NCBI GenBank assembly: GCA_041937175.2
Contig: CP166615.1
Coordinates: forward strand, 992,001-1,056,000
Direction: 5' to 3'
From: Limnothrix sp. BL-A-16
Lineage (GTDB): Bacteria > Cyanobacteriota > Cyanobacteriia > CACIAM-69d
Length of the DNA: 64,000 nucleotides
The translations under genes and the position numbers were made by a program. Numbering within the stretch: the stretch's first letter is position 1; every line of letters starts with the position of its first letter. This document shows, piece after piece, positions 1 through 64,000 of the stretch. The notes beneath the pieces are model-generated. The model did not search any database. It was not told the origin of the DNA and was given only the letters and a program-made list of their open reading frames with translations.

Positions 1-394
1 CTTGAGATTTTTAACCCCTTGAACAATTCTCGGCTCCGGTGATTCCAAGTAGCAGAGGGGAAAGTCACTACAACTATTTGAAAAAATGTAGTTCAGTCCA
101 AAGCCAATTTGAGCCGGGGAAGCTTTTTGGTGAATTTCTGAATCGAGTAGCAATCGGTCAATGAAATCAAAGGCTTGATGGCGCGGCATTGTATATATTT
201 CAGGACTCAGCTCTGTAAAAATTGGATTGGCCCTTGCGGGTTGTCCAAAGAGTTGATCGCGCCATTGTTGATAGTTCATCGGCTGAATTGGTCTTGAGCG
301 ATGGGGTGGCGGCTTGATCGATTCTAGCCATTGCCCCCTGCGGACGGGCCGGGCGGTGGTAGGCTGTTGGCGATTTGTGCCGCAGGAACCCAAG

Positions 395-1894
395 ATGCGA
401 TCGCCCATCTGGACATCTATTGCAAATTCGATTGCAAGCTGGTTTCGATCGATTCCCCGATCGCTCTGGTGGTCCGTGGGGATTTGGGCGATCGTCCTGT
501 TGATTTGCAGCGTGGTGCGCCACGAGCTATTTCAATCGACGGCCTTTGACTTAGCGATTTATGACCAAGTGGCCTACCTGATGGGGCGCGGCGAAGTGCC
601 GTTTTCCACCGTGTCGGATATGCACCACATGGGTAACCATGCGGCCTACAGTTTCTTTGCGGTGGGGCTGCTCTACGCGATTTTTCCCAGCATTTATTGG
701 TTGTTTTTGGTGCAGGCGATCGGGCTGGCGGCGGGGGCGATCCCGGCCTGGGCCTTGGCGAAACAGGCGGGGCTGAATCCGGGTCAATCCCTGGCGATCG
801 CCTGGGCCTATTTGCTCTATCCCGTGGTGTTTAACGTCAATTTGTTTGACTTTCACCCGGAGGTGATGGGGATCGCGGGGCTGCTGGGGGCGATTTGGCT
901 GGGGCGCGCGAACCGGCCGATCGCCCTGGCCCTAGTGCTGGTGTGGGTGATGGGCTGCAAGGCGGTGCTGTCGATTACGGTGGCGGCCATGGGCGCTTGG
1001 TTGTTGCTGCTCGATCGCAAACGCTGGCCCGGACTGGTGGCGCTGGGGATGGGGATCGGGTGGTTTGTGGTGGTGAACCAAGCGGTGATCCCCGCCTTTA
1101 ACCACGGCCTCAGCCACGATGCGATCGGGCGCTATGCCTATTTGGGTTCCAGTGTTTCAGAAGCAGCGTTGAATCTGTTCCTGAAGCCGCAATTGGTTCT
1201 GGGGAAACTGTTCTCGGGCGACACGCTGATCTATTTATTGTTGATCTTGGGGCCGTTGTTGCCTTGGTTTGGAGGTGGGCGGCTGCGGGCCTGGGCGGCT
1301 GCGGCTCCGGCGATCGGGTTAAATGCCCTGTCCACGGTGGCCGAGCAGCGGGATTTGGTGCATCAATATTCCCTGCCGATTTTGCCGTTTTTGCTGGTGG
1401 CGGCGATCGACAGTTTGGCGCGGGGCCGCTGGGATTGGCTCGATCGCTTGGGATCCATGGGCGATCGGCTTCGGGGCTGGATCGCCAGCGGGCGGGCCAT
1501 TTGGGTTTGGTCGCTGATTGGCTTTTTGGCCTTGGCCAAATTTGGCTATTTTGGCTCCATCTATTTGGCGGAGTTGGATACCTGGGCCGACAGTCGCGCC
1601 GCGATCGCCTTGATCCAAACTCAGGAGCGATCGATCCCCGCCAACCAACGGGGCGGCATCCTCACCACCGCTGATTTGGGCCCCCACCTCAGCCACCGCA
1701 CCATGCTGCGCCAAACGATCGCCACCGCGCCACCGCCCAACTGGGCCGAATACGATTGGGTGTTGCTGAACCTGAAACATCCGGGCTGGGGCAGCACCCA
1801 TGAGTTTGCTAAATCATTAGATCAACAATTGCGATCGAATCCGGCCTACAAAATCGCTTTCGATCGCGGTGGGATCGTCCTCTTTCAGCGCTAG
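395..1894 (+). CDS. DUF2079-type polytopic membrane protein (GT-C-like)
   Basis: Motifs FDLAIYDQ, GNH, NLFDFHPE and HQYSLP, with many TM segments. ATG at 395 preferred over TTG at 314. Confidence 0.75.
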   Translation: MRSPIWTSIANSIASWFRSIPRSLWWSVGIWAIVLLICSVVRHELFQSTAFDLAIYDQVAYLMGRGEVPFSTVSDMHHMGNHAAYSFFAVGLLYAIFPSIYWLFLVQAIGLAAGAIPAWALAKQAGLNPGQSLAIAWAYLLYPVVFNVNLFDFHPEVMGIAGLLGAIWLGRANRPIALALVLVWVMGCKAVLSITVAAMGAWLLLLDRKRWPGLVALGMGIGWFVVVNQAVIPAFNHGLSHDAIGRYAYLGSSVSEAALNLFLKPQLVLGKLFSGDTLIYLLLILGPLLPWFGGGRLRAWAAAAPAIGLNALSTVAEQRDLVHQYSLPILPFLLVAAIDSLARGRWDWLDRLGSMGDRLRGWIASGRAIWVWSLIGFLALAKFGYFGSIYLAELDTWADSRAAIALIQTQERSIPANQRGGILTTADLGPHLSHRTMLRQTIATAPPPNWAEYDWVLLNLKHPGWGSTHEFAKSLDQQLRSNPAYKIAFDRGGIVLFQR

Positions 1895-2002
1895 CCTAGT
1901 ACGAGCGCATCGCAAGTCAGCATTCATTTCTGTGATTTTCGCGGGCGATCGCACCCTTTTCCATCCCCCTCGCCTTTTGGCAACCAAGGATAAGACGGCA
2001 AC

Positions 2003-3967
2003 ATGCAGCGACTGATTGGGTTGTGGCAACGGTTTGGACAGGTGACTTTGGGGCTGGGGGTTGTTGTGGCGGGCGCAACCCTGGCCGCGTTCGATCGCCC
2101 CGATGCCATCAACTCGCAGTTGCCGCCGCCGGACGATCTTCAGCCCCTCAATGTCACCCCTGGGCCCGCCAAGGACTTGGCCAACGAACTGCGAATCACG
2201 GCTTCCTTTGGCAGCAATGGCCGGCCCGTGTTGTCACCCCTGCCCCAGGCTCAGGAGGTTTGGCAATGCGAAGTGGTGGTGGTGGGCGGATCCTTAGGGG
2301 GTGTGGGGGCCGCCGTTCATGCCATGCAATCGGGCGCACGAACCTGTGTGATTGAGGTGTCGCCCTGGATTGGGGGGCAAATTAGCACCCAAGGCGTGTC
2401 CGCGATCGATGAATCGGCGGACATGATTTTGGCCGGGAACCTCTCGGAAAGCTGGAAAGCCTTTAAATCGCGCATCTATCGCCAACCGGTGAAGATTCCA
2501 CGCTGGGCCGATCGCAACCAACCGATCAAAACCGTGCGCGAGGTGGATAGCTGCTGGGTTGGTTCCCTATGCTTTCCCGCTGCGGCCGGCGATGTAGCCG
2601 CGCGGGAAGCGTTGGCCGCGGCTGCCCAATTGGCTCCCGGCAGCCGCTGGAGCAGTGCCACGGCCTTCAAGGGCGCAGCTTTTGATGCAACAGGCCACAA
2701 CATTACGGCGATCTACGCAGTGCGGCGAACGCCTCGGGCGGACTATGTGCCCTCGGGTCGCTTGTCTCAGGAATTGCCGGCCTGGTATTCCTGGAACAGT
2801 GACGACACCTTTCGGAAAACACCCATTCGCCTAGAACCAGTGCCGGGCAAGCGATTCACGGTGATTGATGCCACGGATACCGGTGAGCTGGTGGCCTGGG
2901 CCCGTGTGCCACATCGGTTGGGATCCGAGTCGCGCCGCACCTTGGGTGAGCCGAATGCGGCCAATTGGGACAACCCCCAATGCACCCAGGCCTTTACCTT
3001 TCCCTTTGTGGTGGCGATCGCCAATGATGAGGGTCGCAGCCTCAAGCAACTGGGCCAACTGCAACCCACTTTCCCCAAGCACGAACACCAGCGCACCTTT
3101 TCCCTCTGGGGCTTTCCAGCGTTTCTCGATCGCAGCTTTTTCAAGTATCGGCGGATCGTGAGTATGCGGCTGGATAACCGAATCACCGGCAAGCCCAGCC
3201 CCGGGGACATGGCCATGATCAATTGGGGCTATGGCAACAACTGGAACCTGATGAACCCGCCTTTGATCCTGACGGGCGATCGGCTAATGGATACGGATCA
3301 GTACCGCAACTGGATGGGCGGCGTTTCCACGGAAGCCTTACATCACGGTGAGGAGCGGGCGCTCATTTTTTCAGAATGGGTGCTGAAAACCCTGGCCACC
3401 AAAGAATTTCCATTGATGCACTTGGCGGGGCCCAATACGCCCATGGGGACGCGATCGGGCTTGAGCCTGATGCCCTATATCCGCGAAGGGCGACGCATTT
3501 TGGGCCGCAGTGCCTATCGCCAAAATGCCTTCATGATTCGGGAAAACGACGTGCATCGGGGCATTGAGAATATGCGCGACTTTTCCGCCACCTCGATCTC
3601 CATGGTCCATTACGACATCGATATCCAGGGCTGTGCCTATCGCAACTGGGAAGACCCCGGCGAGGCCACCAACGCCAGCGCGGACATTGCCCATGTGCGC
3701 CCGGTGGCTGTCCCGATCGAGGCGCTCATTCCTCGGGGTGTGGATAATTTGTTGATTGGTGGCAAGGCGATCGCCGTTTCCCACATCGTGAACGGAGTCA
3801 CCCGCATTCACTACAGCGAATGGAGTTCAGGGGCTGCTGCTGGTTCGATCGCCGGTTGGTTGCAACGACAACCCAAGAATTTAATTGCGGCCGAAATTGT
3901 GCCCCAAAATCGGTTTTCCTTGGTGCGCGAACATATGAAAGCCCAAGGATTGCGCTGGTGGTGGTAA
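2003..3967 (+). CDS. FAD-dependent oxidoreductase with N-terminal membrane anchor
   Basis: Rossmann-like VVVVGGSLGGVGAA, IGGQISTQGVSAIDE, IDATDTGEL and PYIREGRR motifs. Confidence 0.8.
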   Translation: MQRLIGLWQRFGQVTLGLGVVVAGATLAAFDRPDAINSQLPPPDDLQPLNVTPGPAKDLANELRITASFGSNGRPVLSPLPQAQEVWQCEVVVVGGSLGGVGAAVHAMQSGARTCVIEVSPWIGGQISTQGVSAIDESADMILAGNLSESWKAFKSRIYRQPVKIPRWADRNQPIKTVREVDSCWVGSLCFPAAAGDVAAREALAAAAQLAPGSRWSSATAFKGAAFDATGHNITAIYAVRRTPRADYVPSGRLSQELPAWYSWNSDDTFRKTPIRLEPVPGKRFTVIDATDTGELVAWARVPHRLGSESRRTLGEPNAANWDNPQCTQAFTFPFVVAIANDEGRSLKQLGQLQPTFPKHEHQRTFSLWGFPAFLDRSFFKYRRIVSMRLDNRITGKPSPGDMAMINWGYGNNWNLMNPPLILTGDRLMDTDQYRNWMGGVSTEALHHGEERALIFSEWVLKTLATKEFPLMHLAGPNTPMGTRSGLSLMPYIREGRRILGRSAYRQNAFMIRENDVHRGIENMRDFSATSISMVHYDIDIQGCAYRNWEDPGEATNASADIAHVRPVAVPIEALIPRGVDNLLIGGKAIAVSHIVNGVTRIHYSEWSSGAAAGSIAGWLQRQPKNLIAAEIVPQNRFSLVREHMKAQGLRWWW

Positions 3968-3982
3968 GCACAAAACAGCGCC

Positions 3983-5410
3983 TTAGGACGTGAATGAGCC
4001 TTGGGGTGGTGTCACGGGAATACGAATCAGAAAAGTAGTGCCCTCACCGGGTTCAGAGGTACAAATCAGCTCGCCCTGATGGCGATCGACAATGATTTGA
4101 TAGCTGACGGAAAGGCCTAAACCCGTGCCTTTCCCGATCGGTTTGGTGGTGAAAAAGGGGTCAAAAATATGCTCCATCGTTTTGGAATTCATGCCCAAAC
4201 CACTGTCCGTAATTTGCACTTCGACCCAATCTTGATCACTTAGGCATGTGCTGATCTGAATACTGTAGGGAATTGCATCGCTAGAACGAGGATGCATCAA
4301 TCCCTGCTTGAGCTGCTGGTGATAGTCCTCGATCGCATCAACCGCATTCACCAAAATATTCATAAACACCTGGTTCATATTGCCCGAATAGCACATCACG
4401 CTGGGCAGCGAACCATATTGCCGCAAGACCTGAATTTCAGGGCGATCGCCGTGGGCTTTCAAACGATGACCCAAAATAGTCAGCGCACTGTCTAAGCCAT
4501 CATGCAGGTTTGCCAATTTCAGCTCTGCTTCATCCAATCGTGAAAACGTGCGCAATGACTTCACGATTCCACAAATCCGGTGAGTACCCAACTTCATGGA
4601 ATTCAAAATATCTAAGAGGTCGGATTCCATGAAATCCAAGTCAATTTCTGCAATTTTGGCAGCAATTTCTGGCGTTGGCTGGGGATAGCTTCTGCGATAT
4701 AGCTCCACCAATTGCACCAGTTCTTTCGTGTAGGTTTGGGCAGGACTGATATTCGCCGCAATGAAATTCAAGGGGTTATTAATTTCATGGGCAACGCCGG
4801 CCACCATTTGTCCCAAGCTCGACATTTTTTCCTGTTGCACGATTTGTGCTTGGGCTGCCTTCAAATCCGCCAGGGCTTTTTGCAATTCCTCGTTCCGTTG
4901 CCGCAGGGCCAATTCTGACGCTTGCAGGGCTTCTTCAATGCGCTTGCGATCGGTAATATCCGTGCGCACTGACAAATAGCGCACGGGTTTTCCTCGCTGG
5001 CTCACGATTGGCACAATAATCGTATACACCCAATATTCAGAGCCATCTTTAGCGCGATTTTTAATTTCGCCGCGCCAAATCTTTCCCCGTGAAATGGTTT
5101 GCCACAGCTCCGCGAAAAATTCCGCAGAGTGATGACCCGAGTTCAGAATTCGATGATTCTGCCCCATCAACTCCGAGAGTTCATATTTTGAGAGCTTGCA
5201 AAAATAGTCATTAGCATAGATGATTTGACCCTTGTGATCGGTAATGGCCACGATCGCCGTTCGATCGATCGCATATTCCCAATCGCCCAACCAAGCGTCA
5301 AAGGTTTTATCATCCCCTTCTGTTTTTCCACCCAGGTTGTTGGCATTTTGGAGATCATGAAATGCATTTGCATTGATATTAAACGCAGCAGCATTATTAT
5401 TAGTAACCAT
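3983..5410 (-). CDS. PAS/PAC sensor histidine kinase
   Basis: PAS domain (YANDYFC...WRGEIKNRAKDGS), H-box VAHEINNP, FDPFFTTK and GTGLGLS. ATG at 5410; the longer ORF-track N-terminus runs through a MITE. Confidence 0.9.
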   Translation of the reverse strand: MVTNNNAAAFNINANAFHDLQNANNLGGKTEGDDKTFDAWLGDWEYAIDRTAIVAITDHKGQIIYANDYFCKLSKYELSELMGQNHRILNSGHHSAEFFAELWQTISRGKIWRGEIKNRAKDGSEYWVYTIIVPIVSQRGKPVRYLSVRTDITDRKRIEEALQASELALRQRNEELQKALADLKAAQAQIVQQEKMSSLGQMVAGVAHEINNPLNFIAANISPAQTYTKELVQLVELYRRSYPQPTPEIAAKIAEIDLDFMESDLLDILNSMKLGTHRICGIVKSLRTFSRLDEAELKLANLHDGLDSALTILGHRLKAHGDRPEIQVLRQYGSLPSVMCYSGNMNQVFMNILVNAVDAIEDYHQQLKQGLMHPRSSDAIPYSIQISTCLSDQDWVEVQITDSGLGMNSKTMEHIFDPFFTTKPIGKGTGLGLSVSYQIIVDRHQGELICTSEPGEGTTFLIRIPVTPPQGSFTS

Positions 5411-5492
5411 GACTGGTTCCTGAGAGCAGGGAGAATGAATATCCAATGACTGAGCCTCGTTTTTAGGAAAGAGAGTGCAGAATAGGTGATGA

Positions 5493-5622
5493 GAGGATGT
5501 CTGAAAAGCCAAAATTGCTACTCTGTACGCCCCAGTTATCGACTTAGACAAGGGGCTTAAGCCCCTTGTCCCCACGACTATTGGTGCTTGCCCGTACTAA
5601 AGAATACTTTTTAAACATCCTC
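5493..5622. mobile_element. 130-bp MITE with IS5-family (IS1031-like) ends, copy 1
   Basis: Terminal inverted repeats GAGGATGTCTGAAAAG / CTTTTTAAACATCCTC, flanked by a TGA duplication (5490-92 and 5623-25). Homologous to 44528-44658. Confidence 0.85.
5547..5570. repeat. 24-bp perfect palindrome GACAAGGGGCTTAAGCCCCTTGTC (REP-like core)
   Basis: Read directly; the core recurs at about 16.3-16.5, 20.03, 42.66 and 44.58 kb. Confidence 0.9.
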
Positions 5623-5629
5623 TGAGCAG

Positions 5630-5691
5630 TGTAATTAATGCTACAAGGCAGGTCTTGATAGTGTTCGCACGATGTAATTAATGCTACAAGG
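5630..5691. promoter_or_regulatory. Two identical NtcA-consensus boxes (tGTA-ATTAATGC-TACa) 43 bp apart
   Basis: 19-bp direct repeat TGTAATTAATGCTACAAGG at 5630-48 and 5673-91, each matching GTA-N8-TAC, upstream of the PAS kinase. Confidence 0.55.
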
Positions 5692-5964
5692 TAAATATTG
5701 ATAGAATTGGATAGATGTGCTGAAAGGGCTTGAACTGACTGTATTGGATGAAAACGATGAATGCTGATTATTTTAATGAACAATTAATAGAAAATCATAC
5801 TGACTTTTTCTATGAATATTTCTTGTCCTATTTGAACTTTGTTTAAACCTTTGGTTTCAAATTTGGATTCTATTTCCATAGACATAAACCGACAAAACAC
5901 CGCCAAACCTTGCGATCGGGCGGTGTTCGGATTGGGAAGATCTTCAAGAGATCATTGGAATCAG

Positions 5965-8553
5965 CTAGGTATTGTTGCTGACTTTCAGCCCGGCGTTGGA
6001 TTGGGAATAGGTTTCCAGGGACACGGGCACGGGCGACACATGCCAAATGTCGCGGCAATATTCCCGAATGGTGCGATCGCTGGAGAAGCGACCCATCCGC
6101 ACGGAATTGAGAATTGAGGATTTTGTCCACCATTCCCGATCGCGATAGGCCCGATCGACCTTGCTTTGGGCTTCAGCATAAGCACGGTAGTCCGCCAAGA
6201 CCATGTACTCATCCCGATAGAGCAGGGCATCAAGCAGGGGGCGGAACAACTCCCGATCGCCCCGGCTGAACTGTCCCTCAGCGATCGCATTCAAGACCCC
6301 TTGAATTTCCGGATCACCGTAGTAGTAGCCCATGGGATCGTAGCCTTCGACCTTGAGGGCCACCACTTCCGCTTCCGTTAGCCCAAACAGGAAGAAATTG
6401 TCGGGTCCCACGGCTTCGCGAATCTCGATGTTTGCCCCATCCAACGTCCCGATCGTCAGGGCCCCGTTGAGCGCAAACTTCATATTTCCCGTGCCGGAGG
6501 CTTCCTTGCCCGCCGTAGAAATTTGCTCCGACAGATCCGCCGCCGGATAGATGCGCTGGCCCAAGGATACGGAATAGTTGGCCACGAAGGCCACTTGCAG
6601 CCGCCGGGCGATCGCGGTGTCGTTGTTCACCACCTCCGCCACACCGTTGATCAACCGGATGATCAGCTTGGCCAGGTAATAGCCAGGGGCTGCCTTGCCC
6701 GCAAAGATAAACACCCGAGGATGTAGATCTAGGTTGGGATTTTCCTTGAGCTGTTGATAGAGCGAGATCACGTACAAAATGTCCAGCAGTTGCCGTTTGT
6801 ACTCGTGAATCCGCTTCACCTGGATATCGAAAATGGCTCGGGGATCCACTTCCAAATCGTTGTACAGCATCAGGTAGTCCGCTAGTTCCCGCTTGTTGGC
6901 CTGTTTGATTTCAGCCCAGCGGTGTCGGAATTCGGGATCATTCGCCAACGGCTCCAGAGATTGCAACAACTCCAGATCCTTGACCCAGCGATCGTCCCCA
7001 ATTTTTTCCGTAAACAGCTTGGATAGCCGAGGATTGGCCAACAGCAGCCAACGGCGGGGCGTTACGCCATTGGTTTTGTTCTGGAACTTTTCGGGCCAGA
7101 AGGTGTAGAAGTCGTTGAGGACGTGCTTTTGCAGCAAGTCCGTGTGCAAGGCCGCAACCCCATTGATCGCATGGCTGCCAACGCAGGCCAGATGGGCCAT
7201 CCGCACCATCCGCTCTGGATTTTCTTGAATCAAAGACATCCGACCGGCGCGGGCTTCGTCGTGGGGATATTGCAGCCGCACTTCGTCCAAAAAGCGCTGG
7301 TTGATTTCGTAGATGATTTCCAAGTGGCGGGGCAAGAGCCGCTCAAACAGGTTGACGGGCCAGCGTTCCAGGGCTTCCATCAACAGGGTGTGATTGGTGT
7401 AGGCCAAACATTGGCGGGTGACGTGCCAAGCGCGGTTCCAGCCCAAATCGTAGCGATCGATCAGCAACCGCATCAGTTCGGCTACGGCGATCGCGGGGTG
7501 GGTGTCGTTGAGCTGAATGGCGATGCTTTCGTGCAGGTATTCCAACCCCCGCCGCCGATCTCGCCGGTAGCGGTTGATTGCGTCTTGCAGGGAGCAGCTC
7601 ACGAAGAAGTATTGCTGCTCAAAGCGCAGTTGCTTCCCTTGGGCCGTGTTGTCGTTGGGGTAAAGCACCTTGGAGATGTTTTCCGACAAGATTTGGTCGG
7701 CCACGGCTCCGGTGTAGTCACCCCGATCGAACACTTGGAAATTAAACTCTTCACTGGCGCTGGCTTTCCACAGGCGCAGGGTGCTGACGGTGTTGTTGTT
7801 GTACCCCGCGATCGGCACATCGTGGGGTGTACCCAAAATGCGTCGGGCCGGAACCCAGCGACAACGACCATGGCCATGCTCGTCCACGTACTGTTCCGTG
7901 TGCCCCCCAAAGCCCACTTCCACGGTCAATTCCGGGTGACGAATTTCCCAGGGATTGCCGAACCGCAGCCATTTATCGGGCCGCTCCACTTGGGCCCCAT
8001 CTTCGATCCGCTGATCAAAGATGCCAAATTCGTAGCGGATGCCGTAGCCGATCGCCGGAATCTCTAAGGTGGCTAGCGAGTCCAAAAAGCAAGCCGCCAG
8101 CCGACCCAAACCGCCGTTGCCAAGCCCCGGTTCTGGCTCCAATTCCAACAGGTGATTGAAGTCTAAGCCAGCTTCCGTCACCACCTGCTTGGCTTTTTCA
8201 TACATCCCCAGGTTGAGCATGGTCTTGCCCAACTGTCGCCCCAGCAAAAATTCCGCTGACAGGTAACAGACCGTTTTCACGTCCTGTTGCATGTAGGTGG
8301 TGTTGCTGGCGATCCAGCGGTGTAACAGGCGATCGCGCACCGTGTAGGCCAGCGCCATGTAGTAGTCAAAGGGCGTGGCGGTGAGTTCGTTTTTGCCTTG
8401 GATGTAGTACAGGTTGTCGGCAAAGGCGCGCCGCAACGTGTCAGGGGCCATCCCGGTGCGATCGTCCTCCACGTGAACGGTAATCGGGCAGTAGTTTCCC
8501 TGAATGTCAAATGATTCCGTGTAATTCGAGAGCGGTTGTCCGGTAGAGGTCAT
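5965..8553 (-). CDS. glgP: glycogen phosphorylase
   Basis: GLGNGGLGRLAACFLDS, IQLNDTHP, VKRIHEYKRQ and the PLP-lysine motif EASGTGNMKF. ATG at 8553 chosen. Confidence 0.97.
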   Translation of the reverse strand: MTSTGQPLSNYTESFDIQGNYCPITVHVEDDRTGMAPDTLRRAFADNLYYIQGKNELTATPFDYYMALAYTVRDRLLHRWIASNTTYMQQDVKTVCYLSAEFLLGRQLGKTMLNLGMYEKAKQVVTEAGLDFNHLLELEPEPGLGNGGLGRLAACFLDSLATLEIPAIGYGIRYEFGIFDQRIEDGAQVERPDKWLRFGNPWEIRHPELTVEVGFGGHTEQYVDEHGHGRCRWVPARRILGTPHDVPIAGYNNNTVSTLRLWKASASEEFNFQVFDRGDYTGAVADQILSENISKVLYPNDNTAQGKQLRFEQQYFFVSCSLQDAINRYRRDRRRGLEYLHESIAIQLNDTHPAIAVAELMRLLIDRYDLGWNRAWHVTRQCLAYTNHTLLMEALERWPVNLFERLLPRHLEIIYEINQRFLDEVRLQYPHDEARAGRMSLIQENPERMVRMAHLACVGSHAINGVAALHTDLLQKHVLNDFYTFWPEKFQNKTNGVTPRRWLLLANPRLSKLFTEKIGDDRWVKDLELLQSLEPLANDPEFRHRWAEIKQANKRELADYLMLYNDLEVDPRAIFDIQVKRIHEYKRQLLDILYVISLYQQLKENPNLDLHPRVFIFAGKAAPGYYLAKLIIRLINGVAEVVNNDTAIARRLQVAFVANYSVSLGQRIYPAADLSEQISTAGKEASGTGNMKFALNGALTIGTLDGANIEIREAVGPDNFFLFGLTEAEVVALKVEGYDPMGYYYGDPEIQGVLNAIAEGQFSRGDRELFRPLLDALLYRDEYMVLADYRAYAEAQSKVDRAYRDREWWTKSSILNSVRMGRFSSDRTIREYCRDIWHVSPVPVSLETYSQSNAGLKVSNNT

Positions 8554-9261
8554 AGGGGCGGCGGTGGGTAAAGAAATCAGGTGAGAGGCCGAACGGCCGT
8601 GGGGGCCAAGGGGACGATCGGGCGTGGACAGGGAGCCGGAACCGGCCCTGGCGCTGCCCAAGGTTCAAGGGAAAATACACTTGATCCCGATCGTAGCGAT
8701 CCCCACCGGATATCCAAACTGCCTATCAACTCAATCAACCAGTGCAGTGAATCAAACCTTTGGGGTATCAACCTTCGGAAATCTCAATCTGCGGAAATCT
8801 CAATCGTGGTGATCGGGTGTGGCGATCGGGGTTCCCAATCGAGGCCCGGATTAACCAGGGCGATCGAACAGGGCGATCGGGTTGGAGGAGTCACTGGCGC
8901 TGGCTGACTGTTTTCTAACTGGATTGATGTTGTCTAATTGAGTTAGTTGATTGTGGCCAGTGGAACCCATCACCCCAAACCGGGTCTAGGGGAAAGTAAC
9001 ACCCAAAAGCCGGGTCTGGGAAACTCAATGGTGCGTGGGGAGCAGTTGATAACTGAAGTTATTGGCTTGGGTTATGACCCCACTCCTCAAACAAGTGATG
9101 CGGATCAGGCCTTGGGATGCACTCTAACCTCGTCTTGCTTGGAAAACTAGAGCTGTGGTCAGCTCTGGCAGTCCGCAGGGAGTCAGCGGTGGATCATCCT
9201 CAGGTTGAGTCCTAGTCTAGCCGAGTCATTTTCGTCGCTTCCGTCGTGTCTAGAAGTTTTA

Positions 9262-9939
9262 ATGGTGTCTGGAAATTTTGACTTTGAAGAGGCGATCGCC
9301 TTCGCAGAAAACCCAGAGCCGCGCTGCCCTTGCGTGCTGCTGCTGGATGTCTCAACCTCCATGCAGGGCGCGCCTTTAACCGCTCTGGAAACTGGCTTGC
9401 AAGCTTTCCAGGCTGATCTCAACGGCGACTCCCTAGCAGCCAAACGGGTGGAAGTGGCGATCGCAACCTTTGCCGATCGGGTGGAAGTGCTTCAAGACTT
9501 TGTGACGGCCGATAGTTTTGAAGCGCCTCGGCTCCGAGCCGGCGGCATGACCTACATGGGAGCTGCAATCCACGCGGCCTTAGACTTGCTGCGCGATCGT
9601 AAAGCCCAGTATCGCAGCAATGGCGTGGCTTACTACCGTCCTTGGATTTTCTTAATTACTGACGGTGCGCCCAGTGATGATGCGGAAGTGCTCGGAGCCG
9701 CTGCCACCCGAATTCGCGACGAAGAAGCCCGTAAATCACTCGCCTTTTTTGCCGTGGGTGTCGAAGGTGCAGATATGGAGCGACTGGGATCCCTCACGGT
9801 GCGATCGCCCCTGAAGCTCAAAGGTCTCAGTTTCCAAGAACTGTTCCTCTGGCTTTCGGCCAGTATGCAGCAAGTGTCTCGATCGCGCCCCGGCGAACAA
9901 GTTCCCCTCCCTTCCCCCACGGGTTGGAGCGAAGTGTAG
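9262..9939 (+). CDS. TerY-like vWA domain protein
   Basis: MIDAS motif LLLDVSTSM, plus GGMTYMG, YYRPWIFLITDG and FQELFLWLSASM. Confidence 0.85.
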   Translation: MVSGNFDFEEAIAFAENPEPRCPCVLLLDVSTSMQGAPLTALETGLQAFQADLNGDSLAAKRVEVAIATFADRVEVLQDFVTADSFEAPRLRAGGMTYMGAAIHAALDLLRDRKAQYRSNGVAYYRPWIFLITDGAPSDDAEVLGAAATRIRDEEARKSLAFFAVGVEGADMERLGSLTVRSPLKLKGLSFQELFLWLSASMQQVSRSRPGEQVPLPSPTGWSEV

Positions 9940-9963
9940 CGATCCCAAATTGGGCAGATCAGT

Positions 9964-10060
9964 ACTGTTCAATCCTGGTCAATCCTGACTGTTCAATCCT
10001 GTTTAGCTGATCAATGCTGTTCAATCCTGACTGCTCAATCCTATTTAGCTGATCAATCCG
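9964..10060. repeat. degenerate short tandem repeats with TCAATCCTG core
   Basis: Repeated ACTGTTCAATCCTG and TTTAGCTGATCAAT units between convergent genes. Confidence 0.7.
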
Positions 10061-10250
10061 GGTTGTTGAATCTGGCTGCTCAATTCAGATTGCCAACTGC
10101 AAAATCAGTGATCGGGTCTGGGATCGCTGATCCCAGAGCATCAAAACCAGACTCCAACCAAGTCTCAAAGCGAATGGGGGGCGATGCCAAGTTCATGGCA
10201 TCACCCCCCATTTTCCAGCTCAATTTTCAAGAGCGCCTTTCTGAGGCAAA

Positions 10251-11171
10251 TTAGGCGCGGCTCTGGCGACGCTTCAGCGCCACCCAGCTACCCACCGCAG
10301 CCAAACCAACCATCAAGGACGGCTCCGGCGTGGCGGCCGGCGGCTCCGGCAACTTGCCTTGGAACTGCACCAAATAGGTTCCGTTGTGGGACTTGCCATC
10401 ACCCGCTTCCACCTGTCCAGAAGCGATCCCCTGACCACCATAACGGACAGTTTCTTGCCCATCGTAAAGCACCTTCACCAGCTCGCTGGCTTGCAGCTTC
10501 ACCCCTTGGGTTCCCAGGGCCTTGATGGCGTTGCCATACTGAACTTTTTGGATGTTCGTTAGGGTTTTGCTGGTGGCAATCAGCCCCGACACAATATTGG
10601 TCACGTCCATGTGACCCGCCAGACCCACCGAAATCATCCCGCTCACCAAGTCTTGGTTCACGAAGGCAATGTTCGGGTCACTCAGTCTGGCCAAAGCGGC
10701 ATTGGCTTCCGTCGTGTTGGAGGTGAAGTAACCAACTGCTTCTGACAGCAAACCACCGGTCAAAATGCTGCTAATGCCATTTTGGGTAGCCACATCCGTC
10801 AGCCAAGCTTGGGTAAATTGAGCAGTCCAGTCGGACTTCACCAGGCTGCGGAATTGAATGGCTTGACCGTTCAGAGTGCCGCTGAGGGTGCTGTAAGTGC
10901 CGCTCAGGAACTTGGCCAGTCCAGGCGCGGTTTCGCTGTCTGCGAATAGTTCAACGTTGCCACCGGGCGCGGTCAGATCCCCTTGCAGGGCAGTGCCGAG
11001 GTTGCTGTTATCGCACAGAAAGGTGTTGGTGCCGTTTGAGCAATACACCAGGATATCGCCGGTGGTGCTGGCACCTTGGAGGCTGGCGGCTAGGGCTGGT
11101 GCTCCGGCAAACAACCCCACGCCAGCGGCCATTGAGGCGCTTACGACCAGTTTGGGGAAAAGTCCAACCAT
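10251..11171 (-). CDS. cyanobacterial PEP-CTERM sorting-domain surface protein
   Basis: Signal peptide ending APALA; C-terminal TPEPS followed by a hydrophobic helix and KRRQ. Confidence 0.85.
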   Translation of the reverse strand: MVGLFPKLVVSASMAAGVGLFAGAPALAASLQGASTTGDILVYCSNGTNTFLCDNSNLGTALQGDLTAPGGNVELFADSETAPGLAKFLSGTYSTLSGTLNGQAIQFRSLVKSDWTAQFTQAWLTDVATQNGISSILTGGLLSEAVGYFTSNTTEANAALARLSDPNIAFVNQDLVSGMISVGLAGHMDVTNIVSGLIATSKTLTNIQKVQYGNAIKALGTQGVKLQASELVKVLYDGQETVRYGGQGIASGQVEAGDGKSHNGTYLVQFQGKLPEPPAATPEPSLMVGLAAVGSWVALKRRQSRA

Positions 11172-11788
11172 GTTTTCGACTCCAACAGTCTTGAGCTAAC
11201 TTGGGCTAAAAATTTTGGGCTTGTTTTCAAGGAGCACCCAGCTAAGACGCGCTTGGCTTGGCGTTGGTCAGCCATCAGGGTTTTAAGCGCACTGGGCTGA
11301 CTTAACCTGCTACTCCTGCAATCCTACGGGAAGGGCCAGGGCGATTAGGTAAAGACTGGATAAAGTTGCGCAGATGGTTCTTAAGGAGTTGATGAAGTTC
11401 TGCTGAAGGCTTCGATGATTGATCTGGATCCCGCCTTGGGATGGGTCTCTGAGACTGATCTCTATAAATCGTTGATCTCGATCACACATCAAATGATCAA
11501 ATCGATCGGGCAGAATGAGTTTGCGGAAAAAGCAGCCCCAAATGAATCGTTCCAAGGCAAATTGCGAAAACAAGGCTGCTAATACGCATCTTGATCGAGT
11601 CCCCAAGAATCATCACGCGTCCCCAAGAGTCGCCCGGTGGACTGAGCCTTGATCGGCCAAACCCAATCCATATCTTTAGATCAACGAAAGATCAACGAAG
11701 GATCAACGAACCGATCACCAACTCAACCAACCATCGCTGATTAAATAGCTAGTCAACGGGGCGATCGAAAAGCGGTTCAGCGAGTTGA

Positions 11789-12325
11789 TCAATAAACCAG
11801 CACCGATCGAACCGGCACATCCGGCAGGCGATCGCGCCCCTTGAGGTCTTGCAGCTCAATCAAAAAGCCATAGCCCACCAGGGTTGCTTCAATTTGCTGG
11901 ATCAGTTGCCCAGCGGCGGCAGCCGTGCCCCCGGTGGCAATTACGTCATCCACCACCAACACCCGAGAGCCGGGGCTGATCGCATCCTGGTGAATTTCCA
12001 GGCGATCGCGCCCATATTCCAAGTCATATTCCACGCCATGGGTGGCGGCGGGGAGTTTGCCCGGTTTGCGCAGGGGCACAAAGCCCACACCCAAGGCCAA
12101 CGCCAAGGCCGGGCCAAACAGAAACCCGCGCGCTTCGATGCCGGCCACAAAATCCGGGCGCAGGTCATGGCAGCGATCGTGTAGGTGATCCACGGCCTGT
12201 TGCAAACCATCCCGATCGCGCAGCAGGGTTGTAATATCGCGGAAAACAATTCCGGGCTGTGGAAAATCAGGAATAGCACGAACCAGACGATGCAAATCCG
12301 TCGGCTGGGGCTGGGGCTGGGTCAT
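11789..12325 (-). CDS. apt: adenine phosphoribosyltransferase
   Basis: [27 protein letters not shown] and PRPP motif [11 protein letters not shown]. Confidence 0.97.
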
Positions 12326-12688
12326 CGGGGTTTTCTCCAGGAAATTACTTAAAACTGCTTAAACTGGTGGGGATCATTCGGTGGCATCAGTGCGGAATCA
12401 GTATCGCTGAATCGCGGGGCTGAATTTTGCAGCCGATCGTCCGGTGGGAGGTGGTTACGGAATGATTTTGGGATGATTGCAGGATGTTGGATGATTGCAG
12501 GATGTTTCAATGGGTGCGATCGCCCAAGTGGCACAGGCTTCCCGATCTTCCCCGATCGACCCAATGCCCTGGAATCTTCGCTTGGGTGGGATTGCCCCCT
12601 ATCCCCCTCGCGGACAATCGGACTGATTGACCGATGGATCGAAATGATTTTCTAATCAATGGTTTCATTGAATTGCTGATGTGATTCT

Positions 12689-13330
12689 GTGCCGATGACT
12701 TCTTCGAGTGCAATGTTTGCCGATCGATCGCCTATTCCCGCAGATTCACCGGAGATCCCGCCGATTTTGGAGCGGCTGCCCAATCCGCTCGTAAAAGATG
12801 GCGAATGTCCCCGACGGGCCCGCCAACAACTGGACTTGATGCTCCTGGCGATCGAAGCCCTCGATCTCAGCGGGGCTGAGGCCATTCTTTACTGTGCCCA
12901 AGAGCTGGGGATCACGAGCGTGGTTGGCACAAAGGTTAACCTGTGGCGACTGCGAGCCACAAATCCTTTGCGGCGGGCGGTGCAACGGCGGCCCCTCAGC
13001 TTGAATGAGGCCAAAGCCCTGACCACAATTGTGGTTTATTTGGCCAAGCGGCTGACGGTGCTGATTCGGCAATTACTTCTGGCTTGCGAGCGGCTGGAGG
13101 AGCAGGATCTATCCTTCGAGCACCATTTTCGGCTGGCGGATTATCTGGAGCGGTTCCGGGCCCACTTCCGGGCCCGGATGAATCCGCGCCGATCGGCCGT
13201 GACGGTTTACAACACCGACGAAGCCCTGAATACCCTGGCCCTGCGCTTGCTGGAACAGTTACTGTACTGCTCGTCAACGGCGGGGCTGGAACGCTTTTGG
13301 ATTAGTTTGTTTGACGGAGAAGTGGCGTGA
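12689..13330 (+). CDS. DUF3038-family cyanobacterial protein
   Basis: LDLMLLAIEALDL, NLWRLRATNPLRR and RFWISLFDGEV; overlaps the next gene (GTGA). Start uncertain. Confidence 0.75.
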   Translation: MPMTSSSAMFADRSPIPADSPEIPPILERLPNPLVKDGECPRRARQQLDLMLLAIEALDLSGAEAILYCAQELGITSVVGTKVNLWRLRATNPLRRAVQRRPLSLNEAKALTTIVVYLAKRLTVLIRQLLLACERLEEQDLSFEHHFRLADYLERFRAHFRARMNPRRSAVTVYNTDEALNTLALRLLEQLLYCSSTAGLERFWISLFDGEVA

Positions 13331-14805
13331 CAATTCAACGACAGTACAGCTTGCCCAATTGTGTCCTGACCCTGGAGGGTATGGATTCATTGGCAGAGGT
13401 GGGAGAAGCAAGACCGACTTTATCGGTGCTGTTGACGGTGAATTGTCAGTTTCCTGCCCATGGCCGGGGATTTTTGTGCGATCGCAGCTTTTTTGAGCGG
13501 TTTGCCCAGGTGGTGAGTCAATACGCCCAGGGTTGCTTCAGCGGCATTCAATCGCCCCAGTTGCCCACGGAGATCGATCCCAGTCAGCCCAATGTGGCGG
13601 TTGTGCCGGCCGATGGGGGCAAACATCGATTGTTGGTGATGCCGCCGCCGAATCCGGAGGGGCCCGGTGATGGCCCGCCGCAGCCGATCGAGCTATTGCT
13701 GACCCCGCTGCAACTGTTTGACTTGGTGGAAACGATCGACCAGTTCTATGGCGATCCCAAAACCTTGCCCGACATCCAGCAGGTGTTCTCACCGGTGTCT
13801 CGCCATGACTTGGTGCAGGCGGAACCGCTGGTGCAACGGGCGGCTCCCGTGGCCTTGGGCGCGTCCGGGTTGGCCGTGGCGGCGGGGTTGTTGTTCATGC
13901 TGCCCGTGCCCAAGGTGCAGCAACCCAAGGATTTGTTGCGACCCACGCCCACACCCACGCCTCAAAATCAGTCGGCCTTGCCCTCGCCCTCACCGGCCAC
14001 CGCACCCAGCCCCACGAAACCTCAGCCCCAAACCCGATCGCTCCCGGCGGCATCCCCAGCCAGCACGAGCGCAGCCATTCCCCCCTCATCGGTGCCAGTG
14101 CCCTCGCCCCTGGCCGGAGAGGGAGCCGATACGCTGTTGACTCCCGCCAAGCCGGTGACGGATCCCAAACAGTTGGCGGCCTTGGAGCGGTATCTCCTGG
14201 GCCAGTTAGATCAGGCTTGGACCGATCGCCAGAATTTGGCCGTGACCTTGAGCTACCGGGTGAGCGTGGGCGAGGATGGCTCGATCGTGGGCTATTTGCC
14301 AGAAAACGCCATGGCCCAAGAGGCGATCGCCCGCACCCCGTTGCCCAAATTGCTCTTTAAACCCCTCGATCGGGCCAACACCGGAGAACCCCTAGCCACT
14401 TTCCAGGTCTCCTTCAGCGCTGCCCAGGGGGTGCAAGTGATCCCCATGAGATCCGTCAACGCCAGCAATGCCGCTGTCAACCGAATTCAGAACCCCAGCC
14501 TCAGCGACGCGATCGCCCGTGAAAGTGCCCGCGCCCAGCTTGAAAAGAGCCTGCGAACCGCCTGGCAGGGTCAATCTGCGCCCAGTATGCCCCTGATGTA
14601 TGACGTGCGCACCAATGCCGCTGGCCTCGCAGTGGAGGCGGATCCTGCCAATCGCAACGCGGCCCAAAAACCCTTCCCCCTGGGCCCATTGCTGAACCCG
14701 GCCGCCAGCGCCATCAAAGGCGACAACGGCAAGGTGCAACTGGCTCCCTTGGCTCAGTTTCGAGTGATCTTTTGGCCCGACGGGTCGATCGATGTGCGTT
14801 CCTAA
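13327..14805 (+). CDS. DUF4335-family protein (one TM helix, Pro-rich linker)
   Basis: N-terminal IQRQYSLPNCVLTLEG and QLFDLVETIDQF, a TM helix, then a P/S-rich region. Confidence 0.75.
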   Translation: MTIQRQYSLPNCVLTLEGMDSLAEVGEARPTLSVLLTVNCQFPAHGRGFLCDRSFFERFAQVVSQYAQGCFSGIQSPQLPTEIDPSQPNVAVVPADGGKHRLLVMPPPNPEGPGDGPPQPIELLLTPLQLFDLVETIDQFYGDPKTLPDIQQVFSPVSRHDLVQAEPLVQRAAPVALGASGLAVAAGLLFMLPVPKVQQPKDLLRPTPTPTPQNQSALPSPSPATAPSPTKPQPQTRSLPAASPASTSAAIPPSSVPVPSPLAGEGADTLLTPAKPVTDPKQLAALERYLLGQLDQAWTDRQNLAVTLSYRVSVGEDGSIVGYLPENAMAQEAIARTPLPKLLFKPLDRANTGEPLATFQVSFSAAQGVQVIPMRSVNASNAAVNRIQNPSLSDAIARESARAQLEKSLRTAWQGQSAPSMPLMYDVRTNAAGLAVEADPANRNAAQKPFPLGPLLNPAASAIKGDNGKVQLAPLAQFRVIFWPDGSIDVRS

Positions 14806-14948
14806 CCTGATTCTTGGGGATTTCTTGGGTATGTTGGCCTTGGGGTTAGCTCGATCGCTGGGTTGATGGCTGGGTTGATTTCGCCCAAGCGTCCTCACCC
14901 AATCGATCGCCCCAATCCCAATCCTCCATCTCCCTGGTGTTCCTAGCT

Positions 14949-16208
14949 ATGGCTGGTCTATCTCCCGAAGGATTCTTTGATCTGAGTGCCGGTAACGATA
15001 CCTACACCGTTCCGGCCAACCTGCTCGCCACCGCCCCCCAAGGCCTACGGGCCCTGGAAGGTGCAGACAGCGTTCAAGGGTCTGAAGGGGGTGATTTTAT
15101 CTATGGCAACACGGGCAACGATCGGCTGCAGGGCAACGGTGGAAACGACAGCTTGCTAGGGGGCCGCGACCAAGACGACCTCGATGGCGGACTGGGGGAT
15201 GACCTCGTGGCTGGGAACTTGGGTAACGATTGGGTGGTGGGTGGCGATGGCAACGATACCCTAGTGGGAGGGCGTGATGCTGATCTACTCCTGGGCGGTG
15301 CGGGCAATGATTTCCTGAGCGGCGATTTGGGCAGCGATGTGCTGATCGGTAGTGCAGGAACCGATACCTTCAGCCTGCGGGGCGATGCCACCGGTCTCAG
15401 CAATGTGGACGTGGTGTTGGATTTTGATCCCACGGTCGATCGCCTGCAACTAAACAATCTGAGTGCCAGCGATATGCGCTTCCAAACCACCAGCTATTCC
15501 CTCAGCCTCCTGGTCACCCTCCTGCAAGGCAGCAGCGGCAGCCTGCCTCCGGGGCTAACCCTGCCTGCCAATGCCACCGCCGCCACCATTCGCCAAACGA
15601 TCCAGAGCACCGTGGGCGTGGACATTGATCCCGACGGCGACGGCTCCATCACCGGCACCTTGGTGACCAATGCGGCTGGCCAAGAAATTGCCTTCTTTTT
15701 GGGGGCTGCCCCCGATGCTGTGGCCCGCGCGGCCGGTGGCAGTACCACCAACGGCGGCGGAACCAGCGGCGGCGGAACCAGCACCTTCACGAGCGACATC
15801 CTCACCACCCACAACAGCTATCGATCGGCCGTGGGTGTTGCCCCTCTCACTTGGTCAGACTCCTTGGCCAGGGATGCCCAGGCCTGGGCAAACCAATTGG
15901 CATCCACCGGAGCCTTTAACCATGCCCAAAACACCGGTCAGGGCGAAAACTTAGCCCGAGGAACCAGTGGAGCCTATTCCGCTAAAGCGTTGGTTGACCT
16001 ATGGGGAGCCGAAAAGCGGTTCTTTAAGCAGGGAATTTTCCCCAACGTCAGCACCACCGGCAATTGGGCCGATGTGGGACACTACACCCAAATCGTTTGG
16101 CGCAACACGACGCAAGTGGGCTGCGGCCTGGCCTCGGGCGGTGGTAACGATACCTTGGTTTGTCGCTATTCACCGCCGGGGAATTTCACCGGCCAAGCCC
16201 CGTTCTAG
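14949..16208 (+). CDS. RTX Ca-binding repeat protein with C-terminal CAP/SCP domain
   Basis: GGxGxD nonapeptide repeats; CAP motifs HNSYR, GENLA, GHYTQIVW and VCRYSPPGN. Confidence 0.88.
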   Translation: MAGLSPEGFFDLSAGNDTYTVPANLLATAPQGLRALEGADSVQGSEGGDFIYGNTGNDRLQGNGGNDSLLGGRDQDDLDGGLGDDLVAGNLGNDWVVGGDGNDTLVGGRDADLLLGGAGNDFLSGDLGSDVLIGSAGTDTFSLRGDATGLSNVDVVLDFDPTVDRLQLNNLSASDMRFQTTSYSLSLLVTLLQGSSGSLPPGLTLPANATAATIRQTIQSTVGVDIDPDGDGSITGTLVTNAAGQEIAFFLGAAPDAVARAAGGSTTNGGGTSGGGTSTFTSDILTTHNSYRSAVGVAPLTWSDSLARDAQAWANQLASTGAFNHAQNTGQGENLARGTSGAYSAKALVDLWGAEKRFFKQGIFPNVSTTGNWADVGHYTQIVWRNTTQVGCGLASGGGNDTLVCRYSPPGNFTGQAPF

Positions 16209-16276
16209 TGGCACGACGAGCTGATTTTGAGCTGATTTTGATAGGCTGATCCTAGTGACTGTTTCCATTGCTCGAT

Positions 16277-16526
16277 CGTTAGGCAGCAAGGGAATAACAG
16301 TTGCCATCGCCAAACTGTTAGGCAGCAAGGGGCTTAGGGGGTGTCGTCGTTGAGCACGAAATCCCAGATTTGCCGTTAGCGGATCGTTAGGCAGCAAGGA
16401 GCTTAAGCCCCCGTTCGCGGATCATGGGGGGCAAGGGGCTTAAGCCCCCGTTCGCGGATCGTGGGGGACAAGGGGCTTAAGCCCCCGTTCGCGGATCGTG
16501 GGGGACAAGGGGCTTAAGCCCCTTGT
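16277..16526. repeat. composite REP-like cluster including three 37-bp tandem units
   Basis: Unit CCCCCGTTCGCGGATCGTGGGGGACAAGGGGCTTAAG at 16408-44, 16445-81 and 16482-518. Upstream TTAGGCAGCAAGG arms and a TAGGGGGTGTCGTC element end at about 16335. Confidence 0.85.
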
Positions 16527-16612
16527 TATGACGATTCACCCCGCAATCTTGACCCCATGAATTAGGACAGCCCCGTTCTAGGATTTGCCATTCATTCAGG
16601 ATTCAGAACCTC

Positions 16613-17488
16613 ATGTTTCAAATTGAAGAATTAGCTGAACAGTGGCCGGTCTTTCGATTAACCGATGGGGCTGCCCAGTCCGTTTTAGAAGTGGTTCCCG
16701 ATCGCGGCGGCATCATCACCCGCTGGGCAGTTCAGGGCCAAGAGCTGCTCTATCTCGATCGTGATCGCTATCAAGATTCCAACCTCAGCGTTCGCGGCGG
16801 CATCCCCATTTTGTTCCCCATTTGCGGGAACTTACCGGACAATTACTATCAGCTACCCAGCGGAGAAACGGGCATTCTCAAGCAGCATGGCTTTGCACGA
16901 GATTTGCCTTGGATGGTCACGGGATCCGACTTGCGCGACGCAGCGAGCATTACCCTCACCCTCGATGCCACACCCGCAACCCTAGCCGTTTATCCCTTCC
17001 AGTTTCGATTGGATTTCACCTATCGGTTGCAGGGAAATCAGTTAGAAATAATCCAAAATCATCACAACTTGGGCGATCGCCCCATGCCCTTTTCCTCAGG
17101 GCTACATCCCTACTTCAACGTGGCTGATAAATCAGCCTTGGCGATCGATCTGCCTGCCACTGAATATTTCGATCAAAAGCGCCAATTGAGCGGGGCCTTT
17201 GATGGCAATTTGGACTTTGAACAAGATGAATTAGATCTGCGATTTCCTGTGGTCGATCGCCTATCGGCCACGGTCACAGATCGCCAGCAACAGCAAACCC
17301 TCAGCCTGGAGTTTGATGCTAGTTACCGCACCTTGGTGTTTTGGACATTGAAGGGTAAGCCTTTCTATTGCCTGGAACCCTGGACAGGGCCGCGCAATGC
17401 CTTAAACACGGGTGAACAATTGCTGTGGCTAGATCCCGGTTCGACTCACACCAATCAGGTGCGATTGCAACTGCAACATAACCGCTAA
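16613..17488 (+). CDS. aldose 1-epimerase family protein
   Basis: RGGIPILFPICG, QHGFAR, GLHPYF and YCLEPW motifs. Confidence 0.9.
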   Translation: MFQIEELAEQWPVFRLTDGAAQSVLEVVPDRGGIITRWAVQGQELLYLDRDRYQDSNLSVRGGIPILFPICGNLPDNYYQLPSGETGILKQHGFARDLPWMVTGSDLRDAASITLTLDATPATLAVYPFQFRLDFTYRLQGNQLEIIQNHHNLGDRPMPFSSGLHPYFNVADKSALAIDLPATEYFDQKRQLSGAFDGNLDFEQDELDLRFPVVDRLSATVTDRQQQQTLSLEFDASYRTLVFWTLKGKPFYCLEPWTGPRNALNTGEQLLWLDPGSTHTNQVRLQLQHNR

Positions 17489-17547
17489 AGCACAGCCCCT
17501 TAAGGGCGTTCCATTGATGTAGTTCGTTCACAATGGGTTCTTGATCG

Positions 17548-19011
17548 ATGATGCTCACGCCCGAGGAGTTTCAGCAACAATGGACAGCCCTGCTCGATCG
17601 GGTGGAAACCTGCACCACGGAAAAAGCCCTAGAAGATCGAGTTTTGACCCCATTGCTGATGCTGCTAGGCTATGACAGAGCCGATGTGGCCCAACAGGTT
17701 CCTTTTGGGCGTAAACGGGTTGATTTTTTAGTGAGGGCCCAACAAGCAGCTCCCTGTAGCCACTATTTGGTCATTGAGGCAAAAGCACCCCGCAAATCGA
17801 TCGCCCACAATAGCTGGCAACTGCGGGAATATCTCCGGGAATCGGGCAGTTTGTTGGGCCTATTAACCAATGGCAATCAGTTCAAGTTGCTCTATAACGA
17901 TGGTAGAGCAATTCACATTCTGTGGGAGTTTGAGCGAGCCGATCTTTACGGTAACTATCGGTTGCTGGGATCGTTGCTGTGGGAGCGCAATTGCGATCGG
18001 GTCATGGCCGCCTTTGCCGATAGCCATCGAAAGGTTCATCATCAATTTATTCGGGCGATCGCGCGGCTTTCTCACGATCCCAAAATGATGAGCCTGTTGG
18101 CGATTCACGATCGCCAAACCTCAGACCCAGAACCTCAACGGCGAGAGTCTATGATCATCACGGTTTTTAACAACAAGGGTGGGGTTGGTAAAACAACACT
18201 CACCATCAACTTAGCCGCTGCCTTAAGCCAAATGGGCAAGCGAGTTTTGCTGATTGATATTGATGCTCAGGCCAATTTAACCACCGGACTCGGAATTGAT
18301 CCCCTTGAAGATATTGAAAAAGCGGGACGCAAGGATATTACCCATCTGCTGACGGAACCCAAAACCACGGCCGCTTCTGTCACCATCAGCAAGCGCTGGG
18401 GCAATGTGACCTTGGATGTGATTCCTTCCCATATTCGGCTCAGCAATATGGAGAATCAGCTCATTCAGTTAGTGGATAGCGATCGAATCCTGGCCAAAAA
18501 ACTCAAAAACCATGACTATGATTTTGTATTCGTTGACCCACCGCCCTCCTTTGGGAAAGTGAACCGAATTTCCCTGATGGCTTCGGCGGGAGTTCTGGTG
18601 CCCACACAGCTTTCCCCCTATCCCATTCGTGCCTTGGAATATGTGCTTAGTCAAGTGGAAGAGGTGGGACAATTCCGAGAAACACCCCTGCCGATTGTGG
18701 GCATTGCTGTCAGTATGTATGATCGCCAGTCCAAGACTTTTAATCAAGCCATGGTGGATGATTTGAACGCCAAGCTTGATCGGCTCCCGGGGGGCGATCG
18801 CACGGCGCTTTTCCGCGAGGAAACTTGGGTTCCTCGGTTAAATGTTTTGTCCAAATCTCAATCGAAAGGCTATCCGCTTTGCGCGGCTGATTTTGATGAG
18901 GATCTGGGATCTCAGGATCGCAATTCCGTTGAAAATGCCCTGGCGGCCTTTGAGAATTTGGCCAAAGAATTGATTCAAAAAGTTAGTGTTGACGCTGAAC
19001 CTAACCCATGA
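17548..19011 (+). CDS. HsdR_N-like PD-(D/E)XK nuclease domain fused to ParA/Soj ATPase
   Basis: N-terminal LGY..RVDF..VIEAK..QLREY..LLTNG; C-terminal deviant Walker A NKGGVGKTT, IDIDAQAN and Walker B FVDPPPS. Confidence 0.8.
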   Translation: MMLTPEEFQQQWTALLDRVETCTTEKALEDRVLTPLLMLLGYDRADVAQQVPFGRKRVDFLVRAQQAAPCSHYLVIEAKAPRKSIAHNSWQLREYLRESGSLLGLLTNGNQFKLLYNDGRAIHILWEFERADLYGNYRLLGSLLWERNCDRVMAAFADSHRKVHHQFIRAIARLSHDPKMMSLLAIHDRQTSDPEPQRRESMIITVFNNKGGVGKTTLTINLAAALSQMGKRVLLIDIDAQANLTTGLGIDPLEDIEKAGRKDITHLLTEPKTTAASVTISKRWGNVTLDVIPSHIRLSNMENQLIQLVDSDRILAKKLKNHDYDFVFVDPPPSFGKVNRISLMASAGVLVPTQLSPYPIRALEYVLSQVEEVGQFRETPLPIVGIAVSMYDRQSKTFNQAMVDDLNAKLDRLPGGDRTALFREETWVPRLNVLSKSQSKGYPLCAADFDEDLGSQDRNSVENALAAFENLAKELIQKVSVDAEPNP

Positions 19012-19979
19012 GCGATTATCAAGAACGTCGCCGCCTGATTCGCGAAAATCTGAAGATTCAACCCGTTAACCATGGTCAGGTTCATACCTGTTTGGTGGGG
19101 ATGCGATCGCAACCGAAAATTTCACCCGATCGCTATGAGGAACTGCGGTGGAGTTTGCAGAATCACAACAGCAATTTGATCCCGATTTTAGTTCGCCGCA
19201 CCGATCAGCTTGGGGATGAAGTGGAATATGAGGTGATCCATGGGGCCGATTGGGTGGTGGTGGCCAATGATTTAGACATTGGAATGCTTTGGGCTTGGGT
19301 TTTTGACCTAAGTGATGCGGAAGCGGAATTAGCCCAAGAAGAGCTGGCGGTTTTGTTAGAGAGCGATCCCCCTTCGGCCTCGATTGCCAACCCCGATTCA
19401 AGCCCTCAGCCAGTTGTGGAAACAGGCATCGATTCAACTTTTGGCCAGCGTCTGGAAGAACAATTAACCCAACGGTTGGAGCAACTTCTCGATCAAAAAC
19501 TCACCCAGTCTCTTGCGGGAGTGACCATTGCCGATCGCCATGCTTTGGGGGATGCCAACTCAGCGCAAACATTGGCCAAGCTCGAAAGCCAAATGACAGC
19601 TCTCAGCCAACAGGTGGCGAACCTTAGCCAACCGGGAAATGCGATCGCGCAGCCACAGCCGCCCAGCCCTACGGGCGAAACCAACTCCAGCAGCGCCGCC
19701 CAGGAAATGGTTGCTTCTTTGGAGCGATCGATCCATCGCCTTTGCGAAGTGGTGACCGAAGGATCAAAAATTACCCTGACGATCGAGCCGCCGGCCCAGT
19801 CGCCAGCCAAAATTGTTGATCCCCAAGAAGCCGAACTGCGGGCCATTTACGGCGCGATCGCGTTGACCAAGCTCAAAACCCTCGCCAAAGAAAAGGGAAT
19901 CGCGGTCAGCAGCAAGGCGAAGGCTGAGGAAATTATTGAGGCCCTGATTGAATCCCATCGTCCATCGGTTGCGTCCTAG
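19008..19979 (+). CDS. ParB-N-like protein with coiled coil and C-terminal Rho-N-like helical domain
   Basis: ELRWSLQNHNSNLIPILVRR...YEVIHG resembles the ParB/Srx fold; C-terminal LTKLKTLAKEKGI...KAEEIIEAL. ATGA overlap with the upstream gene. Confidence 0.6.
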   Translation: MSDYQERRRLIRENLKIQPVNHGQVHTCLVGMRSQPKISPDRYEELRWSLQNHNSNLIPILVRRTDQLGDEVEYEVIHGADWVVVANDLDIGMLWAWVFDLSDAEAELAQEELAVLLESDPPSASIANPDSSPQPVVETGIDSTFGQRLEEQLTQRLEQLLDQKLTQSLAGVTIADRHALGDANSAQTLAKLESQMTALSQQVANLSQPGNAIAQPQPPSPTGETNSSSAAQEMVASLERSIHRLCEVVTEGSKITLTIEPPAQSPAKIVDPQEAELRAIYGAIALTKLKTLAKEKGIAVSSKAKAEEIIEALIESHRPSVAS

Positions 19980-20020
19980 TAGCATGACAGGCTTAATACA
20001 TTGGGTCAAAGTTGCGGAGC

Positions 20021-20124
20021 CAGTCGTAGTAACAAGGGGCTTGAGCATCTTGCTGCCTAACGATTTGGTGGTGATAACAGCCATGTAATTTAACCCAGTG
20101 AATTAAGGCAGCCACGCTACTAGG
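20021..20124. repeat. REP-core variant plus about 70-bp conserved tail
   Basis: CAAGGGGCTTGAGCATCTTGCTGCCTAACGATTTGGTGG...AATTTAACCCAG...TAGG aligns with 42655-42746. Confidence 0.8.
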
Positions 20125-20287
20125 CTCAATTACATCTAGCCTGGGGCTAGTGCTGAGCGAGGACGGACAACATTTGGCGAGATTGATCGGGGCAGTTTCC
20201 GCAAACTTCATCAAACTTCATTGCCACCCTTGAAGCGCGATCGGTTGTGGGTTAAAGTATCAAACGTCATCCCCAGGATGGCTAATT

Positions 20288-20360
<73 letters not shown>

Positions 20361-20401
20361 TCCGAATCGCGTTAATCAGGCAGCCCCATGATCGGGCCGG
20401 C

Positions 20402-22078
20402 CTAGGAGTCTTTGGCGGCTTCTAGCAGTTGTCCCCGCTCAACGGTGGGGGTAATTTGCCAACCCCGGTTTTGTAAAGATTCCAGGATTTCGCGGGAGGG
20501 GCGATAGAGCCAAACCCGATCGCCCAAGGGCTGGCCCGCCAAATCAGCGGGCGATCGCACGAACAGAAACTGCACGGCGGGATCGGTGCGATAGCCCAGC
20601 CCGATCGCCCGGCCCACCTTTTCCGGCCCCGTCAGCACCCATTGCTTAGGACGATTGGCCAGGGCGGCAGCCACTTCGCCATCATAAAAACTGCTGTATT
20701 TGTTCCACCAAGTATCCGCCTGCACCATGGTGATGCTGGAAGCGAGGCTAACCGACACCAACAGCACGGTGACGACCTGGCCCAATCGTCGGCCATATTG
20801 CCCAGCCAGGGAATGGGAAGAGCGCGGGGTTACCCAAAATTCCGCCAGGCTGTAGGCCACTGCTAAGATCACCCCGATCGAGGGGCCCAACAAGAAACGG
20901 GGCACGGTCGATCGCTGTCCCCCATCAATCAAGTCGGGAATGGCCAGGGCCAAAAAGGGCACAGCCAACCCACAAAGCACCAAACATTTCGCCGCTTCAT
21001 TGGCAAATTGGCAGAGAATTCGGAAACTCCAAACCACCAAGCCCGCCACTGGCAACAGCACGCCCCACCAAACCCAGCTTGCCAATTGGGCTTCGTCCTG
21101 GCCCGTTTCCACATTCACCAGCCGATCGCTTGTCAGGCCCTGCACATCCGCAAACAAACCCACCAGGCCAATCAACCAGCGCCGGCCGATCGTCAGCCAA
21201 CCCACATCGCGCCCCACCCAAGCCATGCCGTCAAAGTGGATCAAATAAACCACCAACCAAGGCAAAAAGGCCGCACTACCCAGCGCCGCCGCGATCGCCC
21301 AAGCGCGCATTTGACGGTTCCAACGAAACCGTTCCAGCCAAGTCATCCATAGCCCATGGCCAAAAATCGTGAGCGCAAAGGTGGGGTGAGCATACAAACC
21401 CAGGGCGATCGCCCCGCCATAGGCCAGCCATCCCCGTTGCACCCGTTGCAGTCGGCCCGCCGGGTCAAAGGCCCGGGATTCATGCCAAGCCCGCTGCACC
21501 CGCACCAACAGGGATCCGGATACCAGCACCAACAACACCACTAGGCTATATTCCCGGGCCTCCTGAGCATAGACCAAGTGCAGCGGCGACAGGCTCAACA
21601 GCAAAACCGACAGCAACGCCACGGTCCAAGAGCGGAAAAGTTCCCAAGCCAACCAAACCATGGCCGGAAAGGTGAGCCAACTGATCAAGGCTGAGGTCAA
21701 CCGAATTTGATCGATCGCCCGGCCACCAAACCCGGCCAACACCCTGGCAAATCCATAGAACAGGGGTGGATGTTGGGGATTGTCCGTGGCCAGGGCGATG
21801 GTGGTGGCTCGCAAGCCCTCGATCAGGTTTTGATCGGCGGGCAGGGTTTGGAACTGCATTAGGTCGGCCATGGTCACCGGTTGGCGATCGCTGGCGGCCC
21901 GGGTGGCCCAAGCCACGGCGGTTTCTTTGCCCACGCCGGCCACCCGCATGGCGCTATGAATTTCATCAATCCAGTGGAATTTCTGGGGCAAGTTGGTGAC
22001 CCGCAACCCCAGGCCCAGCCCAATCGCCAGAACCAAAACCAGGGACAGCAGCCAGCTCGATCGTCTTAGGGCGTACAT
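20402..22078 (-). CDS. GT39/PMT-like membrane glycosyltransferase
   Basis: WIDE, NPQHPPLFY and YAQEAREYSL motifs with many TM helices. Confidence 0.85.
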   Translation of the reverse strand: MYALRRSSWLLSLVLVLAIGLGLGLRVTNLPQKFHWIDEIHSAMRVAGVGKETAVAWATRAASDRQPVTMADLMQFQTLPADQNLIEGLRATTIALATDNPQHPPLFYGFARVLAGFGGRAIDQIRLTSALISWLTFPAMVWLAWELFRSWTVALLSVLLLSLSPLHLVYAQEAREYSLVVLLVLVSGSLLVRVQRAWHESRAFDPAGRLQRVQRGWLAYGGAIALGLYAHPTFALTIFGHGLWMTWLERFRWNRQMRAWAIAAALGSAAFLPWLVVYLIHFDGMAWVGRDVGWLTIGRRWLIGLVGLFADVQGLTSDRLVNVETGQDEAQLASWVWWGVLLPVAGLVVWSFRILCQFANEAAKCLVLCGLAVPFLALAIPDLIDGGQRSTVPRFLLGPSIGVILAVAYSLAEFWVTPRSSHSLAGQYGRRLGQVVTVLLVSVSLASSITMVQADTWWNKYSSFYDGEVAAALANRPKQWVLTGPEKVGRAIGLGYRTDPAVQFLFVRSPADLAGQPLGDRVWLYRPSREILESLQNRGWQITPTVERGQLLEAAKDS

Positions 22079-22140
22079 GGCAAGGTTAAGGGCAACGGCA
22101 AAGGGGCAAGAGAGCTAAGTTCTGGCGGTGTTCGGCAACA

Positions 22141-24084
22141 TCAGGCCGGTGGCGGCGGGGTGATCTCGGTAGCCACCTTGGCTAGGCACTTCGCATCGAG
22201 AACCACCAAATCCGGTTGTTGATAGGTCTGGCAGGGGTGATTGGGGGTTAAAAAGGTTCTGAGGGCGGGCTTTTCACCGCGATTGAGCCGATCGAGCGCC
22301 TGTTGTTGCACCGGTTGAAATTGGCGTAACCAGCGGTTGGCTCGCCGCTCCTTGGCACTCAGGTAATCGATCGTGAAGGTGTCGCGATCGAGCAGCCAAA
22401 AATCAATGCCGTATTGCTGATTGAAGGCCAACACCGCCGCCAGATCTGGGCTATAGAGCGCTTGCAGCAAATCCATCATCCGCTGCCGAAATACACGGTA
22501 ATAGCCCCAATGGTAAGGAATGGCATATTCACGGGCCACCAAAACCGATCGCCCGGCAAAGGTGGGCAGATTATCGGCCTCCTTGGCCAAGGACGCAACC
22601 CGCAAATCCACCGGCTGGGTCGCAAAAAATTGGTACAGGCCCGGCGATTCTCCGGCGACGTAGTTGGCCTTGGGGAAGCGTTTCAGGCTGAGGGGATAGA
22701 GCACTGCACCGCTAAATAGCCCGATCGCCAAGAGTGCCGCCAACAAGCGCTGAAGACCCCGGCCGGAGCCTGAGGCTGGGGCAATGGTTCGGCTGGAGTC
22801 TGGGCTAGTTCGTTGAGAGTTGGCTTCGGTGTCGGTGAATTTGGTGCTCATCACTGGATCGGTTAAGCCAGACCGCGATCGACCAGTGCCCAAGAGCTGA
22901 TCCAGCAGCAGCGTTAACACCAAGGCCGCCGCGATCGGCAACATCATCCGAATGCTGTGTTGGGTGTAGCGACCGGGCAAATGGAGCCGAAACAGCAGCA
23001 AATGGGCCAAGGTATAGCAACCGATGCCGGAGGCAAGCCAAATGGGCAACAGGGCCAGGCGATCGCTCAGTTGCTTGCCCAAATGCCAGCGATCGCGCTG
23101 CCACCAGGCCACCGGTAACAACAACCCCAAGGCCAGGGTGGCCGGCGTGAATGGATCCTTGGGCAACAGGCTGCTGCGTTGCCCCAAAATCCAAAAGTCA
23201 AACCAGTTGTCATCAAAAAAGTTGGCCCGGCCGCTGGAGAAAAACTCCGGGAGCGATCGCGCTTGGCTGACGGTCACCACCGGGCCATAGTCCGAAGCTT
23301 GCAGGGCATAGAGACCCAGGACAGTGATCCCCGCGATCCCACCGCCTAGGGCCAAGCGATCACGCCGCTGAGTTAGGGTGGCGGCGGGGCCCCAACGGCT
23401 GGCAATCAGCGCCCGCAATCCGGCCGGCCACTGCCAGCGCCATCGCCAACACCAATCAATCGCCAAGATGCCCAAGGCCACCAGGACGTATTGGGGATAG
23501 AACAGGCCCAGCAGCCCGATCGTGCCCAAAACCCAACCCAGGCTGGAGCGTACCCACCCCCAAGCAAAGGCCAAAAAGAGCGGGTAAAGGAACGATCGGG
23601 GGGTAGCGGAAGCCAAGTCATCGGTCATGGCCAACACTTGACTGGTGAGCACCGATCCCAAAAATCCGGCCACTGGAATCGGCAATAGGGCTGTGGTTAG
23701 GCCAAAGGCTAATCCTGCGACCAACAACCCCAGCCCGATCGGCAGAATTTTGCTCACCCCCAGCGGATGAAACCCTGCCCAAGCCAACAGCCGATAGAGG
23801 GTGCGATAGCCTTCCGGGGCCACGGATTGAAAATAATCCGCAATCCAATCCTCAGGAAAAAGGGTGGGATCTAGCCAGCGCTGCATCCAAAACACATGCT
23901 GGCGAGCATCGTCTTGGACAATGTAGGGGCCGCCTGTGGCCTGGCGATAGCCGGCCCAGCCAATGGCCAGGGCGATCGCCCCGCTGGCCAACAGCCAGCC
24001 CCACCAATCGCGCCGCTGGGGCTGGGCCGGAAACAGCCAGCACCGGAGCCGATCGCTCCAAGGGATGAACCGTGGGGCCGTCAT
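22141..24084 (-). CDS. conserved polytopic membrane protein (possible GT-C fold)
   Basis: QDDARQHVFWM, ATPRSF and LHLPGRY with many TM helices; coupled to murG by overlap. Confidence 0.6.
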   Translation of the reverse strand: MTAPRFIPWSDRLRCWLFPAQPQRRDWWGWLLASGAIALAIGWAGYRQATGGPYIVQDDARQHVFWMQRWLDPTLFPEDWIADYFQSVAPEGYRTLYRLLAWAGFHPLGVSKILPIGLGLLVAGLAFGLTTALLPIPVAGFLGSVLTSQVLAMTDDLASATPRSFLYPLFLAFAWGWVRSSLGWVLGTIGLLGLFYPQYVLVALGILAIDWCWRWRWQWPAGLRALIASRWGPAATLTQRRDRLALGGGIAGITVLGLYALQASDYGPVVTVSQARSLPEFFSSGRANFFDDNWFDFWILGQRSSLLPKDPFTPATLALGLLLPVAWWQRDRWHLGKQLSDRLALLPIWLASGIGCYTLAHLLLFRLHLPGRYTQHSIRMMLPIAAALVLTLLLDQLLGTGRSRSGLTDPVMSTKFTDTEANSQRTSPDSSRTIAPASGSGRGLQRLLAALLAIGLFSGAVLYPLSLKRFPKANYVAGESPGLYQFFATQPVDLRVASLAKEADNLPTFAGRSVLVAREYAIPYHWGYYRVFRQRMMDLLQALYSPDLAAVLAFNQQYGIDFWLLDRDTFTIDYLSAKERRANRWLRQFQPVQQQALDRLNRGEKPALRTFLTPNHPCQTYQQPDLVVLDAKCLAKVATEITPPPPA

Positions 24085-25190
24085 GGGCGGCGGGCTGCGC
24101 GGTCGATCGCCGCCGTCATTAATTGGGCCAACTGGGCGGCACTGTCGGGCACAGCCAGGGCGCGGGCCCGCTGGGCCATGGTGTCCAGGCGCGATCGATC
24201 CGCCAACAGTTCCAAAACTAAATCTCGCAGGCGATCGGGAGACAGTTGCCCCTGAGGAAACACCTGTGCGGCCCCCGCTTCCACAAAAACTTGCGCATTA
24301 AACGTTTGGTGATCATCGGCCGCGAAGGGATAGGGCACCAAAATCGAGGGGGTGGCGGTGGCGGCCAGCTCCGTTAACGTGCCTGCACCCGATCGACTCA
24401 CGGCCAAATCGGCCCGCCCCAGCAGGCTAGCCATATCGTCATAGAACGGGAGCGCAATGTATTGGGGATGTTCAAAGCTGGCCGCATCCGGATCCCGATC
24501 GCCCGTTAAATGCACCACCCAAGCCCCCATCGCAAACCAAGCCGCCGCCACTTCCCGCACCAACCGATTCAGGGCCACGGCCCCTTGGCTGCCGCCGGCC
24601 ACCACAATCAACGGTGCATCCTCCGGCACGGGCAAGGCCAGCGGTTCCGGCTTCCAGAATCGATCGCGGGCGGGCGTGCCGGTGCAAAGGGCCGCAATCT
24701 TCCGTTGGCGCAACCGCTGGCCCGCCACCTCAAAGCCCACGGCCACCGTGTCGCACCAGGGACCAAACCAGCGCGTGACCCGGCCAGGAATGGCGTTGGA
24801 CTCGTGCAACACCACGGGCAACCCAAGCGATCGAGCGGCCACAATGGCCGGCCCGGCAATATAACCCCCGGTGGTCAGCACGCCGGCAAACTGTCCCCGC
24901 TGCAACAGCCGACGTACCGCAAAGACAGACTTCACCAAGCCATAGGCCGTGGACAGGGTTTTCCAGCCCAATCGCTCCTGAAAACCGGTCACCGGAATGG
25001 TGTGCAATGGAAAGCAATCGGGTACAAGCTTTGTTTCCAGGCGATCGGGCACACCAAGCCACTCGATCGTCCATCGATCGGTCAACTCTTGGGCCGCCGC
25101 CAGCGCCGGGAACAAATGCCCTCCCGTGCCACTGGCGGCCACTAACAATCGCTGCGGGGCGGTTGCTGCCAAACCGTTTCTCTCTTTCAA
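24081..25190 (-). CDS. murG: lipid II GlcNAc transferase MurG
   Basis: SGTGGHLFPA, HESNAIPG, GGSQGA, RSGAGT and DDHQTFNA motifs. Confidence 0.97.
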   Translation of the reverse strand: MKERNGLAATAPQRLLVAASGTGGHLFPALAAAQELTDRWTIEWLGVPDRLETKLVPDCFPLHTIPVTGFQERLGWKTLSTAYGLVKSVFAVRRLLQRGQFAGVLTTGGYIAGPAIVAARSLGLPVVLHESNAIPGRVTRWFGPWCDTVAVGFEVAGQRLRQRKIAALCTGTPARDRFWKPEPLALPVPEDAPLIVVAGGSQGAVALNRLVREVAAAWFAMGAWVVHLTGDRDPDAASFEHPQYIALPFYDDMASLLGRADLAVSRSGAGTLTELAATATPSILVPYPFAADDHQTFNAQVFVEAGAAQVFPQGQLSPDRLRDLVLELLADRSRLDTMAQRARALAVPDSAAQLAQLMTAAIDRAARRP

Positions 25191-25304
25191 CCGCTACAAT
25201 CGGACAGGCAAGGCGGGAACTGATTTCAGAGCGGCGCAATCCGAGCGATCGCCCCCTTTGAGTCATCAATCCGGCCGATTCCCGACTTCTTAAATTATCA
25301 TTCC

Positions 25305-26111
25305 ATGCTTCTTCGTGCTTGTTACGTCTTGGGAAATCCGCAACCGATCCAGCGGGCTAGCCGGTGGGGACTCGCCCTCGGAGCCAGTCTGCTGATGGCC
25401 ATGGGCACTGCCGTCAACCCTGCCGCCGCCGTAACGATCGATCCCAACGTGCAAGCCCTGTTGAGCGACATCGATCGCGCCGCCAGCGCCAAAGATACCG
25501 GTTTGCTGCAACGGTTCGCCCCCAATTTCCGCAGCGCCGACGGTCTCAGCCGCGACGAGTTGGGCCGCTCCCTCAGCCAGTTTTGGCAATCCTTTGATCA
25601 GGTGACCTACAGCACCACCGTTGAAAAGGCTGATCGCGATCGGGATACTTGGATTCTCGAAACCCGCACCGACATTACCGCCACCAAAGCCAACACCACC
25701 CTCGGGCCCGTCAAACTGGTTACGGAAGTCCGCGCCCGCCAGACCATTCAAAACGGCCTGGTAATCCGTCAAGAACTGCTTGATGAGCGCACCACCACCC
25801 AATGGGGCAGCAAACCACCTCGCGTGAGGGTGCGGCTGCCGGAGCGAGTGCGCCCGGGAGATACCTACACCTTCGATGCGATCGTGCAAGATCCGTTGGG
25901 CGACACCCTCTTGGCTGGCAGCGCGATCGATATGCCCGTGCGCCCGGAGGTGTATGCCATTCCCCAAAATGCAGCCCTAGAACCCATTTCTGCTGGGGGG
26001 TTGTTCAAGGTGGGGCGCGCGCCCAATAGCCCAGGATCTCGCTGGATTTCCGCTGTTTTGGTGGGGCCCGAAGGCATGACTTGGATTACCGAACGCTTGG
26101 AAGTGCGCTAG
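25305..26111 (+). CDS. exported NTF2/SnoaL-like domain protein
   Basis: Signal-like segment, FAPNFRSADGL and GGLFKVGRAP; typical cyanobacterial gene divergent from murG. Confidence 0.65.
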   Translation: MLLRACYVLGNPQPIQRASRWGLALGASLLMAMGTAVNPAAAVTIDPNVQALLSDIDRAASAKDTGLLQRFAPNFRSADGLSRDELGRSLSQFWQSFDQVTYSTTVEKADRDRDTWILETRTDITATKANTTLGPVKLVTEVRARQTIQNGLVIRQELLDERTTTQWGSKPPRVRVRLPERVRPGDTYTFDAIVQDPLGDTLLAGSAIDMPVRPEVYAIPQNAALEPISAGGLFKVGRAPNSPGSRWISAVLVGPEGMTWITERLEVR

Positions 26112-26142
26112 GTCTTTTACGACGAGCCTAGATTGGGCTGGA

Positions 26143-29010
26143 TTAATTGGACTGGCGGAATTGGCGACAATTCAACGGGAAACCCAACTGGGGAGTCGCT
26201 TGCTTGGCCACAAGGGCGATCGAACCGTTGGCCCGAGTCACCCAACCTTGAGCTTCAACAATTGGCTCAGAAATAACTGGCTCAGATGGCCCGGCGGAAA
26301 CCGTGCGATCGGGCAAATTCGGGGCGATCGCCCGATCAGGAGCATCCGTCGCCTCCCCCGTCAGGTTGCCACCCAGCCACCGCACATCATCCCAATAGGC
26401 CCCCGCACTGCTGGCTGGCTGATCGGGTTCCGCCGGTAAGCCACCCCGTCCTGTCACCACAAATCGGTTACCCTCATCCGCTGCGCAACCGATAATAATC
26501 GCCGCTGTTGGATCCAAAGTGTCTTCCGGTAAGTCAATCAACCCCGACTCATCATTGAAGTTTTGGGTGTTGATTTGCACCGCGCCGCTGAAATTCGCCC
26601 CCAGCCCCGAAGTGGCCGTGATGTCGCTTTGGGGGGTGAGCTGCTGTCGAAAGGCCGTTCCCAAAACCGTATCCGCTTGAATGTCAACGCGCCCGCCCCG
26701 CCCCGCCTGGGCATTCGCCGTAATGTCGCTATTTTGTAGGGCGGCCAGGGAAGAAAGCTGAAACCGGATGTTGCCGCCGTCACTGCGCACGGCGTTGGTG
26801 GCGATCGAACTGCCGGCCAACATTTGCAGCGTGTTCACCTGCACATCAATGTTGCCCCCACGGCCGGAGGCGGTGTTGGCGGTGATGTTACTGTTTTCCA
26901 AACGGAGGCGATCGCCCGTGATGCTGAGGCTGCCCGCATCCCCCGTCAGGCTGCTGTTGACGGCAATTTCCCCTTGGTTGCGAATCACCAAATCGCCCAC
27001 TTGCAGGTTTAAACTGCCGCTGTTGCCCGTGGCGGTGATTTGGGGCAAATCTGCTCGCCCGGAAACCGCCAACAGCCCGCTGCGGAAACCATCGGCCGAT
27101 CGCCCACTGATTTCCATGCGATCGGCCTTGATGGTGATGTCTCCCCCTTGACCCAACCCCAGCGAGGAGCTAGAGAGGGTTGCGCCGTCCAAAACCCGCA
27201 GGAATGGCGTTTCAATCAACACGTTGCCGGCCGGATATTCCGTGAAGGTATCGGTGGCAATCCCACTGGAGAACAAGCGATCACCGGAACTTCCAATCAG
27301 GTCAATTTGGCGGGCGGCCCGAATCGTAATTTCGCCGGGTACCCCTCCCACCGGAAACAACCCAATCCGAATGTTGGCCCCGCTCTGCCCCCCAATAAAT
27401 GCCCCATCACGCACCGTGAGGGTATTGGTTTCAATGAGCATGGCTCCGCCCCGACCATTGCCAGCGATGGTGTTCGTGAAAATCCCACTGGCCACGGAAG
27501 CAAGGGGCACTGCATCTTTAATTTCAATGCCGTCCCGAACTTGCACCGTCAAAGCGCCGCCGGGGCCGTTGCCTAAATTCACCGTCACCAGTAGCGCTCC
27601 CCCTTGCACCAACAAGGATCCAGCGCGAATCGTGAGGGATCCGCCTTCGCCCGTGGACTCGCGAGCATTGCCCGTACCAATCAGGGAGCTAGCCGCATTC
27701 GTTTGCTCGGCATTGATGATGATGTCGCCGCCTCGGGCTGCGCCAAAGGTGGGCGCAAACACAACGGCCCCATCGGCAACTGTCAGGTTGCGCGCATTCA
27801 GCCGAATGGAACCCCCATTCCCCAGTCCAGCGGTGTTGATGTATAAGCCAGCGATGCGAACTTCAGGGGTAATTTGCCCCACCAAGCTGCCGCCAACAAT
27901 CACCTCGTTCACAAACTGCAATCCCAGGCCACTGAGGGTGATGGCATCGGTGGCACGAATATCAATGTCGCCGCCCTGGCCGGAGGCAAAGGTGCTGGCG
28001 GAAAGGAGGGCGGGCCCTTGGGTGTTGAAGCGGTTGGCTTCAATGACGATCGAGCCACCTCGGCCGGAGCCGCTGGTGTCGGTCACGATCGCGCTGGGCT
28101 GTTGGCCGGTGGGATCAATGCCCGCCACCACCACTTGATCAGCCCCGATCGCGATTCCCCGGCCGTTCACTGCCCCTTGCGTCAGGGCGGTGACCGTGGA
28201 GCCGTTGAGGATGGCCACTTGGCCCGCCTGCAGATTCAGCAGGCCACCGCCGGGCCCGCTGGCATCGATCGCGGCTTGCTGATCCAAATTAATCACGCCG
28301 CTGCGTTGGGCCGTGCCCAGGCCGATCGGCCCGTTGGTTTGCCAGCGCACCGTACCACCGGCCGCGCTGATCAGATCAATTTGCCCCTGAGGAGCCACGG
28401 CCCGCCCGCCCGCCAGGTCGATCGCCCCGCCCACCAACGACAGCCGCTGGGTCGGAGCCACCACCAAACTCCCCAACAGCCGAATCGGAGCCGGTTGTGA
28501 ACCTAACTGCAACCCTAAAGGAACCTGGGAGGACAACAGTGGGGCCCCACCCGATCGCCCCGCATCAAAGGTCACCCCATCGCCAAACACCAACCCTTCG
28601 GCCGTGCTGGCCCAAAATGCGCCCCCCAGTTGCAACTGGGCATTGGGCCCAAACAAAATTCCGTTGGGATTCAGCAGAAAAAGATTGGTTGAACCATTGG
28701 CCCGAAGCGTGCCCAAAATCTCCGATCCTTGGCTACCGGTCACCCGGGTGATGGCGTTTTGAACCTCTGCGCCCGTGTTGAACCAAGCGGTTATGCCCTC
28801 AGGAACCGAAAAGCGCTCAAAGCTGTGGAATAAATTCCCTCCCGATCGGGTGCCCCCGTCGATCTGGATCGTGTCGCCCGTGGTTTGGATGCGCGACGGT
28901 TCCGGCAATGTGCCATCGGGGGCGATCGGCCCCACTTGGGCCCCGGCAGCGCCTCCCCAAAGCCAAACACAACAGCCCGCCGCCAGCCATCTTCGCCGCA
29001 AATTTCCCAT
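26143..29010 (-). CDS. filamentous haemagglutinin N-terminal (TPS) domain exoprotein
   Basis: NLFHSFERFSV and NLFLLNPNGILFG, repeated GxGGxIxI beta-helix units, and C-terminal FVVTGRGGLP / IVEAQGW. Start uncertain. Confidence 0.9.
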   Translation of the reverse strand: MGNLRRRWLAAGCCVWLWGGAAGAQVGPIAPDGTLPEPSRIQTTGDTIQIDGGTRSGGNLFHSFERFSVPEGITAWFNTGAEVQNAITRVTGSQGSEILGTLRANGSTNLFLLNPNGILFGPNAQLQLGGAFWASTAEGLVFGDGVTFDAGRSGGAPLLSSQVPLGLQLGSQPAPIRLLGSLVVAPTQRLSLVGGAIDLAGGRAVAPQGQIDLISAAGGTVRWQTNGPIGLGTAQRSGVINLDQQAAIDASGPGGGLLNLQAGQVAILNGSTVTALTQGAVNGRGIAIGADQVVVAGIDPTGQQPSAIVTDTSGSGRGGSIVIEANRFNTQGPALLSASTFASGQGGDIDIRATDAITLSGLGLQFVNEVIVGGSLVGQITPEVRIAGLYINTAGLGNGGSIRLNARNLTVADGAVVFAPTFGAARGGDIIINAEQTNAASSLIGTGNARESTGEGGSLTIRAGSLLVQGGALLVTVNLGNGPGGALTVQVRDGIEIKDAVPLASVASGIFTNTIAGNGRGGAMLIETNTLTVRDGAFIGGQSGANIRIGLFPVGGVPGEITIRAARQIDLIGSSGDRLFSSGIATDTFTEYPAGNVLIETPFLRVLDGATLSSSSLGLGQGGDITIKADRMEISGRSADGFRSGLLAVSGRADLPQITATGNSGSLNLQVGDLVIRNQGEIAVNSSLTGDAGSLSITGDRLRLENSNITANTASGRGGNIDVQVNTLQMLAGSSIATNAVRSDGGNIRFQLSSLAALQNSDITANAQAGRGGRVDIQADTVLGTAFRQQLTPQSDITATSGLGANFSGAVQINTQNFNDESGLIDLPEDTLDPTAAIIIGCAADEGNRFVVTGRGGLPAEPDQPASSAGAYWDDVRWLGGNLTGEATDAPDRAIAPNLPDRTVSAGPSEPVISEPIVEAQGWVTRANGSIALVAKQATPQLGFPLNCRQFRQSN

Positions 29011-29348
29011 CGTCCTTTGGATCGGTGTTTGGCCCGTTTGACCCGTTTGGCCAAGGCCCCCTCCCAGGAAGATAACAAACGGCCAGCGAGTGCTGAGGCT
29101 CCCCGCGTTTGCTGTATTTACCCGATCGCCAGTCATGAAACAACGCATCCAAAACGCCTCATGGGCGGCCAAGCAAGGAGTCCGCCTTGCTGTGTTATAC
29201 CAACGACCCGAGACGCACCCGTAAAAGCAATCGATCTCAAACCATCAAATCATCAAGATTCATGATCAAAGATTCATGATCAAAGATTTCTGATCGCAAT
29301 TCCTGATCCAAGTCAATCATCTAATTTTCAATCCTCAAACTGACCGAG

Positions 29349-29813
29349 CTACCGCTTGAGGGCCCGTTCCATATCGCGCTGATCTTGCTTGCGCTTGAGA
29401 TCTTCGCGCTTGTCGTGCAGTTTCTTGCCTCGGGCCAGCCCGATCGCCACCTTGACCCATCCCCCCTTTAAATACATGCGCAAGGGAACCAGGGTCAGTC
29501 CCTTTTGATCCACCTGTCCCACCAGTTTGCGGATTTCTTCCTTGTGTAGCAGCAGCTTGCGCGTGCGGCGAGGGTCGTGGTTAAAGTAGCTGCCCGTGGT
29601 GTCGTGGGGCGAAATATGCACATTCAGCAGCAACGCTTCGCCATTGCGAATGAGGGCGAAACCATCCCGCAGGTTCACCTTGCCAGCCCGAATGGACTTC
29701 ACCTCAGTGCCCTTCAGTTCAACCCCCGCCTCGTAGGTTGCCAAAATTTCGTACTCGTAGCGGGCTTGGCGGTTGTCAGCGACAATTTTGTACCCACTTT
29801 GCTTGTCGGCCAC
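29349..29813 (-). CDS. smpB: SsrA-binding protein
   Basis: [24 protein letters not shown] and GKKLHDKRE motifs. Confidence 0.98.
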
Positions 29814-30283
29814 GCTGTTGATTAACCCTCCGTCGCGCTCTGACCCCGATTGGGAATCTTCATGTTGGTTCTGAGACCCAGGCCTGACCGGGATCGATAG
29901 GAGGTCTATTCTAACCGCTGATTCATCTCAAGCGGCGCAGTACCGGGATTTTGCAAGATTTGCGAGCCGATGGCGGTGGTGATTAGGGGCGATCGGGGGC
30001 AATCGGTGATGATCCGGGGTGGTGAGGAGTGGGATTGCAAAGCAAATGGCAAAAACATCGGCAAGGCCGGCAGCGATTAATCCTTCAGCAACCCTTCAGC
30101 AAGCTTTTCGCCAGATCATCGCGATCGAATCCTCAACTTGCGATCGATCCATGATGCAGTTTCCAAGGCTCTCGATCGCCCTCAGCAGTTTCCATGCAAG
30201 GGTTTTGGGCGAGGGCCAACGGTTCGATCGCCACCCATTCATCAGCCCCAGCGATCTTTGCTTCACAAAATATTAAGTGCCCC

Positions 30284-30319
30284 TTGACTATTTTGGGCTT
30301 AAATCGTATCTTTAGATAC
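30284..30319 (+). promoter_or_regulatory. sigma70-type promoter overlapped by an NtcA box (repressive geometry)
   Basis: TTGACT (30284-89), 17-bp spacer, TATCTT (30307-12). GTA-TCTTTAGA-TAC (30306-19) overlaps the -10 element. Confidence 0.75.
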
Positions 30320-30327
30320 AGAAACCA

Positions 30328-30483
30328 ATCGTTCATCTTTCCCCGCTAACACCACAGCTTGCAGGTCACCCTAGCAGCCGTTAGTTAGAAAGAAAGACGG
30401 AAGTAGGGATTCTAGGTCAATGTCGATTTTGGGTTAAGTCCTAACCACCGATCCACAGCCCGCAAATCCCGAAGGAACGCGCC
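30328..30483 (+). ncRNA. glutamine (glnA-type) riboswitch
   Basis: ATCGTTCATCT...AGACGGAAGTAGGG...CCCGAAGGAACGCGCC, with P1 CGTTC/GAACG and P3 GGGATT/AATCCC, upstream of a gifB-like gene. Confidence 0.88.
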
Positions 30484-30522
30484 TCAGTCAGATCCTGAAC
30501 GCATCTCCTGGAGGCGATCCTC

Positions 30523-30990
30523 ATGAAACTCATTTATCGCGGTGTCCGGTACGACAGCACAGAAACCCCTCTGCCCACGGTAGAAACGGGCCACACTGGT
30601 CGATATCGCGGATTGGAAGTGCATTTCCGCCATGCCGAAAGCATTCCGCCGCAGCCAGTCAATGATCTGACCTATCGGGGTGTCGCCTATCGCACGGGCG
30701 CTGAGGCCTTCGCGCCCAGCAGCGTCCCCGCTAGCCGCCCCGTCACTTCGCCGATCAGCCAACCCCTTACCGCAGGTTCTGTTATGTCTACCCAATCGAT
30801 CTCCGCTCGTGCTCGCGTCCAAATGATGTCCCGTCATCATCAAGCCGCTGCTCGTGAACAATTGGCACTCGATCGCGCAGCAGCCGAATTGGGTCTGGGC
30901 CACCTGTCGTCTACTTTCAGCCGCATCCAAGGCAAAATGCAACACGACATCGCCATTTCCTGCGAACCCAGCTCCGTCGCGATGAGCTAA
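30523..30990 (+). CDS. gifB: glutamine synthetase inactivating factor IF17 (DUF4278 family)
   Basis: Three YRG repeats, an IF7-like C-terminus (ARVQMMSRHHQ...LDRAAAELGL), GGAGG Shine-Dalgarno, and upstream riboswitch and NtcA box. Confidence 0.8.
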   Translation: MKLIYRGVRYDSTETPLPTVETGHTGRYRGLEVHFRHAESIPPQPVNDLTYRGVAYRTGAEAFAPSSVPASRPVTSPISQPLTAGSVMSTQSISARARVQMMSRHHQAAAREQLALDRAAAELGLGHLSSTFSRIQGKMQHDIAISCEPSSVAMS

Positions 30991-31253
30991 GCAACCCTTG
31001 CTGGGTTTTGGGCCACCCGAAAGCCATTGGGGTTTCGTTAAGTGGTTCCTAAGCTGAATTGTCTTGAACTTGTCTCAAACCTTTTTGTTGTGAACTCTTT
31101 CTCGAATGCTGCTCGGTAGAGCAGGGTATCGGTTGAATGAAAGGTTCTGATCCAAGGTAGTTGGCTTGCGGGCTGGCTACCTTGGACTCTTTCCTGAATT
31201 CGTGCTGGCTGATATTTTGCAAAACCCGACTATTTCAGTGAGCGTTAGCCCCA

Positions 31254-31293
31254 TACCCCCAGCCTGCTCAAGGAGCGCTGGGGGTATTTTTTT
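31254..31293 (+). terminator. intrinsic terminator
   Basis: ATACCCCCAGC...GCTGGGGGTAT stem followed by a T-run. Confidence 0.75.
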
Positions 31294-31370
31294 GGTTTTT
31301 TCGGTGGGACAAGACCCTTGCTAAGATGCGGGTGGGAATGGGGCGATCGCCCGTTGGGGCTTTTGCTGTC

Positions 31371-31461
31371 TCTATTTTTCGGGATCTATTTCGGGATCTA
31401 TTTCGGGATCTATTTTTGCAGGTCTATTTTTAGAACATTTTTGAAGATCTATTTTTAGAAA
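31371..31461. repeat. degenerate tandem repeats of TCTATTT(TT)CGGGA
   Basis: Several 12-14-bp units upstream of the channel gene. Confidence 0.7.
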
Positions 31462-31501
31462 TTTATCGATCCTTTTGGAACCTATTTTTCTGGGTCTCTC
31501 T

Positions 31502-32437
31502 ATGTTGAAATTCAAGCGATCGGGTCAAGTTCGCACACCCAAAGAACCCCATGGTCAAGTGACTTCCGATCGCAAACGGCTACGCATCGTGCGTATGGGA
31601 CACCGTTTCCATCCCTGGGAAGATGCTTACCATTTATTACTAACCTTGAGCTGGCCGAAATTTTGGTTGACGATTATTGTGGGCTATGGGTTAGCCAATT
31701 TCCTGTTTGCTGGGTTATATCTTTTGGAACCCGAAGGAATCGCCAATGCCAAACCGCAATCTTTCATGGATGCGTTCTTTTTTAGTGTGCAAACCATGGC
31801 AACGATCGGCTATGGCGCAATGTATCCGGCCAAGCCTTGGACACAGATGCTCACGGCCATTGAAGCTTTGGTGGGTCTGATGGGATTTTCGGGAGCAACG
31901 GGGCTAATGTTTGCCCGATTTTCGCGGCCCACGGCTCAAGTGCGCTTTAGTCAGGCGCTCCTGAAAACAACCCATGAAGGTCAACCCACGCTGCTGTTTC
32001 GGATGGCTAATCAGCGGCAGAATCAGATCATTGAAGCCCAGGTGAATTTGGTTTTTATTGAGGATACGGTCACCCAGGAAGGGGAATATTTACGCAAGAT
32101 TCAAGATTTATCGTTGGTGCGATCGACCTCGCCCATGTTCGCCCTGTCGTGGTTGGTGATGCACCGAATCGATCAACAAAGTCCCTTATTTGGCCGATCG
32201 ATCGAGTCTTTATTGAATAGTAATGCCACCTTTGTTGTGTCTTTAACTGGGATTGATGATGAACTGAGCCAAACGGTTCATGCTCGCCATATCTATGCAA
32301 TTTCTGATGTTTTAGAAAATCACCGATTTGTGGATATGTTGGCCCATCAGCCCAATGGGGTGATTTGTATTGATTACCGATTTTTTGATCAGGTGGAACC
32401 GGTGGCTCAATTCACACCCAAAATCACGCCCAATTAA
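31502..32437 (+). CDS. inward-rectifier (KirBac-type) potassium channel
   Basis: FFFSVQTMATIGYG selectivity filter, FARFSRP and RMANQR. Confidence 0.92.
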   Translation: MLKFKRSGQVRTPKEPHGQVTSDRKRLRIVRMGHRFHPWEDAYHLLLTLSWPKFWLTIIVGYGLANFLFAGLYLLEPEGIANAKPQSFMDAFFFSVQTMATIGYGAMYPAKPWTQMLTAIEALVGLMGFSGATGLMFARFSRPTAQVRFSQALLKTTHEGQPTLLFRMANQRQNQIIEAQVNLVFIEDTVTQEGEYLRKIQDLSLVRSTSPMFALSWLVMHRIDQQSPLFGRSIESLLNSNATFVVSLTGIDDELSQTVHARHIYAISDVLENHRFVDMLAHQPNGVICIDYRFFDQVEPVAQFTPKITPN

Positions 32438-32443
32438 GGGCGA

Positions 32444-34090
32444 TTATTCACCCCGACGAATTACCAATCGATCGCCCGCTTTGCCAACCAAAATTCCTGC
32501 CTGAAACGGAGGACGATCGCGATCTTGGGGCCGAATCACCCACAGAGCCACGCGGCGATCGGCCCAATGCTTGGCCTGTTCCGATTGAGGCACGGGAATT
32601 ACTTCACAATGACAATAGAAATCCAGGGAAGGGCGCTGGGTGCGATCGCTCGTGTAAACCTTTGAGCCGGAATGGGCAACCGATCGCAGCAGATTCGCCA
32701 CCGGCCGCACGGGATATTGTTCATTCAGTTCCCAAAGCCAACTGCCCGACGAGAAAAACAGCGTTAACCCCACAAACATGCCCCAAAAGGCTACGGGGAT
32801 CAGTTGTCGATCGCCCTGCTGGGCCAACAAGACCACGGCTCCCCCCGTTAGCCCCAAGGCCGCCAGCGCCAGGGCGAGCATCGGCTCCAATGGTGTGGCC
32901 CAGGCGCTGAAGTAAACGGCTCCAGCACAGCCACCCAAGGTCAGCAACCCAAAAATCACCTGCCACGATCGCCCAAACCGGGCCGGCGGTTCTTCCCACA
33001 AAGACCCCAGCAAGGGCCCGATCGCCAGGGCCAAGGGGGGATAGAGCGGCAGACCATACCAGGGAAGTTTGGTTTCCATCACGGAAATGGGCAGTAGATA
33101 GCCCAAGCTCCAAACCAGCACCAACTTGCCCCAGGGCCAATCCCGATCGCCCCAGGCCGCTTGCAACCCAGCGGGCAATAAAAATAGCCAAGGCCAAGCC
33201 AACTCCAACAGTTCTTGTACATAAAACCAGGGCGGGCCGCCTCGATCGCTCACGGAATCCCAAACCCGCCGCAGGGATTGATTCAGCAAATTAGTCTCAA
33301 AAAAGGTGGGGCCGTAGTGTTGCCATTGGGCCCCATACCAAGCCAGAGCTGGGGCCAAGCCCAAAAGCCCCCCGAGCCAGAGATAGGGCGATCGCAACAA
33401 CCGGGGCGTATCCCAGACTAAAAAGCCGAAGATTAGGCCCCCAAACAACAGGGCCACCAGCCCCTTCAATAGGGCGATCGCGCCGAGGGCAAACCCAATT
33501 CCCAGCGTCCACCGCAAATCCCGCCGGGCCCGCAACAGACAGCACCAGGTCAGCAACCCAAAGGCCACAATGGCCGCATCCAGCATGGCCAGCCGTCCAT
33601 GGCGCACCACGGGCAACCAGGTGAGATAAACCAAGGCACTGAAGAGGGCGGCGGCCCGGTGGGTGAAAACTAACCGCCCCACCGCAAACACCAGGGGCAC
33701 GGCCGCCGCACCCAGCAAGGCTCCGGGCAGTCGGGCAGCCCATTCGCTTTCGCCAAAGGTGCGGAACAACAGGGCGATCGCCCAATGGAGCAGCGGCGGC
33801 TTGTTGAAATAGGGGCGATCGTGCAGGGTGGGAAACCACCAGGCCTCGGAGCCGATCGGGACGCGGGCCAGCTCCCGGGCCACTTGGGCCACCGTGCCCT
33901 CATCCCAATCGCGCAGGGGCAACCCACCCAAATTGATGCCATACAACACCAGGGCCAACAATCCCAGCCCGATCGCCCAGGCCCAATCCACCGCCCGATC
34001 GTCCCTGCGCCACAGTTGCCGGGCGATGGCCCCCACGCGGGACGATCGCACCGAGGCCGAAGAACCAGCCGGGTCAGGATTAGGGGCCAT
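32444..34090 (-). CDS. ArnT/GT83-GT39-like membrane glycosyltransferase
   Basis: LRDWDEG, YFNKPPL, ARLP, GRLAMLD and TKLPWY motifs. Confidence 0.88.
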   Translation of the reverse strand: MAPNPDPAGSSASVRSSRVGAIARQLWRRDDRAVDWAWAIGLGLLALVLYGINLGGLPLRDWDEGTVAQVARELARVPIGSEAWWFPTLHDRPYFNKPPLLHWAIALLFRTFGESEWAARLPGALLGAAAVPLVFAVGRLVFTHRAAALFSALVYLTWLPVVRHGRLAMLDAAIVAFGLLTWCCLLRARRDLRWTLGIGFALGAIALLKGLVALLFGGLIFGFLVWDTPRLLRSPYLWLGGLLGLAPALAWYGAQWQHYGPTFFETNLLNQSLRRVWDSVSDRGGPPWFYVQELLELAWPWLFLLPAGLQAAWGDRDWPWGKLVLVWSLGYLLPISVMETKLPWYGLPLYPPLALAIGPLLGSLWEEPPARFGRSWQVIFGLLTLGGCAGAVYFSAWATPLEPMLALALAALGLTGGAVVLLAQQGDRQLIPVAFWGMFVGLTLFFSSGSWLWELNEQYPVRPVANLLRSVAHSGSKVYTSDRTQRPSLDFYCHCEVIPVPQSEQAKHWADRRVALWVIRPQDRDRPPFQAGILVGKAGDRLVIRRGE

Positions 34091-34374
34091 AAGGATGGGG
34101 AACAGGGATGGGGAAATCGATCGCGCGGTTGAAATCAATGCCCAATCTAGCGAATTAAGGGGCCCGAAAACCCAGAATCAATCCGTTTTCGGAGGCTGGC
34201 ATGGCTATTGAAATGGTTGTTGGCAACGATGCCACTCGTGGGGCCCAGACCGCACGCCCGACCCCGATCGGCCGGCTTATACTGGCTGGCATCGTGGGCC
34301 CCATAGCGTCTTCAAAAATTTCCAGCTAAATCAACCGAACCATTCAACCTAGCCATTCAACCTAACCATTTAAG

Positions 34375-35874
34375 ATGCAGCTTTCACCCATCGTCGATAT
34401 CGTTATCGGCCTCCTATTCGTTTACTTAACCCTCAGTCTGTTGGCTTCGGAAATTCAAGAATTGATTGCCACCCTGTTGCAATGGCGAGCCGCTCACCTG
34501 AAACAGTCGATCGCCCAATTACTGGGCGGCGGCAGCCAATCCACCGTCAGCGGCCGCGCCCCCCAGCGTCCCGGTGACAGCACCCGCGCCGAACAACTGA
34601 CCGAACGCCTCTACGATTCCCCCACCATCAACAGCCTGAACCAAGAGGCCCGGGGGTTGTTAGCCGCCGGTTTTCGCAAGGGCTTTCGGGTTCTCTGCAA
34701 CCTGATTGGTCTCAGCAATTCGATCTTTGGGCAACATACCAGCGCCCCTTCCCACATCCCGCCCAGTTCCTTTGCCGATGCGTTGCTGTCTTCGGCCAAA
34801 ATTCCCGAGCTGATTCGTACTGTCAGCCTGCGGCGGTTTGAGCAATTTACCCAAGACTTGGGGCGACAAACCCGTCAATTGCTGCAACCGCAACTGAGCG
34901 ATTCGCGATTGACCCAACTGCTCGATCGCTTTGAACAACGCCTGCGAGACATCACCACCGACTATCGATCGGGCAAATTTGACCTCAAAATCAGCCTCAC
35001 CCGAGTGCTGAACTCCGTCGATCGGCTCATTAGCATTCTGCAAGCGGCCCATATTCCCGAGGTCGATCGACTGGTGATCCTGCGCGACGACACCTTTGAA
35101 GACCGCGAGGGCCACACCATTTTGCTGGCGGCCCTGTTGCCCTCCACCGAAGAAGTGCTCGATGGGTTGCGCCACAAACGCGCCATCTACCAGGAAGTGC
35201 AGGCGGTGATTGCTGAATTGCGCGATGCCAATGACCCAACCCGCAAAGGATTGGAAGAAGCCCTGAACCTGTTGCCCGAGCCTGTGCAAGACAACCTGTT
35301 GCTGCTGGCAAAGCGGGCCCGATCGCGAGCGGCCTCCGCGCAAGAGGATTTCCAGGAATTCCAAAAGGAAGTGGAAGGTTGGTACGATCGAGCGCGCGAT
35401 CGAGCATCGGGGGTCTATCGCCGCAATGCACGCGGGGTTTCGATCCTGTTGGGCATTGTCCTGGCGGTGGCCAGCAACGCCGACACCTTCAACATTGTGA
35501 GCAAGCTGTCTCGGGATACGGCCCTGCGGCAAGCGGTGAGCGCCTACGCCGATCGAGTCGTTCAAACGGGTAGCGCCCCCGGAGTTCCTTCGCGGCCCAT
35601 GCTGCCCAAGTGGTCGGAAGTTAGCCAGGATATGCAGGCGGCTTTGGATGAAACCACCCTCCCGATCGGCTGGGACTCCAACAAATTAAATGAGCAACTA
35701 CGCTACGACAATCGCAAACCCAACAACCAAGGAGAAGTGATTTGGGTTTTAATTCGCACGGCTTTGGGCTGGCTGGTCACGGGCTTGGCGATCGCGATGG
35801 GCGCGCCCTTTTGGTTTGATCTACTTGGCAAAATTATGCGAGTTAAAAACACCGGCAAATCAGAAGCATCCTAA
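34375..35874 (+). CDS. conserved hypothetical membrane protein
   Basis: Long ORF with an N-terminal TM helix (LLASEIQE..LQWRA), helical middle and C-terminal GAPFWFDLL. Confidence 0.7.
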   Translation: MQLSPIVDIVIGLLFVYLTLSLLASEIQELIATLLQWRAAHLKQSIAQLLGGGSQSTVSGRAPQRPGDSTRAEQLTERLYDSPTINSLNQEARGLLAAGFRKGFRVLCNLIGLSNSIFGQHTSAPSHIPPSSFADALLSSAKIPELIRTVSLRRFEQFTQDLGRQTRQLLQPQLSDSRLTQLLDRFEQRLRDITTDYRSGKFDLKISLTRVLNSVDRLISILQAAHIPEVDRLVILRDDTFEDREGHTILLAALLPSTEEVLDGLRHKRAIYQEVQAVIAELRDANDPTRKGLEEALNLLPEPVQDNLLLLAKRARSRAASAQEDFQEFQKEVEGWYDRARDRASGVYRRNARGVSILLGIVLAVASNADTFNIVSKLSRDTALRQAVSAYADRVVQTGSAPGVPSRPMLPKWSEVSQDMQAALDETTLPIGWDSNKLNEQLRYDNRKPNNQGEVIWVLIRTALGWLVTGLAIAMGAPFWFDLLGKIMRVKNTGKSEAS

Positions 35875-35960
35875 TTGTCCAGCACCATATTGGCGGTGAT
35901 AAAATCTCGTGAGTAGGTTATCGGCTCACTCATAACGCCTCAGGGCCGAACCATTCGCCC

Positions 35961-37163
35961 ATGCCAAAAGTCACAACCACAACGTCTGAGTCTGGCGGTT
36001 TGGGTTGGGTTTGGTTGCTGTTGCTGTTGGGTACGGGGGCGATCGGGGGTGGGCTTTGGGGGCTAACGAGCTGGCTACTGGGTCGATCGCCCGCCTTGCT
36101 CACCCAGGCCCGCCAAGCGCGATCGACTCCTTCAATTCCCCGCCTTGCGGAAACCAACCAACAACTCACCCAGCAAATCAACTGGCTGCAATTGATTCCC
36201 CCTTGGCCCCTGTTGCCCCATGACCAGGCCCAAGCCCAATTGCCCACGCTCAAAGACCAGCAAGCCGCCATTAACCGCGAGCTGACGATTGCCCGGGGCC
36301 TGAACACCGCTGAAAATGCGGCCATGAAAGCCGCCCGTTTGGTGCAAAATCCGCCCCACCCGCCGGCCGTTTGGCAACAGGCCAAGCAGCAATGGCAGTT
36401 GGCGATTCAAACGTTGGCGAGTCTGCCGCCGGATGCGTTGACGGGGGCAATGATTCAAAGCAAGCTGGCCACCTATCGATCGAATCTAGCGGCAATTGAA
36501 CAGCAATTGGCTGTGGCAGTGCAGGCGGTGGAATTTAACAATCGCGGGGTTGAGGAGCTGAACAACGAACGCTACCGCGAGGCGATCGCTTGGTTTCAGC
36601 AGGCCCTGGCTCACAACCCCAAGATGGCGGAGGCCCTGTTGGGGCAAGGGTTGGCGCAAGTGGCCCTCCAAGACTATCGATCGGCATTGGAGTCCTTCAA
36701 TCGATCGATTACCGCCAAGGGGGATTTTGTGGATCCGTATCTCTATCGGGCGGAAACTCGCTATGAATTTGGCGATGCGGCTGGGGCCATGGCGGACTTG
36801 GATCAGGCCATTGCCCTGGATAATCAACGGGCGACGGCCTATCTGTTGCGGGGGGTGATCCATTTTGCCCAAGACCAAGCCAATCAGGCCCGATCGGACT
36901 TAAACAAAGCCGTGGAGCTGTTTTCGCAACAGCAAGATTTTGATTCTGCGACCCAAGCCCGCACCCTGCTGGCGCAACTGCCCGCTGAATTGCCTCCTGC
37001 TGAATTGCCGGTGACGGAATCTGCCCCGCCAGACAATCCAGCAGTGGCGGTGGAGGACGATGACGATGATGATGACGACTACAAACGCCGTCGTCGCCTC
37101 TCGTTGCGGGATGTGCGATCGACCTGGGATCGGGTGCGCCGCTCTGGTCGCCGTCGCCGCTAG
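35961..37163 (+). CDS. membrane-anchored TPR protein
   Basis: N-terminal TM helix, TPR-like repeats (A...F.QAL...P..AEA) and an acidic-then-basic tail. Confidence 0.8.
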   Translation: MPKVTTTTSESGGLGWVWLLLLLGTGAIGGGLWGLTSWLLGRSPALLTQARQARSTPSIPRLAETNQQLTQQINWLQLIPPWPLLPHDQAQAQLPTLKDQQAAINRELTIARGLNTAENAAMKAARLVQNPPHPPAVWQQAKQQWQLAIQTLASLPPDALTGAMIQSKLATYRSNLAAIEQQLAVAVQAVEFNNRGVEELNNERYREAIAWFQQALAHNPKMAEALLGQGLAQVALQDYRSALESFNRSITAKGDFVDPYLYRAETRYEFGDAAGAMADLDQAIALDNQRATAYLLRGVIHFAQDQANQARSDLNKAVELFSQQQDFDSATQARTLLAQLPAELPPAELPVTESAPPDNPAVAVEDDDDDDDDYKRRRRLSLRDVRSTWDRVRRSGRRRR

Positions 37164-37229
37164 GTTTTGCAATCAATAGCAACTTTCCCAAGGCCCGCAG
37201 AATGCCCAATTCAGGATCCCCAATTGTCC

Positions 37230-40013
37230 ATGGCCGCAAACCGATCGAGCGTCAACCCCTCAAGAACCATCTGGCTGGGAGCCAAGGCCGCCCAGGTGCA
37301 ACGGGTGATCGCCCAAGGTCTTTGGGGGCCCTTTGATTGGGTGCTGACCCCGACCCGGCAGGCGGCCCGGGCGATCGGGGTGCAGGCCCAATCTCTCGAT
37401 CAACTCCTCAAGCGGTTGCGATTGGATGGCAACCTGGCTCCGATGCTGATGCGTCAGCGGGCTTTACGATCGGCCGTGGCGAAGGTTTGGCCTGATGTGG
37501 AAGCGGGGCCCTATGCCAATACGATCGCCCCCGTGATTCGGGAAATGCTGCACAACGGTTGGTCTCTGGCGATGGCGGCCCAGGAACCCACCTTGAGCGA
37601 TCGGGCGCGGCGGTTGGTGACCATTGCCCAGGCTTATTTGCAAGCGCTGCAATTATCGGGCGATCAAAAATTGGGCGATCAACAACCAGGTGATCAAAAA
37701 CTGGGCGATCAATCCACTCAGCGGCGGGCCGTTGATCGACCAGCCGATCGACTAGATGCGGCCCAAATTTATGGACAGGCAGCCCAGGCGATCGCCCAAG
37801 GTGCAGCGGATCCTCTGGTGTTGGGCCTCTGGGGCTATGGCTATTTGGCTCCCGATGCGATCGCCCTCATTGATGCCCTGGCGGGGCCCGGCAGTTGCCT
37901 TTGGTGGCCCAATGATCTGGCTTTGCATCGGCTGCTGCCGGCCTGGGAACAGCGGGGCTGGACGGTGCGATCGGCCTCGGAACTTTCTGAAGAACCCGAA
38001 GCAACAACGCCCCCGACCGAATGCCAAGCCTTGCAACAGGCGATCGCCTTTCCCACTCTGGAGGACGAGGTGCGCTGGGTTCTGGCCAAGGTCAAACAGC
38101 ATCTTCACCAAGGCGTGCCAGCTAATCAAATGGTGTTGATTGCCCGCGATGAGCAACGCTACGGGCCGAAGCTGTTGGAGGTGGCGCAGGAATTTGAGGT
38201 TCCGGTGCGGTTGCTGTATGGTGTGCCCCTCACGCAAACACGGGTGGGCCATTGGGTGCAATGCCTGCTGGAAGCGGCCCAACAACAATGGGCCTATGAG
38301 CCAGCGGTGCAATTATTGCGCCACCCGATCGGGCGAGATCGCCTAGAAGATCAATGGGAAACGGCCCGCCGCCTACGCCCCGATCGCCCCAAGGCCTGGG
38401 TTCAGGCAGGCATTGATCTTGCGGATTTGGCCCCGCCGGCCCAATCGGCCCGCCGCGAGGCCACCCGTGAGCAGTGGGTGAGTTGGGTGCAGGACTGTGC
38501 CCGATCGCTGGAGATTCGATCGGGCGCACAGCATTGGCCCAGTGAAGCCAACGCCCTCAGCAGCCTGAATCATCACTTGATTGAGCTAGCCCGTCCCAGC
38601 CACGAAACATTAACCCTGGCCAGCTTTGCCCAGGAATTGCGAGAACTGTTGAGCCTCATTGCCGTGCCCCGCCATCCTGGCCGCGGCGGTGTGGAATTGC
38701 ACAACCCCGCTAGCCTCATCGGGGCCCAATATCGCTACGGATTTGCCCTGGGGATGGTGGAAGGCTGGTGGCCCGCCCCGATCGCCCCTGATTTAGCCCT
38801 CGATTGGTTCGATCGACGCGCCCTCACCCAAGCCGGGTTTCCGATGGCTGGCACTGCCGAGCTGGCGGATCAAGAGCGCCTCCACAACAGCGCCGCCTTT
38901 GCCACCATCCAAGCGCAATTGGTGTTTAGCTATCCCCAGTGGCACGGCCAGCAACCCCAATCCCCCAGCGCCCTGCTCCGCAATCCCCAAATCAAACCCG
39001 CCGAGCCGGAGCCGGTTCCCGATGTCAGCCCCTTGGCCAGTTGGCAGCGGTTTTTGACCCGAGCCGATCGCCCCGCAGTCCTGGCGCAGGATCCCTTAGG
39101 CCCAGCCTTGGAGCGAGCTTGGCGGATGGAATGCCAACGATTGCGCAACGGCCCACCCAATCTCCCGGAAGATTTGGCATTTAACGGCTTCCTTGGCTCC
39201 CTCGCCGCCATGGATCCCGATCGGCATACCTTTAGCGCCTCTCAAATCACCGATTTGGGGCAATGTCCGTTCAAATACTTTGCACGGCGCGTTCTGCGGC
39301 TCCAAGAACCCCAAGAAACCGAAGCCGACTTGCCCCGAAACAGCAAAGGCAACCTCTACCACCGCGTTTTGCAAAAACTGGGGGAACAACAGCGCGATCA
39401 GCAAGCGCCCGTTTTCAATGACCCTGAGCAACGGTTGGCGGCCCTCGAAACCTGGCTGGCCGAAGCGGCCACCGAACTGCAACTGCCGCGCCATCTCACC
39501 TGGACAGCCCAGCGCCAAGAACTCCTGGCCCAATTGCAGTGGTTAATTGTGCAAGACAGCTTTTTACCCACCGAATCCACCATCCTCCATTGCGAAGTGC
39601 CCTTTGAAGGGGAGTGGCTGGGTCTGAAGGTGAAGGGCATGATCGATCGAGTGGATCAGTCCCCCGATGGCTTGGTTCTGATTGATTACAAAACCGGTAA
39701 AGCCGAAGGAGCCAAAGTCAAAGACCAAACCGGCCAAGCCAGCCTGGATGTGCAACTGTTGGTTTATGCCAGCGCCGCCGCCCAACTGGTTCCCGAAACC
39801 CCCGTCGCCAAGGCCTATTACTACAGTTTGCGAGAAGCGAAGCCCTCGCCATCCCAACAGCCCACCCGTGACGATCCAGAGGTGGGAGCCTTGGTGCAAC
39901 GATTGCGTCACCACTTAGCGGCGGGGGAATACCCTGTGGATCCCGATCGGGAATACAAAGCCTGTCAGTTTTGCGAAGCCTCATCGGCCTGTCGTTGTGT
40001 CCAGGATGGCTGA
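37230..40013 (+). CDS. AddB/RexB-like helicase-dead PD-(D/E)XK nuclease with Fe-S cysteines
   Basis: SASQI..GQCPFKYF, GNLYH, GMIDRVD, LIDYKTG, QLLVY and CQFCEASSAC. Start uncertain (37167 or 37230). Confidence 0.8.
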   Translation: MAANRSSVNPSRTIWLGAKAAQVQRVIAQGLWGPFDWVLTPTRQAARAIGVQAQSLDQLLKRLRLDGNLAPMLMRQRALRSAVAKVWPDVEAGPYANTIAPVIREMLHNGWSLAMAAQEPTLSDRARRLVTIAQAYLQALQLSGDQKLGDQQPGDQKLGDQSTQRRAVDRPADRLDAAQIYGQAAQAIAQGAADPLVLGLWGYGYLAPDAIALIDALAGPGSCLWWPNDLALHRLLPAWEQRGWTVRSASELSEEPEATTPPTECQALQQAIAFPTLEDEVRWVLAKVKQHLHQGVPANQMVLIARDEQRYGPKLLEVAQEFEVPVRLLYGVPLTQTRVGHWVQCLLEAAQQQWAYEPAVQLLRHPIGRDRLEDQWETARRLRPDRPKAWVQAGIDLADLAPPAQSARREATREQWVSWVQDCARSLEIRSGAQHWPSEANALSSLNHHLIELARPSHETLTLASFAQELRELLSLIAVPRHPGRGGVELHNPASLIGAQYRYGFALGMVEGWWPAPIAPDLALDWFDRRALTQAGFPMAGTAELADQERLHNSAAFATIQAQLVFSYPQWHGQQPQSPSALLRNPQIKPAEPEPVPDVSPLASWQRFLTRADRPAVLAQDPLGPALERAWRMECQRLRNGPPNLPEDLAFNGFLGSLAAMDPDRHTFSASQITDLGQCPFKYFARRVLRLQEPQETEADLPRNSKGNLYHRVLQKLGEQQRDQQAPVFNDPEQRLAALETWLAEAATELQLPRHLTWTAQRQELLAQLQWLIVQDSFLPTESTILHCEVPFEGEWLGLKVKGMIDRVDQSPDGLVLIDYKTGKAEGAKVKDQTGQASLDVQLLVYASAAAQLVPETPVAKAYYYSLREAKPSPSQQPTRDDPEVGALVQRLRHHLAAGEYPVDPDREYKACQFCEASSACRCVQDG

Positions 40014-40141
40014 TTGCAAGTGGGATTTGCTCTACGATTGGCTGAACAACCGCCACAGAATACTCTGGTAATGTTCTGCATGGGAGACTCTTTTCCCTGC
40101 GATTGTTAGCCGTGACGATGCACGGGTGCTGATTTTCGATC

Positions 40142-41287
40142 ATGATCGGGTCGATCGCTCAGCCTCCTCCCCTTTCTCCCCCCTCCTTCCAGGTGTCTGA
40201 ACGTCGCCGTTTTCGTCCGATCGACCAACGACCGTTCCAAAAGATTTGGATTGGGGCTGCCTTCTTTGCAGTCACCCTCATCATCTCCGTCACGGGCTAC
40301 ATGATCGCTGGCTGGGGGTTCCTCGATGCCTTCTACATGACCATCATCACCGTCTTTGGCGTGGGTTATGGGGAAATTGGCCCCATGACCCCCCATTTGC
40401 GGGCCTTCACGATTTTTGTGATCATCGCGGGCACTTCTTCGGCGGTCTACACTGTAGGGGGGGTCTTCCAAGCCCTGGCCGAGGGCGAAATGAATCGGCT
40501 ACTGGGGGCCAGGCGCATGAGTCGAGATATTGATCGCCTCAAAGATCATGTAATCATCTGCGGGTTGGGCCGCATTGGTCGGCTATTGGCCCGCAAGCTG
40601 GTGGAAACGGGCCAGCCCTTCGTGGTGATTGACTCCAATCCTGATCGGGTGGAGCGGGGTGTCAATCTGGGCTATTTGGTTTATGAAGGCAACGCCACCG
40701 ATGAATCGGTTTTGCGAGCGGCGGGCATTGAGCGGGCCAAGGCCTTGGCTACGGTGTTGCCCGATGATGCGGAAAATGTGTTCATTACCCTGACCGCCCG
40801 GGGCATGAATCCCCACATGACGATCGTGGCTCGGGGCGAAGCAGCCAGCACCGAAAACAAGCTGAAGCTGGCCGGAGCCGATCGAGTGGTTTTGCCAGCT
40901 AATATTGGGGCGGAGCGGATTGCTCAAATTTTGAATCACCCCTCTGCCCTCTATTTCTTGGAAGAGGATGAGGGCCGGGCCACCCTCAGCGAAATGCTGT
41001 TGCGGTTGGATGTGAAGCTGGACGAAGTGTCCGTGCTTCCCCAATCCCCCTTGGATGGCCGGACGATCGGGGACGTGGAAGTGCGTGGCAACGGCACATT
41101 CATCGTTGTGGCCCTGCTGCAAAAGGACGGCAACACCATCATTCACCCACCCCAATCGACGCAACTTTATCCAGGCGATACGCTGATCGTGATGGGTCAC
41201 AGCGACGATATGCCCACCTTTGTCTTTGGTCGGGAATATAGCCGCAACCACAACCGCAACCAACGCTATCGCGGCCTACCCCGTTAG
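40142..41287 (+). CDS. 2-TM potassium channel with TrkA-N/TrkA-C (RCK) domains
   Basis: Filter TVFGVGYG and Rossmann motif IICGLGRIG. Confidence 0.9.
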   Translation: MIGSIAQPPPLSPPSFQVSERRRFRPIDQRPFQKIWIGAAFFAVTLIISVTGYMIAGWGFLDAFYMTIITVFGVGYGEIGPMTPHLRAFTIFVIIAGTSSAVYTVGGVFQALAEGEMNRLLGARRMSRDIDRLKDHVIICGLGRIGRLLARKLVETGQPFVVIDSNPDRVERGVNLGYLVYEGNATDESVLRAAGIERAKALATVLPDDAENVFITLTARGMNPHMTIVARGEAASTENKLKLAGADRVVLPANIGAERIAQILNHPSALYFLEEDEGRATLSEMLLRLDVKLDEVSVLPQSPLDGRTIGDVEVRGNGTFIVVALLQKDGNTIIHPPQSTQLYPGDTLIVMGHSDDMPTFVFGREYSRNHNRNQRYRGLPR

Positions 41288-41317
41288 CGGGCAGCCACCA
41301 GTTTTAGACCGAGGTTC

Positions 41318-42175
41318 ATGGAACGAATGCCGCTAATTTCAGCCCCAATGACCAACGCTGACTCGGATTCGGGGCCCGTGGTCAATCATCGCCGCCCGTT
41401 GTCTTGTTGGGCGATCGGGATCGATCGGGCCGGGTGGTTGCAGGTTTGCCCCGCCCAAGTGCTGCGAGGGTTATTGATGGTGGGGGTGCTGTTGTGGGGA
41501 TGGGGATTCCTGGTGTTGCCGGTACGGGCCGAGAGCCTGACGGATTTGCAGCGATTGTTTCGGAACACCGTGTGCCGCCACTGCGATCTCAGCTATGCCA
41601 ACTTGGCGGGGGTGAACCTCAGCGATGCCTATTTGGGCGACACGGACTTGGTAGGGACTGATTTACAAGGGGCATTGCTCGATCGGGCTAACTTGACCCG
41701 GGCCCGGGCGATCGGGGCGAGCTTTGCTCAGGTGCGTGCTGACCATGCCGACTTCAGCAACGCCGACCTCAGCGGAGCCAACCTCACCCAAGCCCACCTG
41801 GAGGCAACCCGCCTCACCCGCGCCACCATTGTCAGCGCCTCCCTGGAAGGCAGCGTCCTGCGTCGGGCCGAACTCACCGAGGCGGACTTGCGAGACAGCA
41901 ACCTCACCCGTGCCAACCTATCCAAAGCCGACTTAACCCGCGCTTCCTTGACCTATGCCCGTTTAAACCAGGCTGACCTCCGGGGCAGCATTTTGCGAGG
42001 AGCCGACCTGCGCCAAACGGACTTCAGCGGCGCAGACCTAACCGGCGCAGACCTAACGGATACCAATCTGGAAAAGGCGATCCTTTGCGGCACTCGTCTG
42101 GCCGATGGTAAAGTGTCGCGCCAAGGCTGTCCCCGATCGCCTGCGGGTGATACCATCAAAGGCGGAAAATTTTGA
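41318..42175 (+). CDS. pentapeptide repeat protein
   Basis: Long A(D/N)Lxx repeat run after CRHCDL. Start uncertain. Confidence 0.9.
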   Translation: MERMPLISAPMTNADSDSGPVVNHRRPLSCWAIGIDRAGWLQVCPAQVLRGLLMVGVLLWGWGFLVLPVRAESLTDLQRLFRNTVCRHCDLSYANLAGVNLSDAYLGDTDLVGTDLQGALLDRANLTRARAIGASFAQVRADHADFSNADLSGANLTQAHLEATRLTRATIVSASLEGSVLRRAELTEADLRDSNLTRANLSKADLTRASLTYARLNQADLRGSILRGADLRQTDFSGADLTGADLTDTNLEKAILCGTRLADGKVSRQGCPRSPAGDTIKGGKF

Positions 42176-42200
42176 CGCAAACGCATAGGGGACGGACATC

Positions 42201-42290
42201 ATGGATATCATCACCCTCGGTTGGGTTGGCTTGCTGACGGTTTTCACCTTCTCGATTTCGATGGTGATTTGGGGCCGCAACGGCTTCTAA
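42201..42290 (+). CDS. petN: cytochrome b6f subunit VIII
   Basis: Manual translation [29 protein letters not shown]. Confidence 0.97.
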
Positions 42291-42463
42291 GTTCCCGGGG
42301 CTGTGGCCAATTACGTTGCCGAAGCTCGATGTTTAAACATGCATTTCAGGGATTAAAAAGATTGTCGATCGAGGGTGTATGAATCAACCCGATCGACAGT
42401 TTTGTTTAAGTAGCTTTATCTTGTTTTTTGACCCTTGATTTTTGATTTTTGGTGAGGATTCCC

Positions 42464-42598
42464 GTGGAAACTTCGGCCTTAACCGTTTTATCGATCGTGG
42501 CCATGGGCTTGATGGTGGTGGTTACGGGCGGCATTGTGTATTTAACGGCGGCTGAATGGCGCGATCGCCGCCGCCAAAAGACTCCCCAAAAGCGCTAG
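42464..42598 (+). CDS. 44-aa single-TM small protein
   Basis: GAGG Shine-Dalgarno and GTG start; METSALTVLSIVAMGLMVVVTGGIVYLTAAEWRDRRRQKTPQKR. Confidence 0.7.
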   Translation: METSALTVLSIVAMGLMVVVTGGIVYLTAAEWRDRRRQKTPQKR

Positions 42599-42762
42599 GG
42601 CCTGTCGTCAAGTCGCCTGAAACCCTGATTCCACCGTTAGCAGATCGTGGGGGACAAGGGGCTTAAGCCCCTTGCTGCCTAACAATTTGGTGGCGGTAAC
42701 AGCCATATAATTTAACCCAGCGAATTGAGGCAGCTACGTTAGTAGGGTGAGCAGTGCCCACC
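42596..42762. repeat. composite repeat: MITE-like end, REP core, conserved tail and GTAG-type REP
   Basis: TAGGGCCTGTCGTC at 42596, CAAGGGGCTTAAGCCCCTTG at 42655-74, and GTAG-GGTGAGCA-G-TGCCCACC at 42742-62. Confidence 0.8.
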
Positions 42763-42880
42763 AAATTCAGGTAAACAAATCCAGGAAGGCAACTTAAGGT
42801 AAATAGAAGCCTAGAAGCACATTTTTGAGTTTGCACATTCTTGGCTAGATTGACTCTGGACTAGACTACACAATTCTCGG

Positions 42881-44170
42881 CTAGTTCCTGGCCTGTTGCT
42901 GATACATCGCTCGCAACACCAAGGCCGGATCAATCCAATCTTTCCCGTATTTAATACCCCAATGCAGGTGCGGCCCCGTGGTGCGGCCCGTCATGCCCAC
43001 ACGCCCAACCCGCATCCCCGTGGTCACCGTTTGCCCCTGGAAAATCCGTAATCCCCCATCGGGATCACTCAGATAGCGGCGACCTTGCCAGGTGGCCACC
43101 CGCCCCATCATGTGACAGTAGGTGTGTTCCCAAGCGCCGGACTGGATCGTGATCGCCGTGCCACATAGCCCACCGTCAGACACGCGGATCACCCGGCCGG
43201 CCCACCAACTGCGAATATAGCTACCTTTGGGGGCAGCCAGATCTAGGCCCTTGTGAAACTCCACGCTGCCCCCCCGACGACGGTAGCCAAAGGGCGAGGT
43301 ATAGGTCTGGAAGTTCTCGACGGGAAATGAACCCTGTTGCCATGAGGTGCGACGGCCCGATCGATCCCATTGACTGCCTTGTCCCGAGTTGCCATAGGGG
43401 TTGACATAGTTGGGATTGTAGCCCCCAGCATAGTTCCCAACGGAGTTTACCTGGTTAATATTCCTGTTGTAGTTGCTGCCGGAATTATTACCATTATTAC
43501 GAACAGGATTGCCGTTGTTGTAACTGTTGCCGTAACCGTTGTTGTAATTGCTATAGCTGTTGAAATTGCTGGAGTTAGTCGGGTTATTGGTTGGGGAGTT
43601 CCGGTTAGCAGCACGGTTGGCCGCTGGCTGTGCAGAATTGAATCGATTGTCTGGAGAATTTTGGTAATTTGTGTAGCTATTACTGTTCTGATAGCTGCTG
43701 TAATAGCTAGTCGCGTTGGCGCTTTGGCGTTGAACTTGGGCGGTGTAGTTCGTCACATTTAAGGGCTGAACAGGGCGCATCTGTGGCTGCCAGTTGGGGT
43801 CGGCTTGGCCACGAACGATCGCTGCCGACTCGGCAATCTGTCGCCGAGAGTCCTCGATGATTTCGGCAGGGGGCGAGGTGGGAGGCGCTTCAAGGCTGGT
43901 GGTGGCGGTGTGCTGGGGGCGCTGCCACCAGGGGGCGATCGCCTCTGCTGACAACAGCCCTACCCCAAACAACCCCGCGACCGCCGCCAATTGCCAGTGG
44001 GCGCGAGCGAGGGCCCGGGGCGATCGGGTCTTGCGCACCAAAGCCTCGCCAGTCAGGGGCGGGGAGGGAAGCTTGGAAAGTGAGAAGCCATGGCTCGATC
44101 GAGCTGGGGGCAAAGCAGGACGGTGCAAGGTGCGTGGCGGCATGGGCGGTGGAGCGTTAGCGCCCGTCAA
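42881..44170 (-). CDS. M23 family metallopeptidase with Asn-rich linker
   Basis: TSPFGYR, FHKGLD, YCHM and GRTTGPHLH; one TM helix. Start uncertain. Confidence 0.9.
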   Translation of the reverse strand: MTGANAPPPMPPRTLHRPALPPARSSHGFSLSKLPSPPLTGEALVRKTRSPRALARAHWQLAAVAGLFGVGLLSAEAIAPWWQRPQHTATTSLEAPPTSPPAEIIEDSRRQIAESAAIVRGQADPNWQPQMRPVQPLNVTNYTAQVQRQSANATSYYSSYQNSNSYTNYQNSPDNRFNSAQPAANRAANRNSPTNNPTNSSNFNSYSNYNNGYGNSYNNGNPVRNNGNNSGSNYNRNINQVNSVGNYAGGYNPNYVNPYGNSGQGSQWDRSGRRTSWQQGSFPVENFQTYTSPFGYRRRGGSVEFHKGLDLAAPKGSYIRSWWAGRVIRVSDGGLCGTAITIQSGAWEHTYCHMMGRVATWQGRRYLSDPDGGLRIFQGQTVTTGMRVGRVGMTGRTTGPHLHWGIKYGKDWIDPALVLRAMYQQQARN

Positions 44171-44527
44171 CGTGACATAACGTCACCGACTCTACAAAAA
44201 AAAATTCGCTCCGTCCACTCCTGACCAGCAAGCTAGCCCCAGAATGACGGACGCTGAATCCTGGGAAATTGCCGATCGTTCAGCCCCCCAAGAAGCGCAA
44301 GGATTTTGTTCTAAAAGGTTAGCCTAGGTGCAGACTAGAGAAGAAAATGTACTCCTTTATCCACAAAGCTTCGTTAAAGCTTCGTTCCAGTTCCGTAAAA
44401 AACGCTGGGTCAGCCTCTACATCTTTTCTGCAATCATGAGGCTATGGTTTTGCGGAAGAGACTGAGCCATTAACCTTTTAAGAATCTAGCAAAAAAACAC
44501 AAATGCCTTGGAGATCAATCGATCTTA

Positions 44528-44658
44528 GAGGATGTCTGAAAAGCCAAAATCGATACTCTGCACGCCTCATCGATCGACGAAGACAAGATGCTCAAGCCCC
44601 TTGCCCCCACGACTATTGGTGCATTGCCCGTGCCAAAAGACACTTTTCAGACATCCTC
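44528..44658. mobile_element. 131-bp MITE with IS5-family (IS1031-like) ends, copy 2
   Basis: Perfect TIR GAGGATGTCTGAAAAG / CTTTTCAGACATCCTC flanked by a TTA duplication (44525-27 and 44659-61). Confidence 0.88.
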
Positions 44659-44917
44659 TTAAGGGAAATTTCTGAGATAGAAGGTCTTTAGATAGAATAA
44701 ATCCAGGGTGGGTTTTAGAACAATCAGGAATGGTGGGTTAGCCCTTGAGTATTGTCTGGGAAAGAATCTCAGGGGAATCGCTCAAGACTAGGCACAAGAT
44801 TAAGTGCTCAAGACCCAATATCCATGATTGGACTGAGGTGATGCTGAGCTGAGGTGATGCTGAAGTGATCGAGTTCCTTGTCAAGTTGCACTACAAGCTA
44901 TTACAGCGGGTCTGATT

Positions 44918-45814
44918 ATGAATGACCAACAACAGTTGGGGTTACCTGGTCGGTCGAATCAATTTCTGACCTATTGGCAATGGGGAAATCTGAGCGATCG
45001 ACCGCTACTGCTGTTGCACGGGCTGGGCGATTGTGCGGCGGTTTGGGAAGGAGCAGCCCAAGAGCTGGCCAAAAAGGGCTATGGCGTGGTTGCGCCGGAT
45101 TTGCCCGGCCATGGGAACAGCAGCAAGGGCGATCGCCCCTACAGCACCGAAGCCATCATTGAAGACTTGGAAGCCCTTTGTAATCACCTGGGCTGGTCTC
45201 GGGTAACGGTGGTTGGCCACTCTTGGATGGGCAAGATTGCCACCCGTTGGATGCAGGATCTGCCCCAGCGATTTCAGCAGGCGGTCATTGTTGACCCATT
45301 TTTTATTGGCAAAATGCCTGATTGGTTGCGTTTAAGCTTCCCAATTTTGTATCGAACCCTGCCATTTTTGAAGCTAACGGGCCCGTTTCCAGATCAAACT
45401 TCAGCGGAAGACTGTGCTCGGCAACTCAAACAATATCGTGAGTGGAATCCTTGGCAAGCGGCGGCCTTTGCGGCAAATCTGGAACAAAAAGATGATGGCA
45501 CTTGGGGTAGCAAACTGGATTTGCTAGCGCGCGATCGCGTGTTTGAAGATGTGCTTGGAATTGCGGGCTTCCAAAAATCAGTGTCCTTGCCCACATTGTT
45601 GATTTTGCCGGAACAGGGCTTGAATCAATTTGCTTGGCAAACTCGCGACTTCCACCAGTTCTGCGAGCGGCTGACGGTGCAAACGGTTCCCGGCAATCAT
45701 TGGCCCTTTCTGAATGACCCGATCGGGTTTGCAGAAACGATTGATCGATGGCTCATTACGCCCGCCCAAGAACGCCATAATTTTGGCCAAGTGGCGCAAT
45801 TTGATGTGGCTTAA
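44918..45814 (+). CDS. alpha/beta hydrolase
   Basis: LLHGL, DLPGHG, GHSWMG and GNHW motifs. Confidence 0.9.
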   Translation: MNDQQQLGLPGRSNQFLTYWQWGNLSDRPLLLLHGLGDCAAVWEGAAQELAKKGYGVVAPDLPGHGNSSKGDRPYSTEAIIEDLEALCNHLGWSRVTVVGHSWMGKIATRWMQDLPQRFQQAVIVDPFFIGKMPDWLRLSFPILYRTLPFLKLTGPFPDQTSAEDCARQLKQYREWNPWQAAAFAANLEQKDDGTWGSKLDLLARDRVFEDVLGIAGFQKSVSLPTLLILPEQGLNQFAWQTRDFHQFCERLTVQTVPGNHWPFLNDPIGFAETIDRWLITPAQERHNFGQVAQFDVA

Positions 45815-46089
45815 ACGCTGGGTATGGGGGCTGAATTGCTCTGTGCAACCACCCTGCGTGAGGCTCAACGACCCACCGAAGATTCACCAAACAGCGGAGC
45901 TGAGTGACAGAACTGCTGTTGAGAGCATGTTTTTGGTTAAGCTGTTTGTTGAGATCGTGCTGTTGAGATCGTGCTTAGACAGCAGGTGGTTTGGATCACG
46001 ATCGCGTGATTGGGGGCAATTAGAACCCAAGCGATTCAGACCTGCGTGATTCAAACCCACGTGATTCAGACCCGGATAATTTTTTTAGA

Positions 46090-46587
46090 TTGGCACTCGC
46101 CCAAGGAGATGTTCCCGTGCCGACGGATGCCCAGCCTGTGACCGAAGAAGCCTTTGGAATTGTGCCGATTTATTTGCCGCAGTCGGGCGATCGAGCAGAG
46201 GCTTTGTTTTTGCTAGTGCAGCACCGGGCAGGACATTGGGCGTTTCCCAAGGGCCATGCGGAGCCGGGCGAAAGTGCCCTTGAAACAGCGCTTCGGGAAT
46301 TTACCGAAGAAACCGGCATTCGACATTGCACTCCCGTCACCGACGTGCAGTTTGTTGAAACTTACTGCCGACAGAATAAACTGGTGCAAAAAACGGTGAC
46401 TTATTTTCCGGCCTGGGTTTTGGATCGGGAAACCAACCTGCAACCGGAGGAAATCCAAGACAGCGCCTGGTTAACAGCGGAAGAAGCCCGATCGCGCATT
46501 ACGTTCCCGGCTAATCGGGGGGTTCTTGAATCGGCGCTGGAATGGCTGCAAGCCCTGGCAACCTTGCCCATCCAAACCGAAGAGTAA
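46090..46587 (+). CDS. NUDIX hydrolase (Ap4A hydrolase-like)
   Basis: HWAFPKGHAEPGESALETALREFTEETG. Confidence 0.9.
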   Translation: MALAQGDVPVPTDAQPVTEEAFGIVPIYLPQSGDRAEALFLLVQHRAGHWAFPKGHAEPGESALETALREFTEETGIRHCTPVTDVQFVETYCRQNKLVQKTVTYFPAWVLDRETNLQPEEIQDSAWLTAEEARSRITFPANRGVLESALEWLQALATLPIQTEE

Positions 46588-46706
46588 CGCGGCTTCGTTG
46601 CGCTAATTCCCGCTAATGCAACTCCAATTAGCGCCAACTTCAATTAGCCCCGCATTCTTTGCCCTATATTTCTTGCCCCGTATTTCTGGCCCAAGCCCCT
46701 TCGCCC

Positions 46707-47027
46707 ATGCTGCTCGATCGCCCTGCATTGTTTACCCTTCTGGTTGTCGCGACGCTAACCATTGGCGTGGGGGCGATCGGGCTATTCATTGGTGCCATAG
46801 CAAGGCTCTTGGGGCGGCGTTGCCTGCGCAAAAGCCTCGTCGCGGCCTATGGCAGCGCCTTGGTGGGGGGAGCCTTGGGGGCCCTGGCTTCCTTGTCGGT
46901 AACCTTCCCGGTCTCTTTGTTGACCCTGGGCATGGGGGGCGCTTTTGCAGCCACCCCGATCGGAACACTGATTATTCTCTATGTGACGAAAACACGCCGT
47001 CCCCGTCGCCGCCGTGCTTCCACCTGA
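46707..47027 (+). CDS. small 3-TM hypothetical protein
   Basis: Three hydrophobic segments and a basic C-terminal tail. Confidence 0.55.
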   Translation: MLLDRPALFTLLVVATLTIGVGAIGLFIGAIARLLGRRCLRKSLVAAYGSALVGGALGALASLSVTFPVSLLTLGMGGAFAATPIGTLIILYVTKTRRPRRRRAST

Positions 47028-47129
47028 GCATTCAGCGGGCCAAGACGTTCACCCCTAACTCTATTGGTCATGGGCTGACGGATTGCTCGACCCTTGCCAC
47101 TGCGAGCCGCCCACGGGACTCGGCAACGC

Positions 47130-47342
47130 TCAAGACTCGTCGTAGGCCTCCAAATCTAGTAAGTAGATGTAAGGCTCAACCAGCTCTGGCCGCTGAAAGG
47201 CGATCGCCCGCAGCAAGTGCCAGTCTCGCAACCCCTCAAAGGGCGTGGCATAATCATCCCGCTCCAGCCGGAGCGCCAACTCGGCCACATCTTGCTCAGT
47301 CATTTGGGCAACGGCCGGTTGTGAAATATGCAGTACTTCCAC
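47130..47342 (-). CDS. DUF2555-family cyanobacterial protein
   Basis: LALRLERDDY..PFEGLRDWHLLRAIAFQRPELVEPY; GGAGG Shine-Dalgarno upstream. Confidence 0.8.
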   Translation of the reverse strand: MEVLHISQPAVAQMTEQDVAELALRLERDDYATPFEGLRDWHLLRAIAFQRPELVEPYIYLLDLEAYDES

Positions 47343-47518
47343 GGTTAAACCTCCTCCAAGCCCTAGACTGATCTTAAGCCGGATGAACCACCAAACAATC
47401 GATTTTCCTTGTTTTGGTACGTTAGTTCATGAAAGCGGCCATCGTTCGCCCAAAAGTTAAACCGAAAGTTAAGCCAAAGGTTAAGCCACCAGCTAAACCA
47501 AACGCCAGACAATGAGTG

Positions 47519-47902
47519 CTAGAGGGTTTCTAGGTAGCGCAGTAAGTCGGCCATGTCCTGCGGAGCGGGCTGAAATTGCGGCATGGGGGGCGTTTTGCCG
47601 CTAATCACCTGTTCAATCAGGGCGACTTCTGATTTCCGGCTGGCCACATCAAGCAAGCTGGGGCCCACATGACCCGCGCCATCAGCTCCATGACAAACGG
47701 CGCAGTTCATGGAAAAAATTGCTTGCCCCCGATCGCGATCGCCCTGCAAGGCGAGGACACTTTCCGCGTAGGGATCCATTGGCTGAAACCACTGGCCCAA
47801 GGGCCAAACCATCAGCAAAACGGACAGGACAAGGAGTATCGCGATCGCAAGGGTACGACGCGCCCAAGGTTGGACTGGGGACTGATTAACTGGCGTTTCC
47901 AA
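47519..47902 (-). CDS. cytM: cytochrome cM
   Basis: TM anchor, DPY..VL.L.GD, heme motif CAVCH and SGKTPPMPQF; divergent from petG. Confidence 0.88.
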   Translation of the reverse strand: METPVNQSPVQPWARRTLAIAILLVLSVLLMVWPLGQWFQPMDPYAESVLALQGDRDRGQAIFSMNCAVCHGADGAGHVGPSLLDVASRKSEVALIEQVISGKTPPMPQFQPAPQDMADLLRYLETL

Positions 47903-48168
47903 GGCGATCGCGTTGCTGAGGAACCGACATGAAAGTTTTCATTTAATAACATAGCTCAAAGGTTGCCCCCAGGCCGCCGAAGTTCCCCCCGACTCGCCCA
48001 CTCAGGGCAGAATCAGTTTTCGGGCTGAGAAGCCGGTAAAATCGGAGGGCGCGTTGCCCGATCGGGAACAGCCACCGCACCAGATCCGCAGTCTTCACTG
48101 CTGGAATCTGACTAAGTGCTTTAAAAATGACTTAATGTTTTAGACGATTTAGGGAAGGAGAATCCGCC

Positions 48169-48282
48169 GTGATCGAACCTCGCTTGCTCGGTATTGTCTT
48201 GGGTCTGATTTTGGTGACGCTGAGTGGTCTGTTTTTCGCAGCCTATCAGCAATATCGTCGCGGCAATCAGTTTGATCTGTAG
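48169..48282 (+). CDS. petG: cytochrome b6f subunit V
   Basis: AAGGAG Shine-Dalgarno and GTG start; [37 protein letters not shown]. Confidence 0.93.
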
Positions 48283-48641
48283 GTTGATTTGGCCCCGATC
48301 GACCCGCTCGATCGTCCCATTCAATTTGAACCGGTGTCTGGAATTCGCGCATCCTCGCGATCGCAATTCCAACCTTAATTCAATCGCTGTATTTACAGCA
48401 ACGATGCAGTGGAGGCCCGTTTTAAGCAGGTCTCCACACTTTTTTGATCATGCTTTTTTGAGCATAAATTAATCATGATTTTTGATCATGAATTGAAGGA
48501 ATAATTTGAGAATAAACTTGAGTATAAATTGGGTAATAAAAAGGTAACAAGAAAGTGATGCTAGTTGAATATTGTTGATTATGACTTTGATTATGACTGC
48601 TTTCTGATGATCACAATTATTTGCTCATTGATTTGCTCATT

Positions 48642-48672
48642 AAAAAACGCCCAGCCCAAAGGCCGAGCGCTT
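48642..48672 (-). terminator. intrinsic terminator of chlP
   Basis: Minus strand GCGCTCGGCC-TTT-GGGCTGGGCG followed by TTTTTT. Confidence 0.7.
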
Positions 48673-48714
48673 ATGAGTCTTGAACTCAATCCGGTTTAAT
48701 TTCAGCAAACCAGA

Positions 48715-49935
48715 CTAGGGAGCCAGGGCACTACCCCGCAGCAAACTCCCGATCGTCTTCGCCGTAATCTTCAGTTGAGTCAGCGGATTGGCAGGCACAA
48801 CCGTCTTATACAAATAGCTGTCAAAGGTCAGCTTTTGCACATCGATGTCCTCGCACATTTCCACAAAGGCTTCGCGCGTCGCATCGGAACGATAAAACAC
48901 CCGTTGCAGCAGATCCAGCACCAAATAGGTTGCCCCGTACTGCCTATCCCAACGTTTCAGGTACTGCTTCAGATCCGCTTCATTGGGAACGCGCTGGCCC
49001 TTGTTGGAAAATTCCACAATGGTTTCCGCACACATCCGAGCCGACTTGGCCGCGAAGTAAATCCCTTCGCCAGAAGACTTGGTGACCGTACCGGCCGCAT
49101 CACCCACCAGGGCCACACGACCCACCACCCGACGAGGGCGGGGATGTTCCGGAATCGGGTGTGCTTCCACCTTGATGATTTGCCCACCTTCGAGGCGTTT
49201 GGCTGCTCGGGCCCGAATGCCCGCTTGCAGTTCCTTGATCCGGGCTTGGTTCACGCGCATTGTGCCCGTGCCCACTGCCACGTGATCATATTTGGGGAAC
49301 ACCCAGGCGTAAAAGTCGGGGGAAACATCGTCACCGACGTACATTTCCGCCAAGTCCTGGTAGTAATCCATCTTGTCTTCGGGCAGACGGATTCGCTCTT
49401 GGAAGGCGATCGCGTAGTTGTAGTCCCCCGCATCGATCGCCTTGGCAATCCGAGAATTAGCCCCATCAGCCCCAATCACCAAATCCACTTGCAGGGTTTT
49501 GGCCACGCCCGCCACCGAACCATCGGAGTGGTCAGCATAGTGCAGGGTGTAGGGAGCCTTGTCATTGCTGGGAATTTCCAGCTTATGCACTGTGCCGTTA
49601 ATTAGGTTAGCCCCCAGCTTCACCGCCCGATCGCGCATGAACCCATCCAGGACTTCCCGGCGGCACATACCGATATATTCATCAGGCTTGAGGGTTGAAC
49701 CGATGTTCACCTCAATATTGGACGGTGAGATCATCTTCATCTTCCGCACGCGGCGATCGATGATCTCCGGCGGAAGTTCAAACTCACCAACCATGCATAA
49801 GGGAATTGCGCCGCCGCAGGGCTTGGCGTTGTCCAGCTTGCGCTCGAACAGATAGGTCTCAATTCCAGCTTTAGCGAGCGTTTCTGCGGCTGAGGAACCG
49901 GCCGGCCCGCCGCCAACAACAGCAACCCGTAACAC
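48715..49935 (-). CDS. chlP: geranylgeranyl reductase
   Basis: VVGGGPAG, AKPCGGAIP, EAHPIPEHPRP and GEGIYFAAKS motifs. Confidence 0.98.
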   Translation of the reverse strand: MLRVAVVGGGPAGSSAAETLAKAGIETYLFERKLDNAKPCGGAIPLCMVGEFELPPEIIDRRVRKMKMISPSNIEVNIGSTLKPDEYIGMCRREVLDGFMRDRAVKLGANLINGTVHKLEIPSNDKAPYTLHYADHSDGSVAGVAKTLQVDLVIGADGANSRIAKAIDAGDYNYAIAFQERIRLPEDKMDYYQDLAEMYVGDDVSPDFYAWVFPKYDHVAVGTGTMRVNQARIKELQAGIRARAAKRLEGGQIIKVEAHPIPEHPRPRRVVGRVALVGDAAGTVTKSSGEGIYFAAKSARMCAETIVEFSNKGQRVPNEADLKQYLKRWDRQYGATYLVLDLLQRVFYRSDATREAFVEMCEDIDVQKLTFDSYLYKTVVPANPLTQLKITAKTIGSLLRGSALAP

Positions 49936-50401
49936 GAACAGCTTCTCCTAATTACGCGTGTGGCTGAGGCTTCGACATCACCCTCGTCCTGATGAAATTT
50001 TGATCGCGCCTTAGATCCAACCGCACTGCCCAACGGCTCACAGAGGGGTCTAATTCAGACTCAGAAATTCAATCAAGGCGAGGAGCTTTGAGAAGGCTTG
50101 CGATTTTGTTCTGGACTCCAAAGCCACGCGATTAACGTGGATTACTGCCGCCGTTGGGTTTTTCTCGTCCACTGAACGGATTAACCTGTCTCGGTTCAAT
50201 AACCGTTGGATTACCCGTCGATTATTAACTGGATCATTCACCGCGCTGCCCATCGGCAACAAAGGCAAAAGGGGGCAATAAACCGCAAAAACCGCTCTGG
50301 CCGCCCAAAGATTGGATGTCATCCTATCACGGGGGTTTCCTGTGGCTGGGCGTGCCCCAAGCTTCTATAACGAGAATGCAACAGAGTTTAACGATCTGAT
50401 A

Positions 50402-51694
50402 CCGTCACCAATTCACTAGCAATGCCGCAATTGACTAGCAAATGCAGCAATCAGGAAGCTTCCTGCTTCATCGCGGCGAAGTCGGCTTCATCCGCTCCAC
50501 AGGCTGACACGACCGGACTGGCCGCCTTTTGCAGATTAATCGCGGCATTCAAATCGCGATCAATCTGCAATCCACAGTGATCACAATCAAACACCCGCTC
50601 TGAAAGCGATAGGGTCTCTTTTTTCTTGCCACAACGGGAACAAGTCTTGCTAGATGGAAACCAGCGGTCTACGATCACCAGTTCAGAGCCATAAAGTTTT
50701 GTCTTGTAATCCAGTTGCCGCCGAAACTCGTAGAAGCCCATATCCTGAATCGCCTTGGCTAGCTTGTGATTCGCCATCATCCCGGACACATTCAGATCCT
50801 CAATGACCACCACGCCGTGGTTCTTGGCTAAGTAGGTCGTGAGCTTATGGAGCGTGTCTTTACGGATGTTGGCGATTCGCTGATGGAGTTGAGCGATCCT
50901 CAATTGAGCCTTTTTCCAATTGGCAGAGCCTCTTTGCTTGTGGCGATTCAGCCATTGCAACCGAGAGAGCCGGGACTCCAGTTGTCTGTAGGCTTTAGCA
51001 CCTTCAAACAACTCTCCAGTGCTGAGAGTTGCTAAGGATTTGACACCCAAGTCAACACCTACAACATCAATCAATTTAGGCGTAATGACAGGTTCTATCT
51101 CAATCCGAAACGAGATAAACCAATCATGCGCTTGGCGGCTGATGGTGACTGATTTAGGTTGAACATTTTGAGGCAAGGCTTCATAGGTCTTCAGGATGCC
51201 AATCTTAGGAACCTGAATCTTATTCAAACCCTTAATATGAATAGCTCCATCCAGTTCAAAGGAGTCATGACGACCCTTTTTCTTGAATTTAGGAGCACCT
51301 GAAGTCTTTTTGAAGCAGCGATCCCAAGCCGCCCGTAAATGACGAAGGGCATTTTGAGGAGAACTTTTGGAAACCTCATAGTACCAAGGGTGTTCAGACT
51401 TAACCAAGGCTACCAACCACTTGTGCAAATCAATAGCGGATGGGAATTTGATCTTTTCGTCAGTCTTTGATCGGTTATGGTCAAGGATTTCCTTGGTTAG
51501 TCCCAAACCCCAATTCCAAGCATGACGCGCAACACCGGCATGGCGAGCTAATGCGGTGCGTTGTTGGTTGTTGAGCTTGAGTTGAGTTTTGAATCCGAGT
51601 AGCATCTGTTCATTGTATGACAGCCTTTAGGATAGATTCGCATTTTTCGGAGAATGTGAGCTAATGACAGGAAATCAATTACTGTTAATTAACC
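50402..51694 (-). mobile_element. non-autonomous IS607/IS1341-like element carrying tnpB only
   Basis: Intact tnpB with no tnpA. The putative right end has ACTAGCAA direct repeats and ends in GG on the minus strand; a G6 run marks the putative left junction. Boundaries are inferred. Confidence 0.55.
50451..51605 (-). CDS. tnpB: RNA-guided endonuclease TnpB
   Basis: RuvC motifs VGVDLG, VIEDL and DRDLNAA; Zn finger CSRC/CDHC. Confidence 0.95.
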   Translation of the reverse strand: MLLGFKTQLKLNNQQRTALARHAGVARHAWNWGLGLTKEILDHNRSKTDEKIKFPSAIDLHKWLVALVKSEHPWYYEVSKSSPQNALRHLRAAWDRCFKKTSGAPKFKKKGRHDSFELDGAIHIKGLNKIQVPKIGILKTYEALPQNVQPKSVTISRQAHDWFISFRIEIEPVITPKLIDVVGVDLGVKSLATLSTGELFEGAKAYRQLESRLSRLQWLNRHKQRGSANWKKAQLRIAQLHQRIANIRKDTLHKLTTYLAKNHGVVVIEDLNVSGMMANHKLAKAIQDMGFYEFRRQLDYKTKLYGSELVIVDRWFPSSKTCSRCGKKKETLSLSERVFDCDHCGLQIDRDLNAAINLQKAASPVVSACGADEADFAAMKQEAS

Positions 51695-51902
51695 CCCCGT
51701 TCACCAACCTTGAGATCCACAGGCTGAGTTTTCGGGCCATCAAGCTTCGGGCATGGAGCAACGGGCCGGGGGTTAGGGCGATGGTTGACTGGGGCCCGCC
51801 AAGAGACCTAAGGGCATGGGCGAAAATCAACTAAAAACAAGTACAAATAGTCGTAAACAGGTGCAGATAGACACAAAGAAGCACAAAAAGATAAAAAGAG
51901 AC

Positions 51903-51935
51903 AAAAATAAATCGAGGAACTGAGCGCTCCTCGAT
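51903..51935 (-). terminator. intrinsic terminator (minus strand)
   Basis: ATCGAGGA...TCCTCGAT stem followed on the minus strand by TTATTTTT. Confidence 0.65.
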
Positions 51936-52163
51936 CGCTTCGTTTGATATTCATCAACCAGGTTCAGCAGTCGATCGCCCATGAATTAGCCACATGAATT
52001 AGCCAATTGATGGCGGGAAATCGCCACTAAACCCATCAATAACCTCATTCCTAGAGGAGTCCCAATTACCCCTAAACATTCAGTCACGGCGAGGAGAAAA
52101 ACCAACGAGCGCTAGGTAGGTGATCAAACACTTAACTTAACCCTTGGGGATCAGCTCTCTGGG

Positions 52164-52313
52164 CTATTCAGTCCAATTGGAGCCGAGATAGGGTTCATCT
52201 TCAAAAGGCTGCACGCCAACTGCGGGATAGTCGTCGTGGTCGGGCGCGAAAATTTCACCAAAGCCTTCCAAGACGTATTGCATTGAGGATGAGAGCGAAG
52301 TCCAGAATTGCAT
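52164..52313 (-). CDS. 49-aa small protein, AtpTheta (ATP synthase inhibitor)-like
   Basis: GGAGG Shine-Dalgarno; MQFWTSLSSSMQYVLEGFGEIFAPDHDDYPAVGVQPFEDEPYLGSNWTE with an amphipathic helix and DDYP..GVQPF. Family assignment is from recall. Confidence 0.65.
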   Translation of the reverse strand: MQFWTSLSSSMQYVLEGFGEIFAPDHDDYPAVGVQPFEDEPYLGSNWTE

Positions 52314-52573
52314 AACCTAACCTCCGGCTCCATCAATTAAGAGGGAATGAAATGGCTTACCTTCAGCATAGGGAAGTTTCCTGAGAGCTGGGATCGCTCC
52401 GTGATAAATCGATGAATTTCGATGAATTTCTCAATGTTTTGTGTGCTAATTTTGCGCAGGAACTTCCTGGAAATTGAGAATTTCAAACAATTCTTGGCAA
52501 TTTGCCAGCTTTGCAAGTCCTCCCAGTGACTGCTCAGACGTTCCTTCAGGATTCGCTGTCGTTAACCTGTTCT

Positions 52574-53155
52574 ATGGCCATTCGGATTTACGGTAACCGA
52601 TCGCTGAAAACGCTACCCGGCCAAACAACCCGGCCGACTGTTTCGCGGGTAAGGGAGGCGTTGTTTCAAATTTGGCAAGGAACGATCGGGGGTTGTCGTT
52701 GGCTGGACATTTGCGCCGGATCCGGATCGATGGGCGCGGAGGCCCTAGCGCGGGGGGCGGTTTTGGTGGTGGGGGTGGAGCAGTTGCCCCAAGCCTGCGG
52801 AGTGATTCGAGACAATTGGCAACGCATTGCCCGATCGCCCCAACGGTTTGAAATTGTGCGGGGAGATGCGCCACGGGTCTTGGCTCGATTGCGAGGCCAA
52901 CGGTTCGATCTCATCTATTTCGATCCGCCCTATGCCGGTGGCCTGTATGAACCGGTTTTGCAGGTTGTTGCTGGGGCGCAATTGTTGGCGGAGGCGGGTG
53001 AATGTGCGGTTGAGTTTAATCCTCGACAGTGGCAGCCGCCGCTTCAGGTGGGCCAGCTTCGGTGCGATCGGGTCAAGACCTATGGCAACTGTGCCCTGGC
53101 TTTTTATGGCTGGTCTGAGGCAACCGCACCTGAGGAAACCCTAGATCTTGCCTGA
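52574..53155 (+). CDS. rsmD: 16S rRNA m2G966 methyltransferase
   Basis: TRPT..RVREALF, LDICAGSGSMG.EAL.RGA and FDPPY motifs. Confidence 0.93.
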   Translation: MAIRIYGNRSLKTLPGQTTRPTVSRVREALFQIWQGTIGGCRWLDICAGSGSMGAEALARGAVLVVGVEQLPQACGVIRDNWQRIARSPQRFEIVRGDAPRVLARLRGQRFDLIYFDPPYAGGLYEPVLQVVAGAQLLAEAGECAVEFNPRQWQPPLQVGQLRCDRVKTYGNCALAFYGWSEATAPEETLDLA

Positions 53156-53381
53156 AGTGGCCCTGGCTGATGATATTTATCCAGAGCCTGTATGGATCTT
53201 CCTAATGTAGATCTTCTTGTATAGATAGGTTTTGTACAGAAACGATGACTCAACCCCTTCCAACTAGTCCCGCAGGCTGCAACAGGTAGTCTGGCACACA
53301 GCAGCAGCGGCAACGGCTGCACCATACTCGATGGTCGGGAACCCAGCGTGTGAAGCGATCGCCGCTGTCTGTCCGGGGGCC

Positions 53382-55244
53382 ATGAAACCGCGAATTATCA
53401 TTTGTGGCTTGGGGCGCACGGGTTACAAGGTTTTTAATTTGTTGCACCAGCAGGGGGCGGCGGTCACGGGCATTAGCGATCGCCCTTTGCCGGGAATGAA
53501 CAATGCGCAGGTGGTGGTGGGGGATCCCACTTCGGCGGCGGTGTTGCTGTCGGCGGGGGTTGCCACGGCCCAAACCCTGGTGTTGGTGGGCGATCGGGAC
53601 TCGCAGAATTTAGCGATCTTGATGCAGGCGCGATTGTTAAACCCGAATTTGCGGGTGGTGCATCGCCTCTATAACGCTCAGTTGGGCGATCGCCTGGATT
53701 CCACCTTGGCGGATCACAATAGTTTGAGCGTTTCGGCCCTGGCGGCTCCGGCGTTTGTGTTTGCGGCCTTGGGCAGTCGGGCGATCGGGCAAGTACGACT
53801 GTTTGATCGCCTTTGGCCGATGCGGGAAGAGGCGATCGATTTTGGCCATCCCTGGTTGGGGCGACGGCTTTCGGAACTGTGGGACGATCGGGATCGGATG
53901 CTAATCGACTACTTGCCAGTTACGCCAGTCGATCGAGGGAGCAATCGTTACGACCCAGAAGACCCACACCGAGAGGCCCATCGCGAGGCCGCACGCGATT
54001 TTTCCCGGGATCTCCAGGGTTATCCCGATGAGCCACGAGGCGACGTGCGCTTTGCGGATCGCCCCAACTTGGTGGCTGCCCTCAGCCTGGCCCGGGAACT
54101 GCAAGTGGGCGATCGGCTGATTGTGGCCACGCGCCCCACACGCCGACCGTCCCAACTGAAACGCCGCCAACGGTTACAAAGTTTTTTCGATGGTTTGGGG
54201 CGTTTGGGTCACCAAGGCCGCCCGGCGGCGATCGCCTTTGTGGTGCTGTTGCTGGCGATTGTGGTGTCCACCATTCTCTATGACGTGGCTGCCAACACCC
54301 ATTTATCGCTGATTGAAGCGTTCTATTTTGCCGTGGGCACAATTACCGGGGCCGGCGGCAAGGAAGATATGCTCGATCGGGCCCCCGATGCCCTCAAAAT
54401 CTACACCGCTCTGTTGATGTTGGTGGGGGCTGGCATTGTCGGGATTTGCTACGCCCTGCTGAACGATTACATCTTGGGAACTCGGTTTCAGCAGGTTTTG
54501 GAGGTGGTGCGGTTGCCCAAACGCGGCCACTTCATTGTGGCCGGGCTGGGAGGTTTGGGCCTCAAAACCGCCCGGGAACTGCGGGCCCAAGGTTGCGAAG
54601 TGGTGGTGATTGAACAGGATCCCCACAATCGATTTTTGGCCACCGCCCGATCGCTGCAAATCCCCGTGGTGATTGGGGATGCCACCCTGCCAGAAACCTT
54701 AGTTGCCGTTGGGGTTGAGCGTGCTGAAGCGCTCCTCACCACAACTCAAGATGAATTGGCTAACCTGGAGATTGGGCTAAATGCCCGTACCATCGCCCCT
54801 CGGCTAGCGATTGTGTTGCGCAATCAGGATCCCCAATCGGCCATGATGATGCAGCAGGTTTTTGAATTTGAAACGGTGCTCAGTCCCGTGGAGCTTGCTG
54901 CGCCGGCCTTTGCGGCGGCCGCCTTAGGAGGGCGGATCTTGGGCAGTGGTGTCACGGGCGATCGGCTGTGGGTGGCCCTCGGAACCCTCATCACCCCCCT
55001 CCATCCCCTTTGTGGCATGGATGTGGAAACTGCCGCCATTCACCTTGACTTTGTGCCGCTATATCTGGAGCGCCCCGACCACGCCACCATCCACGGCTGG
55101 GAACTGCTGCAAACCATTTTGGGGGCCCATGATGTTTTGTATCTGTCCATTCCCGCCTGTTACCTCGATCGATTGTGGCGTTTGGCAAGCGATCGCATCC
55201 TCAATCAACATCACGACAAGCAATTTCGACGGATCGATCGCTGA
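53382..55244 (+). CDS. TrkA/RCK double-domain channel-like membrane protein
   Basis: Two Rossmann motifs (CGLGRTG and AGLGGLG) flanking a 2-TM pore module. Confidence 0.85.
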   Translation: MKPRIIICGLGRTGYKVFNLLHQQGAAVTGISDRPLPGMNNAQVVVGDPTSAAVLLSAGVATAQTLVLVGDRDSQNLAILMQARLLNPNLRVVHRLYNAQLGDRLDSTLADHNSLSVSALAAPAFVFAALGSRAIGQVRLFDRLWPMREEAIDFGHPWLGRRLSELWDDRDRMLIDYLPVTPVDRGSNRYDPEDPHREAHREAARDFSRDLQGYPDEPRGDVRFADRPNLVAALSLARELQVGDRLIVATRPTRRPSQLKRRQRLQSFFDGLGRLGHQGRPAAIAFVVLLLAIVVSTILYDVAANTHLSLIEAFYFAVGTITGAGGKEDMLDRAPDALKIYTALLMLVGAGIVGICYALLNDYILGTRFQQVLEVVRLPKRGHFIVAGLGGLGLKTARELRAQGCEVVVIEQDPHNRFLATARSLQIPVVIGDATLPETLVAVGVERAEALLTTTQDELANLEIGLNARTIAPRLAIVLRNQDPQSAMMMQQVFEFETVLSPVELAAPAFAAAALGGRILGSGVTGDRLWVALGTLITPLHPLCGMDVETAAIHLDFVPLYLERPDHATIHGWELLQTILGAHDVLYLSIPACYLDRLWRLASDRILNQHHDKQFRRIDR

Positions 55245-55321
55245 AACTTCCCCTTCGTCATTGGCAGGGAATCTGCTCGATCGCTAAATCCTGCATGGTT
55301 TTCACCAATATCCCTTGATTT

Positions 55322-55346
55322 CTATTGCCGTCAGTTGCGGCAATAG
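55322..55346. terminator. hairpin downstream of the RCK gene
   Basis: CTATTGCCG-TCAGTTG-CGGCAATAG; no clear U-run. Confidence 0.4.
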
Positions 55347-55623
55347 AACAGCATTTTCGACTTAATTTGATCAGCAACCTGCCACCGGGGCCCAATAACT
55401 GCGGTATGATCAACAGCATCAGATAATTAAGAAAAAATTAATAACAAAAACAAATATGTATTTGTACTCAGGCTTGAACAACGTTGATCGAGCTACTCGA
55501 TGCTTAATTAGATCTGGGGCCAAGCCTTAAATTTTTAATTTTCCTAGCCTAAAAGTTGTGAAATTCAGGAATATCAAGGTGCAATTCAGCTTTCGTCAGC
55601 ACACAAACTTCTACTAAAAGTCC

Positions 55624-57399
55624 ATGGCTTCCTCTAGCTTATCTCCTCTTTTCGTGGCCAAAAAGTTTCAATTTCAGTTTCAGCAGTGGAAAGCAGCCAT
55701 GATTAGCTTCAAGCCAACCGCGATTCGCTCCAAAATTGCCAGCGGTTATCTGGTTGCTTTAGGGATTCCAATCATCGGAGCCTCGATCGGGATTTTGATT
55801 GGTAATCACTACCAAGCAGCCGCCGACCAAAAATTAGCAGAATATCGCGAAGATCAAAGGCGATTGTTGGATTTACAAATTAATATTTTGTCCAACTTGC
55901 CCGCAAAATCCCTGAGTCCCTTTACCCATGACTCAGTATCTTTCCGCAAAGCCGGTCAAGCTTTGATCAAACGAATTGAAACTGTCAGCGAATTGACAGA
56001 AGGAATGGCCACCGATGATCGGCCCCTATTCATCCAAAATAGAACCGCCTTTAAGCAATATGCAACGGTGGTGTCAGAGTTTTCAAGCTTTGTTCAGCGA
56101 TCGATTAAGATAATTCAACCGTTGGCCGGTAGCATCAAGAATCAGTACAAGGTTGATGCAGAAATTGGCAAACTCCTCCGTAGCCAGGAATTTAATAACT
56201 TCATCGCCTTCACCAATGTTTTGGAGTCCTTAAATATTGATGCCAATCAAGAACTATTAACTGCGGTTCAAGATCGGCGCGAGGCAGAAAATTTTCGACT
56301 GATGATGGCGGTCGGGAGTATTTTTCTGGCGTTGTTGGTATCGGTGTTGCTTGGTAATTACACCAGCCGCACGATCGCCCAACCGATCGAAGATCTGGCC
56401 AGCCTTGCCCAACAGGTGACCCACGATGCCAACACCCGACTGCGGGCCGATGTCACGACCGTTGACGAGGTGGGAACCTTAGCCCAATCCGTGAACCAGT
56501 TGATTGAGTGGGTGGAAAACTACACGCGAGATTTGCAAGCGGCCCAGTTGCAATTGGTACAAACAGAAAAGATGTCTAGCTTAGGAGAATTGGTGGGCGG
56601 ATTAGCCCATGAAATCAATAATCCGATTAGCTTTATCTACGGCAACTTGGGCTATGTCGATCAGTATGTCTCTGATTTGATTTATTTGGTGAAATATTAT
56701 CAGGAAAAATATCCCCAAGATGAAACTGATATTGATATGGAAGAGAAAATTGAAGAATTAGAATTTGTAATTGAAGATCTGCCTAAAATGCTGATTTCCA
56801 TGAAATCGGGAGCGGAGCGGATTCGCGAACTGGTGGTTTCGTTGCGCAATTTTTCACGGTTGGATGAAGCTGATCTCAAAGCCGTTGATTTGCATGAAGG
56901 ACTAGAAAACACCCTGTTGATGTTGAACTATCGCCTACAACATTGCCGTTTGGAAGATGATATTAAAATCACCAAGCGCTATGGCGACTTGCCGGAAGTT
57001 GAATGCTATCCAGCACAGCTCAATCAGGTTTTTATGAATGTGTTGGACAATGCGATCGATGTTTTGAGTGATGAATCAATCCTCCATCCTGAAATTACCC
57101 TGAGCACCCAGGTCATTGATTCCGAATGGGTACAACTGAGCATTACCGATAACGGCCCAGGCGTTGAAGAAGCGATTCAGGGTAAGTTGTTTGACCCGTT
57201 TTTCACCACCAAGCCGATCGGGCAGGGAACGGGCTTGGGCTTGGCGATCGCCTATCAGGTGGTGCAGCAACATGAAGGGCAAATTCGAGTGATTTCAGCA
57301 CCGGGTCAAGGGACTACCATTCAAATTGAGTTGCCCATTCAACAAAAATTAGAACCCGAGGAAAATATGCAACCAGCTTTGGAAAAAGCTTTGGCGTAG
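55624..57399 (+). CDS. HAMP-domain membrane sensor histidine kinase
   Basis: Two TM helices, HAMP (DEVGTLA), LAHEINNP and GTGLGLA. The start may be at 55699. Confidence 0.92.
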   Translation: MASSSLSPLFVAKKFQFQFQQWKAAMISFKPTAIRSKIASGYLVALGIPIIGASIGILIGNHYQAAADQKLAEYREDQRRLLDLQINILSNLPAKSLSPFTHDSVSFRKAGQALIKRIETVSELTEGMATDDRPLFIQNRTAFKQYATVVSEFSSFVQRSIKIIQPLAGSIKNQYKVDAEIGKLLRSQEFNNFIAFTNVLESLNIDANQELLTAVQDRREAENFRLMMAVGSIFLALLVSVLLGNYTSRTIAQPIEDLASLAQQVTHDANTRLRADVTTVDEVGTLAQSVNQLIEWVENYTRDLQAAQLQLVQTEKMSSLGELVGGLAHEINNPISFIYGNLGYVDQYVSDLIYLVKYYQEKYPQDETDIDMEEKIEELEFVIEDLPKMLISMKSGAERIRELVVSLRNFSRLDEADLKAVDLHEGLENTLLMLNYRLQHCRLEDDIKITKRYGDLPEVECYPAQLNQVFMNVLDNAIDVLSDESILHPEITLSTQVIDSEWVQLSITDNGPGVEEAIQGKLFDPFFTTKPIGQGTGLGLAIAYQVVQQHEGQIRVISAPGQGTTIQIELPIQQKLEPEENMQPALEKALA

Positions 57400-57535
57400 C
57401 AACCCGGTCAGGGCTTCCCGCGATCGCGCCATGGAAAATCCAGCGTTCAGAAGTTTGATCATCGAATCCCGATTCGTTGTATGAATTTGGTGTCCGAGTT
57501 TGGTGAATTTGGCCCATCTAAGGTGCATCAATCCG

Positions 57536-58177
57536 ATGACTGAAATTTCTGTGAACCGTTGGCAATCCACCGATCATGCCCTCAGCTATTTGGCGCGGGC
57601 CGATCGAATTCCGCGTCGCACTGAAGGGGAAGCGGCCCTGCTGGAACAAGTGCCGAAAACGGTACAGAGCATTTTGGATTTGGGTACGGGTAATGGACGA
57701 CTGCTGGCGTTGCTGAAGGTCGATCGCCCGGCGGTGGTGGGGGTGGCGCTGGATTTTTCGGAAACCATGTTGGCGGCGGTGCGCGATCGATTTGCGGCCG
57801 ATGACAAGGTGACCGTGGTGGCCCACAATCTCGATACCCCCTTGCCAGAGTTGGGGAAATTTGATGCGATCGTGTCGAGTTTTGCGATTCATCACCTCAG
57901 CCATGATCGCAAGCGATCGCTCTATCAAGAGGTATTTCAACGACTGGAGCCGGGGGGCATTTTTGCCAACTTGGAACATGTGGCTTCGCCAACACCCCAG
58001 CTCCATGAGCAATTTTTGAAAGCGATTGGCTATCGACCAGGAGAAGATGACCCATCCAATCAATTATTGGATGTTGAAACACAGCTTCAATGGTTTCGAG
58101 ATATTGGCTTTCAGCAGGTTGATTGCTATTGGAAGTGGTTGGAAATGGCGCTGCTAATTGGCCTCAAACCAGCCTAA
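57536..58177 (+). CDS. class I SAM-dependent methyltransferase
   Basis: ILDLGTGNG, AIHHL and LEPGG motifs. Confidence 0.9.
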   Translation: MTEISVNRWQSTDHALSYLARADRIPRRTEGEAALLEQVPKTVQSILDLGTGNGRLLALLKVDRPAVVGVALDFSETMLAAVRDRFAADDKVTVVAHNLDTPLPELGKFDAIVSSFAIHHLSHDRKRSLYQEVFQRLEPGGIFANLEHVASPTPQLHEQFLKAIGYRPGEDDPSNQLLDVETQLQWFRDIGFQQVDCYWKWLEMALLIGLKPA

Positions 58178-58449
58178 GTTTTTGGGGATCAATGGGCGAA
58201 TTTCAGGATGTTTCCTGGATTTTGGCGTTTTAAAGCCAGCGCGATCAGTTACAGTCCTTTACAATCGAATCGATTCAGGCCGCAACCCCAGGAAGCGACA
58301 ACGGGGCAAGATGGCCGCGTCGATCGCCCGCTGGATCCGTAGCCGGGGCATCGAGGGCTTGCCTGAAGCCTGTCTGAGCAATGCCGGTTTGGGTCACGGC
58401 TGCCGACCCCCTTTAACCATTCAAAGAACTTTAGAAAACCCGAAGCCCT

Positions 58450-59349
58450 ATGACTGCGCTGGTTTCCCCGACTGACTCCCTGGCCCAGGAGGCCTTTCAA
58501 ACCTGGCTGTGGCGTGGCTACCGAGTGCAATGGTTAGCCCAGGGCAGCGGCCAGCCGATCGTGCTGTTGCATGGGTTTGGGGCTTCGATCGGCCATTGGC
58601 GCAAAAATATCCCCGCCCTGGCCGCGGCCGGCTACCGGGTCTATGCGATCGACCTGTTGGGGTTTGGGGGATCCCAAAAGCCCCCGATCGATTACAGCAT
58701 GGAGCTTTGGCAAGATTTGGTTTTGGATTTTTGGGCTGAATTCATCCAAGAGCCAGCCCTGTGGGTGGGTAACTCGATCGGGGCGCTGTTAGCCCTGATG
58801 CTATCGGCGGCCGCTCCGGAGCGCACCCGAGGAACGGTGCTGCTGAACTGCGCCGGAGGGCTAAATCATCGCCCTGAGGAGTTGAACCCGGTGTTGCGGT
58901 TGGTGATGGGCACGTTTGCCCAAGTGGTGAATACCCCAGGAATTGGGCGGTTCATGTTCAATCAAATTCGCCAAAAACACCGGATTCGCGGCACGCTCAA
59001 GCAGGTTTATGGAAACCCAGAAGCCGTTACGCCGGAACTGGTGGATTTGCTGCATGAACCTTCCGGGGATGAGGGCGCATACGAAACCTTTGCCTCAATT
59101 TTGGCCGCACCGCCGGGCCCCAAACCCGAAACGCTGCTGCCCCAAATTGCCGGGCCGCTGTTGGTGTTGTGGGGGGAAACGGATCCTTGGACACCGATTC
59201 AGGGAGCCAAAATCTATCAGGATTTGGCGGAAACGGCGGGCGATCGGGTAACGTTCTTGTCGATTCCCAATACGGGCCATTGCCCCCACGATGAGCGTCC
59301 CGAAGTTGTCAACTCGGCGATCGTCAACTGGCTGAGTCAGATGGCCTGA
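58450..59349 (+). CDS. alpha/beta hydrolase
   Basis: LHGFGASIGHW, GNSIG and GHCPHDE motifs. Confidence 0.92.
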   Translation: MTALVSPTDSLAQEAFQTWLWRGYRVQWLAQGSGQPIVLLHGFGASIGHWRKNIPALAAAGYRVYAIDLLGFGGSQKPPIDYSMELWQDLVLDFWAEFIQEPALWVGNSIGALLALMLSAAAPERTRGTVLLNCAGGLNHRPEELNPVLRLVMGTFAQVVNTPGIGRFMFNQIRQKHRIRGTLKQVYGNPEAVTPELVDLLHEPSGDEGAYETFASILAAPPGPKPETLLPQIAGPLLVLWGETDPWTPIQGAKIYQDLAETAGDRVTFLSIPNTGHCPHDERPEVVNSAIVNWLSQMA

Positions 59350-59356
59350 GTGGGGC

Positions 59357-59445
59357 GCTAAATTTTTGACGCTCGCTTAACCTTTGGCGCTAAATCTTTG
59401 ACGCTAAATTTTTGACGCTTAACCTTTGACGCTAAATCTTTGACG
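59357..59445. repeat. 14-bp tandem repeat (ACGCTAAATYTTTG-like)
   Basis: About six degenerate consecutive units. Confidence 0.8.
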
Positions 59446-59810
59446 GTTGACCGTTGGCTGACCGCTGATTAGCCGCACAACGAGGGCCCGTTGCGCCTAA
59501 TCCACGCGGCGGCCGGGCCGATCGCGTTGCAAAACCTTGCAAAATTCAAGTCAAGTTCACCGCCAAGCCGGGCCCAATGGCAATATGGACGGGCCCGATG
59601 CAATGGGCAACCCGACCCCAGGGCGATCGGCTGTTCCCGCATTTTGGAATTAGCCCCAGGCTATCCCCGCGATCGGGGTTGCCCCGGGTTCATCAACCGC
59701 AACGCTCACCCATAGGCAGGTTATGGAGAGGTGCTGTGCGAGCGCAGTGCCGACGACTTGCCAATGACGCGCAAATTACGAGACACAGCTCTGAGCTGGC
59801 CGCTGATCGC

Positions 59811-61343
59811 ATGACTGCCAATCAATCTTCCGCCTCCCGATCGAACCGTCGCGCCAAAGCTGTCAAGTTTGTGAGGCGCTGGCATTTGGTGCTGTGGACT
59901 GAGCGGCTGCTGATCCTCGTCGCTTGGCTAAATTTGATGTTGGTGGCGTTCCACATGACCTATGTGCCGCTGCGATCGTGGTACTTGCGCGCGGCCCTGC
60001 TGGTGCGAGATTGGGGCACGGAGCTTCCCTTGCTGGGCCAGGTAGTGGGGCCGCCGGGGGAAGTGCGGCTGTTCTATGACCCGATCGTGGGGATTGAGCC
60101 GGAACGCCAAACCCAGGCTTACCTGAAAGTGGTTGATCAACTGGTGACGGTGCTGGAGCGCGGGGGCGTTGATTCGCCTCAGGTGTCGCCCCTGCTGGCA
60201 GATCTGCGCGATCGCAGCCAGGAAATGATTAACCAAAATCCGTTCACCCTGTCCGATCGCACCGGTAGCCTGGAAATTATTAAAAACCGAATGCGCGATC
60301 GACTGGGTTTGGAGTCCTCCAAACGCGCCTTTGACACCTTTTGGAGTGTTGACTATCTCCGTTCGCGCACCTGGACCAGGGAACTCCGATTTTTTGATCG
60401 AGAAATTCGGTTTCAACTGCAAAGTAACTATTTTCGCAGCATTGGGGAAGACGGGCGACCCGCCGACTATTTTGGAATTTTAGATACGCCCTTTGTCATT
60501 TTGTTTGCGGTGGAATTTGTGGTGCGAACTTTGTGGATTCGTCGCCGCTACTCTGCCCTCAGTTGGCAAGCCGCTGCCTTCAGCCATTGGTGGGATTTGT
60601 TGTTCATTAGTCCCTTCTTCCGTTGGTTGCGAATTATTCCCGTCGTCATCCGTAGCAACAAGGCACAATTTCCCAACTTGGAACCGATTCGGGCCCTGAT
60701 CAGCCGAGGAATTTTGGCGGGCATTGCCTCGGAATTAACGGAAGTGGTGGTGCTGGAATTTATCTATGGTCTCCAGAGTTCGGTGAAATCCGGCAGCTTG
60801 TCCCAGCAAATTTTGGATGTGGCGAATAATCCCTATGTGGAAGTGAATGATGTGAATGAGATTCAGGCGATTTTTGATCGCGTTCTGCAACTGAGTCTCT
60901 ATCGTGTTCTGCCCGAAATTCAAGAGGATTTAGCCAAACTTTTGGCCTATCAAATGGAATCGGTTTTGGCTCGCACACCAACCTATCAAGCCCTGCGAGC
61001 TTTGCCAGGATTCAGCAATTTTTCAAATCAATTGGCGGGGCAAATTGCGGCAAATCTATCCGCCATTGCCACTAATGTGCCCCAAAAGGCCTACAAAACC
61101 TTTGCGGTTCCTGATCCTGAGGCGGAAAAGTTGCTTGAAAAATTAGTCGAGGATGCTTCGGCTGCGTTTCGTCAGGGATTGGCAGAACCGAAAACTCAGC
61201 AGGAATTGCAAGAGCTAATTTTTGATTTGTTGGAAGAGCTGAAGTTGAGCTACATCAAGCGATCGCGCGATCGGGCGGATTCCTTACAAATCTTGCAGGA
61301 AACGGAGCAGTTGCGGCTCAAGGCAGGAAAGACCAAACTTTGA
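59811..61343 (+). CDS. conserved cyanobacterial membrane protein
   Basis: YDPIVGIEP, GSLEIIKNRMR, TM segments and RWLRIIPVVIR. ATG at 59811 preferred. Confidence 0.7.
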   Translation: MTANQSSASRSNRRAKAVKFVRRWHLVLWTERLLILVAWLNLMLVAFHMTYVPLRSWYLRAALLVRDWGTELPLLGQVVGPPGEVRLFYDPIVGIEPERQTQAYLKVVDQLVTVLERGGVDSPQVSPLLADLRDRSQEMINQNPFTLSDRTGSLEIIKNRMRDRLGLESSKRAFDTFWSVDYLRSRTWTRELRFFDREIRFQLQSNYFRSIGEDGRPADYFGILDTPFVILFAVEFVVRTLWIRRRYSALSWQAAAFSHWWDLLFISPFFRWLRIIPVVIRSNKAQFPNLEPIRALISRGILAGIASELTEVVVLEFIYGLQSSVKSGSLSQQILDVANNPYVEVNDVNEIQAIFDRVLQLSLYRVLPEIQEDLAKLLAYQMESVLARTPTYQALRALPGFSNFSNQLAGQIAANLSAIATNVPQKAYKTFAVPDPEAEKLLEKLVEDASAAFRQGLAEPKTQQELQELIFDLLEELKLSYIKRSRDRADSLQILQETEQLRLKAGKTKL

Positions 61344-61479
61344 TTTCGCTCAGCCCAAATCCAGCCAACACAGACCAGCCGATGGCAACCGAGATTTCTT
61401 AACTCACGCTTAACGAACATGCTTAACTAAACTGTCGTTGGGCAAAGAGCTGAACAACGGTTAAGCGGCAGGTGATGTT

Positions 61480-63012
61480 ATGCAAGTGGTGAAAACTGTG
61501 GCGGCCTTGCGCTGCGCAATGGAATTGTTTCGATCGAGCGCTGCTGGCATCGCGATCGGCTTGGTTCCCACCATGGGGGCCCTGCATGAGGGCCATCGCA
61601 GCCTGATGACCCGGGCCCGATCGCAGTGCGGCCGGGTGGTGGTCAGCATCTTTGTCAATCCGCTGCAATTTGGGCCCCAGGAAGATCTGGAGCGCTATCC
61701 CCGAAATTTGGCGGCAGATTTGGCCCTTTGCGAAGCGGCGGGGGTGGATTTGGTTTTTGTTCCTACGCCTGCGGAATTGGGCGTGGCAGTCGATCGCGCG
61801 GAACTGACCCAAGTGATCCCGCCGGATCGGTTGGCCACTGTGCTCTGTGGCCGATCGCGGCCGGGCCACTTCCAAGGGGTAACCACGATCGTGACCAAGC
61901 TGTTGAATTTGGTGCAGCCTGATTTGGCCTTTTTTGGCCAAAAGGATGCCCAGCAAGTGGCGATTTTGCGGCAGTTGGTGGCGGATTTGAACCTGCCGGT
62001 GGAACTGATTACCTGCCCGATCGTCCGAGAGCGCGATGGCTTGGCCCTCAGTTCCCGTAACCAATATCTGAACGCCACGGAACGGCAGCAGGCCTTGGCC
62101 ATTTTCCAGAGCCTGCAAGGGGCGATCGCCCAATTCCAGGCCGGCGAGCGATCGGCGGCGGCCCTGTTGGAACCGGTGCGATCGACCCTCAGCCAAGCGC
62201 CGGGCCTGAGCCTGGACTATGCCGAGCTGGTGGATCCCGACTCCCTCGCGCCCCTGCAAACCTTAGAGCAGGCGGGCCTGTTGGCGGTGGCGGCCCAGGT
62301 GGGATCGGCGCGCCTGATTGACAACGTGATTCTGCAAACGCGCCGGCCGATTGTGGCCATCGATGGGCCAGCGGGCGCGGGCAAGTCCACCGTGACCCGA
62401 CGGGTGGCCCAGCAATTGGGGCTGCTGTATTTGGATACGGGAGCCATGTATCGATCGGTGGCTTGGTTGGCCCTCGATCGGGGCCTGGATCCCGCCGATC
62501 GCCTGGCCATGGCTGAGCTATCCGCCGATTGCACTATCCGCTTTGGCGAACCGGTCACCCCCGGCGGTGAACAGCGCGTTTGGATCAATGGCCAAGAGGT
62601 GACCAGCTTGATCCGAACTCCGACCGTCACTGCTCAAGTGTCCGTGGTGGCGGCCCATTCGGAGGTGCGGCGGGCCCTGGTGGCCCAACAACGGGCGATC
62701 GGGCGTTGGGGCGGCCTGGTGGCCGAAGGGCGCGACATTGGCACCCATGTTTTTCCCGAGGCGGAGGTGAAAATCTTTTTGACCGCCACCCCCCGAGAGC
62801 GGGCTAAGCGACGGTTACAGGATTGGCGCGATCGGGGCCAATCTGACCTGCCGGATTTGGATAGCCTGGAAGCCGCCATCACCGAGCGCGATTACCAGGA
62901 CAGCAACCGCGCCGTCGCACCCATGGTTAAGGCTATGGATGCTTGGGAGTTGGTCACCGATGGCATGACGATCGAGCAAGTGGTGCAAGCGATTGTGGCG
63001 CGGGTTCCTTAG
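61480..63012 (+). CDS. panC/cmk: bifunctional pantoate-beta-alanine ligase / cytidylate kinase
   Basis: PTMGALHEGH, FGQKD and ALSSRN, then IDGPAGAGKST and EGRDIGT. Confidence 0.97.
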   Translation: MQVVKTVAALRCAMELFRSSAAGIAIGLVPTMGALHEGHRSLMTRARSQCGRVVVSIFVNPLQFGPQEDLERYPRNLAADLALCEAAGVDLVFVPTPAELGVAVDRAELTQVIPPDRLATVLCGRSRPGHFQGVTTIVTKLLNLVQPDLAFFGQKDAQQVAILRQLVADLNLPVELITCPIVRERDGLALSSRNQYLNATERQQALAIFQSLQGAIAQFQAGERSAAALLEPVRSTLSQAPGLSLDYAELVDPDSLAPLQTLEQAGLLAVAAQVGSARLIDNVILQTRRPIVAIDGPAGAGKSTVTRRVAQQLGLLYLDTGAMYRSVAWLALDRGLDPADRLAMAELSADCTIRFGEPVTPGGEQRVWINGQEVTSLIRTPTVTAQVSVVAAHSEVRRALVAQQRAIGRWGGLVAEGRDIGTHVFPEAEVKIFLTATPRERAKRRLQDWRDRGQSDLPDLDSLEAAITERDYQDSNRAVAPMVKAMDAWELVTDGMTIEQVVQAIVARVP

Positions 63013-63117
63013 GGGCTGTCATCCTGGGGGCTGAATTTTGATCCGGGTCGCTGGCGATCATCTCCGGGACGGAGTAGGCGCGATTCCTGGGGTGCAAAAT
63101 TCGATGACAGGCCCTAA
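63009..63117. mobile_element. about 105-bp MITE-like element with 15-bp inverted ends
   Basis: TTAGGGGCTGTCATC ... GATGACAGGCCCTAA (one mismatch); related ends at 42596 and 16335. Confidence 0.7.
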
Positions 63118-63119
63118 TC

Positions 63120-64000
63120 CTAGGCGGCGACGGTGGCCAATGCCTGGGGAGCAGGGGCGATCGAACCGGAGGCGGCACGCTGACCGGGAATCGCCACCAT
63201 AAACTCTGTGCCCCAGGCTGGATCCGTGGTGCAAATCAGTTGGCCACCATGTTTTTCCACCACGATTTGATAGCCGATCGCCAGGCCCAGCCCCGTGCCG
63301 CGGCCCACCGGCTTGGTGGTGAAAAAGGGATCAAACATCCGTTGCTGCACTGCTTCTGGAATCCCAGGGCCATTGTCCCGAATCCGCACCACAAACAAAT
63401 CATCACCCGATCGCGCCTCCGTGGAAATCACAATTTCCGGGTGCGGACATTGGCCCCGCAACGCCGCCTCTTCCAGCGCATCCACCGCATTCACCAGCAA
63501 ATTCACAAACACCTGGCTCATCAAACCCGGGTAACAATCCACGGGCCAAGCATCGTCGTATTGGGTCACCACATGAATTGTGGGCAAGGAGCCATTGCCC
63601 TTTAATCGATGCCCCAAAATCATCAGGGTACTGGCGAGGGCTTCATGCAAATCCACACGACGCATTTCCTGGCCATCCATCCGCGAAAAATTGCGCAAAT
63701 CATGCACAATATTGCGAATTCGCTCTGTGCCTTCGCGCATCGATCGCACCACCTTGGGCAAATCATCCACCAGGAAATCCAGGTTCAGATCATCTTGGTA
63801 GTCCCTAATTGCTTCAGGGGGATGGGGATAGGTTACTTGATACATTTCCAGCAGCGTTAGCAACCCATTCATATATTCCTGAACATAGTCCAAATTGCCA
63901 TAGACAAATGAGGTGGGATTATTGATTTCGTGGGCAATCCCGGCCAACATTTGACCCAAGCTGGACATCTTTTCAGTCTGAATAAGCTGGGCTTCCGTGT
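63120..64000 (-). CDS. sensor histidine kinase, C-terminal part (5' end outside window)
   Basis: QTEKMSSLG, IAHEINNP, FDPFFTTK and GTGLGLA; the frame is open to the window edge. Confidence 0.9.
   Translation of the reverse strand, partial: TEAQLIQTEKMSSLGQMLAGIAHEINNPTSFVYGNLDYVQEYMNGLLTLLEMYQVTYPHPPEAIRDYQDDLNLDFLVDDLPKVVRSMREGTERIRNIVHDLRNFSRMDGQEMRRVDLHEALASTLMILGHRLKGNGSLPTIHVVTQYDDAWPVDCYPGLMSQVFVNLLVNAVDALEEAALRGQCPHPEIVISTEARSGDDLFVVRIRDNGPGIPEAVQQRMFDPFFTTKPVGRGTGLGLAIGYQIVVEKHGGQLICTTDPAWGTEFMVAIPGQRAASGSIAPAPQALATVAA

Follow-up and report, generated by a model that had tools for sequence, protein, structure and literature searches.

Effector-ParAB systems were defined by Li, Burroughs and Aravind in a preprint of 22 Oct 2026 (bioRxiv 10.64898/2026.10.19.760177). 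According to the available part of that text, they consist of operonic genes for a ParA and a ParB-like protein, with an effector domain, most commonly of the restriction endonuclease fold, placed directly N-terminal to ParA; caspase, HEPN, TOPRIM and phosphoesterase domains are reported as alternative effectors that replace the nuclease. The ParB is judged from its conservation pattern to be inactive as a CTPase, and its variable C-terminus carries an HhH or a Rho-N-type HeH domain in place of the HTH. The ParA is assigned to the ConB1 clade within PriB1, with an N that starts Walker A, a DxDxQ motif and a conserved Walker A Val. The systems are described as over-represented in multicellular taxa such as cyanobacteria, and their immune role is a computational prediction alone. 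The same preprint portrays ParA-HeH systems, in which a ParA is accompanied by a fast-evolving HeH protein proposed to sense invader DNA, and mentions an inactive REase in another system (10.64898/2026.10.19.760177).

The gene pair analyzed here lies in a window of 64,000 nucleotides from Limnothrix sp. BL-A-16 and is a typical member of this already defined, computationally predicted kind; it adds no new architecture. The operon, the N-terminal nuclease, the inactive-looking ParB, the HeH tail and the occurrence in cyanobacteria are all held in common. Nothing structural separates the locus from effector-ParAB systems as the available text of the preprint presents them, and it has the commonest form described there. 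The initial annotation had proposed an undescribed module; because the part of the preprint at hand defines and names this exact architecture, that description no longer holds. When the literature was searched for experiments on such a system or for an older account of it, only the 2026 preprint and a general 2012 survey of PD-(D/E)XK enzymes came up. An assignment of the gene 1 ParA to ConB1, as the preprint text at hand delimits that clade, would be tentative and by motif features: NNKGGVGKT and DIDAQ are invariant in the gene 1 family, and such motifs are not exclusive to the ConB1 clade. ParA-HeH systems, as far as the same text sets them out, share with the locus the ParA assemblage and a HeH-domain partner, but their partner lacks a ParB-N domain and their ParA a fused effector, whereas here the HeH ends a ParB-like protein. 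The features of the locus are listed in Table 1.

Table 1. Features of the gene pair and its immediate surroundings (positions in the window)
Feature	Position	Strand	Basis or remark
Gene 1, nuclease–ParA fusion protein, 487 aa	17548..19011	+	ORF
Predicted PD-(D/E)XK nuclease head, residues 1–156, HsdR-N / type IIG–IIL kind	17548..18015	+	AlphaFold2, VIA-align, Foldseek
Predicted catalytic residues D59; E77; K79	17722–17724; 17776–17778; 17782–17784	+	plus E25, Q91, Y95
Helical linker that joins the nuclease head to ParA, residues 157–199	18016..18144	+	model helices 146–175, 178–190
ParA/Soj-type ATPase domain, residues 200–487	18145..19008	+	Pfam AAA_31, CbiA
Deviant Walker A NNKGGVGKT, K210–T216	18175–18195	+	ParA domain of gene 1
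DIDAQ (D237–Q241) and Walker B D330		+	ParA domain of gene 1
Gene 2, degenerate ParB-like partner, 323 aa	19008..19979	+	ORF
Gene 1 stop and gene 2 start, overlapping in ATGA	19008..19011	+	direct sequence reading
N-terminal basic helix DYQERRRLIRENL, residues 3–15, candidate ParA-contacting peptide	19014..19052	+	model pLDDT ~62
ParB-N/Srx-fold domain, residues 20–118	19065..19361	+	pLDDT 92–98, Foldseek, hhalign
Variable middle, residues 119–271	19362..19820	+	pLDDT 37–69; helices 144–170, 185–207, 227–248
C-terminal helix-extended-helix (HeH), Rho-N/SAP kind, residues 272–317	19821..19958	+	pLDDT 90–96
tRNA-Thr	20288–20360		beyond gene 2
Tandem palindromic repeat array	16395–16526		
Imperfect inverted repeat	19975–20124		

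Gene 1 encodes a predicted nuclease fused to a ParA ATPase

Relatives of gene 1 comprise hundreds of cyanobacterial proteins of 450–510 aa, with ~50% identity over the full length across orders. Its N-terminal part matched the Pfam family HSDR_N_2 below threshold (2.3e-4, 21.7 bits, cut-off 25). The profile of the N-domain gave nothing significant against PDB sequences (BpuSI, E 0.11), so that the fold of the head was settled by structure comparison; the higher-scoring PDB profile matches were spurious helical ones and were discarded. The AlphaFold2 model of residues 1–198 (pLDDT 89.7) was aligned by VIA-align with the nuclease heads of DrdV (7lvv; Z 12.6, rmsd 2.8 Å, 129 residues aligned), an HsdR fragment (3h1t; Z 12.0), BpuSI (Z 11.3) and EcoR124I HsdR (Z 9.2), with rmsd values of 2.8–4.0 Å over 119–139 residues for the set, and Foldseek also placed it with restriction nuclease heads. 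The pattern E...D...ExK followed by Q/RxxxY is shared with these enzymes. E25, D59, E77, K79, Y95, G104 and N108 are invariant in 23 of 23 sequences from three subfamilies that are 21–37% identical to gene 1, and the constancy of E25, D59, E77 and K79 across the subfamilies argues that catalysis is under selection. Q91 is invariant in a 30-sequence alignment and not in the 23-sequence one, where the class-2 rows mostly have R. The HsdR_N-like fold and the apparent catalytic residues of the initial annotation are thereby borne out, apart from the narrower reach of Q91, and the head is a restriction-type PD-(D/E)XK fold with a fully conserved catalytic set, that is, a predicted nuclease. The linker that follows differs in length and sequence among homologues and forms gapped columns in both alignments.

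The remainder of the protein is a ParA ATPase, complete as first annotated. Pfam AAA_31 matched residues 203–375 (9e-44) and CbiA gave 1.4e-18; Walker A with the signature lysine K210, DxDxQ and Walker B are invariant in 30 of 30 aligned sequences, and all nucleotide motifs are judged intact from this alignment. As in HsdR and the type IIG/IIL enzymes, a nuclease head is attached to a module that is driven by NTP or bound to DNA. Unlike in those enzymes, the motor of gene 1 is a dimerizing ParA ATPase and not an SF2 translocase or a methyltransferase–specificity module, and unlike in type I restriction-modification, a scan of 21 neighboring ORFs revealed neither HsdM nor HsdS nor any other methyltransferase.

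Gene 2 encodes a degenerate ParB-like protein

Gene 2 itself matched nothing in Pfam (including its HTH families), NCBIfam or PADLOC, and 26 homologues were found at E ≤ 1e-3. The profile of its family, in contrast, reached Noc (2.7e-5) and Spo0J (2.4e-3) among PDB sequences, and Pfam ParB_N was matched by 28 of 41 family members. Foldseek aligned the model with Noc (7ol9, E 1.6e-6) and more weakly with ParB (7bm8, 6sdk), KorB, PadC and Srx, at rmsd 2.4–2.9 Å over ~100 residues of the N-domain only. When compared by hhalign with the canonical ParB of its own genome (E 1.7e-5, probability 78.6%), gene 2 has HGADWVVVA opposite AGERRYRAA, i.e. GADW in place of GERR; in the rows of the family alignment that were inspected, every second one of 41, the GERR columns contain no arginine. 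N56, R63, E75 and A86 are invariant in the domain. The basic helix that precedes it is a candidate contact for ParA by analogy with the known N-terminal peptides of ParB proteins; its I11 and L15 are nearly invariant in the family alignment.

The C-terminal tail is modeled as three helices (272–282, 286–295 and 306–317) that align with the tails of the family, among whose 41 members Rho_N was matched in nine, SAP in six and HeH in three, while three have HHH_3 instead. The middle combines disordered stretches with long helices, is rich in Q, L and S, and forms gapped, poorly conserved columns. A degenerate ParB-N-like region and a Rho-N-like tail had both been proposed for this protein and are supported, the tail by matches at the family level and by confidently modeled helices; the accompanying coiled coil is reduced to a possible one, in a helical stretch modeled at low confidence. 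As judged from alignments and models, gene 2 has kept the ParB-N fold without the CTP-binding arginines and the parS-binding HTH, with a generic HeH tail instead.

The pair resembles ParABS (Soj/Spo0J, type I) in its ParA, which has the deviant Walker A and the signature lysine, in the ParB-N/Srx fold and basic N-terminal peptide of the partner, and in the operon order parA then parB. It differs in that gene 2 has neither the GERRxR motif for CTP nor the HTH that binds parS nor the dimerization domain usual at the C-terminus, in that the ParA bears a nuclease head, and in that a canonical ParB is encoded separately in the genome.

Coupling, copies and decay of the pair

The reading frames of the two genes overlap in ATGA, as first annotated and as direct reading of the sequence confirms, and the genes are inherited together. 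A gene 2 homologue is present in all 16 genomes with a class-1 homologue of gene 1 and lies immediately downstream in 15; at class-2 loci the partner is adjacent in 9 of 10. In genome G017, ~1 Mb separates the two genes, neither of which looks damaged, so that they need not move together. A further pair with this build, diverged from the first, is present in the genome studied here, and at least 20 of the 301 sampled genomes have two or more nuclease-head matches in open frames of 420–535 aa, as counted by length. Decay was seen at 2 of the 16 class-1 loci: gene 1 is split in two frames in G183 and lacks the ParA part in G080, and the gene 2 homologue is still open in both. Metatranscriptome contigs of ~96% identity, from two runs in a single study, extend over gene 1 and its junction with gene 2; they are a weak sign of expression, as DNA carry-over is possible and contigs cannot prove a single transcript. 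Two RNA runs searched as raw reads (X23 and X24) yielded 0 reads and are uninformative. A promoter and terminator scan returned fewer sites than shuffled sequences (1 versus 3.4 and 2 versus 5.4) and is uninformative on the transcription unit.

Distribution and inheritance

Distribution was counted with a profile of the nuclease head in 301 genomes sampled from one phylum. The head family is common and not sporadic in large-genome cyanobacteria. It was found in 64 of the 301 genomes at E ≤ 1e-40, including 13/16, 20/37 and 9/18 genomes of families f3, f7 and f8; sampled families lumped as "and 10 more" had a match in only 3 of 166 genomes. Even at E ≤ 1e-8, 209 of the 301 had no match, and many complete genomes of the same families are without any copy. 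A search with full-length gene 1 had yielded 27/301 at E ≤ 1e-40, an under-count superseded by the head profile, because class-2 proteins score near the threshold and only five candidates per genome were scored. No full-length gene 1 (80% coverage) was found in 72,556 plasmid and 50,697 phage records; the pair is not a plasmid or phage partition system.

Inheritance of gene 1 shows some non-vertical signal in sequence comparisons. The protein is 70% identical to its homologue in G017, which belongs to another family, and 52% to that in G203, of the same family, whereas glycogen phosphorylase shows the reverse (63 and 76, respectively). In the gene 1 tree, G000 and G017 pair with 98/98 support. 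Within families the tree is largely coherent, with four of four members of f7 and three of three of f19 grouping together.

Genomic context

The neighbors of the pair in the window are housekeeping genes, with an aldose 1-epimerase upstream. The surroundings are as first annotated: the epimerase, tRNA-Thr and the two repeat regions were all located, and no methyltransferase, HsdS or integrase was found among the 21 ORFs scanned from position 314 to 40013. The GC content of gene 1 (0.50) and gene 2 (0.535) is below that of the flanking genes (0.60–0.63). Synteny with the epimerase is not conserved: in G203 and G017, the pair does not follow the orthologous epimerase gene. Neighborhoods of homologous loci vary between genera; no conserved cargo genes were found near them, and IS-type genes occur near 2 of 15. 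At locus L043, a 198-aa gene that follows a 294-aa neighboring ParA looks by eye as if it encoded a secreted protein, its N-terminus being hydrophobic.

Defence islands, whose survey the initial annotation had suggested, were no commoner around the loci than around a control. In a small comparison of 15 loci with MurG as the housekeeping anchor in the same 15 genomes, defence-like neighbors occurred at 4 loci (HEC-01A/B, the GmrSD-like PDC-M55C, two PDC-S03 and an MkoA-like helicase–ParA) versus 3 control loci (PDC-M38A with DarTG, two methyltransferases and two PDC-S03). A defence-island signal was not reproduced at this sample size. Neither protein matched any known or candidate system model of PADLOC v2.0.0 (2023) over its full length; the matches of gene 1 were confined to PDC-M28B, around Walker A (residues 193–239, 1.9e-8), and mad2 (0.005).

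Proposed mechanism

Our preferred explanation, held tentatively and at a little short of an even chance, is that the pair is an effector-ParAB member in the form of a DNA-targeting machine whose two proteins are encoded by the host and derive from partition systems. The initial annotation proposed a nuclease under the control of ParA, with the ParB-like partner as sensor, loader or antitoxin, which stays an inference. Nuclease heads of the HsdR, DrdV and BpuSI type are known to cut only when enzyme molecules meet. ATP would make the gene 1 protein dimerize on DNA as a sandwich, as is usual for ParA, and the dimer would unite two single-site heads, so that both strands can be cut. The HeH tails would keep the gene 2 protein on DNA, and its helical middle probably mediates self-association; by contacting ParA with the basic helix at its N-terminus and with the degenerate ParB-N domain, it would set the site and timing at which the ATPase and nuclease fire. 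The likeliest target would be incoming or selfish DNA (phage, plasmid or other mobile elements), as the preprint proposes in the text available; this is the least supported step.

An immune role of the pair is a prediction, and our own evidence on it is mixed. The several paralogs per genome, the two decayed loci of 16, some non-vertical signal, the low GC content and the genus-dependent neighborhoods point to an accessory or conflict role. Counting against defence are the commonness of the nuclease head, the lack of an excess of defence neighbors, the housekeeping neighbors, the family-coherent tree, the lack of a methyltransferase self-mark nearby, the lack of full-length copies on the plasmids and phages searched, the lack of a PADLOC model for either protein, the good conservation of gene 1 (~50% across orders) and the unlinked genes of G017.

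Alternative functions

The pair may instead be a resident DNA-handling machine, a ParA-positioned nuclease that trims, resolves or clears the multi-copy chromosomes of the cell itself, e.g. in division, differentiation or filament cell death; the link with multicellularity would then belong to cell biology and not to immunity. The module would then be no immune system but a largely resident nuclease, gated by ParA, with which filamentous, polyploid cyanobacteria act on their own DNA. Its task might be, e.g., to reduce the number of chromosome copies or resolve them, or to remove the DNA of cells destined for death or differentiation, and the degenerate, CTP-independent ParB-like protein would mark DNA for cutting. 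The near-universal presence of the head in some families (f3 and f7), the family-coherent clades, housekeeping neighborhoods in which defence genes do not exceed the MurG control, the purely chromosomal location of full-length copies, the retention of both unlinked genes in G017 and the lack, among the scanned neighbors, of a methyltransferase for self-marking all agree with such a role. We nevertheless consider it rather unlikely. A single housekeeping task hardly accounts for genomes that have several diverged pairs of paralogs, the partner type differing from pair to pair, two class-1 loci have decayed, and the head is absent from many complete genomes of the same families and from nearly all of the lumped ones (3/166 with a match). 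Effector swaps to caspase, HEPN, TOPRIM and phosphoesterase, as the accessible preprint text reports them, also fit conflict systems better.

Two overlapping genes in one operon, one of them for a nuclease that could be lethal, a GC content below that of the flanks and decay that breaks gene 1 and leaves gene 2 open (G183, G080) would also suit a selfish module of the toxin–antitoxin kind, in which gene 1 would be a toxin that gene 2 restrains, and addiction would keep the pair in the genome. This is improbable: no full-length copy was found on the plasmids or phages searched, transposases and integrases are rarely adjacent, the G017 genes are unlinked, and known toxins need nothing nearly as elaborate as an ATP-dependent machine of 487 aa with an intact ParA. 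PD-(D/E)XK folds are known to be reused as inactive binding domains, and the available part of the preprint mentions an inactive REase in another system. The partition parts of the pair (a ParA with intact motifs and a ParB-N fold) would agree with a true positioning or partition system whose nuclease fold merely anchors DNA or binds cargo and does not cut. An inert anchor, however, would be expected to lose the catalytic set, and the invariance of E25, D59, E77 and K79 in 23 of 23 sequences from three deeply diverged classes counts against this very doubtful reading, as do a partner without CTP clamp motif and site-specific HTH and the lack of conserved cargo genes nearby. Carboxysome positioning after McdA/McdB was considered and dropped, as gene 2 is a ParB-N/HeH protein and gene 1 has a conserved nuclease head. 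That the pair is the chromosomal parAB of the organism, as a ParA gene followed by a ParB-fold gene in one operon might suggest, is scarcely credible: a canonical ParB (318 aa, Pfam ParB_N 5.5e-31, GERRYRAA intact) lies elsewhere in the genome, two pairs of this build are present, gene 2 has neither GERR nor HTH, and most sampled genomes have no nuclease-head match.

Implications

Three findings bear on the function: this genome has two diverged pairs, the genes are unlinked in G017, and the MurG comparison moderates the claim of immunity. The module is small (two genes, 2.4 kb) with clear predicted catalytic residues. If the predicted role of an effector-ParAB member is true, it would be a restriction-like defence without a methyltransferase, in which ParA dimerization and a ParB-like loader replace the usual motor and specificity subunits and choose what is cut, and it would represent a new way of discriminating foreign from own DNA. 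Because the nuclease head is common, often in several copies, it may bear on hard-to-transform strains and on cyanophage ecology. If the pair acts on host chromosomes, it would offer a handle on genome-copy control in polyploid bacteria, and the link with multicellularity made in the available preprint text would be a clue to cyanobacterial chromosome biology and not to defence.

Gene pair and its surroundings

Gene 1, which encodes the nuclease–ParA fusion, and gene 2, which encodes its ParB-like partner, overlap at the positions given in the initial annotation, and the claimed setting between an epimerase gene and tRNA-Thr was also found (Table). The 21 other ORFs scanned in the window (314–40013) are ordinary cell genes, including glycogen phosphorylase, DUF3038/DUF4335, an RTX-CAP protein, PMT_2-like membrane proteins, and MurG; as had been claimed, no methyltransferase, HsdS, or integrase was found among them. 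Two proteins of the window, with a TPS and a PDDEXK_1 domain, have no relation to the pair as far as seen.

Table. Features of the gene pair, its surroundings in the window, and related loci elsewhere in the same genome (G000; 4.56 Mb, two contigs)
Feature	Position	Strand	Description
Gene 1	17548..19011	+	ORF, 487 aa
Gene 2	19008..19979	+	ORF, 323 aa
ATGA	19008-19011		overlap of the gene 1 end with the gene 2 start
Aldose 1-epimerase	16613..17488		upstream of gene 1; Pfam 2.4e-29
tRNA-Thr(TGT)	20288-20360		downstream of gene 2
Tandem repeat array	16395-16526 (16258-16526 with looser repeats)		37-nt unit, palindrome GGGGCTTAAGCCCC
Palindrome GCCCCTTAAGGGC	17495-17507		epimerase/gene 1 gap; related to GGGGCTTAAGCCCC
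Imperfect inverted repeat, 36 nt	19975-20124		between gene 2 and tRNA-Thr
Two-partner-secretion protein	26143-29172	-	1009 aa, TPS domain (3e-45)
Nuclease-domain protein	37167-40013	+	948 aa, PDDEXK_1 at its end (3.3e-38)
Canonical ParB	G000:C1:159527-160483 (L001 1399..2355)		318 aa, ParB_N 5.5e-31
Second pair	G000:C1 about 1576878-1578940 (L004 467..2529)	-	458 aa and 229 aa, overlapping genes

In the tandem array, a 54-nt unit occurs in three full copies at 37-nt spacing and the palindrome in four; three looser 35-nt repeats lie just 5' of the array. The arms of the inverted repeat are 81% complementary and 78 nt apart. Metatranscriptome contig depth rises sharply there (80–145 versus 7–20 over the genes), which points to a dispersed repeat or a MITE-like element common to other loci or organisms. 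Two runs of a single metatranscriptome study gave contigs about 96% identical to the window that contain most of gene 1 and span the gene 1/gene 2 junction (18455–19288). They are compatible with expression in a close relative, and transcription and a single transcript are unproven by them.

Structure of the two proteins

The claimed complete ParA of gene 1 is borne out: residues 203–375 match Pfam AAA_31 (9e-44), the usual ParA/MinD families also match, and all 30 aligned homologues retain the deviant Walker A (NNKGGVGKT), DIDAQ, and the Walker B aspartate without change. The N-terminal part gave only a sub-threshold HSDR_N_2 match (2.3e-4; 21.7 bits, cut-off 25), and its fold was therefore examined by a structure model of residues 1–198 (23-sequence alignment; pLDDT 89.7). 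The top Foldseek matches were an HsdR fragment (3h1t, E 3.3e-4), DrdV, and BpuSI, followed by other PD-(D/E)XK proteins. VIA-align gave Z scores of 12.6 for DrdV (rmsd 2.8 Å, 129 residues), 12.0 for 3h1t, 11.3 for BpuSI, and 9.2 for EcoR124I HsdR. Glu25, Asp59, Glu77, Lys79, Tyr95, Gly104, and Asn108 are invariant in 23/23 sequences, a set of three subfamilies with merely 21–37% identity to gene 1. Based on these restriction-type fold matches and this invariance, the nuclease head proposed in the initial annotation is real, and its predicted catalytic set is under selection.

For the gene 2 protein itself, Pfam, NCBIfam, and PADLOC gave no match. Among 41 aligned members of its family, Pfam matches were obtained to ParB_N (28), Rho_N (9), SAP (6), HeH (3), and HHH_3 (3), and the family profile matched the PDB sequences of Noc (2.7e-5) and Spo0J (2.4e-3). 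When the family is aligned to the canonical ParB of the same genome (E 1.7e-5, probability 78.6%), AGERRYRAA of ParB faces HGADWVVVA of gene 2. The model (overall pLDDT 72.5) is confident at residues 20–118 and 270–317, with a variable, poorly modelled middle. The N-domain of the model matches the structures of Noc, ParB, KorB, PadC, and sulfiredoxin (E 1.6e-6 and weaker; rmsd 2.4–2.9 Å over about 100 residues). Gene 2 has a ParB-N fold without the CTP motif and without the HTH, and both the degenerate ParB-N region and the Rho-N-like tail first read from the sequence hold; in some homologues the C-terminal module is HhH, not HeH. A basic helix (residues 3–15), in which Ile11 and Leu15 are nearly invariant, precedes the ParB-N fold and, by analogy with ParB peptides, may contact ParA.

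Distribution and coupling of the pair

Co-occurrence of the two genes was found throughout: a gene 2 homologue lies directly downstream on the same strand in 15 of the 16 genomes with a gene 1 homologue of its own subfamily (class-1). In the sixteenth, G017, the homologues are about 1 Mb apart (G017:C1:1186004-1187449 and G017:C1:2230997-2231998; L039, L054), neither beside the other, and both frames are open and look intact. A second subfamily (class-2; 30–36% identity) has its own partner at 9/10 loci, a ParB-N-like protein that reads DGHFEYYAA and has an HhH-like tail.

A first estimate with full-length gene 1 (E ≤ 1e-40; 27/301 phylum genomes) was too low. The nuclease-head profile matches 92/301 genomes (57/132 genera) at E ≤ 1e-8 and 64 of those 92 at E ≤ 1e-40, the latter matches nearly all in open frames of 449–532 aa, with four shorter (237, 247, 262, and 299 aa). 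At E ≤ 1e-40, matches occur in 13/16, 20/37, and 9/18 genomes of the cyanobacterial families f3, f7, and f8, respectively; ten further sampled families, pooled, have a nuclease-head match in just 3/166 genomes. By the head-based count, at least 20 genomes carry two or more matches in frames of 420–535 aa. These counts show that the nuclease-head family is common in large-genome cyanobacteria and that any single class is patchy.

The genome of the window encodes a canonical ParB with an intact GERRYRAA, flanked by a LysR-type regulator-like gene (by eye) and a membrane-protein ORF, with no ParA next to it. It also carries another pair of this build, diverged from the first. The larger protein combines a D...ExK head with a ParA domain (AAA_31 9.6e-27; 25% identity to gene 1), and the smaller is ParB-N-like (weak ParB_N match, E 0.004) with an HeH-like tail. 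An adjoining 298-aa ORF is methyltransferase-like by eye. With a separate canonical ParB elsewhere and a second similar pair, it is extremely improbable that gene 1 and gene 2 are the ordinary parAB of the organism.

Signs for and against an accessory role

Several observations point to an accessory or conflict role. Genomes carry several diverged pairs, and 2/16 class-1 loci are decayed: gene 1 is broken into two frames in G183 and lacks its ParA part in G080. Gene 1 is closest to its homologue in G017, of another family (70% identity versus 52% to G203 of its own family), whereas the values are 63% and 76% for glycogen phosphorylase and 64% and 65% for MurG; in the gene 1 tree, the window's genome and G017 pair with 98/98 support. 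The flanking genes have a GC content of 0.60–0.63; that of gene 1 is 0.50 and that of gene 2 0.535, and the two genes of the second pair have 0.48 and 0.51. The neighbourhoods of nuclease–ParA loci differ from genus to genus. Against this, or neutral, are the good conservation of gene 1 and the coherence of its tree inside families (f7 4/4, f19 3/3). Searches of 72,556 plasmid and 50,697 phage records found no full-length copy of gene 1.

The clearest defence-type neighbour seen was a PADLOC HEC-01A/HEC-01B pair (AAA_21 ATPase, 4.4e-151, and a DUF4276 protein) at L042 8592-9964, directly upstream of the class-1 pair of G289. At L053 2382-6274, directly downstream of the frameshifted pair of G183, an SF1 helicase spans two ORFs, and a ParA domain is fused to the second (AAA_12 + AAA_31, 523 aa; PADLOC MkoA-like, 1e-33), possibly another effector–ParA variant; next comes a 232-aa protein that belongs to no known family. 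At 4/15 class-1 loci (L043 8826-9710, L045 10236-11120, L046 5827-6711, L051 5824-6768) and at several class-2 loci, a conserved orphan ParA (294–314 aa; AAA_31 about 1e-37 to 1e-33) is encoded upstream of the nuclease–ParA gene in divergent orientation; it is also present at L016, L019, L028, L035, L036, and L037. In L045, an IS605-type TnpB is inserted between the two genes. The orphan ParA neighbour is absent in the window's genome.

Proposed function and relation to described systems

A computational bioRxiv preprint of 22 October 2026 defines an effector-ParAB system (10.64898/2026.10.19.760177): ParA and ParB in one operon, an effector domain directly N-terminal to ParA (most commonly a restriction endonuclease fold), and a ParB component judged inactive, its HTH replaced by a variable HhH or Rho-N-type HeH. 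The systems are described there as over-represented in multicellular taxa such as cyanobacteria. Its immune model has ParB as the sensor of invader DNA and the recruiter of ParA, which forms a static coat; the fused effector serves as a second line. Gene 1 and gene 2 show all of these structural features. Literature searches found no experimental study of this kind of system.

Here, we propose a mechanism that combines the intact ParA, the apparently catalytic restriction-type head, the HeH tail, and the tight genetic coupling of the pair. Nuclease heads of this family are known to need encounters between enzyme molecules. ATP-driven dimerisation of ParA on DNA would bring a pair of single-site heads together and allow cleavage of both strands. 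The ParB-like protein would sit on DNA via its HeH tails and engage ParA via its N-terminal helix, setting the site and timing of cutting. Foreign DNA is ranked first as the target because of the preprint together with the paralogs, decay, and non-vertical signals. The whole proposal, with paired heads, ParB-like control, and foreign DNA, is tentative, at somewhat under an even chance, and a defence function is unproven.

That the pair acts on the multi-copy chromosomes of its host is unlikely on balance, yet this is a serious rival because the distribution is wide and family-coherent and the context control was negative: specific defence-like neighbours within four genes occurred at 4/15 nuclease–ParA loci and at 3/15 around MurG in the same genomes, with no defence-island signal in this small sample. 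A toxin–antitoxin-like module is quite improbable, and a positioning system that does not cut DNA is very improbable; these two, and the ordinary parAB, are less likely than action on foreign DNA or on the host's chromosomes.

The anatomy read from the sequence (head, ParA, ParB-N, and HeH tail) stands, and its description as new does not, since the same architecture is already named in the preprint (10.64898/2026.10.19.760177). By the definition given there, the pair typifies a kind known in silico, and the value of the locus lies in its small size and testability, together with the second pair that the genome carries.
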